Below, one piece after another: positions 1-64,000 of a stretch of 64,000 nucleotides of DNA (position 1 is its first letter; the number at the start of each line of letters is the position of its first letter). A program made the translations under genes and the position numbers. This stretch comes from Thermoplasmata archaeon (GTDB lineage Archaea; Thermoplasmatota; Thermoplasmata; Lutacidiplasmatales; UBA184): positions 32,001-96,000 of the forward strand of contig JAGWLG010000001.1 in assembly GCA_028864975.1 (NCBI GenBank). The letters are read 5' to 3'. The notes under the pieces were generated by a model. That model made no database searches, was not told the origin of the DNA, and worked only from the letters and a program-made list of their open reading frames with translations.

Positions 1-192
1 ACCGAGCAGACCCTCGAGGAAGGTCTGAGCTTCCTGAGCGAACTGACTGCTCTGCTGTCGATTCGTGTAGTTCGAGAGCGCGACGAGGATCCCGCTGAAG
101 AAGAGCAGCAAGGAGATGATGGCCACGGTCGCGGCGGGGATCTCCTCGAAGAAACCTGCGACGCCCCGTCTTCCTCGGCGGAAGTTCGGCAT
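1..192 (-). CDS. Pilin-like protein with class III signal peptide (partial, runs off left edge)
   Basis: Read by hand, not in the ORF track: MPNFRRGRRG|VAGFFEEIPAATVAIISLLLFFSGILVALSNY..., a basic N-terminus, Gly and a hydrophobic helix. TTATAT box about 30 nt upstream (220-225). Confidence 0.7.
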   Translation of the reverse strand, partial: MPNFRRGRRGVAGFFEEIPAATVAIISLLLFFSGILVALSNYTNRQQSSQFAQEAQTFLEGLLG

Positions 193-219
193 GTCAAACC
201 CCGCCACGGGGGGGGTCTC

Positions 220-225
220 ATATAA
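220..225 (-). promoter_or_regulatory. Archaeal TATA box for the leftward pilin-like gene
   Basis: Minus strand reads ACGCTTATAT, about 28-33 nt upstream of the ATG at 192. AT-rich in a GC-rich context. Confidence 0.55.
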
Positions 226-373
226 GCGTGCCCAAATTGAAACGCCACGAAGGCACGAGCTGACTTCTGCGGGGGCTTCCCCGACCTGCGAACGCGCGGG
301 GCGACCGCGTTGGCTCCGCTCCTCGTCCAGGAATCGCTCCCCGTAGCCCGTCGAGTTCCTCCGTGAGGAAGCC

Positions 374-379
374 TTTATA
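374..379 (+). promoter_or_regulatory. Archaeal TATA box for the rightward pilin operon
   Basis: GAAGCC-TTTATA about 40 nt upstream of the ATG at 419. Confidence 0.55.
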
Positions 380-418
380 CTTGTCAAAGTTTGACACGGG
401 CGTCCCGAGGGACTGCAA

Positions 419-988
419 ATGCTGGGAACCCGAAGACTGCGGAATCGCCGTGGCGCATTGGAAGGACTACCGCTCTATCTGATCATCCTGATCGTCGTGG
501 CAGCGATCGTGGTGGCCATCCTCGTGGGGTGGCTCTCGACGCTCAAGCACCCCGCGGTGGGGAATGTCACGTACAACGTCAGTGGAAGCGGGGCCCAGGC
601 GCTCAGTCAGGCGGGGGCCACGTGCAACACCGCGTCGGACACGGCGTGCTTCAACCCTCAGCCTAACGGGGGTTGCACGTTCACCATCAACCCGTTGCCT
701 CCAGGGAACGTCGCGGGGATCACGATCAACGTCGCGGACAAGGGGGGCGGATCCCTAAGCGGCGCTTCGGTGCAGCTGAGCGGTCAGACCATCTCGGTCT
801 CGGCCTCCCCCTCCGACACGGGGGTCACCGACAGCAGCGGGAACGTCGTGTTCAACGGCGTCACCGGTACCGTCCCTCCGAACGATGGGGCTGGCGGGTT
901 CATCGTGATCGACGTGACCTACTCGTCGGGCGGGATTCAGACCCAGGGATCCGCTCAGATCCCCGTAGAGTCTCCCTCCAGCTGCTGA
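419..988 (+). CDS. Archaeal type IV pilin-like protein
   Basis: RRLRNRRG|ALEGLPLYLIILIVVAAIVVAILVGWL class III signal peptide, followed by a beta-rich Ser/Thr/Gly extracellular domain with Cys residues. Confidence 0.75.
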   Translation: MLGTRRLRNRRGALEGLPLYLIILIVVAAIVVAILVGWLSTLKHPAVGNVTYNVSGSGAQALSQAGATCNTASDTACFNPQPNGGCTFTINPLPPGNVAGITINVADKGGGSLSGASVQLSGQTISVSASPSDTGVTDSSGNVVFNGVTGTVPPNDGAGGFIVIDVTYSSGGIQTQGSAQIPVESPSSC

Positions 989-1016
989 GGGGGTGGGGAG
1001 AGGGGCCCCGGGGACG

Positions 1017-4000
1017 ATGACCCGGGGCCTCTCCCAACCATTTCGAGGAAGGAGCGGTCGGCTCCCCTATTCGTTCGTTGGGATCGTTATCCTTGCCGCG
1101 ATGGTCATCCTCACGGCGTACTTCGAGATTGCCGTCACGTGGTCGAACAACGAGGGCGCGTTCAACGTCCCTGAGCAGCTGAACACGGCCTTCGCGCTGG
1201 CGCAGCGGAACATCCAGCAGGCTGCCTACCTCGCGCTCCTTCAAGGGGAGTCGCAGCTCCTGCTCCAGACCCCTAATCCTCCTATCGATCAACTGAACCA
1301 GACCCTGAGGGACGGATTCGCGTCGGCGTTGCAGTCGATGGGTTTCGTCTCCCTCTCCGGGGGACCAGCTCCGGGATTCCAGGACGGGTCAGTCCGCGTC
1401 TACGCCGAGTCTTGGGGCATCAACCTGACCTGGGACCAGGGACAAGTGTGGGACGCGGTTCCCTCGATCGCGCTCCGGTCCGGAAGCAACGACCCTAACC
1501 TCCCCCTCGCGCAGGTCCCCGACGCGGCCCGCCCGACCTCGCTCGCCCTCACGGAAGAACCCGTCTATCCCATGGCCATCGGCGAGGTGCTCCTCTTCGG
1601 TGTGGATGGCGCCTCCGGGGTCTCTGGAACGCAGATCGTACCCTTCACCGAGACCGTCCAGAGCGAGCTGGGGCTCCTCGAGGACAGCCGAGCTCAGTTC
1701 GCCGATGCCTCCTTCGGACCTTCGGGGGGGTTCGCCCACCTGGTCCAGTACTTGGCCACGACGCTGGGAGAAATGCGCGCGTTGGTGGGGTACGGCTCGG
1801 GGGGGTGGCTCGGACCGAACGATGCGACGTCGATCGCCAGCAGTGCTTGTGGTGGCGCGAGCACGCCGAGCATCCTCTCTTGCGACGACCTTCACAACGC
1901 CGTCTCTCTTGCCGAGTTGCTGGAGAGCCTGCAGTACTTCCGCAGCTACGACCCCAACGCCACCTATGCGCTTCTGAGCGGACTTCCCCCCGGACCCTAC
2001 CAGACGCTCCTGTCGAAGTTCGTCTCCGATGGCGTCGTGGATGGGGCCGCCCTCTTCCTCCTCCTCTATCAGCAGCCGGGTAGCGGAGGGACTACCCCCG
2101 GGGGGATCGCCTCCATCAGTTCGGGCGAGGGGCTCGCCTCCGCGGCGTACTCGTTCGTCGACCGGTTCAAGTTCGACCTCATCCAGCAGTTCTTCGGAGC
2201 TCAGGCGGTCGACCCGACGCTCACGGAGCCGGTCGTCGACTGGGCCCGGCTCACCTCCCAGGGACAGGCCTACGCCCAGGCTCGTCTGCTCCAATGGCTG
2301 TCCGACTACCAGAACTGGCTGGGGATCTCGGTCAACTCGGTCCCCGCCTTCGACGACACTTCCTACATCCCCGCCGAGTGGTGCGACGACAACGGGAACT
2401 GCGGAACAGGGGCTTACACCGGAGGCGGGGCGTGTCTCTACTCCATCCTGCCGGCCGGGTCCACGATCAACACCTACGGCGCGACGATCGCCAATCTGCG
2501 TCTGGAGATCCTCGGGCAGAACAACTTCGGCTTCACGCCCCAGATGTTCACGATCAACGAGGTCATCACGGTCCCCGCCGTGGGCATCTACCCTCAGTGG
2601 CAGGATGCGGACGTCGGTACTGGAGCGGGTGGCGGTGCGGGGTACAATCTGGTCGACTACTCCCTTCTCGGGGAGTACAACGGGGCCTCCGGCCTGTCGA
2701 ACCCGCTCCTGGGCATGACCCCGGGCCCTCAGGGCGACCCGTACATGCAGGCGCTCGCAGGTATCCTGGAGCAGCTCAACGCCTCCATGGACCACAAGTC
2801 ACCCGCGGCCACGGGAATCGGCCAGAAGGGATACTTGGACTGGCTCGCCTACAGCGCCGCTAAGGATGGGGGCAACTACTCCAGCTTCGCCTCCGCGGGC
2901 CTTCCAGACCTATCGAACCCCTTGGTCGTGAACCAGGTGGTCAACTCGACCTCCTACAGCCTGCTCACGAACGGAAGCTCGACCCTCCTTAATGGAGTGG
3001 ACGCGCTCGCCCTCCAAAAGCTCTCGACGCAAGCCACCAACGCCTCGTGGCTGAACACCTCTTGGGTCTGGGGCGCGGCCCATCCTGATCTGATGCCTGC
3101 GGATGCTCTGGGGAGCACGATACCCGGAGGTGGAGTTCCTCCCACACCCCCGTCCGACAATCCCAGCCCGGGCCCGGCCGACTGGTGGACGATCTTGGAC
3201 AGCGCGCGACTGACCGCGCGCGAGTGGTACCAGCTGATGTACAACCTCTACTGGGGTACCTCGGGCATCATCCCCGGCTCCCCGGTCGGGGCGATCGATT
3301 TTGGGGCCATGGACAACGCCCAGTTCACCCTCTGGAGCCAGGGGGTCTACCACCAGCCGCCATCTCCCGGTATCGAACCGGACTTCGCGATGTGGATCCA
3401 GAACGAGAGCTATATCTCGGTCTACAACTGGATGGGCTATAGCCAGCCGGGGTACGGCGAGGGAGAGTGCGACAGGTTCTCCTGCGCCAATCCTGCGACA
3501 CGGTACGTTGGGGCGGTGGCCACAGGTGCCTGTTCCAATGGGGCGTTCGGTACCCCCGGGTACGCGGCATGGCAGAACGCTCGGAGCTACTTCTTCTTCG
3601 AGGAAGGCACGGGTCAGCCGAGCCGGACCTGGAACAACGTCGGGGCGGCGGTGACCTGCGCGCTTCTGGGTCCGGCCGGTCACACGCTGGGTGGTGCGTC
3701 CTGTGCCGCGGCGCCGTACAGCACCACCGGTACTCCGAAGGGCATTGACTTCTTCCACTATGACACCGCGCCCGGCGTCGGGCTCACTTCCTCCTTCTGG
3801 AACACCAAGAACGCCACCGGCGATGGGTGGTGGGGATGCTGGAGCCCCACCGTGGGGCTCTGCCCGCGGGCAGGTCAGTACGACTACGGAAACGACTACG
3901 GCAACTTCACCAACTGGACGATCGACAAGATCGCGCCACCGTTGCTGAACGACACGCGGGAGATGGGCCAGGTGGGGGGCTGGCTCTCCCAGCTCTACGC

Positions 4001-5891
4001 CGCGGCCGACCGAGAGATCTGGCAGGGCGCGAACCTGTCTGCGACCATCGACAAGCCCTGGCTCGAGAACGGGGTGAACTACAGCTTCTGGCAGGGCAAC
4101 TACACTAACGAACTCCGTGACGGCCAGGTCTCCAACGAGTCGTTACAGAACCTGCTCAGCGGAATGCAGGTGCACGGTGCGGGGCTCACGTTCACGTGGA
4201 CCGCTCCCACGTCCACGATCCACTTGGTCGATGCCCAGAACGACTCCTCGAACATGGGCATCGCCCCGATGACGTCCACGTGGGCCGTCGACCTTCACGG
4301 GAGCATCGACCTCAATCTGACGTCGAGCCGTCTCGCGCTGCTCCAGAAGGGCTACGGGGTCCCCACGCAGCTCAACGTGACCGTTCCGATCAACATGGAC
4401 GTGCCGGTCACCATCTATACGCCGTGGAACCTCGGAAGCGGATGGGACCCCCTCTCGACCCCGCTGCCGGGGGACCCTGCGTACGTCCTGACCCGCGGGG
4501 TCTTCGGCCTTGTCGGGAACGACTACCACGCCGCGCCGAACTTCCTCCCCGGGACCTACCTCAGCGCTCCCTTGAACGCCCTCATGGCGAACATGACCTC
4601 GCTTGGCCGCGTGTTGGGGGCGGAGGGACGCGCTCAGGCGTCCATGTTAGCGGGGCTACCTGACCGGGACGTCGGGGCCTCGGCACCCTGGGCGCAGAAC
4701 TGGACCCTCCTGGAGAACACCACCCAGACCGCGCTCGCCGCCACAGCTGGGCCGTACCTCGCGGCGACGCAGGGCTACATCGCGCTTCTGAACTCCGAGC
4801 TGACGGCCGTGCCGAACGGAGGGCCGTACACGAACGTGCCGTGGGTCTACCCGGCCTACTTCGGCTTCCTCGGCCAGCTCAACAGCCCCGGCCAGCAGTT
4901 CAACTACTATGGCTACCCCGGACCCACCGGGTTCGGGAACGTCGACCAGTACAACCTCACCTTCGCGGGACCGACCGTCGGGGTCAACTACTTCGTCGAC
5001 AACAACTTCCGGGGCGCCTCTCCGGGCACGGTCCCGGTCCATGGGTTCTGCGGGGCCTGGTCGCCGACGGCCCCTGCGCGCAACCTCTACTGCGGCCCCG
5101 CCATCCACAATACCGGCCTGTCCTACACTTTCGATGGGTACTGGCAGGAGTTCCTCACTCCCTACCGCCTCTCGCTCTCGGGGTCCCCCACGTTCACGGC
5201 CCCTGCTCAGGTCGCGGCGGCACGGAGCTATCCCTCCCTCACGTCCCCGTACCTGGGGCCCACGTCGGCCTACCCGGCGGAGCTCTCCGTGAGCGGCGTA
5301 GGAGGACTCCCACCGCCCGCGTCGACCGGGTTCGTGCAGGCCAACCAGGGATACCTGCCCGCTCCGGGAGCCTTCTCCAACTACGCCGCGGAGCAGCAGT
5401 GGGCGGCGGCATACCTCTTCGACGGGCTCGGCTCTGCGACGACCCCGGGGGTCACGGAACTCGGCTACTCGACCGTGCTCGAGTACTCGACGCTCGCCGG
5501 GGACGCCAGGTCGATGAACACTACGGTCGATCTTCAGGACGCCGCCGGGCTCTTCGGATCAGCGACGCAGATGGCGAACGTCGGGGGCTTCCTGGAGTGG
5601 TTCGAGCTCAACCACGAACAGATCGCCTACGGTCTGGGAGGACTTTCGGCGGACCCGACCACCCTGGCCTCGGCCGAGCCCTATCTCCTGACCTCGGCGT
5701 ATCGGAACGTCACCGTCGCGACGGGGTCGCTCTCGACCCCCTCGACCTACGCCTTCCTCTCCTCGAACCTCGCTTGCACGGAAGGCGACCTTGGCGGAAC
5801 GGGTGGAGGGCTCCTGAACACCCCTACGGTGCTCATCGGGGGAGGGACCCCCCAGACGTGGTCGTACGGCGGGGCCCTGGTCGAGGACTGA
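1017..5891 (+). CDS. Very large pilin-associated/adhesin-like secreted protein (~1620 aa)
   Basis: Likely start MTRGLSQPFRGRSG|RLPYSFVGIVILAAMVIL (class III-like signal). One N-terminal TM helix, Gly/Ser/Thr/aromatic-rich body, several Cys-rich inserts. Confidence 0.7.
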   Translation: MTRGLSQPFRGRSGRLPYSFVGIVILAAMVILTAYFEIAVTWSNNEGAFNVPEQLNTAFALAQRNIQQAAYLALLQGESQLLLQTPNPPIDQLNQTLRDGFASALQSMGFVSLSGGPAPGFQDGSVRVYAESWGINLTWDQGQVWDAVPSIALRSGSNDPNLPLAQVPDAARPTSLALTEEPVYPMAIGEVLLFGVDGASGVSGTQIVPFTETVQSELGLLEDSRAQFADASFGPSGGFAHLVQYLATTLGEMRALVGYGSGGWLGPNDATSIASSACGGASTPSILSCDDLHNAVSLAELLESLQYFRSYDPNATYALLSGLPPGPYQTLLSKFVSDGVVDGAALFLLLYQQPGSGGTTPGGIASISSGEGLASAAYSFVDRFKFDLIQQFFGAQAVDPTLTEPVVDWARLTSQGQAYAQARLLQWLSDYQNWLGISVNSVPAFDDTSYIPAEWCDDNGNCGTGAYTGGGACLYSILPAGSTINTYGATIANLRLEILGQNNFGFTPQMFTINEVITVPAVGIYPQWQDADVGTGAGGGAGYNLVDYSLLGEYNGASGLSNPLLGMTPGPQGDPYMQALAGILEQLNASMDHKSPAATGIGQKGYLDWLAYSAAKDGGNYSSFASAGLPDLSNPLVVNQVVNSTSYSLLTNGSSTLLNGVDALALQKLSTQATNASWLNTSWVWGAAHPDLMPADALGSTIPGGGVPPTPPSDNPSPGPADWWTILDSARLTAREWYQLMYNLYWGTSGIIPGSPVGAIDFGAMDNAQFTLWSQGVYHQPPSPGIEPDFAMWIQNESYISVYNWMGYSQPGYGEGECDRFSCANPATRYVGAVATGACSNGAFGTPGYAAWQNARSYFFFEEGTGQPSRTWNNVGAAVTCALLGPAGHTLGGASCAAAPYSTTGTPKGIDFFHYDTAPGVGLTSSFWNTKNATGDGWWGCWSPTVGLCPRAGQYDYGNDYGNFTNWTIDKIAPPLLNDTREMGQVGGWLSQLYAAADREIWQGANLSATIDKPWLENGVNYSFWQGNYTNELRDGQVSNESLQNLLSGMQVHGAGLTFTWTAPTSTIHLVDAQNDSSNMGIAPMTSTWAVDLHGSIDLNLTSSRLALLQKGYGVPTQLNVTVPINMDVPVTIYTPWNLGSGWDPLSTPLPGDPAYVLTRGVFGLVGNDYHAAPNFLPGTYLSAPLNALMANMTSLGRVLGAEGRAQASMLAGLPDRDVGASAPWAQNWTLLENTTQTALAATAGPYLAATQGYIALLNSELTAVPNGGPYTNVPWVYPAYFGFLGQLNSPGQQFNYYGYPGPTGFGNVDQYNLTFAGPTVGVNYFVDNNFRGASPGTVPVHGFCGAWSPTAPARNLYCGPAIHNTGLSYTFDGYWQEFLTPYRLSLSGSPTFTAPAQVAAARSYPSLTSPYLGPTSAYPAELSVSGVGGLPPPASTGFVQANQGYLPAPGAFSNYAAEQQWAAAYLFDGLGSATTPGVTELGYSTVLEYSTLAGDARSMNTTVDLQDAAGLFGSATQMANVGGFLEWFELNHEQIAYGLGGLSADPTTLASAEPYLLTSAYRNVTVATGSLSTPSTYAFLSSNLACTEGDLGGTGGGLLNTPTVLIGGGTPQTWSYGGALVED

Positions 5892-5942
5892 AGGGCGCGC
5901 CCGACCCACCGGAAGGGCCGCTCCAGGGCCCGGAACTGGGGC

Positions 5943-8015
5943 TTACCCGTCCTGCGCTCCCTGCTGGCCGGAGGAGCTGTTGTTCCCCTCGCCCCCGCGG
6001 GTCCGCTGAAGGTGTTGACGGAGGTTCTCATGGGCGTCGCGGAGGTTCTTGCGCGCCGACGCCCTCTGGTGTTCGAGCGCCTCCATCTGGCTCTCGTGAT
6101 CGCTCAGGGCCTGGCCGTGCTGGAAGAGGACGTTCTCGCGTTCCTCGACCCCGCGCCGCCGGCGGTCGACCTCCTCGGTCTGTCGTTGGACCGCCCCTTC
6201 CCTCATCGAGGTCTGGCGCTCCCGTGATACGAGCGAGGCCTCGCGGTCGCGCAGCAGGTTGGACTGCTGCTCGAGCTCCGCGGCCCGGCGGGCCTGGCGG
6301 TCCTCGACGCCGCGCGCGAGGTTCTCCCTCCTCGTGATCTCGATCTCGCGTCCATTGAGGGTCTGTTCGCGGTCGGCGATCTTGCCTTCCCGCTGACGCA
6401 GGGTCTCCTGGAGCGCTGAGAGCTGGCTCTCCATGGCGTTCATCCGCGCCTGCCGCTCCTCCACCTCGCTGAGCCGGGAGCGCGCGGCGGTGGAGATCTG
6501 CTCCGCCTCCATCTGCCGGCGTTGAAGGTCCTGCTCCTGGGTCCGGCGGACGTTCTCCCACTGCTCCTCCTGGGAGAGGAGGTGGGTCTCTCGGTCGCGC
6601 AGCGCGGACTCGTCCGCCCGTAGCTTGTCCTCCCGCGCGCCGAGCGCCTTCAGTCGCTCTCGGGTCGCGAGCTCACGCTTTTCGAGCTCCTCGCGAGAGG
6701 CGCGGGTCTCGTTCTCTCGACGAGCGGCCTCGCTCTCGCGATGCTCGAGCTCGGAGGCACGCTTTCGGAGCTCGGCCTCCTCCACAGATCCCGGGGGAGG
6801 GGCTGTCGGCGCCCCTTGAGGAACCTGCCCCTCTCGCTCGGTGATCGCCTTCTCGCGCTCGCCCAGCGACTGGTCGCGGGTGTCCAGCTCTTGGTAGCGC
6901 CGCTGGAGCTCGATCTGGTGCGCCTCGAGGTCATGTTGGAGCGTCTGGAGCTCCTGTCGGTGCGCTTCGAGAGCTTGTTCATGCTCGGTGAGCTGTTGCT
7001 CTCGAGAGGACAGCGCCGCCTGTTGCTCGGCCTGCGCCTTGCTGCCTTCGGCCTCCTGCGCCGAGGCCTTCGCGGACGCGGCCTGCTCGGCGGTCCCTAT
7101 CCGCTCCTCCCGCTCCGAGAGCTTCGAGTCCCGCTCTATAAGCTGGGACTCGGCCGCGTTGAGCGCGCTCTCGCGCGCGGCGATCTCGGCCATGCGTTGC
7201 TGGACCGCATCCTCCCGGCCCACCAGGGAGCGGTCCTTCTCTTCCAACGCCTTTTGGCGCGCGTCCAGCTCCTCGTTGGAGACCGAGGGCCCCGGCGGGC
7301 TGGGCGCCGAGGGTGGGGCGGACGCTGCTATCGACGCCCCTGTCGGGCTCGCAGCGGTCGGAGCGCCCCTCCCGACGACCGTGAATGGACGGGAGGTGTC
7401 CTCGGCATCGACCGGGGTCGCCTCGGGCGAGGCGGGATTCGCTTCTGCAGCGGCGGAGTCCGACCCCGCGACGAACGCTTTCAGGGGATCAGGGCCCGGG
7501 GGCGGTGCAACGGAGACGAGCGGGGCCTCTTCCTTGACCTGGGAAGGCGCTGGGCTCTCCGCGACCACGGCGGTCGGGCCGGGGGAAGCAACGGGGGAAG
7601 AGGCGGGAGCGACACCCGTGGGAGGTGGGGATGCCACCGTCGTGGCGGCCGGTCCCGGAGCTGCGACGCTGGGGATAGGAGGCGTTGCCTCCTCTGGCGA
7701 AGGAGCCCCACCGCGGGCACGGCGGACGAGTTCGAGCCCCTGAGGGGTCATGTGGACCTGGAAGTCCTCGGGCCCAAGCTGTTCGATCCGCACGAGGTTC
7801 GAGCGCTGGAGCTTGCTGAGCGCGTCCTTGACATCCTTGTAAGCGGCCCCGCCCAGGGACTTCCGGATGTTCCGGACGTAGTCCTCTCTCGTGACGGGGT
7901 TCCGGCCGCCTCGGGAGTGATCGGCACTGAACAGGAGGACCGACTGGAGCAGGTTCAGTTGAGGGTTCGGGGATGGCCTGGCCACAGCTTGAGGGGACGC
8001 CAAGGAGGGCAACAC
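5943..8015 (-). CDS. Winged-helix N-terminal domain + Pro/Ala linker + long coiled-coil protein
   Basis: N-terminal ...YKDVKDALSKLQRSNLVRIEQ...VHMTPQGLELV wHTH pattern, then about 340 aa of E/R/Q/L heptads. Confidence 0.75.
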   Translation of the reverse strand: MLPSLASPQAVARPSPNPQLNLLQSVLLFSADHSRGGRNPVTREDYVRNIRKSLGGAAYKDVKDALSKLQRSNLVRIEQLGPEDFQVHMTPQGLELVRRARGGAPSPEEATPPIPSVAAPGPAATTVASPPPTGVAPASSPVASPGPTAVVAESPAPSQVKEEAPLVSVAPPPGPDPLKAFVAGSDSAAAEANPASPEATPVDAEDTSRPFTVVGRGAPTAASPTGASIAASAPPSAPSPPGPSVSNEELDARQKALEEKDRSLVGREDAVQQRMAEIAARESALNAAESQLIERDSKLSEREERIGTAEQAASAKASAQEAEGSKAQAEQQAALSSREQQLTEHEQALEAHRQELQTLQHDLEAHQIELQRRYQELDTRDQSLGEREKAITEREGQVPQGAPTAPPPGSVEEAELRKRASELEHRESEAARRENETRASREELEKRELATRERLKALGAREDKLRADESALRDRETHLLSQEEQWENVRRTQEQDLQRRQMEAEQISTAARSRLSEVEERQARMNAMESQLSALQETLRQREGKIADREQTLNGREIEITRRENLARGVEDRQARRAAELEQQSNLLRDREASLVSRERQTSMREGAVQRQTEEVDRRRRGVEERENVLFQHGQALSDHESQMEALEHQRASARKNLRDAHENLRQHLQRTRGGEGNNSSSGQQGAQDG

Positions 8016-8041
8016 TCCTACGCTCTAGGGAGGAGGCCCGC

Positions 8042-8055
8042 GGGAGATAAGCGTT
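8042..8055 (-). promoter_or_regulatory. BRE/TATA-like promoter motif AACGCTTATCTCCC (copy 1)
   Basis: Identical 14-mer also at 15439-15452. Both copies lie 30-45 nt upstream of minus-strand start codons. Confidence 0.5.
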
Positions 8056-8077
8056 GGCTCTCGGTCCTTTGGTTCCG

Positions 8078-9373
8078 TCAGCGAAGCTCCAATCCACGGG
8101 CTGTGGCGTAGACCACGGATTTAGACCCGCAGACGGGGCACGAAGGTCGCCCGCTCTTGAGAGGGTATCCCGTCCCGCAGAGACCGCAGGTGACCCGGCC
8201 CTCCCCGGTAAGTACCGGGGACGGAGGCGACTGAGGGGGCGGGCTTGGAGGGACCCGGCTTGGCGGGGCGGTACCCGGTCGAGCTTCGAGGTGCGCGACC
8301 GTCTCCCTCCGCCAGCCGTCCACGTCCGGGCGGGGTCCCTGCACGGACTTGCGGGGGGACGAAGGGCCGGTGCTCACCTCGACCGAGGCCCCCGCTGCCT
8401 CCGTGGGGCCCCTCCGAACGAACGAGCCCGTGGCCGCCAGGAATCCGAAGAACCCCATGCCGGCGCCCACGGCTCCCACGAGGGACCCGGTGTCCAAGGG
8501 CGCCCCCTTGCTCGGGTCGAGCTCGGTCGCGTTGTACGAGAGGGTGGACGCATTCGCCTCGGCGGAGAGGAAGACCAGGGTCCAGCCGGTGACCGTTCCG
8601 TGGACCTGGGCGTACCATGAGACGGGCGTCCCCCCCATGCCCACCCACGACCCCGAAGTGAGGAACGAGTTCTCGCACGCGGGATCGCTCGGGAGGAACG
8701 TGGCCGCGGGACACTCGGTCGAGTTGTTCGGGGAGAGCAAGTAGAGCTGGGCCCCTCCCCCCGCGCCCGACGGGACGGAGAACGAGCCCCGGATCCCGAT
8801 GGCGACCGAGCTGAGGGGAGGAAGGATCACAACCGCCCGGCCCGGAACGGGGTCCTCACGGACCAGGGACGGGTTCGATGGGACCGAAAGGCCGACCGAA
8901 CTCGAACTCGCGTCGGGGGTGTAAGCGACCGTCTCGGAGATGGCGAAGGAGCCGTCCGAAGGTCCTAGGTAGAGGAGGGCGAAGGGTCCGTCGGCGGTGG
9001 TGTTGTACCCCCAGCCACCCGAGCTCCGGCTCCCCAGGGCGGTGGCGAACGACGTCGGGACCCCATGTCCCGAGTCGCTGGCGTTCTCGATCGCCCAGTC
9101 CGCGGCATCTAGGAGATAGAAGGCGACCGTGGAGCCGGGGGCGCCCGTGGTGAAGTTGCCCCACAGGAACGCGCCGGACGGAACGTAGGGCAACGGCACC
9201 ACAAGGTCCGACGGCAAGGAGGTCATCGAGGGCAGGAACTGGTCACCGGAGGGTATCAACGGGGTCGCGGCGAGGGGGGCTTGCGCGTGCGGAAGCTCGT
9301 AGTATGCGAAGGCGATGGTGCTGACCCCTAGGACCACCAGCACGAGCCCGACGGCGAGCTGGGTCGAGTGCAT
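8078..9373 (-). CDS. Membrane protein with extracellular domain and C-terminal zinc ribbon
   Basis: N-terminal TM helix, second TM (LVGAVGAGMGFFGFLAA), Pro-rich linker, CGLC...CPVC. Confidence 0.7.
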   Translation of the reverse strand: MHSTQLAVGLVLVVLGVSTIAFAYYELPHAQAPLAATPLIPSGDQFLPSMTSLPSDLVVPLPYVPSGAFLWGNFTTGAPGSTVAFYLLDAADWAIENASDSGHGVPTSFATALGSRSSGGWGYNTTADGPFALLYLGPSDGSFAISETVAYTPDASSSSVGLSVPSNPSLVREDPVPGRAVVILPPLSSVAIGIRGSFSVPSGAGGGAQLYLLSPNNSTECPAATFLPSDPACENSFLTSGSWVGMGGTPVSWYAQVHGTVTGWTLVFLSAEANASTLSYNATELDPSKGAPLDTGSLVGAVGAGMGFFGFLAATGSFVRRGPTEAAGASVEVSTGPSSPRKSVQGPRPDVDGWRRETVAHLEARPGTAPPSRVPPSPPPQSPPSPVLTGEGRVTCGLCGTGYPLKSGRPSCPVCGSKSVVYATARGLELR

Positions 9374-9420
9374 CGGGCCGGGTTCCCTTCCTCCTCGCCA
9401 TCGCGGAGGCGCCCTATATA

Positions 9421-10728
9421 ATGGACGAACGAGGTGCGGTCCGAGAACCGCCCGTGGACTTCCTGACCGCGCTCTTCCTGGTCCTGGGCTCGGCGGTCAT
9501 CGCGGGGGAGGTGGCGGCCCGGCTCGGCCACGTCGCCCTCGTCGGCCAGGTCGCGGTCGGTGTCGTGCTCGGCCCCACCCTCTTGGGTGGTTCGCTGGGC
9601 CTCACGATGAACCCGTCCACGACGGTGGGCGCGGGCCTCGGCGCGATCCAGACGGTGGCGGTATTCTTCATCCTCTTCATGGCCGGGCTCGAGGTCGTTC
9701 CCGAGGACATCTGGAGCACGGGGGCCGTGTCCGCGACCCTGGGCCTCTCGATGTTCCTGATCCCGTTCTTTGTGGGAGCCTGGTTCCTCCCCTTCGTCTT
9801 TCCCACCGAGCCGCTGACGACGGACCTGTTCATCTCCCTCACCCTCTCGATCACGGCCCTCCCCGTGATGGCCGTGATCCTGATCGAGCTCAAGATGCTC
9901 AAGACCCGACTCGGGTCGATGGTCCTCGGCGCCGCGGTCGTGAACGAGCTGAGCGCCATGACCACCTTCGCCTTGCTGCTCCACTACCACGGGAGCTCGA
10001 CGACCCTGGCCGGCCTTCTCGTCCCGGGGCTTGAGGTCGCCGTCTTCATCTCGACGGTGCTGACCATCCACCAGGTCCTGAAGCTCCTGCGTCAAGGACC
10101 GGCCTGGGCGCGCCTTCAGCAGCGCTGGGCCCGGCCCCTTCGGAAGCGCCAGGTCTGGTTCGCACTCTTGATGGTGATGGCGCTCTCCTCCTCGCTGCTC
10201 TCGCAGGCCTTGGGGCTCACCTTCCTGGTCGGAGCCTTCTACGCCGGCCTTCTCGTGACACGAGAGAGCGCCGGTCCGGTCGCACGTCGGGAGATCGGTC
10301 GGGTCTTCGGGACGATGACCTGGGGATTCTTCATCCCGCTGTTCTTCGCCCTGGTCGGCCTCGACATGGACCTCCGGCAGATCTTCACCTTGCCAATGGA
10401 GCTGACCTTCGCCGCTATGTTCGTGTTCGCCTGCTCGAGCAAGATCGTCGTGGGTGCGGCGGTGCCGCTCGCCTTCGGTTGGACCCCGCGGCAGGCCGCG
10501 ACGGTCGCCTCGCTCGTGAACGGCCGGGGAGCGGTCGAGCTCGCGATCGCGACGATCCTGCTGAACTCCGGGGTCTTCACGCTGCCGATCTTCACGCTCG
10601 TCGCTTCGGTCGGCCTGGTCACGACCATCATCGCGCCGCTCGGAGCTGCGCTCGCCTGGCGCAAGGAGGTCCCGTCGGCGGCGGCCGGTCCTCCAACTTC
10701 AGGCCGGGCGCCGGCTCCCGCCAAGTGA
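9421..10728 (+). CDS. Cation:proton antiporter (CPA2/KefB-like)
   Basis: About 12-13 TMs with motifs GQVAVGVVLGP, LSITALPV, GAAVVNE, GFFIPLFF, NGRGAVEL. Confidence 0.9.
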   Translation: MDERGAVREPPVDFLTALFLVLGSAVIAGEVAARLGHVALVGQVAVGVVLGPTLLGGSLGLTMNPSTTVGAGLGAIQTVAVFFILFMAGLEVVPEDIWSTGAVSATLGLSMFLIPFFVGAWFLPFVFPTEPLTTDLFISLTLSITALPVMAVILIELKMLKTRLGSMVLGAAVVNELSAMTTFALLLHYHGSSTTLAGLLVPGLEVAVFISTVLTIHQVLKLLRQGPAWARLQQRWARPLRKRQVWFALLMVMALSSSLLSQALGLTFLVGAFYAGLLVTRESAGPVARREIGRVFGTMTWGFFIPLFFALVGLDMDLRQIFTLPMELTFAAMFVFACSSKIVVGAAVPLAFGWTPRQAATVASLVNGRGAVELAIATILLNSGVFTLPIFTLVASVGLVTTIIAPLGAALAWRKEVPSAAAGPPTSGRAPAPAK

Positions 10729-10756
10729 GGGCTGCTCGCGCCCCCGCAGCGGGTCG

Positions 10757-11545
10757 TCAGGGCGGCTGGATCATCTGGGAGAGGAGGTCCAAGAAGGAAC
10801 GACCCAGGGCGTTCATCGAGGGGGTGAGGCTTTCCAGGGCCGCGTCCCTGGCCTCCATCGCAATGCCGTTCCAGTCCTCTCCTTCGAGGAACGCGCTGAC
10901 GCAGGCGGCCACCCGTGGCTCGCTGGAGCGCCACGCCGCGCTCTGCGCGGCCAGGTCCGCGACGCTCATGGCCACGTTCCAACCTGCCTTGATGGAGAGG
11001 TCCTTCGCGACGATCTGGGCCCCCGAGGCTGCCGCGAGGCCACACGCGGTCCGCTCAGGGCTCTTCACGACCTCCTCGACGAGGTCGACCGCGCGAGACC
11101 ATGCCGTGCTCGCTCCCTCGGGGCCCGATGCGCCTTCCAACGACGAACGGAGCTGTTCGGAAGCCCTGACCCCGTCCGCTTGAACCGCCTCCAGAGTTCG
11201 GAGGAGCGCTGCCTGGGCCGTGGTCGCGGGGAGATCTGTGATCACGGCGGCGAGCTTGCGCAATCTGCGACCTTCTCCGACCAGCCCCGCGAGCTCTACC
11301 CATTCCGGAGTGTGAACTCGGACGAGCCAGTCCAGCGACCGTCGTGAGCGCTCGAGGTCCTTCCCATCCCCGGCCGTGCCCACCATTCGGGCCACCACGC
11401 TCTCCAGCTCCTCGCGGAGGGGCCCCCGGGGGCGCGCGTCGGCCAGCCCTCGGGCGAGCTCCCGTAAGACCGGGGAGACCAGACGCGTGTCGATGTTCAG
11501 CGGGCGAGGCTCTTCCCGGGAGACGGAGCCTTTCGAGGCGGGCAT
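10757..11545 (-). CDS. Hypothetical Ala-rich all-alpha protein
   Basis: Start re-picked at MPASKG. Coding-like amphipathic helices; contains LDWLVRVHTPEWVELAG. Confidence 0.65.
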   Translation of the reverse strand: MPASKGSVSREEPRPLNIDTRLVSPVLRELARGLADARPRGPLREELESVVARMVGTAGDGKDLERSRRSLDWLVRVHTPEWVELAGLVGEGRRLRKLAAVITDLPATTAQAALLRTLEAVQADGVRASEQLRSSLEGASGPEGASTAWSRAVDLVEEVVKSPERTACGLAAASGAQIVAKDLSIKAGWNVAMSVADLAAQSAAWRSSEPRVAACVSAFLEGEDWNGIAMEARDAALESLTPSMNALGRSFLDLLSQMIQPP

Positions 11546-11806
11546 GGGTCGGCCATCCCGAAGCGTATGAGAAGGATTCCAGGGAAGACCGGAGGGGATG
11601 TTCCAACGTGCGTCTAGCGCGACCTGACCGACGGTCCGCAGGCCCATCCCAGCTCCGTGCTCCGATTCGGCTCCCTCTCAACGCGAGGGCGCCCGTTCGT
11701 TCAGTGCGGAGACGGATCGGACCTTCGGGCGGCGCCGGGAGCGAGGTCCTCCCCTTCCTTCCGCCTCACGGAAGTCTCTTGGCGGTCCTCGCGATGTCAT
11801 CGACCC

Positions 11807-12313
11807 ATGACTTCCGCGCGTCCCTTGCGCATCAACCGGTTCACGGTGATGGCCATGCTCCAGGCGGCGCGCGCCCGCCACATGGGCCTCTCCGAGGAGT
11901 CCGCGTACTCCTGGGGCCTCAACCGTGCGATCTGGTACGCTGCTGCGAAGAAGGGGTTCAAGACAGGTAACCCCGGCGAGGGTCCTCCTTCTCCCTCGGG
12001 GAGACCAACCCTGGAGTTTCGCTTGGGAAGCGACATGGCCTATCGAACTCCAGAGTCGGAAGTGTCCGCCCCGGTCTTCGTCCTAGGTGCCGAGGCCCAG
12101 ACCGCGGAGGCCTTTCGCTCAAAGATCGCCTCGCGCTTCGGGACGGACCGCAGCTTCCGGGTGGCGTGGGAGGAGGCGACGCGGATCGTCAGCGAGGTGG
12201 ACCCCGAGTGGCTCCAGACAGGCTCGTCCTTCTACTCACACGTCTACAAGCCGCGGCGGGACGCCCTCGTCAAGAAGTGGGCGGACGACTTCGGTGAGGC
12301 GCCCCCCGGTTGA
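11807..12313 (+). CDS. Conserved archaeal hypothetical protein
   Basis: RFTVMAMLQAARA..MGL..ESAYSWGLNRAIWYAAAKKGF, recalled as a conserved archaeal family of unknown function. Start re-picked. Confidence 0.7.
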   Translation: MTSARPLRINRFTVMAMLQAARARHMGLSEESAYSWGLNRAIWYAAAKKGFKTGNPGEGPPSPSGRPTLEFRLGSDMAYRTPESEVSAPVFVLGAEAQTAEAFRSKIASRFGTDRSFRVAWEEATRIVSEVDPEWLQTGSSFYSHVYKPRRDALVKKWADDFGEAPPG

Positions 12314-12329
12314 ACCCCCTCGCTTGGGC

Positions 12330-12977
12330 TCACGAGAGCTTTTCGAGCGGCGCCCCGCAATCCGGACATCGCTCGTCGGAGACCCGGTAGAGCGAGCCGC
12401 AGTACGGACAGCGGACCATCGCTAGCGCAGGCTTCGAACCCGTGGAAGCCGGGGGGCCGGGTAGGGCCCCGGGACCGCTCCTCGCTGGGAGCGCGGCGAC
12501 GACCTCATCATGGACCTTCTGTAGGTCCTCCGCCGGGTCCAGCAGGAAGTGGATGCCGTTCGTGCCGGCCACCTGCCCCTCGACATATTCGGGGCTGTAC
12601 TGGGCCGCGTCCCCTTGGACGCGGATGGCCAGTACCTCTCGCAAGGGCCCAGGGAGCTTCGACCGGTCGACCCCCCGGATGTCCTCTCGATGGATCTTGA
12701 TGTCCTCCTGGATGCCCGTGACCCTCATTTCGATCAGCCCTGGGGCTTCGACCAGACGGCAATGGACCAGCCCCTTGTCGGTCAGAATGAGCAAACCGCT
12801 CCCGGTCTCGGGCTCCTTGAACGGGATGCCGTCCCCGTAGGTCCCCGATGCGGCGAGCACGACCTCACGGCCATCCTGCGTCATCACAGGGATGACGACG
12901 CTCCTCCAGCATCCGAAGAACTTCTCGGCGGGCTTGATGAAGAGGAAGCGGTCGAAGGGTGAGGGTATCTGCTCCAT
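12330..12977 (-). CDS. PH-like domain protein with C-terminal zinc ribbon
   Basis: GLLILTDKGLV (PH-like GxLxLT motif) and C-terminal CPYC...CPDC. Start re-picked at MEQIPSP. Confidence 0.6.
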   Translation of the reverse strand: MEQIPSPFDRFLFIKPAEKFFGCWRSVVIPVMTQDGREVVLAASGTYGDGIPFKEPETGSGLLILTDKGLVHCRLVEAPGLIEMRVTGIQEDIKIHREDIRGVDRSKLPGPLREVLAIRVQGDAAQYSPEYVEGQVAGTNGIHFLLDPAEDLQKVHDEVVAALPARSGPGALPGPPASTGSKPALAMVRCPYCGSLYRVSDERCPDCGAPLEKLS

Positions 12978-13062
12978 CTGGTCCTCTCTCGTCCCAGAGA
13001 TCTGTCCCTGAGCTCTTCCTTTGAAAAGGTTGCAGTCCGTCTCTGACCGAGACCGGCGGGAT

Positions 13063-13851
13063 TCATCTGCTCCTGTCGGAGGTCGAAGAACCTGCGCCGG
13101 AACGGTCGCTGCATGAGACGTTCTCGGAAGGCGTGAAGCTCCGGAAGCTTGCGGGGTCCCAAAGCGCGACCTTCCCGGTTTCGACCTGTTCCACCTTCGT
13201 CGACCCATAGGCCTCCACCACCTTCGCGATCGCGGCTTGCACAACGTCGGGGAACCTGGGCTCTCCCAGGTTGCCTGCTTGGACCTCCTGACGTCGCATC
13301 GGCTCGACCAGGTCCACCTTCGTTCGGGTGGTCCAGGCCGTGCGCACTTCCTTGGGTCGGATCATCTTGACGAGCGCGCGAACACCCTCGTCCAGGAGTC
13401 CGGTAGGCATGCCCATCTCCGCCCGAGTCTCGAGGAGGATCCTGCGGTGGTCCGGCTCGCGTTCTCGGATGACGGCGACGACCTTGTCCGAGCCGACCCT
13501 TCCCATTTCGTGAACGGCCCCTACCCAGTCCGGCACCAGGTGGAGCATCTCGACGAATAGGACCGCATCGAACGACCCATCCCGCATGGGGAGCCGCGAC
13601 GCATCTCCTCGAACGAGCCGGTCCAGCCTCTTCTTCCGGGCCTCCCACATCATCGGCCCGGACCGGTCGAAGATGGTGGGATGATGGCCGAGCCGGGCCA
13701 GGGGGTCCGCGTACCTCCCGGTGCCCCCACCTACATCCAGGAGCGTGAGGCTCTCGCCCAGGATCTCGTGGAGGGCGTCGATCTCTTCCGGCTTCGCAGG
13801 GCCCCTCCAACCATCGAACTGGGTGGCCCAGAGGTCGAAACCGCGTGTCAT
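13063..13851 (-). CDS. Class I SAM-dependent methyltransferase
   Basis: LLDVGGGTGRY motif I, VRGDASRLP, FDAVLFVEMLHLV. Start re-picked at MTRGFD. Confidence 0.9.
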   Translation of the reverse strand: MTRGFDLWATQFDGWRGPAKPEEIDALHEILGESLTLLDVGGGTGRYADPLARLGHHPTIFDRSGPMMWEARKKRLDRLVRGDASRLPMRDGSFDAVLFVEMLHLVPDWVGAVHEMGRVGSDKVVAVIREREPDHRRILLETRAEMGMPTGLLDEGVRALVKMIRPKEVRTAWTTRTKVDLVEPMRRQEVQAGNLGEPRFPDVVQAAIAKVVEAYGSTKVEQVETGKVALWDPASFRSFTPSENVSCSDRSGAGSSTSDRSR

Positions 13852-14573
13852 TCCCTCGCTCCCCAGAACGAGTCGTAGCACGGGGCCAGCTCTCGGTACA
13901 GCAGTGGCGGGAGCACGATCGAAGGGGACGTGGGCGGGCGATGAGGCTTGCGCCGTAAAGCGTCCTCGGCCTTCCTGGCCAGGTTCCTGATCGCTCCACG
14001 CATGAAGCATGGGGGGACAGGTCAGAATCTTAGAGGTGAACTTCAGAACACGGAGGGGCAGCTGCCTGGTACCAGGACCAACCTCCGTGCTACCTTCCTT
14101 CCTTTCGGATCTCAGGCATGGGTTCTACGCCATCCCCCAGATATGAACCCTCCCCGTCGCACGTCGATGGTACTCTGTGCCCAACGCCGTTTGGCGTCTC
14201 TCCTCGAAAGTCTATGGAGCGACTTCCCTGGGCGCAAGTACGCATACTGTGCTCGCCCCGCGTTTCACTCAAGGAGGGCCCAGCGGTCTACGGCCGCCAC
14301 AGCGGTGGGAGGCATGCGTAATACCCGCCGACAGCGACCGCATCCTCGAGGCCCCGCCAACCGTTTTCGGAGAAGAGACTTGGGAGAGCCGATCTTCGAT
14401 CCGCTCAAGTTTCGGTCAGGAGCGAAGCCTCGCAGCTGTCGACGGCACAGCCAACAGGCGGAGGTCCTCTCGAAGGTGGTTGTCCGAGCCCTAGTCGGGA
14501 CGACCTACCACGAGGTTCACGAGACGCTCGGCTATCGTCACAGGGAGTTCTCGGCCGAACTCTCGATGGGGCA

Positions 14574-14645
14574 TGGACACGGTGGGATTTGAACCCACGG
14601 CCTCTGCTTTGCGAAAGCAGCGATCTTCCGCTGATCTACGTGCCC
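14574..14645 (-). tRNA. tRNA-Ala(CGC)
   Basis: Full cloverleaf: acceptor GGGCACG/CGTGTCC with the G3:U70 Ala identity pair, anticodon loop TTCGCAA, TTCAAAT T-loop. Confidence 0.97.
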
Positions 14646-14695
14646 GAGCGGTGGGCGGGACGGAGAGGGGGCAATAAACGTGCTGGGCCCCGCGG

Positions 14696-15400
14696 CTAGG
14701 AAGCGGGCAGTTCTTCTCGCTTCTTCGGCGACGCAGCAGGAGAGGCGGTTGCCGGCAAGGGGCCGCCCGGGGCGGGGCTCGTCTTTTCCACGGGAGCCTT
14801 CGACGAGGGACGGGTGGCGCGCGGCTTCGCGGCCGGGGGCGCCGTTGGGGGAGGTGGGGGAGGAGGCGGAGCCGCCGCAGGGGGGGGAGATGCGGGCGGG
14901 GCCGGGATCGCCGGTGCAACTTTCGGCTTCCCCCGGGTGCCCGCTGGGAGGATCGCGTGTCGGTTCGCATCGTAGCGGAAGAGCTCGGTGTACCGACCCC
15001 AGGTCACGATGTTCTGGACCGCGTCGGGAGGGGCCGTCGTGAAGGCCACGATCTGCTGGAGCTCATCCTCGGCGAGGCACCCGTCGACCGCCGCCTCGAG
15101 AGAGCGCAAGATGGCTCGGAAGAGGGTCGTCTTGCGCAGCGCCTCTCGAAGGAGCTCCTTCTTCGCCCGGATGGTGCCGGCGGCTAGCTTCTTGCCGCTC
15201 TCGGTGAAGGAGACCCGTCCGTCCGAGACCGAGATGAGGCCAAGCCCTTCCGCATATTCGATCGACGGGAGGATGTCGTCCACCGCTAGGCTCTCGTCGT
15301 CCGCGATGCGGGCGATCTCCTCGCTGCCTTTCAGACGCTTGACAAGGGAGAGGAGCCCGAGGAGTTCGCTGGGACTGCACTTCGGATAGAGGGTTGGCAC
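14696..15400 (-). CDS. Stand-alone AAA-associated (NitT/TauT ABC ATPase C-terminal) domain protein
   Basis: ELLGLLSLV...ARIADDESLAVDDILP...AEGLGL...QNIVTWGRYTELFRYD, then a Pro-rich tail. Follows the ABC ATPase gene. Confidence 0.85.
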   Translation of the reverse strand: MPTLYPKCSPSELLGLLSLVKRLKGSEEIARIADDESLAVDDILPSIEYAEGLGLISVSDGRVSFTESGKKLAAGTIRAKKELLREALRKTTLFRAILRSLEAAVDGCLAEDELQQIVAFTTAPPDAVQNIVTWGRYTELFRYDANRHAILPAGTRGKPKVAPAIPAPPASPPPAAAPPPPPPPPTAPPAAKPRATRPSSKAPVEKTSPAPGGPLPATASPAASPKKREELPAS

Positions 15401-15438
15401 GGTCTCGAGCCTACCGGGAGGGTTCTCACCGGAGTAGT

Positions 15439-15452
15439 GGGAGATAAGCGTT
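15439..15452 (-). promoter_or_regulatory. BRE/TATA-like promoter motif AACGCTTATCTCCC (copy 2)
   Basis: Identical to 8042-8055; internal promoter upstream of the gene starting at 15400. Confidence 0.5.
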
Positions 15453-15555
15453 CCCTAACGCTGGAACTGCGATAGGAACGACCCCCCTCCGACCGCCCTC
15501 GAAGGGGGCAGTGCAGGTCCTTCGAAAATCGTAAGCGATGGCGGGAGGTGGGCCG

Positions 15556-16389
15556 CTACAGCCCGTCCGCAGAGGCGGGGACGGGGGGGGTTTGACCTCG
15601 ACCGCCGTTCCCACCGGTCCCCCCTTTCCGCGGGCTTCCCTCGGTGATCATGGAATAGACGTAGTCCGTCAGCTGGTAGAAGGCTTCGGACTTCCGGTCC
15701 CTGGGGCGCGGGAGCTTCACGGGAACGCCCGCGAGGACCTGGCTCGGCCGACGTGAGAGGACCAAGATGCGGTCGGCCATTTCGACGGCCTCCTCGATGT
15801 TGTGCGTGACGAGCACCACAGCGTCCGGCGGCAGTCCCGGGTCGGCCCAAAGCTCCAGGACCTCGTCCCGAAGGCTCTCCGCCGTGAGGGGGTCGAGGGA
15901 CGAGAAGGGCTCGTCCATGAGGAGGACCGCGGGCTCCACGGCCAGCGCGCGCGCGAGGCCCACCCGCTGCCGCATCCCCCCGGAAAGCTCCCGCGGGTAG
16001 GCCTCCTCGAAACCCACCATCCCGGTGACCTCGATGTACTTCGCGACCTGGTTCTCGATGCGGTCCTCGCTCCAGCCGCGGGCCTCGAGGCCGAGCGCAA
16101 CGTTCTCCTTCACGTTCAGCCAGGGATAGAGCGCGAAGCTCTGGAAGACCATCGCCATGTCGAGCTGGACGTCCATCACGGGCTTGCCACGGAACAGGAT
16201 CGCCCCGCTCGAAGGGTGGTCGAGCCCTTGGATCAATCGAAGGAGCGTCGATTTTCCGCAGCCCGACGGACCGACGATGGCTAGGAAGTCGTTGTTCGCG
16301 ACCGAGAACGAGACATGCTCCATGATGGCCACCGGCCCATGGCGTCCGGCGAAGTTCTTGCCGATGTCCGAGATCTCGATGAGCGGCAT
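15556..16389 (-). CDS. NitT/TauT-family ABC transporter ATP-binding protein
   Basis: Walker A GPSGCGKS, LSGGMRQR signature, LLMDEPF, VTH. Confidence 0.95.
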   Translation of the reverse strand: MPLIEISDIGKNFAGRHGPVAIMEHVSFSVANNDFLAIVGPSGCGKSTLLRLIQGLDHPSSGAILFRGKPVMDVQLDMAMVFQSFALYPWLNVKENVALGLEARGWSEDRIENQVAKYIEVTGMVGFEEAYPRELSGGMRQRVGLARALAVEPAVLLMDEPFSSLDPLTAESLRDEVLELWADPGLPPDAVVLVTHNIEEAVEMADRILVLSRRPSQVLAGVPVKLPRPRDRKSEAFYQLTDYVYSMITEGSPRKGGTGGNGGRGQTPPVPASADGL

Positions 16390-16431
16390 CGGTCCCCTTT
16401 GACTCTCGGTGCAGGAACGATCGACCGAGGC

Positions 16432-18201
16432 TCAGTCGATGGTGTACCTCTTCGTGCGGCGGTAGAGGGGCTTCCATAATAGCTCGTTGACCGCGATGAC
16501 CGCCCCGACCAGCGTGAACAGCGAGATGGCCATGAGCGGGACGCCGGCCCCGGAGTTGGGGTAGCACCAGGTTCCGATCTCGAGGAGCTGCCCCAGGCCG
16601 AGCGTTCCGTGCCCGGTGCAAATCGCGCCACCAGTTCCCGCAGGGGGTGGGGGTGTGACGAGCCACTCCGCATAGATGAGCGAGTTCCACCCTCCCCCGA
16701 ACGCGGTGATCGACCCTGTGACGAAGGCTGGGAAGATCGCAGGGAGGGTCAGCCTGCGGTAGGAGAGCGAACCCTTGAGACCGAGGGATCTTCCAGCTTC
16801 CTCAAGGTCGGGAGGAAGGGACTTGAGCCCCGAGTAGACGTTGAAGAAGACGTACCAGACCATCCCCGTCATCACCGCGATGATGACCGTCGCTTGGAGC
16901 CCGAGCAGTCCGACCAGCGCCAGGAGGAGGATCGGGAAGATGGCGGGGGCGGGGAACGAGGCGATGATCTCTACGATCGGCATCCCGAACTTCGCGGCCC
17001 TCGCTCGGCGCACGAAGAAGAGCACGACCGGGAAGGTGATCGCCAGCGAGAGCCCGTAGGCCAGGACCACGCGCGCAAAGGAGGTCCCCAGAGCAAGGGG
17101 GACCTGGTCGATCTCCCCTCTCACGGAAGGTTGGACCGGGCCAGAGACGACGTGGAAGACCGCGACCGAGATGGCGATAAGGATGAACCAACCGAGAACC
17201 AGCAGGCCCCCCACGAGGGCGTAGCGGATGACCCCGGGAGAGAAGTGGGTCTTCTTCCGGATGCGGGTCACGGTGGTGGTCCCCAGGTTGACCAAGGGGG
17301 AGGCGACCCGGGTCACTCCCCCGACGAAGCCGCGTGCGACCGTGGACACGCCACGTTGAACCCGCTCGTCGAGCCGACGGGGGGCCATCACATCGCTCTC
17401 GCCGCTCGGCGACTGGTCGTAGCGATACCGCTCGGCCCACCGCCCCGCGGGTTTCCAGACAAGCAGGTCCAGCGCGGCGATCAGTGCGACCAGCAGCGCC
17501 GTCCCGGCGAGGAGCTGCCCGAGGTGCCCGAACTCGGAAGCGACGTAGAGGTAACTCCCGATCCCCGGTAGGATGACCGGGCTAGAGACCGACCCGATGA
17601 TCTCAGCTCCGACAAGATAGTACCATCCTGCGGTCCACGAGAGCACGGAATTGTAGACCAGCCGATTGATCGTGGCCGGGAAGAAGAGGTGGCGGAGCCT
17701 GAGACCGCCCGAGAGGCCGAAGGAACCTGCGGCCTCTGTCATGTCCGAAGGGATCCCTTTGATCGACTCGTACACTCCGAACGCCATGTTCCAGGACATC
17801 GAGGTGAAGATCAGGAAGATCGCCGCCACGTTCGGGCCGAGGAGACTTCCCGGCGTGAGGGCGATGAGATAGTAGACGGCGAAGGGAAAGAAGCCCAGGA
17901 TAGGTACCGACTGCAGGATGTCCAAGATCGGGATGAGCACGCGTTCTGCGGTACGATTGACGGCGGCGGCATAGCCGTAGGCCAGGGAAAACCCGAGTGA
18001 GAGGACATAGGCGAGAAGCATCCGGACGAACGAGGCGGCGAGCGCGGCCGACGCTCCCGGCAGATCGCCCAGGATCCCCGGGGCCACGGGGAGGACCGCG
18101 AGGGGCGCCGCGAGACCCCACACGGACCAGGGAAGCGCCGAACGCAGCCGAGCGAGCGGCGCCGAGCTCGGAACGACCCCGGGGTTCCCGCTCGCACGCA
18201 T
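16432..18201 (-). CDS. NitT/TauT-family ABC transporter permease (two fused TM domains)
   Basis: Two BPD_transp-type modules with EAA motifs (MTEAAGSFGL, LEEAGRSLGL). Confidence 0.92.
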   Translation of the reverse strand: MRASGNPGVVPSSAPLARLRSALPWSVWGLAAPLAVLPVAPGILGDLPGASAALAASFVRMLLAYVLSLGFSLAYGYAAAVNRTAERVLIPILDILQSVPILGFFPFAVYYLIALTPGSLLGPNVAAIFLIFTSMSWNMAFGVYESIKGIPSDMTEAAGSFGLSGGLRLRHLFFPATINRLVYNSVLSWTAGWYYLVGAEIIGSVSSPVILPGIGSYLYVASEFGHLGQLLAGTALLVALIAALDLLVWKPAGRWAERYRYDQSPSGESDVMAPRRLDERVQRGVSTVARGFVGGVTRVASPLVNLGTTTVTRIRKKTHFSPGVIRYALVGGLLVLGWFILIAISVAVFHVVSGPVQPSVRGEIDQVPLALGTSFARVVLAYGLSLAITFPVVLFFVRRARAAKFGMPIVEIIASFPAPAIFPILLLALVGLLGLQATVIIAVMTGMVWYVFFNVYSGLKSLPPDLEEAGRSLGLKGSLSYRRLTLPAIFPAFVTGSITAFGGGWNSLIYAEWLVTPPPPAGTGGAICTGHGTLGLGQLLEIGTWCYPNSGAGVPLMAISLFTLVGAVIAVNELLWKPLYRRTKRYTID

Positions 18202-18207
18202 GCCGCC

Positions 18208-19656
18208 TCACATGTTCGCCCGAGACCGTGCCTTGCCCCGCGTGATCGTGGTAGAGCCGGTCGTCGACACTCGCTTCGGCGAGGGGCCGAACTTGGCGAG
18301 GAAGTGCCGCAATCGCTCCGGGGCTTCGATGATGCGCAGCCCACCGATGCTCGCTCTGCGCCGCCACACGGCCTTGAGCGTCTCGGCGACGTAGTGGAGA
18401 TGGCTCGCGGTGTAGACCCGACGAGGGATCGCCAATCGGACCAGCTCGAGGGGGGGCGGCGTTCCGGGGGCGGGTTTCTCCGAGCCGAACATCACACCGC
18501 CCACCTCGCAGGTGCGGACCGCGCCCTCGCGGTAGATCTCCACGACCAGGGACTGTCCTGGGAGCTCCGACGCGCTCAGGTGGGGCAGGAAACGGTGGGC
18601 GTCCAGGTAGAGCCCGTGGCCGCCCGGAGGATGCACGTAGGGGATCCCTTCCGCATCCAGGAGCGAGGCCAAGTAGCGTACCTGCCCGATGCGATGTTCG
18701 AGGTAATCGAGGTCGGTCGCCTCCAAGAGCCCCACCGCCATCGCGGCGAGGTCGCGCCGTGCGAGCCCCCCGTAGGTCGGGAAGCCCTCGAACGTGATCA
18801 GCGTCTCCTTGAGGCGCGGGACGAGCGCCGCGTCGCGGGTCGCGACGAAGCCTCCGATGTTGACCAGTCCGTCCTTCTTCGCGCTCATCGTCGCGCCGTC
18901 CGCCAGGCCAAAGCACTCGCGTCCGATCTCGCGGATCGAACGACCTTCTTGACCGTGCTCTCGCTCCCGGATGAAGTAGGCGTTCTCCGCCCATCGGCAC
19001 ATGTCGAGGTAGAAGGGGACCTTCTGGGCCCGGCAAACCGCGGAGATCGCGCGAAGGTTCTCGAGGGAGGCGGGCTGGCCCCCTCCGGTATTGTTCGTGA
19101 GGGTCATCATCACGAGCGGGACGTTCTTCCGGTTCGAGCGCAGAAGCTCTTCGAGGCGCGGGACGTCCATGTTGCCCTTGAAGGGATGGTCGACCTGGGG
19201 GTCGTAGGCCTCGGGGATAGCCAGGTTGAGCGGCCGAGCCCCCTGGCGGAGGACATGGGCCTGGGTCGTGTCAAAGTGCATGTTGTTCGGCACGGTCTCC
19301 CCGGGGTGGAGGAGGGCCGACATCAGCAGGTGCTCGGCGGCCCGTCCCTGATGGGTAGGGATCACGAAAGGAAAGCCGGTGAGGTCCTGGACCGTGCGTT
19401 CGAACTCGACGAAGTTGCGGCTTCCAGCGTAGCTCTCGTCGCCCGTCATGAGGGCCGCCCACTGGCGGTCGCTCATCGCCGAGGTGCCGGAGTCGGTGAG
19501 GAGGTCGATGAAGACCTCTTCGGAGGTCAGATTGAAGAGGTTCAGACCTGCCCGAGCGAGGGCCTTCTCCCGTTCCTCGCGGGTCGGGAGGTGGAGCCGT
19601 TCGACCGCCTTGATGCGGAAAGGCTCGAGCGGAAGGGGAGGAGCGTCGGGGGACAT
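18208..19656 (-). CDS. tnaA: Tryptophanase / tyrosine phenol-lyase family PLP lyase
   Basis: EPFRIKAVE, FIDLLTDSGT, HQGRAAE, MSAKKDGLVNIGG (PLP Lys), EGFPTYGG, RLAIPRRVYT. Start re-picked. The TnaA versus Tpl assignment is not certain. Confidence 0.85.
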   Translation of the reverse strand: MSPDAPPLPLEPFRIKAVERLHLPTREEREKALARAGLNLFNLTSEEVFIDLLTDSGTSAMSDRQWAALMTGDESYAGSRNFVEFERTVQDLTGFPFVIPTHQGRAAEHLLMSALLHPGETVPNNMHFDTTQAHVLRQGARPLNLAIPEAYDPQVDHPFKGNMDVPRLEELLRSNRKNVPLVMMTLTNNTGGGQPASLENLRAISAVCRAQKVPFYLDMCRWAENAYFIREREHGQEGRSIREIGRECFGLADGATMSAKKDGLVNIGGFVATRDAALVPRLKETLITFEGFPTYGGLARRDLAAMAVGLLEATDLDYLEHRIGQVRYLASLLDAEGIPYVHPPGGHGLYLDAHRFLPHLSASELPGQSLVVEIYREGAVRTCEVGGVMFGSEKPAPGTPPPLELVRLAIPRRVYTASHLHYVAETLKAVWRRRASIGGLRIIEAPERLRHFLAKFGPSPKRVSTTGSTTITRGKARSRANM

Positions 19657-19779
19657 GGAAGACCCTGTCGGACATTCGTTTGGGCGTATAAGTGCGGCGG
19701 CGGAGGTCGTGACGGTGAGGGACTTCCCACTCGAGCTCAGGGGAGCCCTTATCTTGCGTGGATCTGTGGATGCGCGCGC

Positions 19780-19852
19780 AGCCCCGTAGTCTAGTGGCCA
19801 AGGATGCGGGACTCTGGATCCTGCGGCATCGGTTCGAATCCGGTCGGGGCTA
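19780..19852 (+). tRNA. tRNA-Gln(CTG)
   Basis: Cloverleaf AGCCCCG/CGGGGCT (A1:U72, typical of archaeal Gln), anticodon loop CTCTGGA, TTCGAAT T-loop. Confidence 0.96.
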
Positions 19853-19873
19853 GAGTGTTGGCAGATTTGCACG
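19842..19873 (+). repeat. att-like direct repeat, left copy (tRNA-Gln 3' end plus flank)
   Basis: GGTCGGGGCTAGAGTGTTGGCAGATTTGCACG; 27/32 identical to 20864-20895. Confidence 0.75.
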
Positions 19874-20145
19874 CGCTTCGGGAAGGGGAGGTTCCGTCGC
19901 CCTTCGCTGGGGAACGTGCCCAAAGCCAGCTTCAGGGAGAGGACACTCTTCGCGGCGCGAATCCCTCGCGCGGCGCTGGGCGCGGCTCAACTCCGTGGAC
20001 GAGCTCGGGCGATCGATCCGCACAAGGAGGCTTGTGCATCCAGCTTCGCAGGCAGAAGCACGCGAAACCGGTCGGGCCGATCGGCATCTTAAGGATCGAC
20101 CGAGCGAGGAATGGATTATATGGAATTGCGTATTTTGAATATTGT

Positions 20146-20388
20146 ATGACGCTTGTCCAGGCGCAGATCCCTGAAGGAGAGTATCGTCTCCTCCGACAAC
20201 GCGCGGAGGCCACGGGTCAGCCGATGAAGGAGATCGTTCGACAGGCCTTGCACGCCTACCTTGCCGACGATACCGTGGACCCGAACGACCCGATCTTCAA
20301 GATCTTCCCTCTGGGGTCGAGCGGGAGGAAGGGTCACTCTGCCGCTCGCGATCATGACGTGATCCTGTATGGACCCCGGCGACGATGA
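20146..20388 (+). CDS. vapB: Ribbon-helix-helix antitoxin (VapB/CopG-like)
   Basis: MTLVQAQIPEGEYRLLRQRA...MKEIVRQAL RHH pattern. ATGA overlap with the PIN gene; TTATAT box about 26-30 nt upstream. Confidence 0.8.
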   Translation: MTLVQAQIPEGEYRLLRQRAEATGQPMKEIVRQALHAYLADDTVDPNDPIFKIFPLGSSGRKGHSAARDHDVILYGPRRR

Positions 20389-20789
20389 TCTTTGTCGATA
20401 CCAGCGCATGGCTCGCTCTCGCGGATAGCCACGACCGCGACCACTCGGCCGCTCAGGCCTTTGCTCAGCGGCTTTCGCGGGGCGAGTTCGGGAAACAGGT
20501 CACGACCAATTACATCTTGACGGAGACGTTGACCATCGTTCGTCGTCGGCTCGGTCACACCGTCGCGCTCAACCTGTCAGAGAACTTGGCGAAGAGCGAG
20601 GTCGTGAGGACCTTCTGGATCGAACCCGTACACCATCGAGAGGCCATCCGACTCATGGCCGATCACCGCGACAAGGAATGGAGCGTGACGGACTGCTCGA
20701 GCTTTGTCGTCATGCACGCTCTGCAGATCCAGGACGCGTTCACCTTCGACCGCGATTTCGCCCGGGCCGGGTTCACCGCGGTCCCTTGA
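20385..20789 (+). CDS. vapC: PIN-domain ribonuclease toxin
   Basis: IFVDTSAW, ILTE, SVTDC, FTFDRDF acidic PIN motifs. Confidence 0.93.
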   Translation: MIFVDTSAWLALADSHDRDHSAAQAFAQRLSRGEFGKQVTTNYILTETLTIVRRRLGHTVALNLSENLAKSEVVRTFWIEPVHHREAIRLMADHRDKEWSVTDCSSFVVMHALQIQDAFTFDRDFARAGFTAVP

Positions 20790-20863
20790 CCACATCGTCC
20801 CAAAGCGCTTGCAGGGTCCCGATAGCCGCGTGTCTTCCTTCGACCAGATTCGGCGGCGGATCG

Positions 20864-20895
20864 GGTCGGGGCTAGAATGCTGGCCGACCTGCACG
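20864..20895 (+). repeat. att-like direct repeat, right copy
   Basis: GGTCGGGGCTAGAATGCTGGCCGACCTGCACG; starts with the last 11 nt of tRNA-Gln. Confidence 0.75.
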
Positions 20896-21121
20896 GGATC
20901 TGCAGAGCGAAGTCTTCGTGCTCGGGGGCGCCCCGGGCGGTTCTTGGGTCGACCGTTCCACGCCGCGTTCCAGAAGGGGAGCGGCCACTCTCCTACCCAG
21001 CCCCCTCGGCAGCACGCCACGTCTCCGGAAGGGTTCGCTCTCCTCCACCAGGGGCGCGGTCGGACCGCGTCGGGGGTCGATAGCCGTTCCGGGACGGGGA
21101 GCATCTATACGGGGGAGACCG

Positions 21122-23725
21122 GTGAATCTCGGGAGGGCCCGATTGTACGCTGCGTCCGTGACGGTCGTCGTGTTCGCCCTCCTGACGCTCGTCGCGGGCG
21201 CGGCTCCCCTCGTGGCTGGGGTGCCTGCGCCGACCGCGCTCGGAGGCGCTCCCGGGGTCCTATCGACCTCCAGGTCTCCACTGGCCCCTCTCAACACCTG
21301 TCCGAACTCCTACTTCTACGGGTCGTCGACGAGCCTCAGCCTCCAGAACGTCGTGGATTGCGCCGGGGCGGGAGGGTTCAGCGGGGACCTGCAGATCACG
21401 TTCGTCTCGATGGCCTATCAAGAGAGCAACTTCTGTCCGGGGGCGATCCAGGGAGGGAGCGGCACCTGCTTCGTGACCGGTCCGGGCTGCAGCGGGAACC
21501 CGAATGCTGAGGGGATCCTCCAGCAGGGAACCGCCGGCCAGTGCCCTCCGACGGGAGGTCCCTTCTCGGTGCCGGGCTACAGTGCTAGCTCGTGCTCGAC
21601 CTGGTCCGGGAACGTGAACGACTGGGGCGGGATCTACTTCAATCCGCTATGCTCGTTCCAGTGGGCGCTGGCATACTACAACCAGAACGGGGGAGGGGAC
21701 TACAACTTCTGGGGAAGCTACCTCTCTGGCGCGTACTGCAACTGGGCCCCCAACGGCTTCCTGGGGACGGGTTCGGTCACTTGTTCGGGGACGGGGCAGA
21801 ACCAGGCGAACCTGCCTTGGAGCACGGTCTGCCCCAACAACGTCTGTCCGAGCGGCGGGAGCCCTCTTTCAGCAAGTTACTCGGTGACGGACACCACGAC
21901 AGGTACGAGCCTCGCGTGCGGCGCGACGATCGATACCGGTGACTCGATCCAGTTCACGGGCACTGGGTCGGGGGGGTCGCCCCCGTACACCTATACATGG
22001 ACCTACGGGGACGGGGGTACAGGGACCGGATCGACCGCGACCCATGTCTACACCGCCACCGGCACCGTCAACCCGATGCTGAAGGTGACCGACAGCACCG
22101 GCGCGACCGCGAACACCGGCACCGGATGCTCGTTCACCGTCGCCGCCCCTCCTGTCCCCACGATCTCTTCGTTCACCCTCTCCCCCTCCGTGCTCCACCT
22201 GGGGTGGACCACCTACGCGAACGTGAGCGCCCAGGGTGGGACCCCCCCGTACGCCTACGCCTTCGGGGGGCTCCCGACGGGGTGCGCTTCCTCCAACGTG
22301 GCCTCCCTGACCTGCACGCCGACCGCGACCGGGAACTTCACGGTCCACGCGACGGTCACGGATGCCCGCGGCCAGACCGCGTCGGCCAGCGCCTGGGTAG
22401 ATGTGAAGCCCGCCAAGGGGCCGGGACCGACCCTGAGCGCGTTCACCGCCGCGCCCAGCCCGATCACCTTGGGGGCCTCCGCCTACTTCAACGCCACCCC
22501 CACGGGCGGCGTGCTTCCATACACTTACGTCTACACCTCGCTCCCTGGGGGGTGCGTGAGCTCGAACACAAGCTCGCTGCTGTGCACGCCCACGGCCACC
22601 GGGACGTTCAACGTCAGCGTCCTGGTCACGGACGCCCAGGGGTTGAGCGCGTCCGGGGTCGCCACGCTCCAGGTCGATCCACCGGTCATCACGCCCCTCA
22701 CGATCGCCCATTTCCTCGCCTCACCGTCCACTCTGAACGCGGGAAGTGCGACCCGACTGAGCGCGACCGTCTCGGGAGGAACGACCCCCTACACGTTCTC
22801 CTACGCGGGGCTGCCCGTGGGGTGTGCTTCGAGCGATGCTGCGACCTTGACGTGTACCCCCACGGCTTCGGGGCAGTTCGAGGTGACGCTGACGGTCTCG
22901 GACTCGGGAGGGCATAGCGTCTCGGCTCTGGTCTCGATCTCCGTGACCGTCCCCAGTGGTTATCCTGCCATCGCGTCGTTCACCGCGGCGCCTTCACCCG
23001 TGGCCGTCGGCGGGACCACCGTCCTTGCCGTCTCGGTCGACGGGGGTTCAACGCCGTACTCGTTCTCCTACTCGGGGCTCCCTTCAGGTTGCTCGTCGTC
23101 GGACGTCGCCTCGCTACGCTGTTCTCCGACCAGCTCCGGCAGCTTCTCCGTGCAGGTCGTAGTCCAGGATCAGCTCGGTCACGGGGCCTCGACCCGGGCG
23201 ACCCTGAGCGTGGTCCATGCCTCCTCGGCGCCGCGCATCACGAGCTTCGTGGCGACCCCGAGCACCACGGTCGTCGGAGGCACGGTCGGTTTCTCGCTCA
23301 CGGTCGTTGGAGGGACGGCGCCCTACGAGGGGAGCTACTCTGGCCTCCCCACGGGATGTGCGAACGAGACGTCCTCCTCCTTCACCTGCTCCCCGAGCGC
23401 TCCGGGGACCTATCACGTGAGCGCGAACGTGACCGACGCTCTGGGCCAATCCACCTCGGCCACGCTCGTGCTCACGGTTCAGCCCGGGGGTGGCGCTCCC
23501 CCGGGCGCCTCGTCTCCTGCGATCGAGGTGATCGGCATCTTGACCTCAGGGCCAGGATTGATCGCGCTCGTGGGGTTGGCGGTCGGCGTGATCACGGTCC
23601 TGGCCGTCCGACACCGCCGCCGGTCGAGTGTAAAAGGTATGGCGTCACCTGAGGAAGAGGCGACCTGGGCTCCCTTGCAGCCCGGACCCCCGGAGGGTTG
23701 TTGGCAGGGCCCGCCGAGGACCTGA
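21122..23725 (+). CDS. Cell-surface protein: lysozyme-like/SLT domain + PKD and five Ig-like repeats + C-terminal membrane anchor
   Basis: Signal peptide from GTG 21122. Catalytic-type MAYQESNFCPGA...GILQQ...YFNP...WGSYLSGAY, then six beta-sandwich modules (GGxxPYxYxxxGLPxGC...TVxD), a TM helix and RHRRR. Confidence 0.85.
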   Translation: MNLGRARLYAASVTVVVFALLTLVAGAAPLVAGVPAPTALGGAPGVLSTSRSPLAPLNTCPNSYFYGSSTSLSLQNVVDCAGAGGFSGDLQITFVSMAYQESNFCPGAIQGGSGTCFVTGPGCSGNPNAEGILQQGTAGQCPPTGGPFSVPGYSASSCSTWSGNVNDWGGIYFNPLCSFQWALAYYNQNGGGDYNFWGSYLSGAYCNWAPNGFLGTGSVTCSGTGQNQANLPWSTVCPNNVCPSGGSPLSASYSVTDTTTGTSLACGATIDTGDSIQFTGTGSGGSPPYTYTWTYGDGGTGTGSTATHVYTATGTVNPMLKVTDSTGATANTGTGCSFTVAAPPVPTISSFTLSPSVLHLGWTTYANVSAQGGTPPYAYAFGGLPTGCASSNVASLTCTPTATGNFTVHATVTDARGQTASASAWVDVKPAKGPGPTLSAFTAAPSPITLGASAYFNATPTGGVLPYTYVYTSLPGGCVSSNTSSLLCTPTATGTFNVSVLVTDAQGLSASGVATLQVDPPVITPLTIAHFLASPSTLNAGSATRLSATVSGGTTPYTFSYAGLPVGCASSDAATLTCTPTASGQFEVTLTVSDSGGHSVSALVSISVTVPSGYPAIASFTAAPSPVAVGGTTVLAVSVDGGSTPYSFSYSGLPSGCSSSDVASLRCSPTSSGSFSVQVVVQDQLGHGASTRATLSVVHASSAPRITSFVATPSTTVVGGTVGFSLTVVGGTAPYEGSYSGLPTGCANETSSSFTCSPSAPGTYHVSANVTDALGQSTSATLVLTVQPGGGAPPGASSPAIEVIGILTSGPGLIALVGLAVGVITVLAVRHRRRSSVKGMASPEEEATWAPLQPGPPEGCWQGPPRT

Positions 23726-23851
23726 GCCGACGGTTCGCCAGTTCCCTGGTGCCTACCGCCCTTGCGCACTCCTCCGGGGCGCCCGTCCTTACTTTTCACT
23801 CGTCGGCTTCTGGTCGGTGGGTCCCGCTCCATGCCTATGGGCGGAGACGAA

Positions 23852-24802
23852 CTACCGGGGCTCGGTGGGGCGCGTTCGAGAGCGCGACGCGACCTTCGGT
23901 CGATGGACCTCGCCCACGCGGCTCTCGGGTTCGATCAGAAGGTAGTGGATGCGCGGGAAGTGCTCCCGGATCAGCTCCCCCAGGCGGTCGATGTGCATCT
24001 CGACCTCGTTCGTGCTGAGGTCGTCCGCGAAGTTCACCCGGAGACCCACCAGCTCGTCGTCCGGTCCCAAGAGCATGCTCTGGACGCCGACCACTTGACG
24101 CACGGGGGGATACTTCTCCACGAGCGCTAGGAGCGCGCGGGTCTCCTCCGCCCCTCGGCTTCGTCCCACCAGGAGCTCTCTCCCATCTCGCGCCAAGGCC
24201 AGGCCCATGAAGAGGAGGGACGCGCCGACGATGAAGGCCGCCACCCCGTCGAGCGCGAAGAGCCCGGTCACCTGGACGAGGAAGAGGCCCAGGAGGGCGA
24301 CCGCGCCGCCCAGGACGCTGACCGCGTCCTGGAGAAAGACAGTTTTCACCCCAAGGTGCATCGAGGTGAGCAGCGCTCGGACCGTGCCCCCGTCCCGCCG
24401 GAGCTCGAGAAGGACCACAAAGATGCTCGCGAGATTCCCCGCGAAGGTGACGGCCACGGTGAGGAGCCCCTCCCGTAGCGCTCCTACGGGATGAGGGGAG
24501 AGGATCTCTTGCAGCGCGAACACCATGACGAACGCCCCCGCGAGGCAGAAGGCCACCAGGCCGGCGCTGTAGGCCCAGAAGAACCGCTCCTTCCCCCGCC
24601 CGAAGGGGTGGGTGGGGGACGCCGGGAACTGGGCCGCGCGCTGTCCCCAGAGGATCATGAGCCCCGCCACTAGGTCCGTCGCGGCGTTCACGGCCTGGGA
24701 GAGGACCGCGTGGCTCCCTCCCGCCTCGAAGACCACGAAGTTCACGGCCAGGAAGGCCACGTTGAGGGCGAAGCTTGCGACGAGCACGAGCTGGGTGCGC
24801 AA
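23852..24802 (-). CDS. Cation diffusion facilitator (CDF) family transporter
   Basis: HPFGRGKERFFWA, six TMs, C-terminal dimerisation domain. Confidence 0.9.
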   Translation of the reverse strand: MRTQLVLVASFALNVAFLAVNFVVFEAGGSHAVLSQAVNAATDLVAGLMILWGQRAAQFPASPTHPFGRGKERFFWAYSAGLVAFCLAGAFVMVFALQEILSPHPVGALREGLLTVAVTFAGNLASIFVVLLELRRDGGTVRALLTSMHLGVKTVFLQDAVSVLGGAVALLGLFLVQVTGLFALDGVAAFIVGASLLFMGLALARDGRELLVGRSRGAEETRALLALVEKYPPVRQVVGVQSMLLGPDDELVGLRVNFADDLSTNEVEMHIDRLGELIREHFPRIHYLLIEPESRVGEVHRPKVASRSRTRPTEPR

Positions 24803-25262
24803 GTCTGCTCCTCGGAATCACGGTCGGGGGCTACGCGGTCTTCGTGCTACCTGCGGGAGCCGCGGGACCGGGAGTCTGCGGCGACGAGGTCCCAATGGGG
24901 AGTTTCACCATAAGGATTCGTCCGCTCGTCGCGGGGATGATCCTCCGCTGTACTGTACGGGGAGGCAGAGGCCCGCTTCAATTGCGGAGAAAAGGTTCAC
25001 AGGGCCCCTGCGGTACGACCTCCGACCCCCTCCAGCGGAGCCTACGGTCGGGCCCACACACGGGGCGGAGCATCCGAGCCGAAACGCGTGAGGCTTTTGT
25101 GCGCATTGGGCTACAGGTTCGTTCGGTCCCTCGTAGCCGCACGGGCGCGGCCCGTGATGAGGTCGGCACGGATCGCCGCCGCCGGCGTCCTCCTCTCGGA
25201 GCGGAGATCGGGTTCGCAAGGAGTCGGATCGTGGCTGAGCAGCGGAAAGAGGTCCGCCCGCG

Positions 25263-26642
25263 ATGATCCGACTGTGCATCAGCTCCCAGACGCCTCCTCT
25301 TCGCCCTATTGGAGACCGCCCGAAGGGCGCCTTGGGTACGTGGAAGCTCGGTGCCGACTACGTGCCGCAGCTGGGCGGGGTCGTCCCGATGATGCGGGCC
25401 CTCATCCGAGAGGGAAGGCGCTCCTGGCTGGCCCCCCGTCCCCTCTGGGTGGCGATGGGGGGTGCGGGGATCCCAGAGCGCGCGCTCACCTCCGAGGGAT
25501 ACCTCGTTGAGACGGTCGATGTTTCGAGGACGGAACGTGAGCTCTACGGGCGGTTCAAGGAGCGAGTGTGGCGCTCCTTCCACGGTCCCGGTTTCCCCGA
25601 GTTCGTCCCCGAAGAGTACCGAGCCTTCGTCGCGTACAGCCATGCGACGGCGAACCACCTGCTCCAACATCTGGGGGAGTACGACCTGTTCTACATCAAC
25701 GACTTCCAACAGATCCTCTGTGGAGCGATGATCGGGGCGGCCGCGCCCTCGGTCCTCCGATGGCACATCCCCCTCGAGTTCCGGGGGTACCCGGAACCGG
25801 TCCGACGGTTCTTCCTTCGGCTGATGGAGGACTATGACGCGATCGTGGTGAGTACGAAGGCCGCCCTGGTCGAGCTCATTCGGGCCGGGTTCCACGGCCG
25901 GGCCTACCAGGTCTACCCGTACGTCGACCCTCGGGAGCAGAAGGTGTCGACCACGTCGGAGACCCGCCGGTTCCGCGGACGCTTCGGTCTCGGCGAGGGC
26001 CCTCTGGTGCTTTCGGTGGGCCGGATGGACCCGGTGAAGCGCCAGGACCTTCTCATCGAGGCTTTCGCACGCGTGCACGCCAGGTTCCCGTCCAGCCGCC
26101 TCGTCCTGGTGGGAGGGGGGAGCTTCACGACTCGCCAGCTGAGCTCAAGCGGCCTGCCGTCGAAGGCCATCTGGTGGGAGTCGCGGATCCGGGCCCTTGC
26201 CCGTCGGCTCCATCTCCAACAGGCCGTGGCCCTGACCGGAGCCCTGAGCGTCGAGGAGTTGAGGGCAGCGTATGCCTCCGCCAGCGTGTTCGTCCACCCG
26301 GCCCCCTGGGAGGGTTTCGGTCTCGTGGTGATCGAGGCCTGGCTCCGGGGGCTGCCGGTCATCGTGAGCCGGGGCGCGGGGGTCGCGGAGCTCGTGAACG
26401 ACGGGGTGAACGGGTACATTGTGCGCTCGGGGTCCGTCCCCGAGATGGCGTCCCGCCTCGGGGCCCTTCTCGCGCACCCCTCCCAAGCGGAACGCATGGG
26501 GGAGAACGGTCGGCTCACTGCCAGGGGCTGCACCGTACAACGCGCCGCCCCTCAGCTCAAGGAGATCTTCGATCTCACCATCCGGCACTACGAGCGGAGC
26601 GGTCTGCTCCTCGACCACCGTGCGAGGAACGGACGGCCATGA
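25263..26642 (+). CDS. Glycosyltransferase family 4 (GT-B), trehalose-synthase-like
   Basis: VGRMDPVKRQDLLIEAF, EGFGLVVIEAW, VNDGVNGY; N-terminal INDFQQ...RWHIP. Confidence 0.85.
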   Translation: MIRLCISSQTPPLRPIGDRPKGALGTWKLGADYVPQLGGVVPMMRALIREGRRSWLAPRPLWVAMGGAGIPERALTSEGYLVETVDVSRTERELYGRFKERVWRSFHGPGFPEFVPEEYRAFVAYSHATANHLLQHLGEYDLFYINDFQQILCGAMIGAAAPSVLRWHIPLEFRGYPEPVRRFFLRLMEDYDAIVVSTKAALVELIRAGFHGRAYQVYPYVDPREQKVSTTSETRRFRGRFGLGEGPLVLSVGRMDPVKRQDLLIEAFARVHARFPSSRLVLVGGGSFTTRQLSSSGLPSKAIWWESRIRALARRLHLQQAVALTGALSVEELRAAYASASVFVHPAPWEGFGLVVIEAWLRGLPVIVSRGAGVAELVNDGVNGYIVRSGSVPEMASRLGALLAHPSQAERMGENGRLTARGCTVQRAAPQLKEIFDLTIRHYERSGLLLDHRARNGRP

Positions 26643-27427
26643 GCCGCGATTGCCGGGATGGCGGCCGTCACGGCGCAGGGGCACCGATTCAGGGCGTCAC
26701 GGTCGATTTCTGGCACACGCTCGCCTACCTTCCCGAGAGGCCGCGCCAGCGCCTCGAGGAAGAGCGTCGCTCCATCTGGACTCGTCATTTGGTGCGCGGA
26801 GGTCTTCCCTCGCGTCAAGCTCCGCGATGGGTCCGCTGGTGGGAGAAGCTGGACTATCGGCTCGAGCGGCTCGGTCGAGCTCCCTCGATCCCCGCGCAGT
26901 GTCGGCTCGTAGGGCGGGCGGCGGCGATACGTCTCCGAAGTCTGGAGTTGCAACAGGACCTGGACGCGGCTCTGTTGGCGGCTCCCGTCCGCAGGGTCCC
27001 GGGAGCGCGCGAGGCCCTGCGACGTCTCGAAGGGGTAGGGGTGCGAATTGCACTACTGTCCAACGTGGTGTTCGAGACCCCCGTTGCGGCCCGGGCCCTT
27101 CTCGCCAAGCTCGACCTCGCGAAGGAACTCCCCGTTCGGGTCTATTCGGCGGAACACCCCTGGTCGAAGCCGGACCCCCGGATCTACCGATGCGCGATGC
27201 ATAAGCTCCGGCTCCGGCCTTCCCAAGGGCTCCATGTGGGCGACCTTTCTCTCGATGTCGAGGGGGCGCTGGCGGCCGGGATGTCCGTCTTGCGACTCAC
27301 CTGGGAGGAGCGGCACCGCGGGATTGCTCGACTCCCCGGCCGCTGGGATGTGCCCACCTGGTCCGCCGCGAGCCGGTGGATTCTCGCAAGGGCGAGCCCC
27401 CGAGACGAACGCGGAGCGGGCGCGTAG
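26639..27427 (+). CDS. HAD-superfamily hydrolase
   Basis: VTVDFWHTL motif I, LLSNV, SKPDPRIY, HVGDLSLDV. ATGA overlap with the GT4 gene. Confidence 0.85.
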   Translation: MSRDCRDGGRHGAGAPIQGVTVDFWHTLAYLPERPRQRLEEERRSIWTRHLVRGGLPSRQAPRWVRWWEKLDYRLERLGRAPSIPAQCRLVGRAAAIRLRSLELQQDLDAALLAAPVRRVPGAREALRRLEGVGVRIALLSNVVFETPVAARALLAKLDLAKELPVRVYSAEHPWSKPDPRIYRCAMHKLRLRPSQGLHVGDLSLDVEGALAAGMSVLRLTWEERHRGIARLPGRWDVPTWSAASRWILARASPRDERGAGA

Positions 27428-27927
27428 CATCTCTCGCCGACACTCGTTCGCGTAGGGAGAGCGGCGCTGCCGCACGGGGGAGGTGTCAGCGGCACGGCCC
27501 GGACCGGGGAGCCACCGGTCCCTGAGGAGGGGGGGGTGGGGGCTCTGACCCCAGGGCTCAGGGGGAGAGCTCGGACCCCTCGCGGGCGTCGGGCTCCCGC
27601 ACGGGGCGGGCACTTGGCCCGGGCGACGGGAACTTGGGCCCTCTTCGAGCGTTTCGAGGTTGCGGCGGGGTCCTTTCGGACCATACCCCAGTACCAACAT
27701 GTTGGATTTCACTCCCATGAACTGGGGCGGATTGCAGCGCCGTGACTCGGCGGGGCGCGGGCCCTGCCCTGCGCCGGAAGCACGCTCGTGAACGAGATCT
27801 CCCCCGTCACGGCCCGCCGCGTCTATGCGCGGCCCCCCCGCGGGTCCGAGGTCCCAGGGTGCGATAGGCCGACGGGCAAGCGCGTTGCCCGTCTTGGGCG
27901 CGGACCAGCTTCCCCGGGTGGTGGCCG

Positions 27928-29283
27928 TTGGGCCGGAGGCCGACGGTGAGCGATCTCCTCGGTGCGGCCGCCCCATGGCTCGAGCTCCTCTTCCCCACCT
28001 TCCTCGGTCTGGTGACGCTCGCGCTTGTCGCCGGATTCGTCCAGGCGCGGGTCTCCGAGGGCCGGTGGCGGAGGACCCTTCACTCCCTCGTGGCCGGTCC
28101 GGGGCTTGCGGTCGTGCTGGGCTACGCGGTGCTCGTCGTCGCCCCCCGTCTGCAGCATGACTATCCGCGGGTCTATCCCGACGTTCTCGCCCAGCCGGTC
28201 GTCGAGCTCCTGGTCGAGCTCGCGGTCCTCTCCACCGTTGTCGGCTTCGGCTCGGCCTCCGTGACGCGTCACCTCGACTCCCCGAAGCATCCTGCCCGTC
28301 GCTATCTCCGATTGGGGGTGTATGCCGCCGGGTTCCTGGGGCTGCTTTACGTCCTCCTGTCCAATCCCGATGCGCCCCGGGCGGCGCCGCTGGAGTGGAG
28401 CACGCTCGGGTTCCTGGCGGGGCTCACCGCCACCTACCTGGTGGTCCACATCATCGACGTCCTCCTGGAACGTTACATGGCGGGGGCGGCCGCCCGTCAA
28501 CCCCGTCTGCAGACCATCTATGTCTTCCTCCGCCGCCTGATGCTCGTCGCGGTCGCTCTCGTCGGGCTCGCGGTCACGGTGAGCGTCACCTTCCCGGGCG
28601 CGGCGCTCGCCGTCTCCTCCCTGATCCTCGCGGCGGGCTTCCTGTCGATTGTCGTGGGGCTGGCGGCCCAGCCGACCTTGTCGAACCTCTTCGCGGGGAT
28701 CCTCGTGGCGACGACCCAGCCCTTCGAGATCGGGGACGCGGTCGTCTTTCCGTATCCGAACGGGGATTGGTGCATCGTCGAGGACATTCGCCTGAACTTC
28801 ACCGTTTTGCGCACGTGGGACCTCCGACGGCTCATGGTGCCGAACTCCATGTTCCAGTCCAACATCGTCGTGAACTACACCGCGGTCGACCCGACGATGC
28901 TCGTCATCGTCTACCTCGTGATCACCTACGGTTCCGACGTCGACCGGGCGCGCGAGATCATGGTCGAGGAAGCGCGCAAGCACCCCGACTGCAAGCCCCT
29001 GGGGAACCTGCCGATCACGCACGTCATGGACTATCAAGGCGGAGGGAACCAGGGGAGCGGGATGTACGGCGGGGTCGACCTTCGCTTGCTCAGCGCCGCG
29101 AAGGACCAGAGCACGGCCTTCCAGGTGGAGAAGGACCTCCTGTACACGATCCGCAAGCGGTTCGAGGCGGAAGGGATCCAGCTTGCGTACCCGACGCAGC
29201 GCGTCATCCTGGAGCGAGCGGCCGATCCCGGGCCGCGACGCGGTCCCGCGGGCCCTGGGCCCGACCTAACGGGTCGGGGGTAG
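27928..29283 (+). CDS. mscS: Small-conductance mechanosensitive channel (MscS family)
   Basis: GLAAQPTLSNLFAGI...PFEIGD, VEDIRLNFTVLRTWD, VPNS, FEAEGIQLAYP. Confidence 0.92.
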   Translation: MGRRPTVSDLLGAAAPWLELLFPTFLGLVTLALVAGFVQARVSEGRWRRTLHSLVAGPGLAVVLGYAVLVVAPRLQHDYPRVYPDVLAQPVVELLVELAVLSTVVGFGSASVTRHLDSPKHPARRYLRLGVYAAGFLGLLYVLLSNPDAPRAAPLEWSTLGFLAGLTATYLVVHIIDVLLERYMAGAAARQPRLQTIYVFLRRLMLVAVALVGLAVTVSVTFPGAALAVSSLILAAGFLSIVVGLAAQPTLSNLFAGILVATTQPFEIGDAVVFPYPNGDWCIVEDIRLNFTVLRTWDLRRLMVPNSMFQSNIVVNYTAVDPTMLVIVYLVITYGSDVDRAREIMVEEARKHPDCKPLGNLPITHVMDYQGGGNQGSGMYGGVDLRLLSAAKDQSTAFQVEKDLLYTIRKRFEAEGIQLAYPTQRVILERAADPGPRRGPAGPGPDLTGRG

Positions 29284-29333
29284 ACCGGGCCGAGATCGAG
29301 TTGGGGTGCGAGAGCTTCCCTGTGGGCCCGTGC

Positions 29334-31793
29334 TCAAGGTGACTGCGGCGCCCAGGCAGGGGGTGGCTCCGCCATGGGCGCTCCCGGGGGAGGACCCTCC
29401 TGAGGGGGCCAGGGGGCGGACTCGGGCCCGTAGGGGGGACCGGGGGGCGCCGCGGGCGGACCCGGTGGGACCACTTCCATAGGAGATGGCGGGGGCCCGA
29501 CCACGGGGGTCTGGCCCGCTCCTGAGCCGTTGCGCTTCCTGCGAGATAGCAGTAGTACCACGACCGCGCCGACGGCCACGCCAAGGACCGCGCCGAGCAG
29601 GAAGACCCAGGAGTAGTTCATCAGGTCCTGGACGAAACCCTGGCTTCCAGAAGGGGTCGGCGAACCGGAGCTTGCGGGTGCCACGACACGAAGCACCGAG
29701 GTCGAGCGGGCCTGAGCACCCAGTCCGTCCGTGACCAGGAGACTGAAGGTGAAATTGCCCGCGCCCGTTGGGGTGAAGGAGATCGAGGGGCTCAAGCCGT
29801 TCGAGAGCGCCGTTCCGTTGAGCGACCAGGCATACGAGAGGGAGCCCCAGCCGCCCTTCACCGCGCTGTCGAGGTTCACGGTCGTGTGGGGGAGGGTGAA
29901 GTTGGACGAAAGGGCGGTGGTCACGCTGAGCGCGGCCGTCACGTCCACCCACACGGATGCGCTCGCGGAACTCCCGGTCGAGTCGTTGAACCAGACCGTC
30001 GCGGTGTAGTTCCTGGGGAGCGCATAGACGTGTGTCGCGTTCCGCGTGAGACCGATGTTCCCGTCGCCGAACTCCCAGAAGTACGTGAACGGCCCGGTCC
30101 CTCCTGAGCCGACCGAGGTGAACCCGACCGTCGTCGCACCCTCTCCCACGGGGGGAGTGCGCGAAAGGGCGACGGTAGGTGCAGGAGCTATCGGCACCAC
30201 GACCCAGAGGGAGGTCGCGCGTAGACCGTTCGATGCGTTCACCGAGGCCGTGATGTTGCTCGACCCCGGCACACCTGGGGTGCAGGCAAGGTGCGACGCG
30301 TTGACGGAGGCACACCCGCTCGGTAGCCCGTGCCACCACCAACTGTAGGAACCGTTCCCTCCGGAAGTGTTCGACCAGAGGTTCAGGGTTCCCCCTACGT
30401 CCAACGCCTTGGGGGTCGGAACGGGGGTCGCGATGCGTACGGGAAGTCCGAAGGCCCAGGTCCATGCCAGGTCTGTAGCGCCCTTGCGACCGCCGAAGAG
30501 CAAAGCGTAGCCATCGTGGCCGTCGTAGCTCATCGAGAAGTAGTTCACGGGTCCCGGTGAAAGTGCGAGGGCGAGCTTGGACCAGCCTGGCCCGGTGAAC
30601 GTCCATGAGTCTACGAAACACCCGGCGGCACTGCACCCTCCGTAGAGGAGCAGGTCGCCTTGAGCGGTGTCGAAGGCGAGGCCCGACCCGTACCGGGCAG
30701 CAGGTGCCACCGCGAGACTCCCCGTGAGGTTCGTCCAGTTCCCGCCGCGGAACGCCCAGGTGTCGCCCTGTGGTCGGGTCCCCGTAAGGCCCCCGAAGAG
30801 GACCCCTTCGGCCAGCGCGGGTGCATCCGCGAAGGCCCCCATCGAGCGGCGGATCGGAAGGGGCAAGCTCTGCACGGGCGTCAGGTTGGCCCAGAAGGTC
30901 CCCTTGAGCGCCCAAGTGTCGGAGAGGTCATGGCCCGCGCGGAACCCTCCGAAGAGCACAGGATGCCCATAGGAGGCCACGTAGCTCAGGGCGAACTCGC
31001 CTCGGCCCGACGGCGCTCCCTTGGCCCCCGTAGAGATCTCGGTCCAGCGACCTGCATGGAAGGTCCAGGTGTCGTTGAGCCCACACCCCGACTTCACGTC
31101 GCAGCCCCCGAAGAGGACGAGGAACGGACCGGCCGGGTCGTAGACCAGCCCTCCGTCGCGGCGCGGGATCGGAGCCGCCCCGATCGTGGGGGTCAGGTTC
31201 GTCCAGACCCCGGCCTTGAAGGTCCATGTGTCGTTCAGGAACCCGATCGTTCCTCGCAGTCCTCCGAAGAGCACCGTGTAGCCATCCGAAGGATCGTAGG
31301 CTTCCATCGCCCCGAACCGCGGAGAAGGGGCCGAGGGGAGGCTTGCCGAGAGGTTCATCCAGAGGGGGAGCGGGGTCGCGCTGGGGGTGTCGCGGGCCGA
31401 AGATGCCCCCGATGGGGCCAGCGCCGAGCCCTGGTTCATGGAGAGCCGGTCGGCTCCCAGCCCCGCGCCCCCCTTCGCGTGCTCAAGAGCCGGGTCAAGC
31501 TCGGAGAAGAGGGGGCTGAGGGAGATGACCACGATGAACACGACGAGGGCCTGCTGCACGGACGAGGCAGGAAGGCCTCTCCGGCGCGCCGTCGCGTTCC
31601 CAAGCACGCTGATAGATGGAGACTGCTCTGATTTGAGCCCTTGCTCTGGTCCGTTCCGGCCTCCCTGCCCCCTGCGGACTCCCCGGGTCGCGGGAGCTTG
31701 AAAAGGAGCGATGCTCCTACCTATCGGGCGCGGGGGTACTCTAGCCCGGTCAAACGTGCTGTTCGCGAGGACAGGAGCGGACCCAAGAGGCAA
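29334..31793 (-). CDS. Kelch-type six-bladed beta-propeller + PKD/Ig surface protein with C-terminal TM anchor
   Basis: Six xYD...LFGG...DTW repeats, one Cys-Ig and two PKD modules (YFWEFGDG), a TM helix and a Pro-rich tail. The true start is probably ~150-250 nt downstream of 31793, since the ORF start overlaps the tRNA. Confidence 0.8.
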   Translation of the reverse strand: MPLGSAPVLANSTFDRARVPPRPIGRSIAPFQAPATRGVRRGQGGRNGPEQGLKSEQSPSISVLGNATARRRGLPASSVQQALVVFIVVISLSPLFSELDPALEHAKGGAGLGADRLSMNQGSALAPSGASSARDTPSATPLPLWMNLSASLPSAPSPRFGAMEAYDPSDGYTVLFGGLRGTIGFLNDTWTFKAGVWTNLTPTIGAAPIPRRDGGLVYDPAGPFLVLFGGCDVKSGCGLNDTWTFHAGRWTEISTGAKGAPSGRGEFALSYVASYGHPVLFGGFRAGHDLSDTWALKGTFWANLTPVQSLPLPIRRSMGAFADAPALAEGVLFGGLTGTRPQGDTWAFRGGNWTNLTGSLAVAPAARYGSGLAFDTAQGDLLLYGGCSAAGCFVDSWTFTGPGWSKLALALSPGPVNYFSMSYDGHDGYALLFGGRKGATDLAWTWAFGLPVRIATPVPTPKALDVGGTLNLWSNTSGGNGSYSWWWHGLPSGCASVNASHLACTPGVPGSSNITASVNASNGLRATSLWVVVPIAPAPTVALSRTPPVGEGATTVGFTSVGSGGTGPFTYFWEFGDGNIGLTRNATHVYALPRNYTATVWFNDSTGSSASASVWVDVTAALSVTTALSSNFTLPHTTVNLDSAVKGGWGSLSYAWSLNGTALSNGLSPSISFTPTGAGNFTFSLLVTDGLGAQARSTSVLRVVAPASSGSPTPSGSQGFVQDLMNYSWVFLLGAVLGVAVGAVVVLLLSRRKRNGSGAGQTPVVGPPPSPMEVVPPGPPAAPPGPPYGPESAPWPPQEGPPPGAPMAEPPPAWAPQSP

Positions 31794-31846
31794 GGCTTAG
31801 GACCTTGTCGCGCAGGCGTTCGCCGGTTCAAATCCGGCCCCCCGCA
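31730..31846 (+). tRNA. tRNA-Leu(TAG) with a 32-nt intron in the D-loop (31754-31785)
   Basis: GCGGGGG/CCCCCGC acceptor, CAAGG-CTTAGGA-CCTTG anticodon arm, long variable arm, TTCAAAT. Removing 31754-31785 gives a 13-nt D-loop, the same length as in the tRNA-Leu(CAA) of this window. Confidence 0.9.
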
Positions 31847-31868
31847 TGCCCTCCTCAGCGAGGGCGCG

Positions 31869-32495
31869 CTAGTACAGCGTGAAATCGGTGGTCTGAGAAG
31901 CGGTGTCCCCGGCGTTGTCGGTCACCGTGACCGTCGCGTAGTGGCCTCCCGAAGAGTAGAAGGTGTACTCGACAGAGATGCCTACAGCGCTCCCCCCATC
32001 GTCGAACGACCAGGACGCGCTGTAGGGAGTACTCCCTCCAGAGATGACGACCGAACAGCTGACCTGAAGTGAGTTCGTCGTGACGGGGGTGCACGAAGGA
32101 GAGATCGAGAGGTACGAGTTGTACCCGCCGCCGCCACCGCTGTTGTACGACTGCTGGGATGACATCGAGATGACGGTGGGTAGGATGAAGAAGAGGAGGA
32201 CGAACACCAGGACGAGCACCCCCGGCCACCGCTTCGGGGCCACGGGGGCGGAGTAGACCGCGTGAGAAGGAACGTTCCCTCCGGCGTACGGGTTGTACCA
32301 CGAGGGCAACGCGGGCGCGGCGGCAATGATGGGACCGGGAGGGGGGGCCGGAGCCGGAGCGCGATAGGTGGTCCCGCAGTATGGGCAGGTCGCGGTCCCG
32401 CCCGGTCGGACGGGCGGGAGCGGAGCCCCGCAGCTCGGGCACTTCTCGGAGATCAGCGCCGTCGGGTCGGGCTCAGGGGTCGGGGGATAGCTCAT
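31869..32495 (-). CDS. Zinc-ribbon + TM + PKD domain protein
   Basis: CPSC...CPYC, TM (LVLVFVLLFFILPTVI), PKD WSFDDGG...TVTVTDNAG. Start re-picked. Confidence 0.8.
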   Translation of the reverse strand: MSYPPTPEPDPTALISEKCPSCGAPLPPVRPGGTATCPYCGTTYRAPAPAPPPGPIIAAAPALPSWYNPYAGGNVPSHAVYSAPVAPKRWPGVLVLVFVLLFFILPTVISMSSQQSYNSGGGGGYNSYLSISPSCTPVTTNSLQVSCSVVISGGSTPYSASWSFDDGGSAVGISVEYTFYSSGGHYATVTVTDNAGDTASQTTDFTLY

Positions 32496-32625
32496 GTATC
32501 GAAGGGGAACGAGGGGACATCCCCTCGGTCCGGGCCTCCCAGGGACGGGAAGGACATAATCCGAGCGGTCCCGCCTCCCCGAGAAGTGTGAAGAGCCGCG
32601 GCGGAACGGAGGGGAGGAACCCCTC

Positions 32626-33552
32626 ATGCCCAAGGAGCGAGGCGCCAACTCCCCGAAGCCGCCGTTCCCCCTCGATCCACGAGGGATCCCCCACCTCGCG
32701 CCGGAGGACGTGCACGAGCTGCTGGACCGCTGGTTCTCTTCGTTCCCCGCCACAACGCTGCAGGAGCTCCCCGCGGTTCCTCATGGACGGGCGCTGGTCT
32801 TCGGCGACACTCACAGCGACTGGCCCACCGTCGAAGCGCTGTCCCGGGAGGCCATGACCCCTCAAGGACCCCTCACCCATCTGGTCGGACTGGGCGACTA
32901 CGTCGACCGAACGCTCCCGGAGCTGCCGCACGGCTCGGTCGTGAACGCCCTGTTCTTGCTATCACTGCGTCTCTGTCACCCCGACCGCGTCGTGCTGCTT
33001 CGAGGGAACCACGAGACCCAGCACCTGATCCCCATCCTGCGCCCGGAGGCGGTCGACGAGTCCGATGAGCTCTGGGGGAGGGAGAGCGGGGTCGGACGAC
33101 GGATCGAGCAGGCGTTCGACCGTCTCCCCCTCATGGCCACCACGGAGAGCGGGGGGTACCTCGCCCACGCGGGGTTCCCGAGAGAGCGGAACCCGAAAGG
33201 CTGGAAGACCCACCTCGACGCCAGGTCCCTCAAGCTCCTCGAGGAAGTGGTATGGAACGACCTCGAGGTGTCCTCCTTCTCCGGAGGGCGAGGGCTCGAG
33301 ATCTCCCCCATCTCGCAGGCCGAGACCTTGGAGTTCCTCTCTCAAGCGGGATGCTCGGTCTTCCTGCGTGGACACGACCCGACGGAAGCGGGGAAGGCGC
33401 GCTACGACAACAGGGTCCTGACCCTCCACACCAGCCGGGTGTACGACTGGGCAGGTCTGCACGTCGCGGAGCTCCCGCTTGACGGCAGGGTACGCGATCT
33501 CCGCGACGTCCGCTGCCGCCGCATCGAGCCTCCTCCCATCCCTACTCCTTGA
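32626..33552 (+). CDS. PPP-family Ser/Thr protein phosphatase / metallophosphoesterase
   Basis: GDTH, GDYVDR, LRGNHE, HAG, RGHD motifs. Confidence 0.9.
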   Translation: MPKERGANSPKPPFPLDPRGIPHLAPEDVHELLDRWFSSFPATTLQELPAVPHGRALVFGDTHSDWPTVEALSREAMTPQGPLTHLVGLGDYVDRTLPELPHGSVVNALFLLSLRLCHPDRVVLLRGNHETQHLIPILRPEAVDESDELWGRESGVGRRIEQAFDRLPLMATTESGGYLAHAGFPRERNPKGWKTHLDARSLKLLEEVVWNDLEVSSFSGGRGLEISPISQAETLEFLSQAGCSVFLRGHDPTEAGKARYDNRVLTLHTSRVYDWAGLHVAELPLDGRVRDLRDVRCRRIEPPPIPTP

Positions 33553-33576
33553 GCTTCCACCGCCCGGGGGGGACCC

Positions 33577-34161
33577 TCAGCCGAAGTAGCGCCGTTCCGC
33601 ATCCAAGAGCTCGCCCAGGGTGGCGGCCCGAGCATACTCCTCGAGCGGTCCCTCGTTCAGGCGCAGGAACCCTCGTCCCCCGGGAAGGCGGTCGAAGAGC
33701 TCCTCCGCCACTTTTCGTCCGGCGGTCAGGAAGACCGCTGCGCCGACCGCCTCCGCGGTGTTGAGCTCGCCCAGACGTCCGTAGTGTTGGGGATTTGCGG
33801 CGAGAAGGTAGGGCAGCCTGCGGGCCACCTGGCGCCGTAGCCCCCGCGCGAGCGACGGGGGGAACTCCCCTCGCGCGCCGAGTTTGTTCCACGAGCAGTC
33901 GACCACGAGGATGCCCCTCGACGACGCCGTCGTGGCGTCCGCGTTGGATAGCGGCGTCTCCGCATGAGGGTCGAGCAGTAGGAGTCCCGAAGGGGGACGC
34001 CCCGCAGCTCCCAACTCCCGTGCGAGGGAGAGCCGGACCAGGTGTCGCCCCGTGCAGAGCCGAGGGGAGTCCTCGCACGCGAGGACGACCCAGAGCGAAG
34101 GGAGACCGGCGATCTCCGACGGGGGGCCCCCCGCGTCAGGGCGACGGTTGTGCGTGCTCAC
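33577..34161 (-). CDS. tsr3: 16S rRNA aminocarboxypropyltransferase Tsr3
   Basis: DSPRLCTG, VVDCSWN, RRLPYLLAANPQHYGR..ELNTAEA, FLRLNE..LEEY. Confidence 0.92.
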   Translation of the reverse strand: MSTHNRRPDAGGPPSEIAGLPSLWVVLACEDSPRLCTGRHLVRLSLARELGAAGRPPSGLLLLDPHAETPLSNADATTASSRGILVVDCSWNKLGARGEFPPSLARGLRRQVARRLPYLLAANPQHYGRLGELNTAEAVGAAVFLTAGRKVAEELFDRLPGGRGFLRLNEGPLEEYARAATLGELLDAERRYFG

Positions 34162-35107
34162 GGAAGATCGCGTGCACCTTCTGGGTCATCTTGAGGGCCT
34201 CGTCGTAGTGCCGCTGCCAGAGGTTGCGGCCGAAGATGATCCCCGTCGCTCCCGCGGCCATCGAGGAACGGACTTTGGTGAGCATCTCGTCGTCGCTCAT
34301 CTTCTCTCCACCGGAGACGAGAACGAGTGTGCGTCCCGCGCACCGGACAACACGCTGGAACGCCTCCTCGTGGGACAGGTTCATCGTGTTGTAGGGCGGG
34401 GGCGAATCCTTGTCCTTCTCGGTCACGAGGGGGTAGTTCACTTTCACGATGTCCGCGCCCACTTCCTGGGCGACGCGGGCGGCGTACTCGATCGCGTACT
34501 GCGACTCCTTTCCGCCCTTCTTCGCGATGGCCTCGCCACGGGGGTAGGCCCAGATGATGAGGGGCATGCCGAAGCGGTCGCACTCCTGACGGACCCCGGA
34601 GAGCTGCAGGATGTCCCGGTCCTGGGCGGGAGAGCCCACGTACAGCGTGTACCCGACCGCGTCCGCCCCGAGCCTGACCGCATCCTCGACCGACGCGGTG
34701 AGCGGAGAGAACGCCTGAGCGTCGGAAGGGACGGTGGTCTTCCCGTTGATCTTGAGGATCAGCGGGACGCGGCCCGCGTAGCGGGTCATGAACTTCCTGG
34801 CGAGGCCAACGTGGAGCGCGATGGCCGAGAAGTTCCCCTCCAGGGCAAGCCGCCACTCGTACTCCGGGTCCATCGAGTCCGGGTTGGCGAAGAAATCCGC
34901 GGGCCCGTGCTCGAGCCCCTGGTCGATGGGGAGGATGAGAAGCGTCCCGCCCCCCGGGCCGTGCTCGTACATCATCCGGGTGAGGCGCGCGCGCTTTCCC
35001 GGGGAGAGCCCCAGTTCCTCGAAGGTGGGGCGGTGGACGGTGGGGGCCACCTTGGCTCTTGGGAGGCTCGACGAGGACGACAGCTTCGGCGCGGTCTCCG
35101 CGGGCAT
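34136..35107 (-). CDS. fbaB: Class I fructose-bisphosphate aldolase (DhnA/FbaB type)
   Basis: LPIDQGLEHGP, LGADAVGYTLY, WAYPRG, ADIVKVNYP (Schiff-base Lys), IFGRNLWQ. Confidence 0.9.
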   Translation of the reverse strand: MPAETAPKLSSSSSLPRAKVAPTVHRPTFEELGLSPGKRARLTRMMYEHGPGGGTLLILPIDQGLEHGPADFFANPDSMDPEYEWRLALEGNFSAIALHVGLARKFMTRYAGRVPLILKINGKTTVPSDAQAFSPLTASVEDAVRLGADAVGYTLYVGSPAQDRDILQLSGVRQECDRFGMPLIIWAYPRGEAIAKKGGKESQYAIEYAARVAQEVGADIVKVNYPLVTEKDKDSPPPYNTMNLSHEEAFQRVVRCAGRTLVLVSGGEKMSDDEMLTKVRSSMAAGATGIIFGRNLWQRHYDEALKMTQKVHAIFREHAQPSP

Positions 35108-35235
35108 ACTGGACTACCTCGGTCCTCGCAGCGCCGGAGGACTATAGAAGTTTGGAAAGAGGTCGATAGGGGACCTGAAGGTCCCCCGCACCTCGACGGG
35201 TGGAAAGGGTTGAGCCGGGCCGCGGGGCCCAGGGC

Positions 35236-36324
35236 TCAGGCGTACTGCGCGCAGCCGTAGCAGTAGTAGCGGCTGTACTGCGGCACGAACGTCGTGGGCT
35301 TCCCGCACTTCTGGCAGTTCGGAGCTCCCGCTGGGGAGGCCGCGGGCGCAGGGGCAGCCGCCACCGCCGGGCTGTAGCTCGCGACCGGCGTCTGGTAGAC
35401 AGGGGGTTGGGCGGCCACCGGGGCCTGGTAGGCGGGGGGAGCCCCGTAGGCGGCGGGAGGGGACGCAGCGTACATCGGCGCCGGGGCAGTGGCCGCGGGC
35501 GGAGCCGCGTAGCCTCCGTAGGCGGGCTGAGGCGCAGCAATGATGACCTGCGTCGCAGGGACCCCGACGAACGTCGTCGGAACGAAGCCGCTCTTCAGCT
35601 TGCTCTCCACCTTCATGTACGTGATGAAGAGGAGGATAGCCGCGATGACGTTGAGCAGGGGGATGATGAGTAGGATGCCTCCGATCTTGAGCAGGCTCTC
35701 CTGGTAGCGCTCCGACGCCCGCATGTTGCCGATGATCTGCCCGATGACCCCGATGAGCGCGAGCAGGGCGCCTCCCGCCAAGAGCAGGAGCGCGGTTCCG
35801 ACCGCGGCCAGAAGGTCCGTAGCGCAGGTCGTGGATGTCGTGGTCGCGCAGCTGACGGCTGCGAGAAGGGCTAGGGCGATGAGAACGACGGCCCCGATGA
35901 GCATCCCGACGCCGATCAGACCGAGCAGGGTCAAGATGGCAGGAGTGCCGAATCGCGGTTCCACTTTCTTGAGCTTGCTGAACCCCAGGAAGACCAGCAG
36001 CGTGCCGATGATCAGGATGGCGGCACCCCCCGCGGCGATCCCGAGGTAGATGTACACCGCGGTCAACGAGGGAATGCCGAGCCCGAAGGGATTCGCGATG
36101 AAGTTCCCTCCAAAGAAGAGCGCGCTGCCGATCAGGCCCATGAGATAGGCGAGCTTCAGGGTCCCGGCCGCCTCAATGTCTGCACTGGAAGCGGCCTGAG
36201 CGGCCGCGGGGGCCGCAGGAGGTGCTCCGTAGGACGGGGGCTGGCTCCACGCTTGGGGCTGCTGACCGTACGCCGGAGGAGATGCGCCGTAAGGGCTCGT
36301 TCCTGGGGGTGGTTGGGCGGCCAT
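35236..36324 (-). CDS. Multi-pass membrane protein (DUF973/DUF996-like) with Pro-rich linker and C-terminal zinc ribbon
   Basis: Five to six TMs; ends CQKCGKPTTFVPQYSRYYCYGCAQYA. Confidence 0.75.
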   Translation of the reverse strand: MAAQPPPGTSPYGASPPAYGQQPQAWSQPPSYGAPPAAPAAAQAASSADIEAAGTLKLAYLMGLIGSALFFGGNFIANPFGLGIPSLTAVYIYLGIAAGGAAILIIGTLLVFLGFSKLKKVEPRFGTPAILTLLGLIGVGMLIGAVVLIALALLAAVSCATTTSTTCATDLLAAVGTALLLLAGGALLALIGVIGQIIGNMRASERYQESLLKIGGILLIIPLLNVIAAILLFITYMKVESKLKSGFVPTTFVGVPATQVIIAAPQPAYGGYAAPPAATAPAPMYAASPPAAYGAPPAYQAPVAAQPPVYQTPVASYSPAVAAAPAPAASPAGAPNCQKCGKPTTFVPQYSRYYCYGCAQYA

Positions 36325-36427
36325 GGTTGAGGAGCGACACCCGGCCTAGGATAAATAACGCACGTTTTAGGTCGAGAGCAACGCGCACTCCTTCTTGGAA
36401 GGGGTGCGCGCAGGAACGGGCTGCGCC

Positions 36428-37285
36428 TCAGGCGTACTGGGAGCAGCTGTAGCAGTAGTACCGCCCGTACTGCGCGATCCAGGACGTGGGCTTCCCACAC
36501 GTTCGGCACGTGGGGGCGCCCGGAGTCGGGGCGGGGCTGCTCGAAGGCGGAGGGCTCGCACCAGGACTGTAGGTGGAAAAGGAAGGCGCAGGTGCGGGCG
36601 GAGCGTAGCTCGGAGGAGGCTGGGTGGCATAGGATGGCGCCTGCGGGGGAGGCGAATAGATGGGGGGCGCCGAATAGGAGGGAGGAGACGAGGGAGGAGG
36701 ACTGGCGGGGGGAGCGTAGGCGGGCGGAGCATAGGCGGGGGCAGGTGGCGCATAGGAGGGTGCCGCTGGCGGTTGGCCATAGACCGGTGCGGGCTGAACG
36801 ACCGGCGCCGCGGCGGCTCCGCCTTGGGCCTGCTGCCAGGTGATGAGCGGGTCCATCTTGAGGTGGAAGATTAGCAGCAGGATCCCGATGATCACTCCGC
36901 CGACGATGAACGTCAGGATCGCCCAGATCATCGACTTCTCCTTCGCGACCTGGTACTGCCCCTGTTCCAGGAGCCCGCGCAGCTGCGGCAGGAAGATGGC
37001 GTAGACGAGGAGGTCGAAAACCCCGAAGAGGACCAACGGGGCACCGAGGATGATCGCCCCGGTCTCGCATCCAATCAAGGCCTGGCAGAAGGGGTTCGCG
37101 GCAGCTGCGACGATCTCCCCAACACCGCCCAAGATCCACAGGATCCCGAAGATGAGGGCCAAGAGCTTCGTCAGGTCGAGGAACGAGCGGGCCGAGGACA
37201 GCTCAGGGGGGACGGCCATCGGGGCCGCTACCGGAGGCGCCCCGTAGAGGGGAGCGGGTTGCGGCGCGTAGGGACCGGCCTGCAT
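36428..37285 (-). CDS. Membrane protein with Pro/Tyr-rich linker and C-terminal zinc ribbon
   Basis: Three to four TMs; ends CRTCGKPTSWIAQYGRYYCYSCSQYA. Confidence 0.75.
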   Translation of the reverse strand: MQAGPYAPQPAPLYGAPPVAAPMAVPPELSSARSFLDLTKLLALIFGILWILGGVGEIVAAAANPFCQALIGCETGAIILGAPLVLFGVFDLLVYAIFLPQLRGLLEQGQYQVAKEKSMIWAILTFIVGGVIIGILLLIFHLKMDPLITWQQAQGGAAAAPVVQPAPVYGQPPAAPSYAPPAPAYAPPAYAPPASPPPSSPPSYSAPPIYSPPPQAPSYATQPPPSYAPPAPAPSFSTYSPGASPPPSSSPAPTPGAPTCRTCGKPTSWIAQYGRYYCYSCSQYA

Positions 37286-37451
37286 CTACCCTCGGAGCGG
37301 CGTTGCACCCCCGGCCGCCTATAAAGCCTGTCAAAAAGGGGCGACGCACCACCAGGCGGGGACCTAGTTACATATGGTCCGAGGGGCCATGGTCACTCCC
37401 GAAGCTTTCCACGGCCGAGCCCGTGTCGGGGCTGACGGGGGAGCGCGGACC

Positions 37452-38489
37452 GTGCGTACCAGCAATGTGGTCATCGCCACGCTGCTGCTGGACGGCCTCT
37501 TCTTTGGCGTGAACTTCGTGGTCTTCGCCCTCGGGGGGAGTCGGGCGGTGCTCTCCCAGGCCGTCGCGACGGTCACCGACCTGATCGGGAGCGTCATGAT
37601 CCTGTGGGGGCAGTGGGCGGGGGAGCTCCCCTCCAGCCCCAAACACCCGTTCGGTCGGGGAAAGGAGGCGTTCTTCTGGGCGTACAGCGCGGGGCTCATC
37701 ACGTTCTCCCTGGCCGGGGGTCTGGTCCTGTTCGAAGGTCTGGACCAGGCCTTGCACCCCCGTGCCGTGACCAACCTCAAGCTCGGTCTGTGGACCGTCG
37801 GGGGGACCTTGCTCTCAAGCCTGGGGAGCATGGTCGTTGTGCTCGCGGAGCTTCGCCGGGACCGGCGCAGCATCTCGGAGCTCCTCGCCTCGAGCCACCA
37901 GGGGGTCAAGACCATCTTCCTCCAGGATGTGGTGAGCGTCGTGGGGGCCTTGGTGGCCCTCGTGGGGATCAGCGTCGTCGAGCTCTCGCACCTGGCCTTC
38001 GTCGACGGGGTCTCGGCGTCCATCGTGGGTACGCTCCTGCTCGGGACGGGATTCGCGTTGGCGGCAGAAGGGCGCGAGTTCCTGGTCGGCCGAGCGCTCG
38101 AACCGGAGGAGGGTCACGCGGTCCTCGCCCTCGTGGAGCGCTACCCCTTCGTGCGCCAGGTCCTGGGGATGCAGAGCATGCTCGTAGGGCCTGAGGACAG
38201 CCTGGTGGTGCTCCGGGTCAACTTCATGGACGAGATGGACACCGACGACGTGGAGATGCACATCGACCAGCTCCGGCGTTTCGTCACGGGGGAGTTCCCC
38301 AGGGTGCGCCATCTCATCATCGAGCCGGTACGGGCGGCGGGCGAAGAGCTGGTCATGGACGACCGGCAGGGGATCTCCTCGGCACCGGGGGCTGTCGCGC
38401 CCTCCGTGCCGGTCACTCCGTCGCCGCCACGGCCTTCGGACCCGCGCGGGAGCGATGCTCGCGCGCGAGGCGGAGCACGGTCAGAGTGA
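37452..38489 (+). CDS. Cation diffusion facilitator family transporter (paralogue of 23852-24802)
   Basis: HPFGRGKEAFFWAYSAG, FLQDVVS, SMLVGP, EMHIDQL. Start re-picked by alignment to the paralogue. Confidence 0.9.
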   Translation: MRTSNVVIATLLLDGLFFGVNFVVFALGGSRAVLSQAVATVTDLIGSVMILWGQWAGELPSSPKHPFGRGKEAFFWAYSAGLITFSLAGGLVLFEGLDQALHPRAVTNLKLGLWTVGGTLLSSLGSMVVVLAELRRDRRSISELLASSHQGVKTIFLQDVVSVVGALVALVGISVVELSHLAFVDGVSASIVGTLLLGTGFALAAEGREFLVGRALEPEEGHAVLALVERYPFVRQVLGMQSMLVGPEDSLVVLRVNFMDEMDTDDVEMHIDQLRRFVTGEFPRVRHLIIEPVRAAGEELVMDDRQGISSAPGAVAPSVPVTPSPPRPSDPRGSDARARGGARSE

Positions 38490-39717
38490 TGAGGAAGGCC
38501 GCGACGATCCCGAAGAACACCGCGACCCCCCGGTTCCCCAAGAGGACGTAGAGCCCGCTCGACAGGAGCAGTCCCAGCGCCATCCCGATGGCGATCATCA
38601 TACTGTAGAGCGCCATCGTGGTCCCTCGCGTGATCCGCCGTGAGAGGTCGGTCAGCGCCGCCAGTGAGGACGGTCCGAAGGCGAGCGCGGCGACCGCCGA
38701 GACCACGATCCCGCCCAGCGCCACGAGGTCGAACCCCCGCACCGCGATCCATCCGCCGGCCGCCAGGACCCCGAGGAAGCCCAAGACGCCGATAGCCATG
38801 ACTGGGGTGCGGCCCCATCGGTCCGCGAGCTTCCCGTAGAAGGGCTGGGTCAGGAGGAGGATCGAGCCTCCGACGGCGATCACCCCCCCCAGCTCCCACA
38901 GGGGGACCTTGAGCGAGTCGGCGGCCGAGCCCAGGAAGGTGAAGAGGGCCCCCAGGAGCATGTAGATCGTGGCCCACGGGAGCACCACCAGGAGGATGTC
39001 CGGGTCGAGGATCGCCTCGCGCAGCCGCTCGCGGGAGAAGACCTCCGGGCGCCCGACCTCCCAAAGGCCCCGCGTCTCGTAGAAGACCAGGGCCAGGGCC
39101 ACCATGACCATGACCGCTCCTACGAGGAACGCGACGCGTAGGTGGTCCGGGAACTTCTGTCCCTGGACGGCGCTCACCGTGATGTAGCCGAAGGCGAAAC
39201 CGGCGATCCATCCGAAGAGGTTCGCGGCATCGAAGCGCCCCATCTCGAGCCCTCGCTCCCCCCGGCCGCTGGTGTCGCCGATGATGGCGAGCGAGGCCGC
39301 GAGGATCGCGCCGCTCGAGAGCCCGAAAAAGCCGTTCATCAGGGTCTGGAAGAGCGCCTCGCGGGTCATCGACATGAGTACCAGGAGACCGGCTCCCAGC
39401 AGCAACCCGCCCTGGAGCACGACGAACCGGCCGTAGCGGTCGCTGGCCATTCCCGAGAGGAGGACCGTCGAGAACTCGATCGCAGGGGCGGCCGCGGCGG
39501 CAAGCCCTACGGTCTCGACGTTCGACCCGAGGTAGAAGAAGAAGACACTGGTGGTGATCCCGAAACCGAAGCGGATGAAGAAGGTGGCCAGGAAGACCGT
39601 GGGGAGGAGACGGCGATGCCCGGGCATCGGGGCAAGACCGTCCCCTCCGACCGGAGGGACCTCGGTCCGCATCGGCCCCGCGGGGGCCGACCCCGCGTCG
39701 CCCGTCCTCGCCGTCAC
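38413..39717 (-). CDS. MFS transporter
   Basis: GMASDRYGRF and GKLADRWGRT motif A copies; 12 TMs. Confidence 0.92.
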   Translation of the reverse strand: MTARTGDAGSAPAGPMRTEVPPVGGDGLAPMPGHRRLLPTVFLATFFIRFGFGITTSVFFFYLGSNVETVGLAAAAAPAIEFSTVLLSGMASDRYGRFVVLQGGLLLGAGLLVLMSMTREALFQTLMNGFFGLSSGAILAASLAIIGDTSGRGERGLEMGRFDAANLFGWIAGFAFGYITVSAVQGQKFPDHLRVAFLVGAVMVMVALALVFYETRGLWEVGRPEVFSRERLREAILDPDILLVVLPWATIYMLLGALFTFLGSAADSLKVPLWELGGVIAVGGSILLLTQPFYGKLADRWGRTPVMAIGVLGFLGVLAAGGWIAVRGFDLVALGGIVVSAVAALAFGPSSLAALTDLSRRITRGTTMALYSMMIAIGMALGLLLSSGLYVLLGNRGVAVFFGIVAAFLITLTVLRLAREHRSRAGPKAVAATE

Positions 39718-40112
39718 CGCTCCTTTTCGCCGGTCCCCCGCCGCTCCAGAAGCTCGATCCAGATCCCGTTCGGGTCGTGGACGAACGCGATGCGACCCGA
39801 ACCGCCCTGGAGCTGGTAGGGGGCTTTCGCGAGCTTCGCGCCGTGCAGCTCGAGGGCGCGGATCGCTTCCTCGAGGTCCGGGACCTCAAAGGCGAGATGG
39901 TCCAGCTGGTCACCCTCGGTGAGCTCCTTCTTGTCCTTCCACCAGGTGAGCTCGATCCTCATTCCCGAAGCGGGCTCCCGGACGAACGCGATCTCCGCGT
40001 GGTTCTCGGGGATCTCCCGTCGGCGTTCCATATCGAGCCCCAGGCCTTTCGTGTAGAACTTGAGGCTCTCGTCCATGTTCCGGACCGTGATCGAGGTGTG
40101 GGAGAACTTCAT
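39714..40112 (-). CDS. VOC/glyoxalase (lactoylglutathione lyase-like)
   Basis: HTSITV...SLKFY, IELT, DHLAFEV, AFVHDPNGIWIEL. Confidence 0.9.
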   Translation of the reverse strand: MKFSHTSITVRNMDESLKFYTKGLGLDMERRREIPENHAEIAFVREPASGMRIELTWWKDKKELTEGDQLDHLAFEVPDLEEAIRALELHGAKLAKAPYQLQGGSGRIAFVHDPNGIWIELLERRGTGEKER

Positions 40113-40175
40113 GGCGCCACGACGCCTCCGTGTCCTAAAGTCTTCCCTCGCTGGCCTTGCGGGCGCGCAAGCCCC

Positions 40176-41951
40176 TCACGGGTGAGCGAAGATGAAACGA
40201 CGTGGTTGCTCGGGGTCCTCCGGTTGGGGGTCTGCACGGACGAACCCGAAGCGCTCGAACTGGAAGAGCTGCCCCTCACGGCTGGAGGAGAGCGAGGCCT
40301 CCCCCATCCCCAGGAGATGGGGGTCCTCCAAGGTGAAGACATCGATGTGGGTCGCGCCCTTGGCCGCGACCCACTGGATCCGCGGGAGGGGCTTGTTGGG
40401 ACGCGTGGTGAACGTCGCGATGACCTCCGCCCCCGCCTCCCCGTCCGCCTCGACCCCTTCGGAGGGAGGGACCTGCGGAGGGAGCTGGACGTTCAAGAGG
40501 TCCTTGAGCCGGATCTCCTTCCCGGCGTTCTTGAGGAGGTCCGCCTCGGGGAGGAAGAACGCGTCGGAGATCTCGACCTCCCGCTCGCCCATCTCGGGGC
40601 GCTCCGGATGGTTCGCGAGCCGGGCGACCCTGAGGTCCCCGGGCATGCCTTCGACACGTAGGCGTCGTGGACGAGGTACGAAGGCACGGCGGGGGGTGGT
40701 CGGGTCGAGCAGTCTTCGGTTCTCGGCGTACAGGGTCTCCGCGGGGACCTCGATGTCCGACTGGGAGAGCCCGAACGACAGGACAAAGTCGCGGATCGCC
40801 TGAGGCCGGATCCCTCTTCGGGACAAGGAGGAGAGGCTCCAGGTGCGGGGGTCGGCCCAGCCATCGTACGCCCCGCTCTTGACGTCCTGGTAGGACTTGC
40901 TCTTCGAGATCTTCGTCTCCCGGATCCGGAGCAGCCCCCAATGGAGGAAGGCGGGGCCACGCAGCCCGAGCGCGCGCCAGAGCGCCTCCTCCATCATGTC
41001 CTCGATGATGAGCTCCTTCCCACGGATCACGTGGGTGATGCCCAGCTCCACATCGTCGATGGCGAACGCGTACTCCAGCATCGGCCAGACCCGGTACCTC
41101 GTCCCCACCCGGGGGTGATGGAAGTCGCTGATCCGGAACAGGACCCGGTCGCGGAAGGCCGGGTTCGGGTGCCCCATGTCCGTCTTGATCCGGACGACGG
41201 CCTCGCCGGGGGCATACCGGCCTCCCAGCATCCCCGCCCACTGGTCCCTCTGCCATGGGGTCTCGCGGCTCCGCTCGGGACACGCGACCCCGGCCTCGCG
41301 GTTCTTGCGTAACAGCTCGGCCGGGCAGGTACAGACGTAGGCCGCCCCGAGGTCGAGGAGCCGAGGGAGGTCGCGGTAGTAGAGCTCGAGCCGGTCCGAC
41401 TTGTAGTAGATCGCGTCGGGCTGGATCCCCGCCGCGGCCATGTCCTGGAGGATCAGGTCGTAGCTCTCCGGGACCGGGCGTTTCTCCTCCGATCCCACGG
41501 TGTCGTCGAAGACGAGGAAGAACTTCCCGCGGTACCGCTGACGGTACTCCTGATTGACGAAGAGCCCCCGGGCGTTGCCGATGTGGAGCGACCCCGAAGG
41601 GAACGGGGCAAGCCGAAGCACGACCTTCCCCATCTCCGCTCCAGGGAGCGGTGGCAGCCCGTGCTCCTGCTCGTGCTTGGCCTCGGCCTCCTTCCGAGCC
41701 GAGGTGGTCGTGAGCGGACCTCCGAGCTCGGCGAGGCGGCTCTTGCGGTGCTCCGCGTCCAGGAGCGAGACCTCCGCGATGACGCTCTCCACCGTCCCTG
41801 AGAGCTCGCCGCGGTGCGGGCGCAACGCGGCATCGGAACCCAGGAGGGCTCCGAGCACGCTCTCGGGTCGCGGTGGCGCTCCGTGGCGCAACGCGTTCTC
41901 CAGCGCGAGCCGGAGCGCACGCTCCCGTACGGCTCCGGGTTCGAAGGTCAT
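40176..41951 (-). CDS. gltX: Glutamate--tRNA ligase (archaeal type)
   Basis: RLAPFPSGSLHIGN, AYVCTC, PNPAFRD, THVIRGKE, KISKS, FQFERFGF. Confidence 0.97.
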   Translation of the reverse strand: MTFEPGAVRERALRLALENALRHGAPPRPESVLGALLGSDAALRPHRGELSGTVESVIAEVSLLDAEHRKSRLAELGGPLTTTSARKEAEAKHEQEHGLPPLPGAEMGKVVLRLAPFPSGSLHIGNARGLFVNQEYRQRYRGKFFLVFDDTVGSEEKRPVPESYDLILQDMAAAGIQPDAIYYKSDRLELYYRDLPRLLDLGAAYVCTCPAELLRKNREAGVACPERSRETPWQRDQWAGMLGGRYAPGEAVVRIKTDMGHPNPAFRDRVLFRISDFHHPRVGTRYRVWPMLEYAFAIDDVELGITHVIRGKELIIEDMMEEALWRALGLRGPAFLHWGLLRIRETKISKSKSYQDVKSGAYDGWADPRTWSLSSLSRRGIRPQAIRDFVLSFGLSQSDIEVPAETLYAENRRLLDPTTPRRAFVPRPRRLRVEGMPGDLRVARLANHPERPEMGEREVEISDAFFLPEADLLKNAGKEIRLKDLLNVQLPPQVPPSEGVEADGEAGAEVIATFTTRPNKPLPRIQWVAAKGATHIDVFTLEDPHLLGMGEASLSSSREGQLFQFERFGFVRADPQPEDPEQPRRFIFAHP

Positions 41952-42002
41952 CGCGTGGCCGATACGTCCCCGCGCAAAAGGATGTGCGCGGAGCGGAGGT
42001 CC

Positions 42003-42830
42003 CTACGCGCTGGGGGAACCCTCTCCCGGCCGGCGGCCCCTCCGCTTCCCGTGCGCGCCCGGCAGCTGCACCCCCAGGCGCAGTGCGGTCGACTTGAGCG
42101 CGTCGGACATCGAGAGCGTTCCCTCGAGCACGGCGGTCGCCTTCTCGCGGGGGATGGTGAAGAGCCCGCCGCTCATCTCTCGGCTGATCCGCTGGACATT
42201 GGCGATCTCCCCGGGGGTGATCTTGAGGTCCTCTTCCTCACGGACGGGCGACCCTGGTGTGGCGGCGATCGCCTTCGCGGCCAGGATGTCGTTCTGACGT
42301 CTTCCGGGGAGCGTGGTCCGCTCCTCGTTCGCGAGCTCGACCGGGGCCCCCAAAGGGAGCAGGGCGTTCACGATGCGCGAGCGACGGAGCTGGTCCCCGC
42401 TGCCGACGCGGAAGATCAGCTGCGACCGCGGGAAGCCGCGGGAGAGCTTTCGCCCGAGCGCGGCCACGGCCTCCGGGCTCTCGACGACCCCTTCGGCGAG
42501 GCAGGTCCCGCTCGGGCCCAGGACCGCGTACCCCGGACGCGGGCCAGGGTCAATCCCGACGACGAGGTCGCGGGGCGTCATCTCAAGGTCCATCGCCTCA
42601 CGCAGCGCGACGCCGAGCGCGCTCAGGTCTCCGGCCTGAGCGACGATCACGCGGGGAAAGTTCACCTTCTCCGCCTCTTCGCTCGAGGTCACGACGACCG
42701 AGACCCGGGCCGGGATCCTCTGTCCAGGGAGGAGGCTCACCGTGGGGATCTTCCTTTCACGAAGGTAGGACGCGACCTCTCCATAGAGGACGGGGTCGCG
42801 GGTGACCAACCCCACCCATCGCTCGCGCAA
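42003..42830 (-). CDS. RNase H-fold (YqgF/RuvC-like) putative nuclease
   Basis: VVGIDPGPRPGYAV, LANEERTT, NDILAAKAIA acidic triad. Start approximate. Confidence 0.65.
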   Translation of the reverse strand: MRERWVGLVTRDPVLYGEVASYLRERKIPTVSLLPGQRIPARVSVVVTSSEEAEKVNFPRVIVAQAGDLSALGVALREAMDLEMTPRDLVVGIDPGPRPGYAVLGPSGTCLAEGVVESPEAVAALGRKLSRGFPRSQLIFRVGSGDQLRRSRIVNALLPLGAPVELANEERTTLPGRRQNDILAAKAIAATPGSPVREEEDLKITPGEIANVQRISREMSGGLFTIPREKATAVLEGTLSMSDALKSTALRLGVQLPGAHGKRRGRRPGEGSPSA

Positions 42831-42944
42831 CAGGGGCAAGAGGGGAGGGGAGAATTTGGGGCTTCCGTTCACCTGGCACCGGTTCCCGGCCGGGCCGCGG
42901 GGAGCTCTTGGAAGCGTCATGTGGGCGTCCCCCCTCCAGGGGCG

Positions 42945-43448
42945 ATGCCTCCGGTCTGCATCCACTGCGGGACGCCTCTGGAGGAGGGGGCGTTCTTCTG
43001 CCCGAAGTGCCTCCGCACCCAGGTCGCGATCCCGACGAACCCCGGCCTCCCTTTGGCCCCTGCCCCCTACGGGGGGACCCCCTCGGCCGCTCTCCCCCCG
43101 CCCACCTCGCCTCCGCCACCCATCCGGTACCTGACGGCACCGCCGCCTCCTCCCGGCACACCTCTTCCATCCGCCGCGGCGTGGGTCGCCGCGCCCTTTC
43201 CCCCGCATCCGCCCCCCCCTCCCGCACCGACACCCCCTGCCGAGGGTCTACCGGTGCCCCCCGGGACCGTGGGCCCCGCGCGAAGGTGCCCCACGTGCAA
43301 CAGTGTTATCTCGGCGGTCTCGGTCGCATGCCCCGTATGCGCGACCACCCTCCCGCCCGAGGGTCCGGCCGCCCCCCTCCCCTCGGCGCCTCCGCCCCCT
43401 CGCGCGACCGGCGACGCAGCGGCCGCCGGGGGCTCCGCACCTCGGTGA
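42945..43448 (+). CDS. Double zinc-ribbon Pro-rich protein
   Basis: CIHC...CPKC at the N-terminus and CPTC...CPVC near the C-terminus. Start re-picked. Confidence 0.7.
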   Translation: MPPVCIHCGTPLEEGAFFCPKCLRTQVAIPTNPGLPLAPAPYGGTPSAALPPPTSPPPPIRYLTAPPPPPGTPLPSAAAWVAAPFPPHPPPPPAPTPPAEGLPVPPGTVGPARRCPTCNSVISAVSVACPVCATTLPPEGPAAPLPSAPPPPRATGDAAAAGGSAPR

Positions 43449-43852
43449 TGGTCGCGGTCGCTCGAGAGCGTATCGAGATCCTGTTCCGCCAGGCCGAGTC
43501 CGCGAGCCGGGAGGGTGCGCTCGAGATCGCCGACCGGGATGTCCGTCTCGCCCGTCGGATCGGCACGCGCTACAACCTGCGGCTCCCTTCGGAGCTGCGC
43601 GCGCGATTCTGTCGTCGTTGCTTCCACTATCTGCAGGAGGGGGTCACGTCGCGGACCCGTCTGCGTCAGGGTCGTCGGGTCGTGACCTGCCTGTCGTGCG
43701 GACGTTCGTACCAGCGGCCCTACCGCGCCAAGCGCTCGCGTGCCACCTCGAGCCCCCCTCTGCCAGGTCCCTTGACCGAGCCCATCGCGGTCCCCGTGGA
43801 CGAGCTCGGGGAGGGTGAAGGCGAAGAGGGGGAGGAGCTCGACGAGGCATGA
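43448..43852 (+). CDS. rnp4: Ribonuclease P protein component 4 (Rpp21)
   Basis: VARERIEILF..A, ARRIGTRYNLRL, FCRRC, VTCLSCG..YQRPY. Confidence 0.92.
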   Translation: MVAVARERIEILFRQAESASREGALEIADRDVRLARRIGTRYNLRLPSELRARFCRRCFHYLQEGVTSRTRLRQGRRVVTCLSCGRSYQRPYRAKRSRATSSPPLPGPLTEPIAVPVDELGEGEGEEGEELDEA

Positions 43853-43911
43853 AGGGCGTCGGGCAACCCCGCGATGCCCAGAAATAGGACGGGTCGGTCC
43901 CGCCCGCTCGA

Positions 43912-43996
43912 GCTGGCGTAGCAAAGTTTGGCCAAATGCGACGGACTCAAGATCCGTTCTCGCAGGAGTTCCCAGGTTCAAATCCTGGCGCCAGCA
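43912..43996 (+). tRNA. tRNA-Leu(CAA)
   Basis: GCTGGCG/CGCCAGC acceptor, ACGGA-CTCAAGA-TCCGT, long variable arm, TTCAAAT. Confidence 0.97.
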
Positions 43997-44157
43997 TCGT
44001 CTATCAGCTCCGATCCTATGCATCTGTCACCTCGAACAGGGGGAGAGGGGAGAGGCCCTCCGAAACCCCCCTCCAGCTCGTTCTTCGGGCCGGAGCGACG
44101 GAGGTCCCGCCCCCTCCTCCCTGGGCAGACGGTCCGAGGGCGAGTTCGATGGGTCCT

Positions 44158-44757
44158 TCACGGAGGCGCGGGCGCCTTGCGTTTGAGCTCGCGGAAGGCC
44201 ATGCGCATGTCCTCGAGACCTGGAGGTAGAGCTTGGTCGGCTCGAGTCGATGTGCCCTCTGGTTCGGAACGCGGCGCGGGGATCCCCGCCGACTCGAAGA
44301 TCTCCGCCATCTCTCCCACTTCGTCGGAGGACAAGTCGGCCCGTCGCAAGTGGTCCGGGACCTGCCCGGATCCCCCATCAAGGGTGAGCTGCCTAGGAGA
44401 CCGCCTGGAGCGTGAGAGCGGCAGGAGGGTGGAGGAGGGCTCCCGCATGCTCGATGCTGCGCTGGCCATGATCTCACTGCGTGGGTCGGGCCTGAGGCCC
44501 GGAGCCGGGCTCCTCGTGACGACCGCAGGGGTGGGGCCCAAGAGGTAGACGCGGACCAAGTTCCCCCGGCTCGGGTCGTACTGCTTGGTCGAAGGGACCT
44601 TGAGCGAGGCCAAGCCCCGTCCGAGTTTTCCCGAGGGCCTGCCGGCCGAGGTCTCGAACCCACTTCGACTCCCGGAGGGCATCGCGGCAAGGAGGTCCTC
44701 GCCGCCGACCTCCGTGCGACTTTCTCTCAACCGGGCGTCGATGGCGGCGCGAACCAC
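44158..44757 (-). CDS. Hypothetical protein, possibly a remnant
   Basis: 199-aa ORF in the post-tRNA island with a helical N-terminal half. No family recognised. Confidence 0.35.
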   Translation of the reverse strand: MVRAAIDARLRESRTEVGGEDLLAAMPSGSRSGFETSAGRPSGKLGRGLASLKVPSTKQYDPSRGNLVRVYLLGPTPAVVTRSPAPGLRPDPRSEIMASAASSMREPSSTLLPLSRSRRSPRQLTLDGGSGQVPDHLRRADLSSDEVGEMAEIFESAGIPAPRSEPEGTSTRADQALPPGLEDMRMAFRELKRKAPAPP

Positions 44758-44959
44758 TTCTGACCCGCTGAGGCCGGTCGGCGCTGACGAAGCATGAACC
44801 CCGTCCCCGATGCGGGGCGAGGCTCCGCCATCGGCGGGCCTGGGGGGAGCTGCACGCGCATCCGCCTGGTTTGACGAACCCCCCTGCTGAGGTTCGTCCG
44901 ATCATGCTGGGGTCCCGAAGCCCGGGGGGGTTCACCCTTCATATACGCCCGAGGCATTC

Positions 44960-45361
44960 ATGACTATTGAAGCAAGGAATGGGACTATGGAGCTCGAGAA
45001 GGAACCCCTCGGATACCTCTTGAGGAGCGAGCCAGCCCTCGCCATTCTTGAAGCCATCCAGGACGGTCGCCCGCGCCCGCCCGTCGAGGTGCGCCGAGGC
45101 TTGGACTTGCATCCCCAGACCTTCAAGGAGGCCGTGGATCACCTGAACGACTTCGCGCTCCTCTCCCTCATGGTCCCGCCGGGGTCGAGGGCCCGGAGGA
45201 CGGCCCGGGGGATCGCCGTTCCGCTCGTAATCCGCATCACCGCGGAAGGGCAGGAGCTCCTGGAACTGGCCGAGGGGGTCCGGAAGTTCATCCGAGAGGA
45301 GGCCCACCGCAGAGAGCTGCACCTTCCGGCAGCCACGATCATTCGGTGGCTGCCGGCATGA
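44960..45361 (+). CDS. Winged helix-turn-helix protein
   Basis: ALAILEAI...EVRRGLDLHPQTFKEAVDHL...IRITAEGQELL. The start may be ATG 44987. Confidence 0.75.
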   Translation: MTIEARNGTMELEKEPLGYLLRSEPALAILEAIQDGRPRPPVEVRRGLDLHPQTFKEAVDHLNDFALLSLMVPPGSRARRTARGIAVPLVIRITAEGQELLELAEGVRKFIREEAHRRELHLPAATIIRWLPA

Positions 45362-45987
45362 TCTCTCCCCCCGTCATCCTGGTCATCGGACCTTCTTGGT
45401 GGGCGAAGGGCTTCGACCCGCACCTACCGAAGGAGATCGACGAGGGGCTCCCGAAGTGGTGGACCCGGCGGGGTAAGGAGTTCCCCGCGCCGGTGGACGT
45501 GCGAGCCTATCTCGCGGACGTCCTCCGCCAAGAGCACCGCCCCGCGACGCTGATGGAGGCCGAGGGCCCCCGGAGGACCGAGGAGATGGAAACGAAGTTC
45601 TTCGTCGAGCTCATCGAGAAGCTCCCCGCCGCAGGGTTCGTCGCCTTCTGGCCGAAGGGGGCCAGCCCCGCCGGGCTCCTCTGGGAGCTCCCTCTCATCG
45701 TGGAGCGCGCAGGGAAGCCGCCCGTCTCCTCCGAGACGGTCCATCTCTTCCCTCAGGAGGGGGTCGGCAACTGGAACCCGGACTCCGGCTTCTTCGAGTT
45801 CCACGACAGGGCCTATCGGACGACCTACCACAAGGACATCACGCGCGCGGGATTCCAGATCTGGAAGTGGAGCGACTACCCTGGTCTCATCGAGAAGGTT
45901 CGGCGCGTCGCCCGCTCTCACCCGCCGAAGGTCAAGTCATCGAAGACCGGGAGCTCCGTCGTTCGTCCCCGACAAGTCGAGCGATGA
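45358..45987 (+). CDS. Hypothetical alpha/beta protein, possible nucleoside-deoxyribosyltransferase/TIR-like fold
   Basis: ILVIGP...ATLME...GFVAFWP.GASPAGLLWEL...VHLF strand/helix order. ATGA-coupled to the wHTH gene. Confidence 0.55.
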   Translation: MISPPVILVIGPSWWAKGFDPHLPKEIDEGLPKWWTRRGKEFPAPVDVRAYLADVLRQEHRPATLMEAEGPRRTEEMETKFFVELIEKLPAAGFVAFWPKGASPAGLLWELPLIVERAGKPPVSSETVHLFPQEGVGNWNPDSGFFEFHDRAYRTTYHKDITRAGFQIWKWSDYPGLIEKVRRVARSHPPKVKSSKTGSSVVRPRQVER

Positions 45988-46037
45988 ACGATGCGATCTC
46001 GCACCCGTCAGCCCAACGCCACACGCCCAGCGACGAC

Positions 46038-48099
46038 GTGCGCCGCCAAAGACAGCAAGACCAATAGGTGAAAGACCGACAGTGGAAGAAACCGAGAGAC
46101 ACGTAGCGAGGACCAAGGCCGAGCCGGCAACGGCTCGATTGAAGCAGGTCGACAATGGGGAAAGTCGGGCCTTCGGGCTCGGGGACCCCTACGCGAAGCC
46201 GCAGGCCCAATCGCAAGAAAACCCCCGTGGCAGTCGCCACAAGAATGTCGTCACTGGGCCCCTCCGAAAGGAGAGGCATGGGCGCGCCGAGCCTCTGTCG
46301 TCGAGGCGAAGGCAGCACCTTGGGCCGGAACTCGGGAATGAGGTCCAGGGGCGCCCCGGCGTTGCGGGGTGGGCATGTGGTGAAGGTCGGCTGGAAGAAG
46401 GCGGGAGATCCCGCGAGGCTTCGGGACGGGAGGCAAGGTCCACAGGTCCCGTGACCCGGAGCAGGACGGCCATAAGGGTAGGACCCGAAAGGTCGCCCGG
46501 TGCCTCGCGGGAAGTCGGAGAGGTCCGTAGTATCGGTGCGCCGCCTGTAATGGACGGGAAGGAGAAGGGACCTCACTTCGGTGCCGCGCCTGGAGGAGAA
46601 CGAGACCGCCCAAGTGACCGAGAGGTCTAGGACATGGGCAACAGTAAGGTCGGCGAGCTCCAAGAGGCGCTCTACCGAGCGGCAAAGGCGGACGTGGACC
46701 GAAGGTTCCACGCCCTACACGACAAACTCTGGCGTCCCGACGTTCTGCAGGAGGCCTGGGCGAAGGTCCGGGCCAACGGCGGAGCGGCGGGCGTCGACGG
46801 CAAGACCATCAGGGAAGTCGAAGACGAAAGTGTGCCCCGATTCTTGGAGGGGCTGGCGCGCGAACTCAAGGACCCGACGTATCGCCCGAGTCCACTGCGG
46901 CGGGTGTGGATACCAAAGCCCAACGGCAAGAAGCGCGGGCTGGGGATTCCCACCGTCAAGGACCGGGTGGCCCAGGCGGCGGTGAAGCTCTTGCTGGAGC
47001 CCATTTTCGAGGCGGACTTTGAGCCGTTCTCGTTCGGGTTCCGACCGGGGCGGTCCGCCCACGATGCGGTCGCGGAGGTCGTGAAGTACCTCAACTTTGG
47101 CTGCGAGCACGTGGTGGACGCCGACATCTCGGGATGCTTTGACAACATCCCGAAGGACCGCCTGTTGAGAGCAGTAGCGAGACGAGTCTCGGACGGAGCC
47201 TTGCTGAAGTTGATTCGGCAGTGGCTGGACTGTGGTTTGGTGGAAGGCGAGAGCTTTCAGAACCCGGACCGGGGGACCCCGCAGGGTTCCCCCCTGTCTC
47301 CACTGTTGGCCAACATCTACCTCGACAGGCTCGACAAGGGGTGGAGACGATGTGGTCTGGCCGCGCGAGAACGCGCGAACGCCCATCTGGTGAGGTACGC
47401 GGACGACTTCGTCATCCTGGCGAAGCGCGACATACAGGGGGTGAAGGTGACCCTGGACTCGATCATCCGGGAACTGGGGCTGACCCTGAGCCCAGAAAAG
47501 ACGCGGATTGTGGAAGCTGAGGAGGGATTCGACTTCCTCGGCTTCCATTTTCTTCGTCGCTTCAGCCAGGAAAAGGACAAACGCGTAACCTGGTGGTTTC
47601 CCTCCACGAAGTCGAAGCGCAGAATCCGAGAGAGGTTACATGCGCTTACCGGCACCGAGTGTCTTGCTCGGGGGACGTTCAGTGGCATCGTAGAAGAGGT
47701 CGCAGGAACCCTTCGGGGATGGGGAGAGTACTTCCGGCGCAGCAACGCGAGCTCGGCCATCGACCAAATCTGGTGGTACGCTTTCGAGCGCTTGGCCTGG
47801 CTGTACCGGAGGCAACGACCGAGAGGGCGGGTAAAACGAAGGCAGGTCGCATGGGCGGAGAAACGGCTTCGAGCCGTACGCCCGACCGTGCAGGCCTACA
47901 ACCTCCCGAGGCCCGCATGAACGCCGATAGCCGCAAGGTGAACACCGTCGGAGAGCGGAGTGCGGGAAATCCGCCTGCTCCGTTCGACGGGGGGGCAGTG
48001 GAGACGCAGCATGGGAGTCCCTCGGTCGCCGAGGACTCCCATGTCGGAGAACTACGCAACAACGCGAAGAACGCCGAGCGCGCCACTGCCCTACCCTAC
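46038..48099 (+). mobile_element. Complete group II intron (ribozyme + intron-encoded RT/maturase)
   Basis: 5' GTGCG at 46038. Domain V GAGCGGAGTGCGGGAAATCCGCCTGCTCCGTTC (47951-47983, AGC triad). Domain VI GGGGGCAGTGG/CCACTGCCCT-A-CCC with a bulged A; 3' end ...CCCTAC. Confidence 0.9.
46634..47920 (+). CDS. ltrA: Group II intron reverse transcriptase/maturase, no endonuclease domain
   Basis: GIPTVKDRVAQ, SFGFRPGRSAHDA, DADISGCFDNI, GTPQGSPLSPLLANIYL, RYADDF, FDFLGF, domain X LRGWGEYF. Confidence 0.97.
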   Translation: MGNSKVGELQEALYRAAKADVDRRFHALHDKLWRPDVLQEAWAKVRANGGAAGVDGKTIREVEDESVPRFLEGLARELKDPTYRPSPLRRVWIPKPNGKKRGLGIPTVKDRVAQAAVKLLLEPIFEADFEPFSFGFRPGRSAHDAVAEVVKYLNFGCEHVVDADISGCFDNIPKDRLLRAVARRVSDGALLKLIRQWLDCGLVEGESFQNPDRGTPQGSPLSPLLANIYLDRLDKGWRRCGLAARERANAHLVRYADDFVILAKRDIQGVKVTLDSIIRELGLTLSPEKTRIVEAEEGFDFLGFHFLRRFSQEKDKRVTWWFPSTKSKRRIRERLHALTGTECLARGTFSGIVEEVAGTLRGWGEYFRRSNASSAIDQIWWYAFERLAWLYRRQRPRGRVKRRQVAWAEKRLRAVRPTVQAYNLPRPA

Positions 48100-48435
48100 T
48101 GAACGCACGTCCGGCGACGAATCGTGGGTCGACCAAGAGGCCGACGAGGTCCAGGCCCTGCTCCGTGAGCACGGGCTCGACATGGAACTCTGTGTCTGGT
48201 ACGATCCGAGCACTGAGGTCATGCTCGGAATCGGTTTCGATGGAAGTCCAGCCAGATATTTCCGGTCTCTCGAGTCGGACACGGGAGCGAAGGGTCAGCC
48301 CGTCGCCGAGCCCGCGCTTGGCTGCCACCCGGGCGGCGGGAGCTCGACCTGCCCCCTCCGCTGGGTCCCCTCCCGCGGACCGGCGCAATCCATACCTCAC
48401 GCGCATCCAAGTAGGCGACGAGGAGTGCGTTCGAC

Positions 48436-49269
48436 GTGGAGACCCCTGGGCAGGCCGTCTCGGGCTACCCGCGCCCGCTCGTTCCCCCGGAGGGATTTTT
48501 CCAGAAGGCCTTCGCTAGCGCCCCCGCGCCGGCCACCCCGTCCGACCTGAGAGCTCTCACTGCGCGCCTCGACCTCGGGGGATGCTCCAAGTTCTTCCTT
48601 GCGCAGCCGCGCGAGCTTGGCACGGCCCAGGACTCCCCTGTCTACTTCGTGCTGGACCTCCAGCGTCGCCGACGCCTGACGCTCGGGCGCGACCTGAATA
48701 GCGAGCAGAAGTTCGCGCGCGAGGCCGGCGCCCGCCCGGTCGCCAAGATCCGTTACGCGAACGGGATGCTTGTCGAGTACTTCGCTCGGGGCTACGTCCT
48801 CCACTCGGTCGGGCCAGGGGTGGACGACGCGATCGGCCTGGCCTTCACCTTCCTCGTCTCGTCCAACACGAAGTCGTACCACCCTACTCCTTGGGATTGT
48901 CTTTCCTTCGTCGACCACCAGGGCAGGACGTTCTTCTACGTCCCTGCCCGACCCGCGCTCGCTTCGGGCGACCCGGCGTCCACTTCGATCCGTGTCGATA
49001 TCCAACAATCCTACCTGACGGACGGTGCACCCCTCTTGCTCTGGGAGTACGACACTCGAACGAAGGATTGGCGTTTCCTTCGCCCCGACATGTCGATCGT
49101 GGCCGAATCCTCGGAGCTCCCGGACGATGGGGACCCGTCGATGAGGGTGGGTCGCGACCTGAAAATGGTCTCGAGCGACACACCGGCACTCCTCGTTCTC
49201 GCCCAGGCCCTCTTGATCCGTCAGCGCGTCGCGATGCTTCGCGGGGCGGGGACCGGCCCAGCCCGCTGA
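48436..49269 (+). CDS. Hypothetical beta-rich protein
   Basis: 277-aa coding-like ORF with many short beta strands and a terminal hydrophobic helix. Confidence 0.6.
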   Translation: METPGQAVSGYPRPLVPPEGFFQKAFASAPAPATPSDLRALTARLDLGGCSKFFLAQPRELGTAQDSPVYFVLDLQRRRRLTLGRDLNSEQKFAREAGARPVAKIRYANGMLVEYFARGYVLHSVGPGVDDAIGLAFTFLVSSNTKSYHPTPWDCLSFVDHQGRTFFYVPARPALASGDPASTSIRVDIQQSYLTDGAPLLLWEYDTRTKDWRFLRPDMSIVAESSELPDDGDPSMRVGRDLKMVSSDTPALLVLAQALLIRQRVAMLRGAGTGPAR

Positions 49270-49382
49270 TGCTGTGTTGCCACCCTCAATCTCCCGAAGG
49301 GGATGCATGGTGACAATGCCAGGGGGACGCTGCATCCTCCCGGCCATGGCGCTGGCCGAGTTATCTGTAGCCCGCGTGTCAA

Positions 49383-49964
49383 GTGGACATGTCAGAAACG
49401 GCCTCGCCAGACCCGGCCTCGCTCCGAGCTGGCTCGAAGCCTCGGCGCTTCCGCCGAACCGACCACTTCGTGCTCGCATTGACGGGTTTCGCGCTGGGGC
49501 TCCTTGTCGGTCTCGCCCTGTACGGCTTTGCACCTCTCGAGCCGGGCACAGGTCCGACGAGGTCGAGCGTGGCTCCCAACCGCGGCACGGTCCTCGTGTC
49601 GCAGAACCTGACCAACTGGTCGTTTAGCACGGGCTCGGCGTGGTCCACCGTGAACTTCACAGCCCCCCCGTCCGGTTTCGCGTTCGACAACGTGAGCGTG
49701 TACTTTGTCATTCATGGCTGTGGGTTCCGGGGAGTGAGCTACTTCGCGCGGCTTCAGGCCCCGAGCCTCGGATCCCCTTGGGGTAATCCGGGCGGTGCGG
49801 TCGCCGAGGTCTATGGTACCGTCTGGGCTACGGGTGCCGGCCCCTGCTCCGGGTTCGGTTCGATCGACATCCCCACCGGCATGACGGAGCTTGTTTACGA
49901 CATCCTGAGCGTCGGGGCCGGCGCTTCGGCGTTGCCAACGACCGTCACCGTGACTGGCTATTGA
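49383..49964 (+). CDS. Membrane-anchored secreted beta-sandwich protein
   Basis: TM FVLALTGFALGLLVGLALYGF, then a Ser/Thr/Gly-rich domain with a Cys pair. Confidence 0.65.
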   Translation: MDMSETASPDPASLRAGSKPRRFRRTDHFVLALTGFALGLLVGLALYGFAPLEPGTGPTRSSVAPNRGTVLVSQNLTNWSFSTGSAWSTVNFTAPPSGFAFDNVSVYFVIHGCGFRGVSYFARLQAPSLGSPWGNPGGAVAEVYGTVWATGAGPCSGFGSIDIPTGMTELVYDILSVGAGASALPTTVTVTGY

Positions 49965-50113
49965 GGGGGCGCTTGGGCTGCACGTAGCCCACCGGCCGCG
50001 AGTCCGTCCTACCTCGCATCCCGCCAGCACCTCGTCCCCCGGCTGTTCCTCTTCCCTTCCCCGGGCCAACCGCGCCTCGTCAAGTCTAAGTGAGCGGTCC
50101 CTGTCGTCGGCAC

Positions 50114-50464
50114 GTGCCGGATACCTCCACGGATCACCTGGCCAATGAGCGGACGTTCCTCGCTTGGATCCGCACCTCGATCACCATCATTGGGCTCGGC
50201 TTCGTGGTGGCGCGGTTCGGCCTCTTCCTCCGTGCGCTCAGGACCGGAAGTGCTGGAACGGCGTCACCTGTGAGCGAGTGGGTGGGGGTCGCGCTGGTCC
50301 TTTCGGGGAGCCTGCTGATGGCGGTGGCATGGTACCGCTTTCGTGTCGTACGCGAGGACCTGGTTCGGGGGTCCTACACCCCACGAGGGGGGTTGGAGCT
50401 CATCCTGACCGTCGTGCTGGTCTCGGTGGGCATCGCCCTCGCGATCTATCTCCTGGTGAGCTGA
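50114..50464 (+). CDS. DUF202 (YidH-like) membrane protein
   Basis: DHLANERTFLAWIRTS signature; three TMs. Confidence 0.9.
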   Translation: MPDTSTDHLANERTFLAWIRTSITIIGLGFVVARFGLFLRALRTGSAGTASPVSEWVGVALVLSGSLLMAVAWYRFRVVREDLVRGSYTPRGGLELILTVVLVSVGIALAIYLLVS

Positions 50465-50619
50465 ACCATCCCGCAAACACCCGTGCTTGGGCCTTCCTGA
50501 CCCCCAGGGTGTGAGCAGGGGGAGCCTTCCAGCTCGACCAGTCCTCCCCCCCACCGCGCGACTTCGAGTGGAGGTCATCCTTTAAGGAGGGGTTCCCCGC
50601 CTGAGGCTCTATCGCACAA

Positions 50620-52206
50620 GTGACGGCGAACGACCCTCTCCAAAACGACGCGGCCTGGGTGAGGTGCCCGTTCTGTCACGCTTCGCTCTCCGGAACCCCC
50701 CTCCATCAGCACATGGCGAGGAGCCACGCGGCCATGGCCCGCCCTTCTGCACCCCCTCCACCCCCGGACCTCTCCCCGACCCCGGAACCTTCCCATAGGG
50801 CGGACCCCGGGATGATCGAGGACCCGACGTCGCCCCTCACTCCGGCGGAACTCGCGATCTTGGAAGATGGGACCCGAGAACTGGCCTTGGCGAGGAGCTC
50901 GGCCCTCGCGCCGGTCGAGACTCCCGTGCCCCCCGCTGCCGCGGCGACCCCCGACCCCCTCCCGCTCCCGACGGGAGAGAGCCCTCTCCCCCAAGTGGGG
51001 GGGGAGCTCACCACCCTCCGCCACAGCTGGCAAGAGCTGGGAGAGCGGATGGCCCTCCTCCAGTCACGGCTCGCCTCCCGCGAGGCGGCGGCGCGGAGGG
51101 AGCTCACCCGGCTCGAAGAAGAACGGTCCCAGACGGAATCGCGGGTACGTGGTCTCGAAGAGGACCTTGAGCAGGAGCGGTCCTCCCGACAGCGGTCGGA
51201 AGAGTCGCTGCGGCAGGTGCAGGAAGGCCTCCGGGCCCGGGAACAAGAGCTCCAGACCGAGCGCTCCTCGCGCGAGCAGGTGGAGGGCCTGCTCGAACAT
51301 GCCCGAGCGGACGGGGCCGAGAGCGCCCGGCGCATCCAACAGGTCTCGGGGGAGCTCGCCTCCGTGGTCGAGGAGCGCGGGCGGCTCCAGCAGGCCCAGG
51401 CGGTGCTCGGACAGCGGCGTGGAGCTGAGGAGCGGCAGCTGCTCAAGGCCGCCAAGATGCTTCGAGAGGCCCACTCCGAGCTGCAGCAGCGCGATGAGAA
51501 CCTGAGGGTCCTTGAAGCGAAGCTCGAAGGAACGGAACACGAGCTTGGAGCGGCTCGCGCGAGGGCCGAGACCGGCGAGATGGAGTCTTCCAGGAGGATC
51601 GCGGAGGTGAGCTCTCAGCTCAGATCCGAGCGTGACCAACGCGCAGACATCGAGCATCGGCTCGCGGAGTCGAGCGCCAGGGTCGCGGCGTTGGAAAAGG
51701 AGGTCGCGGCGCTACGCTCGGCTCCGCCGCCCGGACCGGAGAAGACCGTCCGAGCCCTTCCACCCTCCGCAGGCCCCGTGCCTTGCGTTCCGGTGGGATT
51801 CCTCGGGCCTCGGAGCCCCTCGGTCGTGAAGGAGGCCTACTTCGCGCTCGGAAAGGGGGAGGCGCTCGAGCGGCTCCTCGAGACGACGCTACGTCGTTGG
51901 GGGTCGCTCCCCTATCCCATGGTCCCGACCGGCGGGCCGAACGAGCCGTTCTCGATAGTTCTCCGAGGCGACCCGCAGGGTCGATCGATCCGGGTCCTCC
52001 ACTCCGGGGCCTTCCTTCTGCGGCTCGGAGAGCAGGAGCTCTCCGAGGTCGGGGAGCTTCCGACACTGGTGCGAAGGCGGTCCACAGGGTCCCCCGTCCG
52101 TGCGACCTCACTCGCCTCCCGTTCCTGGCGCTCCTCTCCGGAAGCGCGCTCTGCTCCACCGAAGAAGGCCCCCGAAGGCGGGGCGGCGGCGCTAGTTCGC
52201 CCTTAA
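50620..52206 (+). CDS. C2H2 zinc-finger + long coiled-coil protein
   Basis: CPFC...LHQHMARSH, Pro-rich linker, about 240 aa of heptads, small C-terminal globular domain. Confidence 0.75.
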   Translation: MTANDPLQNDAAWVRCPFCHASLSGTPLHQHMARSHAAMARPSAPPPPPDLSPTPEPSHRADPGMIEDPTSPLTPAELAILEDGTRELALARSSALAPVETPVPPAAAATPDPLPLPTGESPLPQVGGELTTLRHSWQELGERMALLQSRLASREAAARRELTRLEEERSQTESRVRGLEEDLEQERSSRQRSEESLRQVQEGLRAREQELQTERSSREQVEGLLEHARADGAESARRIQQVSGELASVVEERGRLQQAQAVLGQRRGAEERQLLKAAKMLREAHSELQQRDENLRVLEAKLEGTEHELGAARARAETGEMESSRRIAEVSSQLRSERDQRADIEHRLAESSARVAALEKEVAALRSAPPPGPEKTVRALPPSAGPVPCVPVGFLGPRSPSVVKEAYFALGKGEALERLLETTLRRWGSLPYPMVPTGGPNEPFSIVLRGDPQGRSIRVLHSGAFLLRLGEQELSEVGELPTLVRRRSTGSPVRATSLASRSWRSSPEARSAPPKKAPEGGAAALVRP

Positions 52207-52228
52207 GGCCCCGCGGGTTCCCCCCGCC

Positions 52229-53155
52229 GTGCCCCCTTCCGAGTTCTCCTCCCTCGATCCCAAGATGCTGGCCGAAGCCGAGGAAGGGGTCGCGGGAGCC
52301 GGGCCCTTCCGTCCGGACCTGTTCAAGGACAAGGTCGTACTCATCACGGGAGGCGCGACAGGCCTCGGGCGAAGCCTAGCGATACGGCTTGCCCACCTTG
52401 GCGCGAAGATCGTAGTGGGCTCGAGGAACGAGGAGAACCTTCGGAAGCTCTGCGACGAGATCCGAGGGGCCGGGAGCGAGGCCACCTACAAGGTCACCAA
52501 CGTGCGCGACGCCGCCCAGTCGGCCTCGCTCGTCCAGGAGGCCTGGGACCGCTTCCGCAGCTTGGACGGGGTCGTCAACGATGCCGCGGGGAACTTCCTT
52601 GCCCGCACGGAGGACGTCTCCCCGAAGGGGTTCAACGCGGTCGTGGAGACCGTCCTCCACGGGACATTCTACGTTACGCAGGCCGCGGGGCAGAGGTGGA
52701 TCCGCGAGCACCGCGGGGGGGTGGTCCTCAACGTCGTCACCACCTACGCGTGGACGGGCTCGGCGTTCCTCATCCCTTCTGCGGCCGCCAAGGCCGGGGT
52801 CCTCGCCATGACCCGTTCCCTTGCTGTGGAGTGGGCGCGTCATGGGATCCGATTGAACGCGATCGCGCCGGGCCCGATCCCGACCGCGGGCGCATGGGGC
52901 CATCTCGTGCCCGGGGCCAACCTCGAGGAGATGGTGAAGGAGCACCTTCCCGTGGGACGGTTCGGCAGACACTCGGACTTCTGCGACCTCTCCACCTTCC
53001 TGCTGAGCGACGCCGCGTCGTTCATCACGGGCGAGTGCGTGGTCTCGGACGGTGGTGAGTGGCTCGTGGGGAACTCCTTCCAGATGCTCCGACAGCTTCC
53101 TCCCGAGTTCTGGGAGGAGATGGCCGGTGCTCGCCAGCGCGCGAAGACCCCGTGA
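52229..53155 (+). CDS. SDR oxidoreductase, 2,4-dienoyl-CoA reductase-like
   Basis: TGGATGLG, NDAAGNF, SAAAKAGV, NAIAPGPI, DGGEWL. Confidence 0.88.
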   Translation: MPPSEFSSLDPKMLAEAEEGVAGAGPFRPDLFKDKVVLITGGATGLGRSLAIRLAHLGAKIVVGSRNEENLRKLCDEIRGAGSEATYKVTNVRDAAQSASLVQEAWDRFRSLDGVVNDAAGNFLARTEDVSPKGFNAVVETVLHGTFYVTQAAGQRWIREHRGGVVLNVVTTYAWTGSAFLIPSAAAKAGVLAMTRSLAVEWARHGIRLNAIAPGPIPTAGAWGHLVPGANLEEMVKEHLPVGRFGRHSDFCDLSTFLLSDAASFITGECVVSDGGEWLVGNSFQMLRQLPPEFWEEMAGARQRAKTP

Positions 53156-53185
53156 GCGCGACCAGCGATGGGAGGACCGCCCCGG

Positions 53186-53356
53186 TCAGAGCCTGACCGT
53201 CGCACTGTTCGTCCCGGAGACCGTCACGGTCGCTTGAACGCGGCTCACCCCGGTCCCCGCGGCGATGACGAGCGGGTCGCCCGCGGCGATCGTGACCGGT
53301 AGCGTGGCGTTCAGGGCGGACCATCCGGCCGAGGTGAAGTAGGCGCCCTCCCCCTC
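53186..53356 (-). pseudogene. Start-less C-terminal fragment of a pilin/surface protein
   Basis: Reads EGEGAYFTSAGWSALNATLPVTIAAGDPLVIAAGTGVSRVQATVTVSGTNSATVRL*. In-frame stop immediately upstream (53357-53359) and no start codon. Confidence 0.45.
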
Positions 53357-53410
53357 TCAAGTCTTCCGAGGGCCGCGATGGAAGTCGAATGGGCGGCTGA
53401 GCCCCGTAGA

Positions 53411-54484
53411 TTACAGAAGCTGGCCCAGGCTCGGTCGGTCCAGCTCGTCCATGTCCACGGCCCGGATCCCCAGCTCGACGGTCTCCGCGCTCATCGGGCT
53501 GGAAACCAGCCCCCGCAGCATCGCTCGAAGGTTGGCCCTTGCCAGAAGCTGAGCTCCCAGCTCGCGCAGTCTCTGTTCGACTACCTCCTGGAAACCTTCG
53601 CCTTTGAGCTGCTTCCAGGTCCACAGCGCTGAGGAGAGGAAATGGTCCCGTCTCACGACGTAGGCAAGATACCCTTCCAGGAGCTCGATCGCGCTCCCCT
53701 CCATCGAGGGAGGGTGGTCCAGCACCGAGAATACTCCCAAGGACCGCCCGCCCCCTCCTCCCTCCTGGAGCTCCAAGGCCTCGCAACCGGATCCTTGGGA
53801 ACGCACGGCCACGATTCCGACGCCGCGCTCTTGGTACATCGGAAGGAGCTCCAGCGGGTCCTGGGCGTCGGGGAGTGGGGCAGGCGGGAAGTCGTCGTCC
53901 GAGGGTCTCGGAGGGTGTCGGACGATCCGCGCGATGAGGTCGGCCGGGTCGGAGAGCCTCGAGGAACGAAGGGCCCGGCGCATGCTGCGACCCCACGCGT
54001 CGGCCGTCGTACCGGACCGGGGTGCCACATCCGGGGAGCGCAATTCTCCGCGCACCGCCTCGAGCTCCTCCTCCAAACCGACGGGCGACTCCTCGGGGCC
54101 GTCGTCAGTCCTCCACTCCTCCAGTCGACCGAGGTCGACCCCCGGGCAGGAGAGGACGACGCTGGCCTGTGCGCGATGGTTGAGGGCGACGTGCAGAGGG
54201 AATGCGCGGCAGGGGAACGGACGGGCCGGATGGCAACGGCACCTCGCCTCGCTCAAGAAATAGCAGGCACCTCCCCCCTCCCGCGACGCGATGTGGGAGG
54301 TCGCGTCCCCCCCTTTCACGACCGAGACTGGGGCTTCAGGGTCGATCTGCAGGAGGCGCTGCCGCTCCCCGGGAGCGACCGCAGGTGAGGTGAAGCAGCA
54401 GAGGCCACACTCCGGTTGGCAGCGGAAGGCGAAGCCTCGGAGCAGCGAGAGGTCCAGTGTCGGTGGGGCAGGGTCCCGGTGCAT
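53411..54484 (-). CDS. YkgJ-family cysteine-cluster (putative Fe-S/Zn) protein
   Basis: FRCQPECGLCC, CYFL...CRCH..RP..CRAFP. Confidence 0.85.
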   Translation of the reverse strand: MHRDPAPPTLDLSLLRGFAFRCQPECGLCCFTSPAVAPGERQRLLQIDPEAPVSVVKGGDATSHIASREGGGACYFLSEARCRCHPARPFPCRAFPLHVALNHRAQASVVLSCPGVDLGRLEEWRTDDGPEESPVGLEEELEAVRGELRSPDVAPRSGTTADAWGRSMRRALRSSRLSDPADLIARIVRHPPRPSDDDFPPAPLPDAQDPLELLPMYQERGVGIVAVRSQGSGCEALELQEGGGGGRSLGVFSVLDHPPSMEGSAIELLEGYLAYVVRRDHFLSSALWTWKQLKGEGFQEVVEQRLRELGAQLLARANLRAMLRGLVSSPMSAETVELGIRAVDMDELDRPSLGQLL

Positions 54485-54509
54485 GATGCAGGGCTCCCGG
54501 GAGACGAGG

Positions 54510-55337
54510 TCAAGCCACGGTGTAGATGTGGCTCACATCGTCCGGCCGGAAGAGGACCTCGTCCATGTCGCGGTCGCGCAGCAGCGTGCCGGATAGGCGG
54601 TGCTCCCGCCCGCTCGAAGCCTCGTAGAGGACCTCGAGCTTGATCGTTCCCTCCATGCCGTGCCCATGAAGCGCCCCTCCGATCTGGACCGAACGGTCAG
54701 CCGCGATGTACGCCACGCGGTCCACCGGCTTGCCGTCCACAAGGATGCGGACATCGACCGCGAGGCCGGGACCGAAGTTGTGGATGTAGAGCTCCCGAAG
54801 CCCTGTCACGGTCTGCTTCTCCTGGCTCCCGGTCACCACCCGATGCTGCTTGACCCCCATCAGCCAAAGGTGGGGCGTCATGGACCCTTCGTCCGTCCGC
54901 TCGATCTGTCGCAAGTTCCGCCAGGTCTCGAACGCTGCGGCGGCCGTGGCGATCGCGGCGATGACGACCGGGAAGTCGTAGAGGAAGGTGTCCTGGGTAA
55001 GGCGGCCCAAGAGCAGGAGCGTGAGGTAGATCACGAACATGACGAAGAAGAGCACGACCAGGCCGATCTCTCCGGGGCAGAGCCCGATCCGGGGGTTCGT
55101 GGTCGCGAGCCAATCGATGACGGTCGCGCGGGTCTCGCCGAGGCCGGTAGCGGGCTTCACTGCCCCCGGGACATCGGACGGACGCCCGGGAGGGGGCGGA
55201 AGGGGAGGGGCACCCGACGCCGCCGGTGGAGGAGGGGGGAGGAGCGGAGCGGCCGCCACGTTCGAGGGATGGGGGAGACGCGCCTCTTGAAACTTGTCCC
55301 TGCCCGGGGCCGACGCGAGATCTCGGACCAAAGACAA
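54510..55337 (-). CDS. Hypothetical membrane protein
   Basis: Pro-rich N-terminus, two TMs, C-terminal beta domain (IHNFGPGLAVDV). Confidence 0.6.
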   Translation of the reverse strand: MSLVRDLASAPGRDKFQEARLPHPSNVAAAPLLPPPPPAASGAPPLPPPPGRPSDVPGAVKPATGLGETRATVIDWLATTNPRIGLCPGEIGLVVLFFVMFVIYLTLLLLGRLTQDTFLYDFPVVIAAIATAAAAFETWRNLRQIERTDEGSMTPHLWLMGVKQHRVVTGSQEKQTVTGLRELYIHNFGPGLAVDVRILVDGKPVDRVAYIAADRSVQIGGALHGHGMEGTIKLEVLYEASSGREHRLSGTLLRDRDMDEVLFRPDDVSHIYTVA

Positions 55338-55366
55338 TAAGTGCCACGAGCCTCCCGCTGCTTCGG

Positions 55367-56314
55367 ATGTCCCTTCAGGGCCGCGATGTGATCTCTATCC
55401 GGGACCTCTCCCGGACCGAGATCTTGGAGGTCCTCAACGCGGCCCGTCACCTGATCCCCGTCGCAGAAGGCAAGAAGCGCCTCACAACGCTCGAAGGGCG
55501 TCTCCTGGCGTTGGCCTTCTTCGAGCCTTCCACGCGGACCCGGCTCTCCTTTGAGGCCGCCATGCAACGGATGGGCGGGCAGACCATCACCATCGCCGAC
55601 CCCTCGGTAAGCTCGGTCTCGAAGGGGGAATCCCTCTCGGACACGATCCGGATGCTCTCCTGCTACGCGGACGCGGTCGTCCTTCGACACCCCTTCGAGG
55701 GGGCTTCTCGGCTCGCGGCGCAGCTCTCCGACAAGCCCGTCATCAACGCCGGGGACGGGGCCGGACAGCATCCGACCCAGACCCTCCTCGACCTCGCCAC
55801 GATGCTCGAGAGGTTCGACACCCTCTCGGGGCTCAAGGTCGTGCTCATGGGCGACCTCCGCTACGGCCGGACCGTCCACTCCCTCGCCCACGCGCTGGGG
55901 GTTTTCGGGGCCGAGCTCGTCCTCTCCTCCCCCGCCTCCTTACGGCTGCCCGAAGAGGTCCGTCGCGACCTTGACCAGATGGGGTCGAAGGTCCGGGAAG
56001 AGGAGCAGCTCGAACGCGCGATCAAGGACGCCGACGTGCTGTACGTCACCCGCATCCAGAAGGAGCGGTTCGGCGACCTTGCCGAGTACGCCCGGGTCTC
56101 GGGCTCCTATCGGTTCGACCCCGCGCTCCTCTCCAAGGTGAAGAGCACCTTCATCGTCATGCACCCGCTCCCTCGGGTCGCGGAGATCCCCCCCGAGGTG
56201 GACCGCACGCCCCACGCCGCCTACTTCCGCCAGGCCTTCCTCGCGGTCCCGGTCCGCATGGCCCTCCTTTCGTTGATCCTCGCCGGGAAGACCGGCGTTC
56301 GGGGAGGTGGCTGA
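55367..56314 (+). CDS. pyrB: Aspartate carbamoyltransferase catalytic subunit
   Basis: FFEPSTRT, KGESL, LRHP, HPTQ, GDLRYGRTVHS, RIQKER, MHPLP. Start re-picked. Confidence 0.98.
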   Translation: MSLQGRDVISIRDLSRTEILEVLNAARHLIPVAEGKKRLTTLEGRLLALAFFEPSTRTRLSFEAAMQRMGGQTITIADPSVSSVSKGESLSDTIRMLSCYADAVVLRHPFEGASRLAAQLSDKPVINAGDGAGQHPTQTLLDLATMLERFDTLSGLKVVLMGDLRYGRTVHSLAHALGVFGAELVLSSPASLRLPEEVRRDLDQMGSKVREEEQLERAIKDADVLYVTRIQKERFGDLAEYARVSGSYRFDPALLSKVKSTFIVMHPLPRVAEIPPEVDRTPHAAYFRQAFLAVPVRMALLSLILAGKTGVRGGG

Positions 56315-56807
56315 CCCCACCATGCCCGCAAACCTCCCGGCCCCGGGGAAGGAGCTCCGGATCACCCCGATCCGTAACGGTACGGTCGTCGACCACATTC
56401 CGAGCGGGCTCGCGCTCGAAGTGCTGAAGGTGCTCAAGGTGGAGAGCCTCGACCGGGATTCGACGGTCTCCGTCGCGCTCCATGTCCGCAGCCAACGAAT
56501 GGGATGGAAGGACATCGTGAAGGTCGAGAACATGGAGCTCTCGGCGCCGAAGTCTAACGCCATCGCACTCATCGCTCCAACAGCGACGATCTCGATCATC
56601 CGCGACTACAAGGTCCGGGAGAAGCACCCGGTCTCGCTCCCCGACCGGCTGGTGGGCGTCCTGACCTGTCCCAACCCCAACTGCATCACCAACCACGGTG
56701 AGCCGGTGGAGAGCGAGTTCGAGGTCGTGCGCCGCCGTCCGCTCGCCGTTCGTTGCGCCTACTGCGAACGGAGCATGGAGGAGTTCCTCCCCCACCTCGC
56801 CCGCTGA
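56307..56807 (+). CDS. pyrI: Aspartate carbamoyltransferase regulatory subunit
   Basis: IRNGTVVDHI, KDIVKVE, CPNPNCIT, CAYCE. Confidence 0.97.
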   Translation: MADPTMPANLPAPGKELRITPIRNGTVVDHIPSGLALEVLKVLKVESLDRDSTVSVALHVRSQRMGWKDIVKVENMELSAPKSNAIALIAPTATISIIRDYKVREKHPVSLPDRLVGVLTCPNPNCITNHGEPVESEFEVVRRRPLAVRCAYCERSMEEFLPHLAR

Positions 56808-56812
56808 GGAGC

Positions 56813-57457
56813 GTGGGCCCTGTGGCGGGTGGCTTGGTCGTCGACTTCGCCACCGTCTTTGGGCTCATCTTCATTTTCGAGGTCTTCGACCGGACGAACT
56901 TCGCCGTCATCGGACTTTCGGGGAAGCACCGGCACACCATCGTCTGGGCCGGGGCGGCCGTGGCTTTCGTGGTCTCCACGGCCATCTCCGTGGCGATCGG
57001 GGAGGTCATCGTCTCCGCACTTCCCGCCTATCTTCCCTACGTGAAGATCCTGGGGGGGGCGATTCTCGTGGCGTTCGGGGTACGGGGTTTGCTGGGCCAC
57101 GAGGAAGAGAAGGGGACGGAGGCCGAGGAGAGGATCGAACGGGAGCTCGGGCCCCGAAAGGTCTGGCTCACCTCCTTCAGCGTGATCCTGTTCTTGGAAA
57201 TGGGGGACAACACCCAGATCCTGACGATCGTGCTCATCGGACAGATCCGGGATGCCCTTCTGGTGTTCGTGGCCGCTTCCCTTGCCCTGGTCTCGGTGGC
57301 CACGGTCGGGGCGACCAGCGGGAACTTCCTGAAGACGAGGGTCCCAGCGGAAAGGCTCGAGCGGGTCCTCTCGCTCATCTTGATCCTGGTAGGGGCAGCG
57401 ACGCTCACCTTGGGAGTGCTCGAGCTGGCCAAGGTCGCGTTACCCACCTGGCTCTGA
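56813..57457 (+). CDS. TMEM165/GDT1 (UPF0016) family Ca/Mn transporter
   Basis: Two E-x-G-D-like motifs (FEVFDRT, LEMGDNTQ); six TMs. Confidence 0.85.
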   Translation: MGPVAGGLVVDFATVFGLIFIFEVFDRTNFAVIGLSGKHRHTIVWAGAAVAFVVSTAISVAIGEVIVSALPAYLPYVKILGGAILVAFGVRGLLGHEEEKGTEAEERIERELGPRKVWLTSFSVILFLEMGDNTQILTIVLIGQIRDALLVFVAASLALVSVATVGATSGNFLKTRVPAERLERVLSLILILVGAATLTLGVLELAKVALPTWL

Positions 57458-57597
57458 TCGAGCCCGGGGTGCCGTTCCCATCTGCCTGGCCCTCGTGCTT
57501 CCGTGGAACGGAAGCGAGGGGGGATCCGCATGGTCCGAGCGACTCGAGCGACCGAAAGCGGAATAATCCCCTCCCCGTCGGCTCGCCGGTGCCCCGA

Positions 57598-58644
57598 ATG
57601 GACCTGAAGGCCCGAAAGAGGATCCTCTCCACGCCGGTCATTCCCGTCGATGTCCGGTCCATCCATGGGGTCGGCGACTTGCTCGAATCGTTCCAGCGGA
57701 CCTCGGTCCAGGCGCGGAACCTGGGGCGCTGCTTCCAGGTCTGGAAGAACATGCTCACCGACCCGAAACGGCCGACGATCCTCCTCGGGCTCTCCGGCCC
57801 TCTGATCGCCGCGGGCCTTCGCTCCGTAATCCGAGAGATGGTCGAGCTCGGAATGGTGGATGTCGTCGTCTCCACCGGCGCGGTCCTCTATCAGGACCTC
57901 TACCAATCCCTAGGGTACCACCACTACATGGGAACCCCTTCCGCGGACGACGGGAAGCTCCGCGCCTTCGCGATCGACCGCATCTACGACACCTACGTCG
58001 ACGAGCTCAAGTTCGAGGAGACCGACCGGACCATCGGTCGCATCACCGAGGAGTTCCCTCCGCGACCCGCCTCCTCTCGCGAGTTCCTGCAGTTCCTCGG
58101 GGAGCGCTTCCCCGCGAAGGACTCGATCCTGGCCACCTGCGCCCGGAAAGGGGTCCCGGTCTTCTCTCCGGCCCTCATCGACAGCTCGATCGGGATCGGG
58201 CTCACGCTGCATTACGCGGCGAACCGGAAGAAGCCGAACCGATTCGCGCTCGACGCGGTCCGCGACAACTTCGAATTGGTCCAGATCCTCAACAGCTCCC
58301 CCCGCACGGGCGTCATCTACATCGGAGGCGGGACGCCGAAGAACTGGATCAACGACGGCATCGTGATGGCCAACTACGCCTTCGAACGGCAGGGCGAGGG
58401 CCACTACTACGCGCTGCAGATTACCACGGACGTCCCCCACTGGGGCGGCTTGTCCGGGAGCACTCTTGACGAGGCCATGAGCTGGGGGAAGGTCTCCACG
58501 AAGGCGACCAAGGCGATGGCGTTCATCGAAGCGTCCGTCGCCCTTCCGCTCCTCGTTGGCGCGCTCTGGGACCGTCGGGCGGAGTGGCGGAAGCGCCGCC
58601 GTCCGAGCTTCACTTGGAACGGGGACGTCTGCGCGAGGGCCTAG
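57598..58644 (+). CDS. Deoxyhypusine synthase family protein
   Basis: DRIYD, DSSIG, GGGTPKN, GGLSG.TLDEAMSWGK with the catalytic Lys. Start re-picked. Confidence 0.9.
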   Translation: MDLKARKRILSTPVIPVDVRSIHGVGDLLESFQRTSVQARNLGRCFQVWKNMLTDPKRPTILLGLSGPLIAAGLRSVIREMVELGMVDVVVSTGAVLYQDLYQSLGYHHYMGTPSADDGKLRAFAIDRIYDTYVDELKFEETDRTIGRITEEFPPRPASSREFLQFLGERFPAKDSILATCARKGVPVFSPALIDSSIGIGLTLHYAANRKKPNRFALDAVRDNFELVQILNSSPRTGVIYIGGGTPKNWINDGIVMANYAFERQGEGHYYALQITTDVPHWGGLSGSTLDEAMSWGKVSTKATKAMAFIEASVALPLLVGALWDRRAEWRKRRRPSFTWNGDVCARA

Positions 58645-58660
58645 GCTGCGCCCCCTTGCC

Positions 58661-60079
58661 TCATCCCCCACCGCGCGCCTGCGGACCGGTCATCGGGCGG
58701 CATCCGTGGGCGACGATGTAGTCGTCGCCGTTCCACTCCGCGGCCCCGTGGTCCTCGTAGAGATCGGTCTCGTAGACCGTCACGTCGTTGATGGGGTCGT
58801 AGAAGACCGTGTAGCCGGTCTGATTGTCGTACCAGAAGACCACGGACGGGCCGAGGAGGTAGTGGAGGCTCGCGAGCTGGCTCTTGGGGATGCTCGCGTT
58901 GTCGTGTCCGCACGAAAGCGAGGACGCGGTCAGGCTTCCGACCCCCACCGCCGGCGCGGGAGGGGTCGCGGCAAAGGCGTACCCCAGGAGGATCAGGCCA
59001 AGCGTCGAGGCCAGGACCCCCTCGGAGAAGCCCCAACGAGCTCGGTTCCGCTGGGACCCCAACCTCAGGAGCGAACGGGACCGCGCCCCTTTCGAGCGGG
59101 CGGCGGACGACTTCGCTTCGGTCGTGTCCGACCTGGGGCGTCGGAGCAGGATTCCGAAGAGGTTGCCGATCGCCAAGGCGATCAGGAGGCTGAAGGGTCC
59201 TATCGTCGTCTGGGCCCCCAAGGCCGGGACCGTGATGGTGAGAAGGGCCGCGACGGCCCCGACGATGCCCCCGTAGAGGGGCCACGCGTGCGGAGCGGAT
59301 GGCGCGGTCCTCGGTTCGACGACCATGAAGAGGGCGAAGAATAGCGTCGCCGGGTCGACGACCTCGTTCAGGAGGATGGGAAGGGTGAAGCCTTGTCCCA
59401 TCACGGCGAACGACAGTGCGCGTTGCACGGTGACCCCCGCAGCATAGGTCGCGAAGAACGCGGCCGGGAGGGTCCATCTTCGCCAGGTCCGGGCATTCAC
59501 CAGGATACCTCCCACCACGAAGACCGGAAAGAAGGTCCCGGGGGAGAGCTGCGGCCCGATCGTGCCCCACCACGCGGGGGCGAGGCCTAGGACTGCCCCC
59601 CCCAGCAGCATCGCCGACGCCGCAGGATTCAGAATTGGGTGGGAGCGCCAACGAAGGACGTGCTTTCCCAAGATCGCGATCACGGAAAGGATCGCCCCAT
59701 CGAGTAGCAACGGGGCGCCGGGTCCGATGCCACTGCCCTGGGGTGGAAGCACGAGCGCGACGAAGAGGCCGGTCGCCATCCCGTTCCAAGGAACGCGCCA
59801 GGCCCCCCACCGGTATCGGGCGATGATCACGTCGGCGCCCCCGGAGGCGAGCGGAAAGAGCCCGAGCTGGGCGAGGGCCAGTCCTGGCCCGGTAGGTCCC
59901 ATGAAGAATGCGGCCTGGACGCCCGCAGCACCGAGAACCAGAACGAGGAGGCGGACCTGGCTCAGCCAGGGGGGCCAAGACGGCCACCAAGTGGGCAGCC
60001 CACGCCAGGCTTTCCCGCGCGGGCGGGTGGGGCCGGACCGGTCCGTGGCCCCCTCCGAGGCTTCGCCCTCCGAACCCAT
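58661..60079 (-). CDS. RnfD/NqrB-like membrane protein with a C-terminal extracellular domain
   Basis: IAILGKHV...HPILNPAA, TLFFALFMVVEPRTAP, ALAIGNLF; C-terminal domain with a Cys pair. Confidence 0.7.
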   Translation of the reverse strand: MGSEGEASEGATDRSGPTRPRGKAWRGLPTWWPSWPPWLSQVRLLVLVLGAAGVQAAFFMGPTGPGLALAQLGLFPLASGGADVIIARYRWGAWRVPWNGMATGLFVALVLPPQGSGIGPGAPLLLDGAILSVIAILGKHVLRWRSHPILNPAASAMLLGGAVLGLAPAWWGTIGPQLSPGTFFPVFVVGGILVNARTWRRWTLPAAFFATYAAGVTVQRALSFAVMGQGFTLPILLNEVVDPATLFFALFMVVEPRTAPSAPHAWPLYGGIVGAVAALLTITVPALGAQTTIGPFSLLIALAIGNLFGILLRRPRSDTTEAKSSAARSKGARSRSLLRLGSQRNRARWGFSEGVLASTLGLILLGYAFAATPPAPAVGVGSLTASSLSCGHDNASIPKSQLASLHYLLGPSVVFWYDNQTGYTVFYDPINDVTVYETDLYEDHGAAEWNGDDYIVAHGCRPMTGPQARGGG

Positions 60080-60149
60080 TCGAAGAGCCCAAGGGGACGA
60101 GGCTCGATAAGCCTCCCTGGCGCTGGCTTCGTGGTCGGGGGTCTCGCTC

Positions 60150-60893
60150 TTACTTCGGGGCGGGCTCTTGGTCCGCGGCCGTGTTGGGCGGGCTCTGCCC
60201 CCTTAGCAGCCGCAGCCCATAGGCGATCGCCCACACGATCACGGGCGCCACGATCATGCGCTCGAAGAACCCGGAGATGCCGAGACCTATCCCGAAGAGG
60301 GGGATGGAGACCAGATCGACGACGCCGCCCAGAGAGGTCAGCAGCGAGAACGTGGGCCCCTCTCCCGTCTTGCGGAACCCCCGCCCCAGGGCGATGAGGC
60401 CCAAGCCACCGAAAACGAAGGCGACCAGTGCGAAGAACCCGTGCCAGAAGTGAGTGTACTCGGGGAAGATGCCCACGCCCATCGCTCCGCCCCCCGCGAG
60501 CATCAGTAGGACGACGCCTATGCGGAGGGACCGCCGACGCGGAAGGAGCTGCCAGAGAAGGAGCGCCGCCACCAGGGCCGCCACACCGATCACGAAGACC
60601 GAGATGTCGAATGCGATCCCGTAGCCCAAGGCGCAGTATCCGCCCAGGTCGCTGATCGCGTTCTCGAGGGGATTGTACGGGTAGCTGCAGCCTGAGTAGT
60701 GTGCCCCCACAGGCCAGCTGTGGGGCCAAAGCGCCTCCTCGACGGCCATCTCGACCACGAATTGAGCGCCCCCCACGAGCAGGACCAGTCCGGCGACCAG
60801 GCTGAGAAGATCGCGGGACCGGGGGGCCGAAGGGCCCGGAACCTCCTCGCGAGAGCTCTTCGGCTCGGCCCCCGCGTCTGTACCCTCGGGCAT
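60150..60893 (-). CDS. DUF998 family membrane protein
   Basis: YNPLENAISDLG, VGIFPE...HGFFA, GFFERMIV. Start re-picked. Confidence 0.8.
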   Translation of the reverse strand: MPEGTDAGAEPKSSREEVPGPSAPRSRDLLSLVAGLVLLVGGAQFVVEMAVEEALWPHSWPVGAHYSGCSYPYNPLENAISDLGGYCALGYGIAFDISVFVIGVAALVAALLLWQLLPRRRSLRIGVVLLMLAGGGAMGVGIFPEYTHFWHGFFALVAFVFGGLGLIALGRGFRKTGEGPTFSLLTSLGGVVDLVSIPLFGIGLGISGFFERMIVAPVIVWAIAYGLRLLRGQSPPNTAADQEPAPK

Positions 60894-60940
60894 CCCGCCG
60901 TGCAGGGGCTCGAGCGGATTAGGATGACGCCGAGGAGCTC

Positions 60941-61300
60941 TCAGCTTCCCTCGACATAGCCTTCGGTCGGTCCCAAGAAGCTCCGCATCTTCCAGTAGGT
61001 CTGAAGGAACTCGTACCCTCTCCGCGTGAGACGCCACGAGGAGACCTCGCCCGCCTCTTTCGAAGCCAACCCCAGCCGGACCAGGACCGCAAGGGCGATC
61101 CGGGTGCGATCCACCGGCATCCCGACCGCATAGGACAGCCTCGTCACGCGCGTCGGTCCTCCGCTCCGACGCAGGACCTCGAGGACCTCCGCATAGAGGT
61201 CGACCGGAGATCGCCGCGGACCGAAAGGTCCCGATCTCGCGTTCCCGTAGGGGGACGGCGGCGGGGGCTCCTGCGGGGGCTCCGCGGAGGCCGGGGGCAT
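60941..61300 (-). CDS. Archaeal winged-helix transcriptional regulator
   Basis: DLYAEVL...TRVTRLSYAVGM...WRLTRRGYEFL. Confidence 0.8.
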   Translation of the reverse strand: MPPASAEPPQEPPPPSPYGNARSGPFGPRRSPVDLYAEVLEVLRRSGGPTRVTRLSYAVGMPVDRTRIALAVLVRLGLASKEAGEVSSWRLTRRGYEFLQTYWKMRSFLGPTEGYVEGS

Positions 61301-61309
61301 CGGGGCGTC

Positions 61310-62467
61310 CTACAGAGGGGCGTTCGGGAGCTGGGCGACCTTCTGCGGTGGGCTCGCGAGTCGGGCGTCGGCGTCGACGTTCAGGCGGCCGGTGTACTGC
61401 ACCACCCCATCGACCCGGGCCTTCCGACCGATGTCCACGTCGCGGGCGTAGATGTTCCGGACGACGGTCTTGCGCTCGAGCCGGACCTCCTCTCCCCAGA
61501 TGTCCTCCGCCTCGGCCTCGTCATCGAGGGTGACAGTTCCACCGATCAAAGGCCCCCGCACTCGGGAGTCTTCGCCGACGTCGATGCGGGGGGCCTTGAG
61601 CCCGCCCCGAGTCTCGATGCTCCCGCCGACATCCACGCGCTCCTTCGCAACACCGTGGTCCGCCGTGAGCTTGCCCCCGACCTCCAAGCGGGTGGCCAGG
61701 ATCTCCTTCGTCACCTCGAGCTTGCCTCCGACCTCGATATCTCCACACTCCAGGGCATCGCTCCGCAGCAGTCCTCCTACCTCGATCTGCGGGCATCGGA
61801 GACGGCCCTTCACGCTCCCCATGCCCCCCACCTCAAGGGACCGGGAGAGCGTCAGGTCGCCGCCCGCGTCCAGGGCCCCTCCGACCTCAAGACGGTCGCC
61901 TTGCGCCGAACCCTGCAGGGAGATCTTCCCTCCAGCTTCGAGGCTCCCGAAGGTGAGGGGCCCCCGGACCTCGAGGATCCCCCCGACCTCGACCTGCAGC
62001 TGGACCTTGCCCCCCATGAGGACGATACGGCCTCCGACCTCGATGCTCTCCGCTTCCAGGGGCCCGCGCAGGTCGATCGAACCTCCCGCCTCCAGCGTCC
62101 GGACCGTGGTCGCTCCGTTCACCTCGAGGCGTCCCCCGAGCTCGGCGCGGTCGGCCTGCAGATTCCCTCCCACCACGAGCGAGCGTCCGACCTCGACCTC
62201 CCGGGCCGATAGGTTGCGCGCGACCCGGATCGACCCGTGGGACGACTCTACTCGGCCAGAGGCCGTCAGGTCCCCTTGGACCTGAAGGGCACCGCGCCGC
62301 AGCATGAGCGAGGCGCAGGAGAGGCTCCCCTCGACCGCGGCATCTCCTTCGAAGGCCACCTCGCCGCTGACCTGGATCCCCTCGGGCCCCTCTGGAACGA
62401 GGACATCTCCGTGCTCGACCTTCAGGTCCCCGGCGACCTTCCCCACTCGAATCGTTCTGCCCCGCAT
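61310..62467 (-). CDS. Extended bactofilin-like (polymer-forming cytoskeletal) beta-helix protein
   Basis: About a dozen [ED][VAL]GGx[LI]xV repeats with ~17-aa period across 385 aa; no signal peptide. Confidence 0.75.
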   Translation of the reverse strand: MRGRTIRVGKVAGDLKVEHGDVLVPEGPEGIQVSGEVAFEGDAAVEGSLSCASLMLRRGALQVQGDLTASGRVESSHGSIRVARNLSAREVEVGRSLVVGGNLQADRAELGGRLEVNGATTVRTLEAGGSIDLRGPLEAESIEVGGRIVLMGGKVQLQVEVGGILEVRGPLTFGSLEAGGKISLQGSAQGDRLEVGGALDAGGDLTLSRSLEVGGMGSVKGRLRCPQIEVGGLLRSDALECGDIEVGGKLEVTKEILATRLEVGGKLTADHGVAKERVDVGGSIETRGGLKAPRIDVGEDSRVRGPLIGGTVTLDDEAEAEDIWGEEVRLERKTVVRNIYARDVDIGRKARVDGVVQYTGRLNVDADARLASPPQKVAQLPNAPL

Positions 62468-62606
62468 TTTCGGCGCTCCTCCTCGTCTCCTCGATCGGGG
62501 GACGGGTTCCGTCCCTTAACTACCCCGCTCACGAGGCGAACTAACAACCGGTGTGTAGCGGCCTTGAGCATGAGCTAAGAATGCCCAACTCTTCGGACAC
62601 TCTGCC

Positions 62607-63581
62607 ATGAGGAATGGAGGGGGCGAAGCGGTCCTCGAGGCACGGGACCTGACGAAGGTCTATGCCCCGCGTCGCGGGCAGCCCCCGGTCCACGCGAACC
62701 GGGGGATCTCCCTGACGGTCCACAAGGGCGAGGTGGTCGCGGTCCTCGGCCCCAACGGCGCAGGGAAGAGCACCTTCCTCCGGCAGGTCGCCGGCCAGCT
62801 GCTTCCGACCTCGGGAACGGTCCGCGTCTGCGGTATCGATGTGATCGCATCGCCGCTCGCCGCGAAGCGCTGCATGTCCGTCATTCCCCAGGAGTGTTCT
62901 CCTTACGACTCGCTCACCGTCGAAGAGCACGTCCGCTACTTCGGGATCATCAAAGGGATGGACCCGCGCACCGCCCCGGGGGAGACGTCCCGACTGCTTT
63001 CGGAGGTCGGCCTGACCGAACACCGGACCAAGCTCATTCGCGAGCTCTCCGGAGGGCTCAAGCGCCGAGTGTTGATCGCGCTCGCCCTGGCCGGCCCCGG
63101 CAACCAGCTCCTCCTCTTGGATGAGCCGACCACGGGGCTCGACCCCGCCTCCCGCCGGACGGTCTGGAAGGTCATCGAGTCCCTGGCGGGGAAGGGGCGG
63201 GGGGTGCTGCTCACCACCCACTACATCGACGAAGCGGAGTACCTGGCGGACCGGATCGTGATCATCGCCCAGGGACGGATCTTGGCCGAGGGGAGCCCCC
63301 TCGAGATCCAGTCTCGCTCGGCGTCCAAGGGCCGCCTGGACATCTACGATGTGGACCTTCTGAGCGCGGCCGCGAAGGCGGAGCTCGACTCGCTCAAAGG
63401 CGTGTGGCCTGTGAGCTTCGCCCGGGAGGACCACCTGCGCCTCGCCGTTCCGGACCCGTTCTCCCCTGAGGCGGTCGCGCGTCTCCAAGGACTCTCGGGT
63501 CTCGGCGTGAAGGCGACGCTCGCTCCCGCGTCGCTCGAGGACGCCTACCTCACCATCGCGGGGGAGATGCCCGAGACATGA
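62607..63581 (+). CDS. ABC exporter ATP-binding protein
   Basis: GPNGAGKST, LSGGLKRR, LLLDEPTTGLDP, TTHY. Confidence 0.95.
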   Translation: MRNGGGEAVLEARDLTKVYAPRRGQPPVHANRGISLTVHKGEVVAVLGPNGAGKSTFLRQVAGQLLPTSGTVRVCGIDVIASPLAAKRCMSVIPQECSPYDSLTVEEHVRYFGIIKGMDPRTAPGETSRLLSEVGLTEHRTKLIRELSGGLKRRVLIALALAGPGNQLLLLDEPTTGLDPASRRTVWKVIESLAGKGRGVLLTTHYIDEAEYLADRIVIIAQGRILAEGSPLEIQSRSASKGRLDIYDVDLLSAAAKAELDSLKGVWPVSFAREDHLRLAVPDPFSPEAVARLQGLSGLGVKATLAPASLEDAYLTIAGEMPET

Positions 63582-64000
63582 ACGGCGTGTTCACCCAGCT
63601 GCGCGCCTGCATGACGCAGTTCTTCAAGTCCGCGCAGCGAGAGCTCGGCCTCATCCTGGCCTTCTTCCTGCTCTTCCCGCTGGGATTCCTCTTCTTCCTG
63701 TCGATCCTGGTCCAGCCAAGCTTCCGCCCCCAGATCCTGGTGGGTTCGATCATGATGGAGGTGGCGCTCATCAACATCAACGTCCTCGCTCAGTCGGTCG
63801 CCCAGGACAAACAGAGCCACTTCTTCGACCTCTGGGTCTCGTTCCCCGTGAGCCCGCTCGTCTACGTCCTCGGGAACGCGCTTCCGTGGCTCCCCGTCTC
63901 GCTCCTCACCGCCGGGGTCACGCTGGCCATGGGGATCTACCTCTTCGGCATTTCCGTGGCCGTCGCCCCCCTCCTCCTGCTCGTCGCCCTGGTCCTGATC
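63578..64000 (+). CDS. ABC-2 type exporter permease (partial)
   Basis: Read by hand: MNGVFTQLRACMTQFFK...FFDLWVSFPVSPLVYVLG... Hydrophobic; ATGA overlap with the ATPase gene. Confidence 0.85.
   Translation, partial: MNGVFTQLRACMTQFFKSAQRELGLILAFFLLFPLGFLFFLSILVQPSFRPQILVGSIMMEVALININVLAQSVAQDKQSHFFDLWVSFPVSPLVYVLGNALPWLPVSLLTAGVTLAMGIYLFGISVAVAPLLLLVALVLI

What the first reader, a model, noticed from the sequence alone, without database searches (positions are those of the whole stretch)
21122..23725. Archaeal surface-displayed lysozyme/lytic transglycosylase on a six-domain Ig/PKD stalk: candidate contact-range antibacterial weapon
Seen: a signal peptide is followed by a ~130-aa domain (about 21341-21725) reading LSLQNVVDCAGAGGFSG..ITFVSMAYQESNFCPGA...EGILQQ...IYFNPLCSFQWALAYY..GGGDYNFWGSYLSGAY. 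One PKD and five Cys-paired Ig repeats and a C-terminal TM anchor come after it. Known: lysozyme-like/SLT domains have an AxxES catalytic Glu helix, a G(L/I)xQ motif, an LFDP..N..A helix and, in the actinobacterial/phage lysozyme-like family, a W..Y.SGAY end. All four appear here in order, with Glu at 21422-21424. Inference: the host looks like a peptidoglycan-free archaeon, so this enzyme would act on neighbouring bacteria (killing, predation or nutrient scavenging) from a rigid stalk. Extra cysteines suggest disulfide stabilisation for a hot or acidic exterior.
Basis: partly seen in the sequence, partly recalled or inferred. Interest (0 to 1): 0.88.

Follow-up and report, generated by a model that had tools for sequence, protein, structure and literature searches.

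The report
Archaeal membrane-tethered lysozyme-like wall hydrolase
A wall-less Thermoplasmata archaeon carries, on a stalk anchored in its membrane, a very divergent and unannotated lysozyme-type enzyme head that most likely cuts the cell walls of neighbouring bacteria; the idea is already published, but this enzyme family is new.

Summary
Window 21122-23725 (+) encodes an 867-aa protein: N-terminal signal-type segment, a Cys-rich head of about 190 aa, one PKD module, five ~90-aa Cys-paired PKD/Ig-like repeats, and a C-terminal membrane anchor.

Pfam and PDB sequence searches do not recognise the head. Its AlphaFold model matches only lysozyme-superfamily structures (best Z 9.3, insect C-type lysozyme). 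A family profile aligns with E. coli lytic transglycosylases over the ES, GLMQ and DP-helix motifs (hhalign 80%). Glu101 (21422-21424) is invariant in 25 relatives.

The genome is archaeal. No PBP, SEDS, GT51 or McrA gene was found.

Peptidoglycan as the target is inferred, not shown:
- Relatives fuse this head to LysM, NlpC/P60/Amidase_6 or GH25.
- Across 101 genomes of the host's family, the same 10 carry this head and GH25.
- The head is under strong purifying selection (dN/dS about 0.06, against about 0.4 for the stalk).

Killing versus scavenging is unresolved.

Archaeal antibacterial peptidoglycan hydrolases are already known (Metcalf 2014; Strock 2025). This scan had already flagged related proteins in this genome and in another Thermoplasmata genome. 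New here are an unannotated lysozyme-like family (26 clusters among 1.8 billion) and its membrane-tethered display without a wall-binding module.

The parts
21122..23725 (+). Whole gene (867 aa plus stop); stands alone. Upstream gene ends at 20789; downstream gene is convergent on the minus strand (23852-24802).
21122..21220 (+). N-terminal signal-type segment (residues 1-33): basic start, hydrophobic core, no twin-arginine motif. Sec-type by inspection.
   Evidence: Hydropathy; conserved in character in orthologues
21296..21856 (+). Lysozyme-like head domain (residues 59-245), 12 Cys; no Pfam family.
21422..21424 (+). Codon GAG of Glu101, the proposed catalytic acid (motif QES). Invariant in 25 relatives.
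   Evidence: Aligned with the Glu of the RQES motif of E. coli Slt70 and with the Glu of the WES motif of human lysozyme in a weak alignment of a relative.
21512..21523 (+). GILQ motif (residues 131-134), counterpart of GLMQ in SLT enzymes. The residue two before the Gly is a near-invariant Ala, so there is no second carboxylate of the C-type lysozyme kind.
21908..22156 (+). PKD domain (residues 263-345), Cys266/Cys336.
   Evidence: Pfam PKD 79.4 bits and PKD_4 75.6 bits
22157..23530 (+). Five ~90-aa PKD/He_PIG-like Ig repeats, each with a Cys pair 10 residues apart, joined by short Pro-rich linkers. All 7 N-x-S/T sequons of the protein lie here.
   Evidence: fast-evolving (dN/dS 0.34-0.43)
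23531..23617 (+). C-terminal transmembrane anchor (residues 804-832), followed by RHRRR.
   Evidence: Hydropathy; same layout in the genome's other wall-hydrolase-like proteins
23618..23722 (+). Short cytoplasmic tail (residues 833-867).
   Evidence: Read from the sequence

Best explanation
The gene encodes a type I membrane protein of a wall-less, non-methanogenic Thermoplasmata archaeon. After export, the C-terminal helix holds it in the membrane. Six PKD/Ig-like modules joined by short Pro-rich linkers hold a lysozyme-superfamily head away from the cell.

The head is a new, unannotated family nearest to GH23/SLT-type lytic transglycosylases and phage SLT_3 lysozyme-like domains. It has one catalytic Glu (Glu101, motif ES), a GILQ strand and an NP helix. 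It lacks the second Asp of C-type lysozymes.

It most likely cleaves the MurNAc-GlcNAc backbone of bacterial peptidoglycan that touches the archaeal surface, either as a lytic transglycosylase or as a single-acid muramidase. It would act alongside the genome's other tethered wall hydrolases: four GH25 genes and a LysM/NlpC-P60 paralogue.

Shown: the architecture, the fold, the conserved motifs, the archaeal peptidoglycan-free host, the domain fusions and the co-occurrence. Inferred: the substrate, the catalysis and the biological outcome (lysis of contacted bacteria or digestion of wall debris).
For: Fold and motifs
- AF2 model pLDDT 81.5.
- The exhaustive structural search lists only lysozyme-superfamily chains, best 1gd6 with Z 9.3, 112 residues, 3.3 A. 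Foldseek's top rows are C-type lysozymes and alpha-lactalbumins, all weak (E >= 0.057).
- ESM Atlas nearest neighbours by features and by shape are SLT_3/SLT/Phage_lysozyme2 clusters.
- hhalign of the family profile against four E. coli family-1 lytic transglycosylases: probability 79.9%, E 1.4e-5, 66 columns covering ES, GLMQ and the DP helix.
- Several relatives give sub-threshold to borderline Pfam hits to SLT_3, SLT and Phage_lysozyme2.
- Glu, G..Q, Trp and Pro are invariant in 25 sequences.

Selection
- Head dN/dS is about 0.06, against 0.34-0.43 for the stalk, in same-genus orthologues.

Substrate, from guilt by fusion. The same head is joined to:
- Amidase_6/NlpC-P60 in P0008, P0010 and P0013;
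- LysM repeats plus NlpC/P60 in the genome's own paralogue P0028;
- a GH25 muramidase in one 1219-aa protein of a related genus.

Co-occurrence
- Among 101 genomes of the host's family, the same 10 carry the head and GH25; the other 91 carry neither. Within genus g7, G019 has both and the other two genomes searched have neither.

Host
- Archaeal SSU rRNA and deoxyhypusine synthase in the window.
- No Transpeptidase, SEDS or GT51, and no McrA in 31 genomes of the family.

Precedent
- An archaeal GH25 and archaeal modular peptidoglycan hydrolases have been shown to kill bacteria (PMC4241558, PMC12352652).
Against: - No biochemical data exist for any member of this family.
- P0001 itself has no recognised wall-binding module.
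- Sequence links to known families are weak. P0001 alone gives no Pfam or PDB hit. hhalign reaches only 80% and does not cover the fourth SLT motif.
- LysM also binds chitin, and lysozyme-fold enzymes include GH19/GH23 chitinases and a GH124 cellulase, which appear lower in the list.
- The co-occurrence rests on few independent lineages (three genera).
- A tethered enzyme cannot reach peptidoglycan under a Gram-negative outer membrane.
- The genome is only 89.6% complete, so the absence of peptidoglycan synthesis genes is not proven.
Confidence: 0.65

Rival explanations
1. The head is a chitinase or chitosanase-like enzyme that attacks fungal walls or chitin debris for food, not peptidoglycan.
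For: The lysozyme superfamily includes GH19 and GH23 chitinases, which appear among the structural matches at Z 3.7-4.6. LysM, found in the paralogue, can bind chitin (discussed in PMC12352652). No bacterial-type MurNAc salvage genes (AnmK, MurQ) were found.
Against: The best structural and profile matches are muramidases and lytic transglycosylases, not chitinases. The fusion partners NlpC/P60 and Amidase_6 are peptidases or amidases of wall peptides, and GH25 is a muramidase family. NagA was not found either.
Confidence: 0.12
2. The head is a non-catalytic binding module, so the protein is an adhesin that grips bacterial walls or other glycans without cutting them.
For: The protein has the overall look of an adhesin (Ig-like stalk plus membrane anchor). 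P0001 has no separate binding domain. Alpha-lactalbumin, a non-enzymatic lysozyme relative, is among the top structural matches.
Against: The catalytic Glu-Ser and GILQ motifs are invariant or nearly so across 25 diverged sequences, and the head is under strong constraint. Where binding is needed, relatives add LysM.
Confidence: 0.08
3. The enzyme acts on the archaeon's own envelope or matrix glycans (turnover of glycocalyx, biofilm or N-glycans), or on the surface of archaeal partner cells.
For: It is tethered to the producer's own surface. The head also occurs in 48-50% GC contigs labelled Micrarchaeota, a different archaeal lineage.
Against: No lysozyme-fold enzyme with such a role is known to me. 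The fusion partners (LysM, NlpC/P60, GH25) and the co-occurrence with GH25 point to murein. Most genera of the same family lack the head (0 of 71 genomes in g4), which does not suit a housekeeping envelope function.
Confidence: 0.06

Closest known systems
Family-1 lytic transglycosylases / GH23 (Pfam SLT PF01464; E. coli Slt70, MltC, MltD, MltE) and the phage 'Lysozyme like domain' SLT_3 (PF18896)
   Same: Lysozyme-type fold. A single catalytic Glu followed by Ser at the end of a helix. A G-[IL]-x-Q strand and a [DN]-P helix in the same order and similar spacing. Nearest neighbours in the ESM Atlas by features and by shape.
   Different: P0001 does not reach any Pfam threshold. The fourth motif (AYNAG) is not aligned. 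The head has a Cys-rich loop between motifs I and II, a conserved Cys-rich C-terminal extension (about residues 205-245) and 12 Cys in all. It occurs in archaea.
C-type lysozyme / alpha-lactalbumin (GH22, Pfam Lys PF00062)
   Same: Best structural match: Bombyx lysozyme 1gd6, Z 9.3, 112 of 119 residues. A relative aligns weakly with human lysozyme, matching QES to WES and GLFQ to GIFQ (E 0.09).
   Different: The position of the second catalytic Asp is a near-invariant Ala. The match is not significant by sequence, and the cysteine pattern differs.
Archaeal antibacterial peptidoglycan hydrolases: the Aciduliprofundum boonei GH25 lysin (Metcalf et al. 2014, PMC4241558) and the modular archaeal PGHs (Strock et al. 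2025, PMC12352652)
   Same: A wall-degrading enzyme with an export signal in an archaeon that makes no peptidoglycan. Thermoplasmatota are named as rich in such genes. The same genome carries four GH25 genes.
   Different: That survey required a recognised catalytic domain plus a recognised wall-binding domain. This protein has neither by Pfam, so such a survey would miss it. It is also membrane-tethered on an Ig-like stalk; the words 'transmembrane', 'tethered' and 'membrane-anchored' do not occur in that paper's main text.

Membership tests
Lysozyme-like superfamily (fold level; Pfam clan of SLT, Lys, Phage_lysozyme2, GH19 and others) | Alpha+beta lysozyme fold | tested here: met
   AF2 model pLDDT 81.5. 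All 50 listed rows of the exhaustive PDB search are superfamily members, best Z 9.3. Foldseek and the Atlas agree.
Lysozyme-like superfamily | Catalytic Glu at the C-terminal end of the helix before the beta region | tested here: met
   Glu101 is invariant in 25 sequences. It lies at the end of model helix 44-58. It aligns with the Glu of RQES in Slt70.
SLT / GH23 family-1 lytic transglycosylases (PF01464) | Match to the family model above its curated threshold | tested here: not met
   No hit for P0001 even at E <= 10. The best relative scores 20.6 bits against a cut-off of 21.3.
SLT / GH23 family-1 lytic transglycosylases | Motifs ES, GLMQ and the DP..N helix in order | tested here: met
   hhalign against four E. 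coli enzymes: 79.9%, E 1.4e-5, 66 columns covering these three motifs.
SLT / GH23 family-1 lytic transglycosylases | Fourth motif AYNAG | tested here: inconclusive
   Not covered by the local profile alignment. FWGSYLSGAY sits at a comparable distance, but the equivalence is by eye only.
SLT_3 'Lysozyme like domain' (PF18896) | Match to the family model above threshold | tested here: inconclusive
   None for P0001. One distant relative reaches 27.0 bits, exactly the cut-off, as an isolated domain, but 23.5 bits as a whole protein. Six of 25 relatives give weak hits.
C-type lysozyme (GH22) | Second catalytic carboxylate (the Asp two residues before the G of GILQ) | tested here: not met
   That column is a near-invariant Ala.
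Modular archaeal peptidoglycan hydrolases as defined by Strock et al. 2025 | A recognised catalytic domain plus a recognised cell-wall-binding domain in one protein | tested here: not met
   P0001 has only PKD/Ig-like Pfam hits. The paralogue P0028 does meet the definition, with LysM plus NlpC/P60.
Peptidoglycan glycosidases (functional class) | Cleavage of the MurNAc-GlcNAc bond of murein | not testable with these tools
   Needs an enzyme assay. Only indirect support from fusions and co-occurrence.

The most novel reading that the evidence does not exclude
This head founds a new glycoside-hydrolase/lytic-transglycosylase family confined to a few genera of wall-less Thermoplasmata, plus a second archaeal lineage of about 48% GC. 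Together with GH25 it forms a lineage-specific set of membrane-tethered enzymes that lets these archaea lyse bacteria on contact, that is, archaeal predation or contact killing without a secretion machine.
Probability: 0.3. Interest if true: 0.75.

Novelty: new variant of a known kind. Interest (0 to 1): 0.52.

Why it matters
Antagonism of archaea against bacteria has only recently been documented, and surveys so far rely on known Pfam domains. This protein shows that at least one lineage carries wall-hydrolase heads that such surveys cannot see, so the true archaeal repertoire is probably under-counted.

The design also differs from freely secreted lysins. The catalytic head sits on an Ig-like stalk fixed in the membrane, and the genome repeats this design in at least six proteins. 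That implies action at contact range, which would keep both the enzyme and the released nutrients at the producer's surface.

If active, the head would define a new lysozyme/lytic transglycosylase family, possibly acid-stable.

Tried and rejected
- Pfam on the head alone at E <= 10 gave only a chance hit.
- PDB sequence searches with the single sequence and with the family profile gave nothing meaningful. P0026 against PDB gave nothing.
- tblastn of the head against 50,697 phage records found no match. A recent phage origin is therefore not shown, although phage SLT_3 clusters are the nearest Atlas neighbours.
- A profile search of the 5.8-billion-protein collection for stand-alone relatives returned only 8 unannotated proteins and no bridge to a named family. 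Cluster look-up shows that every named member is called 'hypothetical protein'.
- The first related-loci run with the wide alignment failed because no stretch was conserved enough. It was repeated with closer sequences.
- Synteny: none of the window's neighbours (lyase, PIN, CDF transporter, GT4) lies within 6 kb of the orthologues. No operon or partner gene can be proposed.
- Scavenging route: AnmK, MurQ and NagA were not found in the genome, which is 89.6% complete. This weakly disfavours sugar salvage but proves nothing.
- One Mur_ligase_M hit exists. Two archaeal control genomes also give hits, so it is not taken as peptidoglycan synthesis.
- I could not read model coordinates, so the disulfide pairing and the clustering of invariant residues in a cleft were not checked.
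Full report
1. WHAT IS THERE

The frame 20918-23725 (+) is open. From the GTG at 21122 it gives 867 aa. Hydropathy shows two hydrophobic segments only, residues 6-37 and 799-832; the second is followed by RHRRR and a 35-aa tail. Orthologues keep a hydrophobic N-terminus in the same place, so the start is about right.

Pfam recognises PKD (79.4 bits, six stretches) and weak Ig-like families (He_PIG, Big_9, K319L-like PKD) between residues 263 and 800. It recognises nothing in residues 40-270. By inspection the stalk is one PKD module (263-345) plus five ~90-aa repeats, each with two Cys ten residues apart, joined by short Pro-rich linkers. The seven N-glycosylation sequons all lie in the stalk.

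The head holds 12 Cys.

2. THE HEAD IS A REAL, RARE, CONSERVED DOMAIN

An exhaustive HMMER search of 1.84 billion cluster representatives with residues 45-262 found only 26 proteins. The domain sits at different positions in proteins of 194 to 2100 aa.

In the alignment of 25 of them, Glu57, Gly87, Gln90, Gly92, Trp124 and Pro131 are invariant (alignment numbering; add 44 for the protein). Ser58, Ala85 and four Cys are nearly so.

Every member with a public name is a 'hypothetical protein' with no Pfam domain on record.

Between same-genus orthologues the head has dN/dS of about 0.06, and the stalk 0.34-0.43. dS is about 1, so these ratios are rough. The head is therefore the constrained, functional part and the stalk diverges quickly.

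3. FOLD AND FAMILY

The AlphaFold2 model built from the alignment has mean pLDDT 81.5 and pTM 0.81, and is confident from about residue 59 to 244 of the protein.

- Foldseek against the PDB returns C-type lysozymes and alpha-lactalbumins at the top, though weakly (E from 0.06).
- The exhaustive aligner returns only lysozyme-superfamily chains in its 50 listed rows. The best is Bombyx lysozyme (Z 9.3, 112 residues, 3.3 A). Then come alpha-lactalbumin, fungal muramidases, phiKZ gp144, DslA, Slt, phi29 gp13, MltE, Rpf, and further down GH19/GH23 chitinases.
- ESM Atlas neighbours by language-model features and by shape are phage and bacterial SLT_3, SLT and Phage_lysozyme2 clusters.

At sequence level, some relatives give sub-threshold or borderline Pfam hits to SLT_3, Phage_lysozyme2 and SLT. 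One aligns weakly with human lysozyme, with QES on WES and GLFQ on GIFQ (E 0.09).

A profile-profile comparison of the family with E. coli Slt70 alone gives 52.8%. Against an alignment of Slt70, MltD, MltE and MltC it gives 79.9%, E 1.4e-5, over 66 columns. Those columns put the family's ES on the catalytic ES, GILQ on GLMQ, and YFNP..FQWA.AY on L.DP..NI..G..YL.

The residue that would be the second carboxylate of C-type lysozymes is a near-invariant Ala. The chemistry should therefore resemble single-Glu GH23 enzymes.

I file the head as a new family within the lysozyme-like superfamily, nearest to SLT/SLT_3. It is not a member of any curated family.

4. THE HOST

- The assembly (3.6 Mb, 124 contigs, 89.6% complete) has an SSU rRNA that fits the archaeal model end to end.
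- The window itself encodes deoxyhypusine synthase.
- Relatives of the gene lie in MAGs named Thermoplasmata archaeon.
- No penicillin-binding transpeptidase, SEDS protein or GT51 glycosyltransferase was found, while ten bacterial control genomes gave hits.
- The single Mur-ligase-like hit is also seen in archaeal controls.
- No McrA was found in 31 genomes of the family, so these are not methanogens.

5. WHAT DOES THE HEAD ACT ON?

P0001 gives no direct clue, but its relatives do.

- The genome's own paralogue (contig C64; L038:6361-9630, minus strand; 1089 aa) has a signal peptide, the same head, LysM repeats on poly-Gly tethers (four by inspection of the sequence), a middle domain, NlpC/P60/Amidase_6 and a C-terminal anchor.
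- P0008, P0010 and P0013 place Amidase_6 or NlpC/P60 directly after the head.
- In a related genus, one 1219-aa protein carries the head (45% identity, E 3e-37), a PKD module and a GH25 muramidase.

Across 101 genomes of the host's GTDB family, the head occurs in 10: genus g1 3/3 plus the host, g3 5/5, g7 1/3, g4 0/71. GH25 occurs in exactly the same 10. Within g7 the one genome with the head is also the one with GH25. In 401 genomes sampled across the phylum, the head was found only in this family.

The host genome has four GH25 genes, two copies of the head, and LysM in two proteins. Six of these seven proteins have the same plan: an N-terminal hydrophobic segment, an enzyme head and a C-terminal anchor. 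The seventh, one GH25, lies near a contig end, and no C-terminal anchor was seen in its 499-aa open frame.

Together this points to bacterial murein as the target of a lineage-specific, membrane-tethered hydrolase set. The co-occurrence rests on few independent lineages, and LysM can also bind chitin, so chitin remains a live rival.

6. KILLING OR FEEDING?

AnmK, MurQ and NagA were not found. This speaks weakly against salvage of wall sugars by the bacterial routes. It does not decide between killing, predation and scavenging of peptides.

The gene stands alone, and its neighbours are not conserved in other species.

7. COMPARISON WITH WHAT IS KNOWN

Metcalf et al. showed that an archaeal GH25 kills bacteria (PMC4241558). 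Strock et al. found modular peptidoglycan hydrolases in about 5% of archaeal genomes, prominently in Thermoplasmatota, and showed killing by a haloarchaeal enzyme (PMC12352652). The concept is therefore known.

Their screen required a recognised catalytic domain and a recognised wall-binding domain. This protein has neither, and membrane tethering on an Ig-like stalk is not discussed there.

Earlier notes of this scan already flagged other wall hydrolases in this genome, and a lysozyme-like plus amidase protein in another Thermoplasmata genome.

8. VERDICT

- Observation: confirmed.
- Interpretation: supported as far as computation can go; the function is still inferred.
- Novelty: a new variant of a known kind. 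It is a new lysozyme-like family and a tethered display format within the already described theme of archaeal anti-bacterial wall hydrolases.

Noticed in passing
Own genome, contig C64 (L038:6361-9630, minus strand): Paralogue of 1089 aa: signal peptide, the same lysozyme-like head, LysM repeats on long poly-Gly tethers (four by inspection), a middle domain without a Pfam hit (contains GYNVDFEPD), NlpC/P60/Amidase_6 and a C-terminal anchor. It uses flexible glycine tethers where the window's protein uses Ig-like modules.
   Followed up: partly
L053:526-4185 (minus strand; genome G020, same family, another genus): One 1219-aa protein combines the new head (residues 69-264), a PKD module and a GH25 muramidase (375-555). 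That puts two different sugar-cutting heads in one surface protein.
   Followed up: partly
L025:4912-10869, L035:4912-10826 and L040:6001-12303: The head also sits inside giant proteins (about 2000 aa; 1985 aa in L025, 2100 aa in L040; in L035 the frame is split into ORFs of 428 and 1543 aa) on contigs of 48-50% GC. Two of these are labelled Candidatus Micrarchaeota, and the flanking ORFs have a similar order and size. Identity to the 67% GC Thermoplasmata head is up to 66-75%, which suggests transfer between two archaeal lineages. The taxonomic labels were not verified.
   Followed up: partly
Host's GTDB family, 101 genomes: The new head and GH25 co-occur exactly: the same 10 genomes have both and 91 have neither. 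These genomes (1.9-3.6 Mb) tend to be larger than those listed without a match (1.6-2.3 Mb).
   Followed up: partly
window 46634-47920 (+): Group II intron reverse transcriptase/maturase (RVT_1 144.7 bits plus GIIM). The intron RNA was not looked for.
   Followed up: no
window 20134-20789 (+): Two small overlapping ORFs just upstream look like a VapB/VapC (PIN-domain) toxin-antitoxin pair by eye. tRNA-Gln lies at 19780-19852. Not tested with Pfam.
   Followed up: no
window 993-5891 (+) and 29334-31793 (-): Further large putative surface proteins: a 1632-aa ORF with no Pfam domain, and an 819-aa Kelch-repeat plus PKD protein.
   Followed up: no
window 61310-62467 (-): A 385-aa ORF with bactofilin and FapA-like beta-solenoid hits. 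Bactofilin is described as a polymer-forming cytoskeletal family, here in an archaeon.
   Followed up: no
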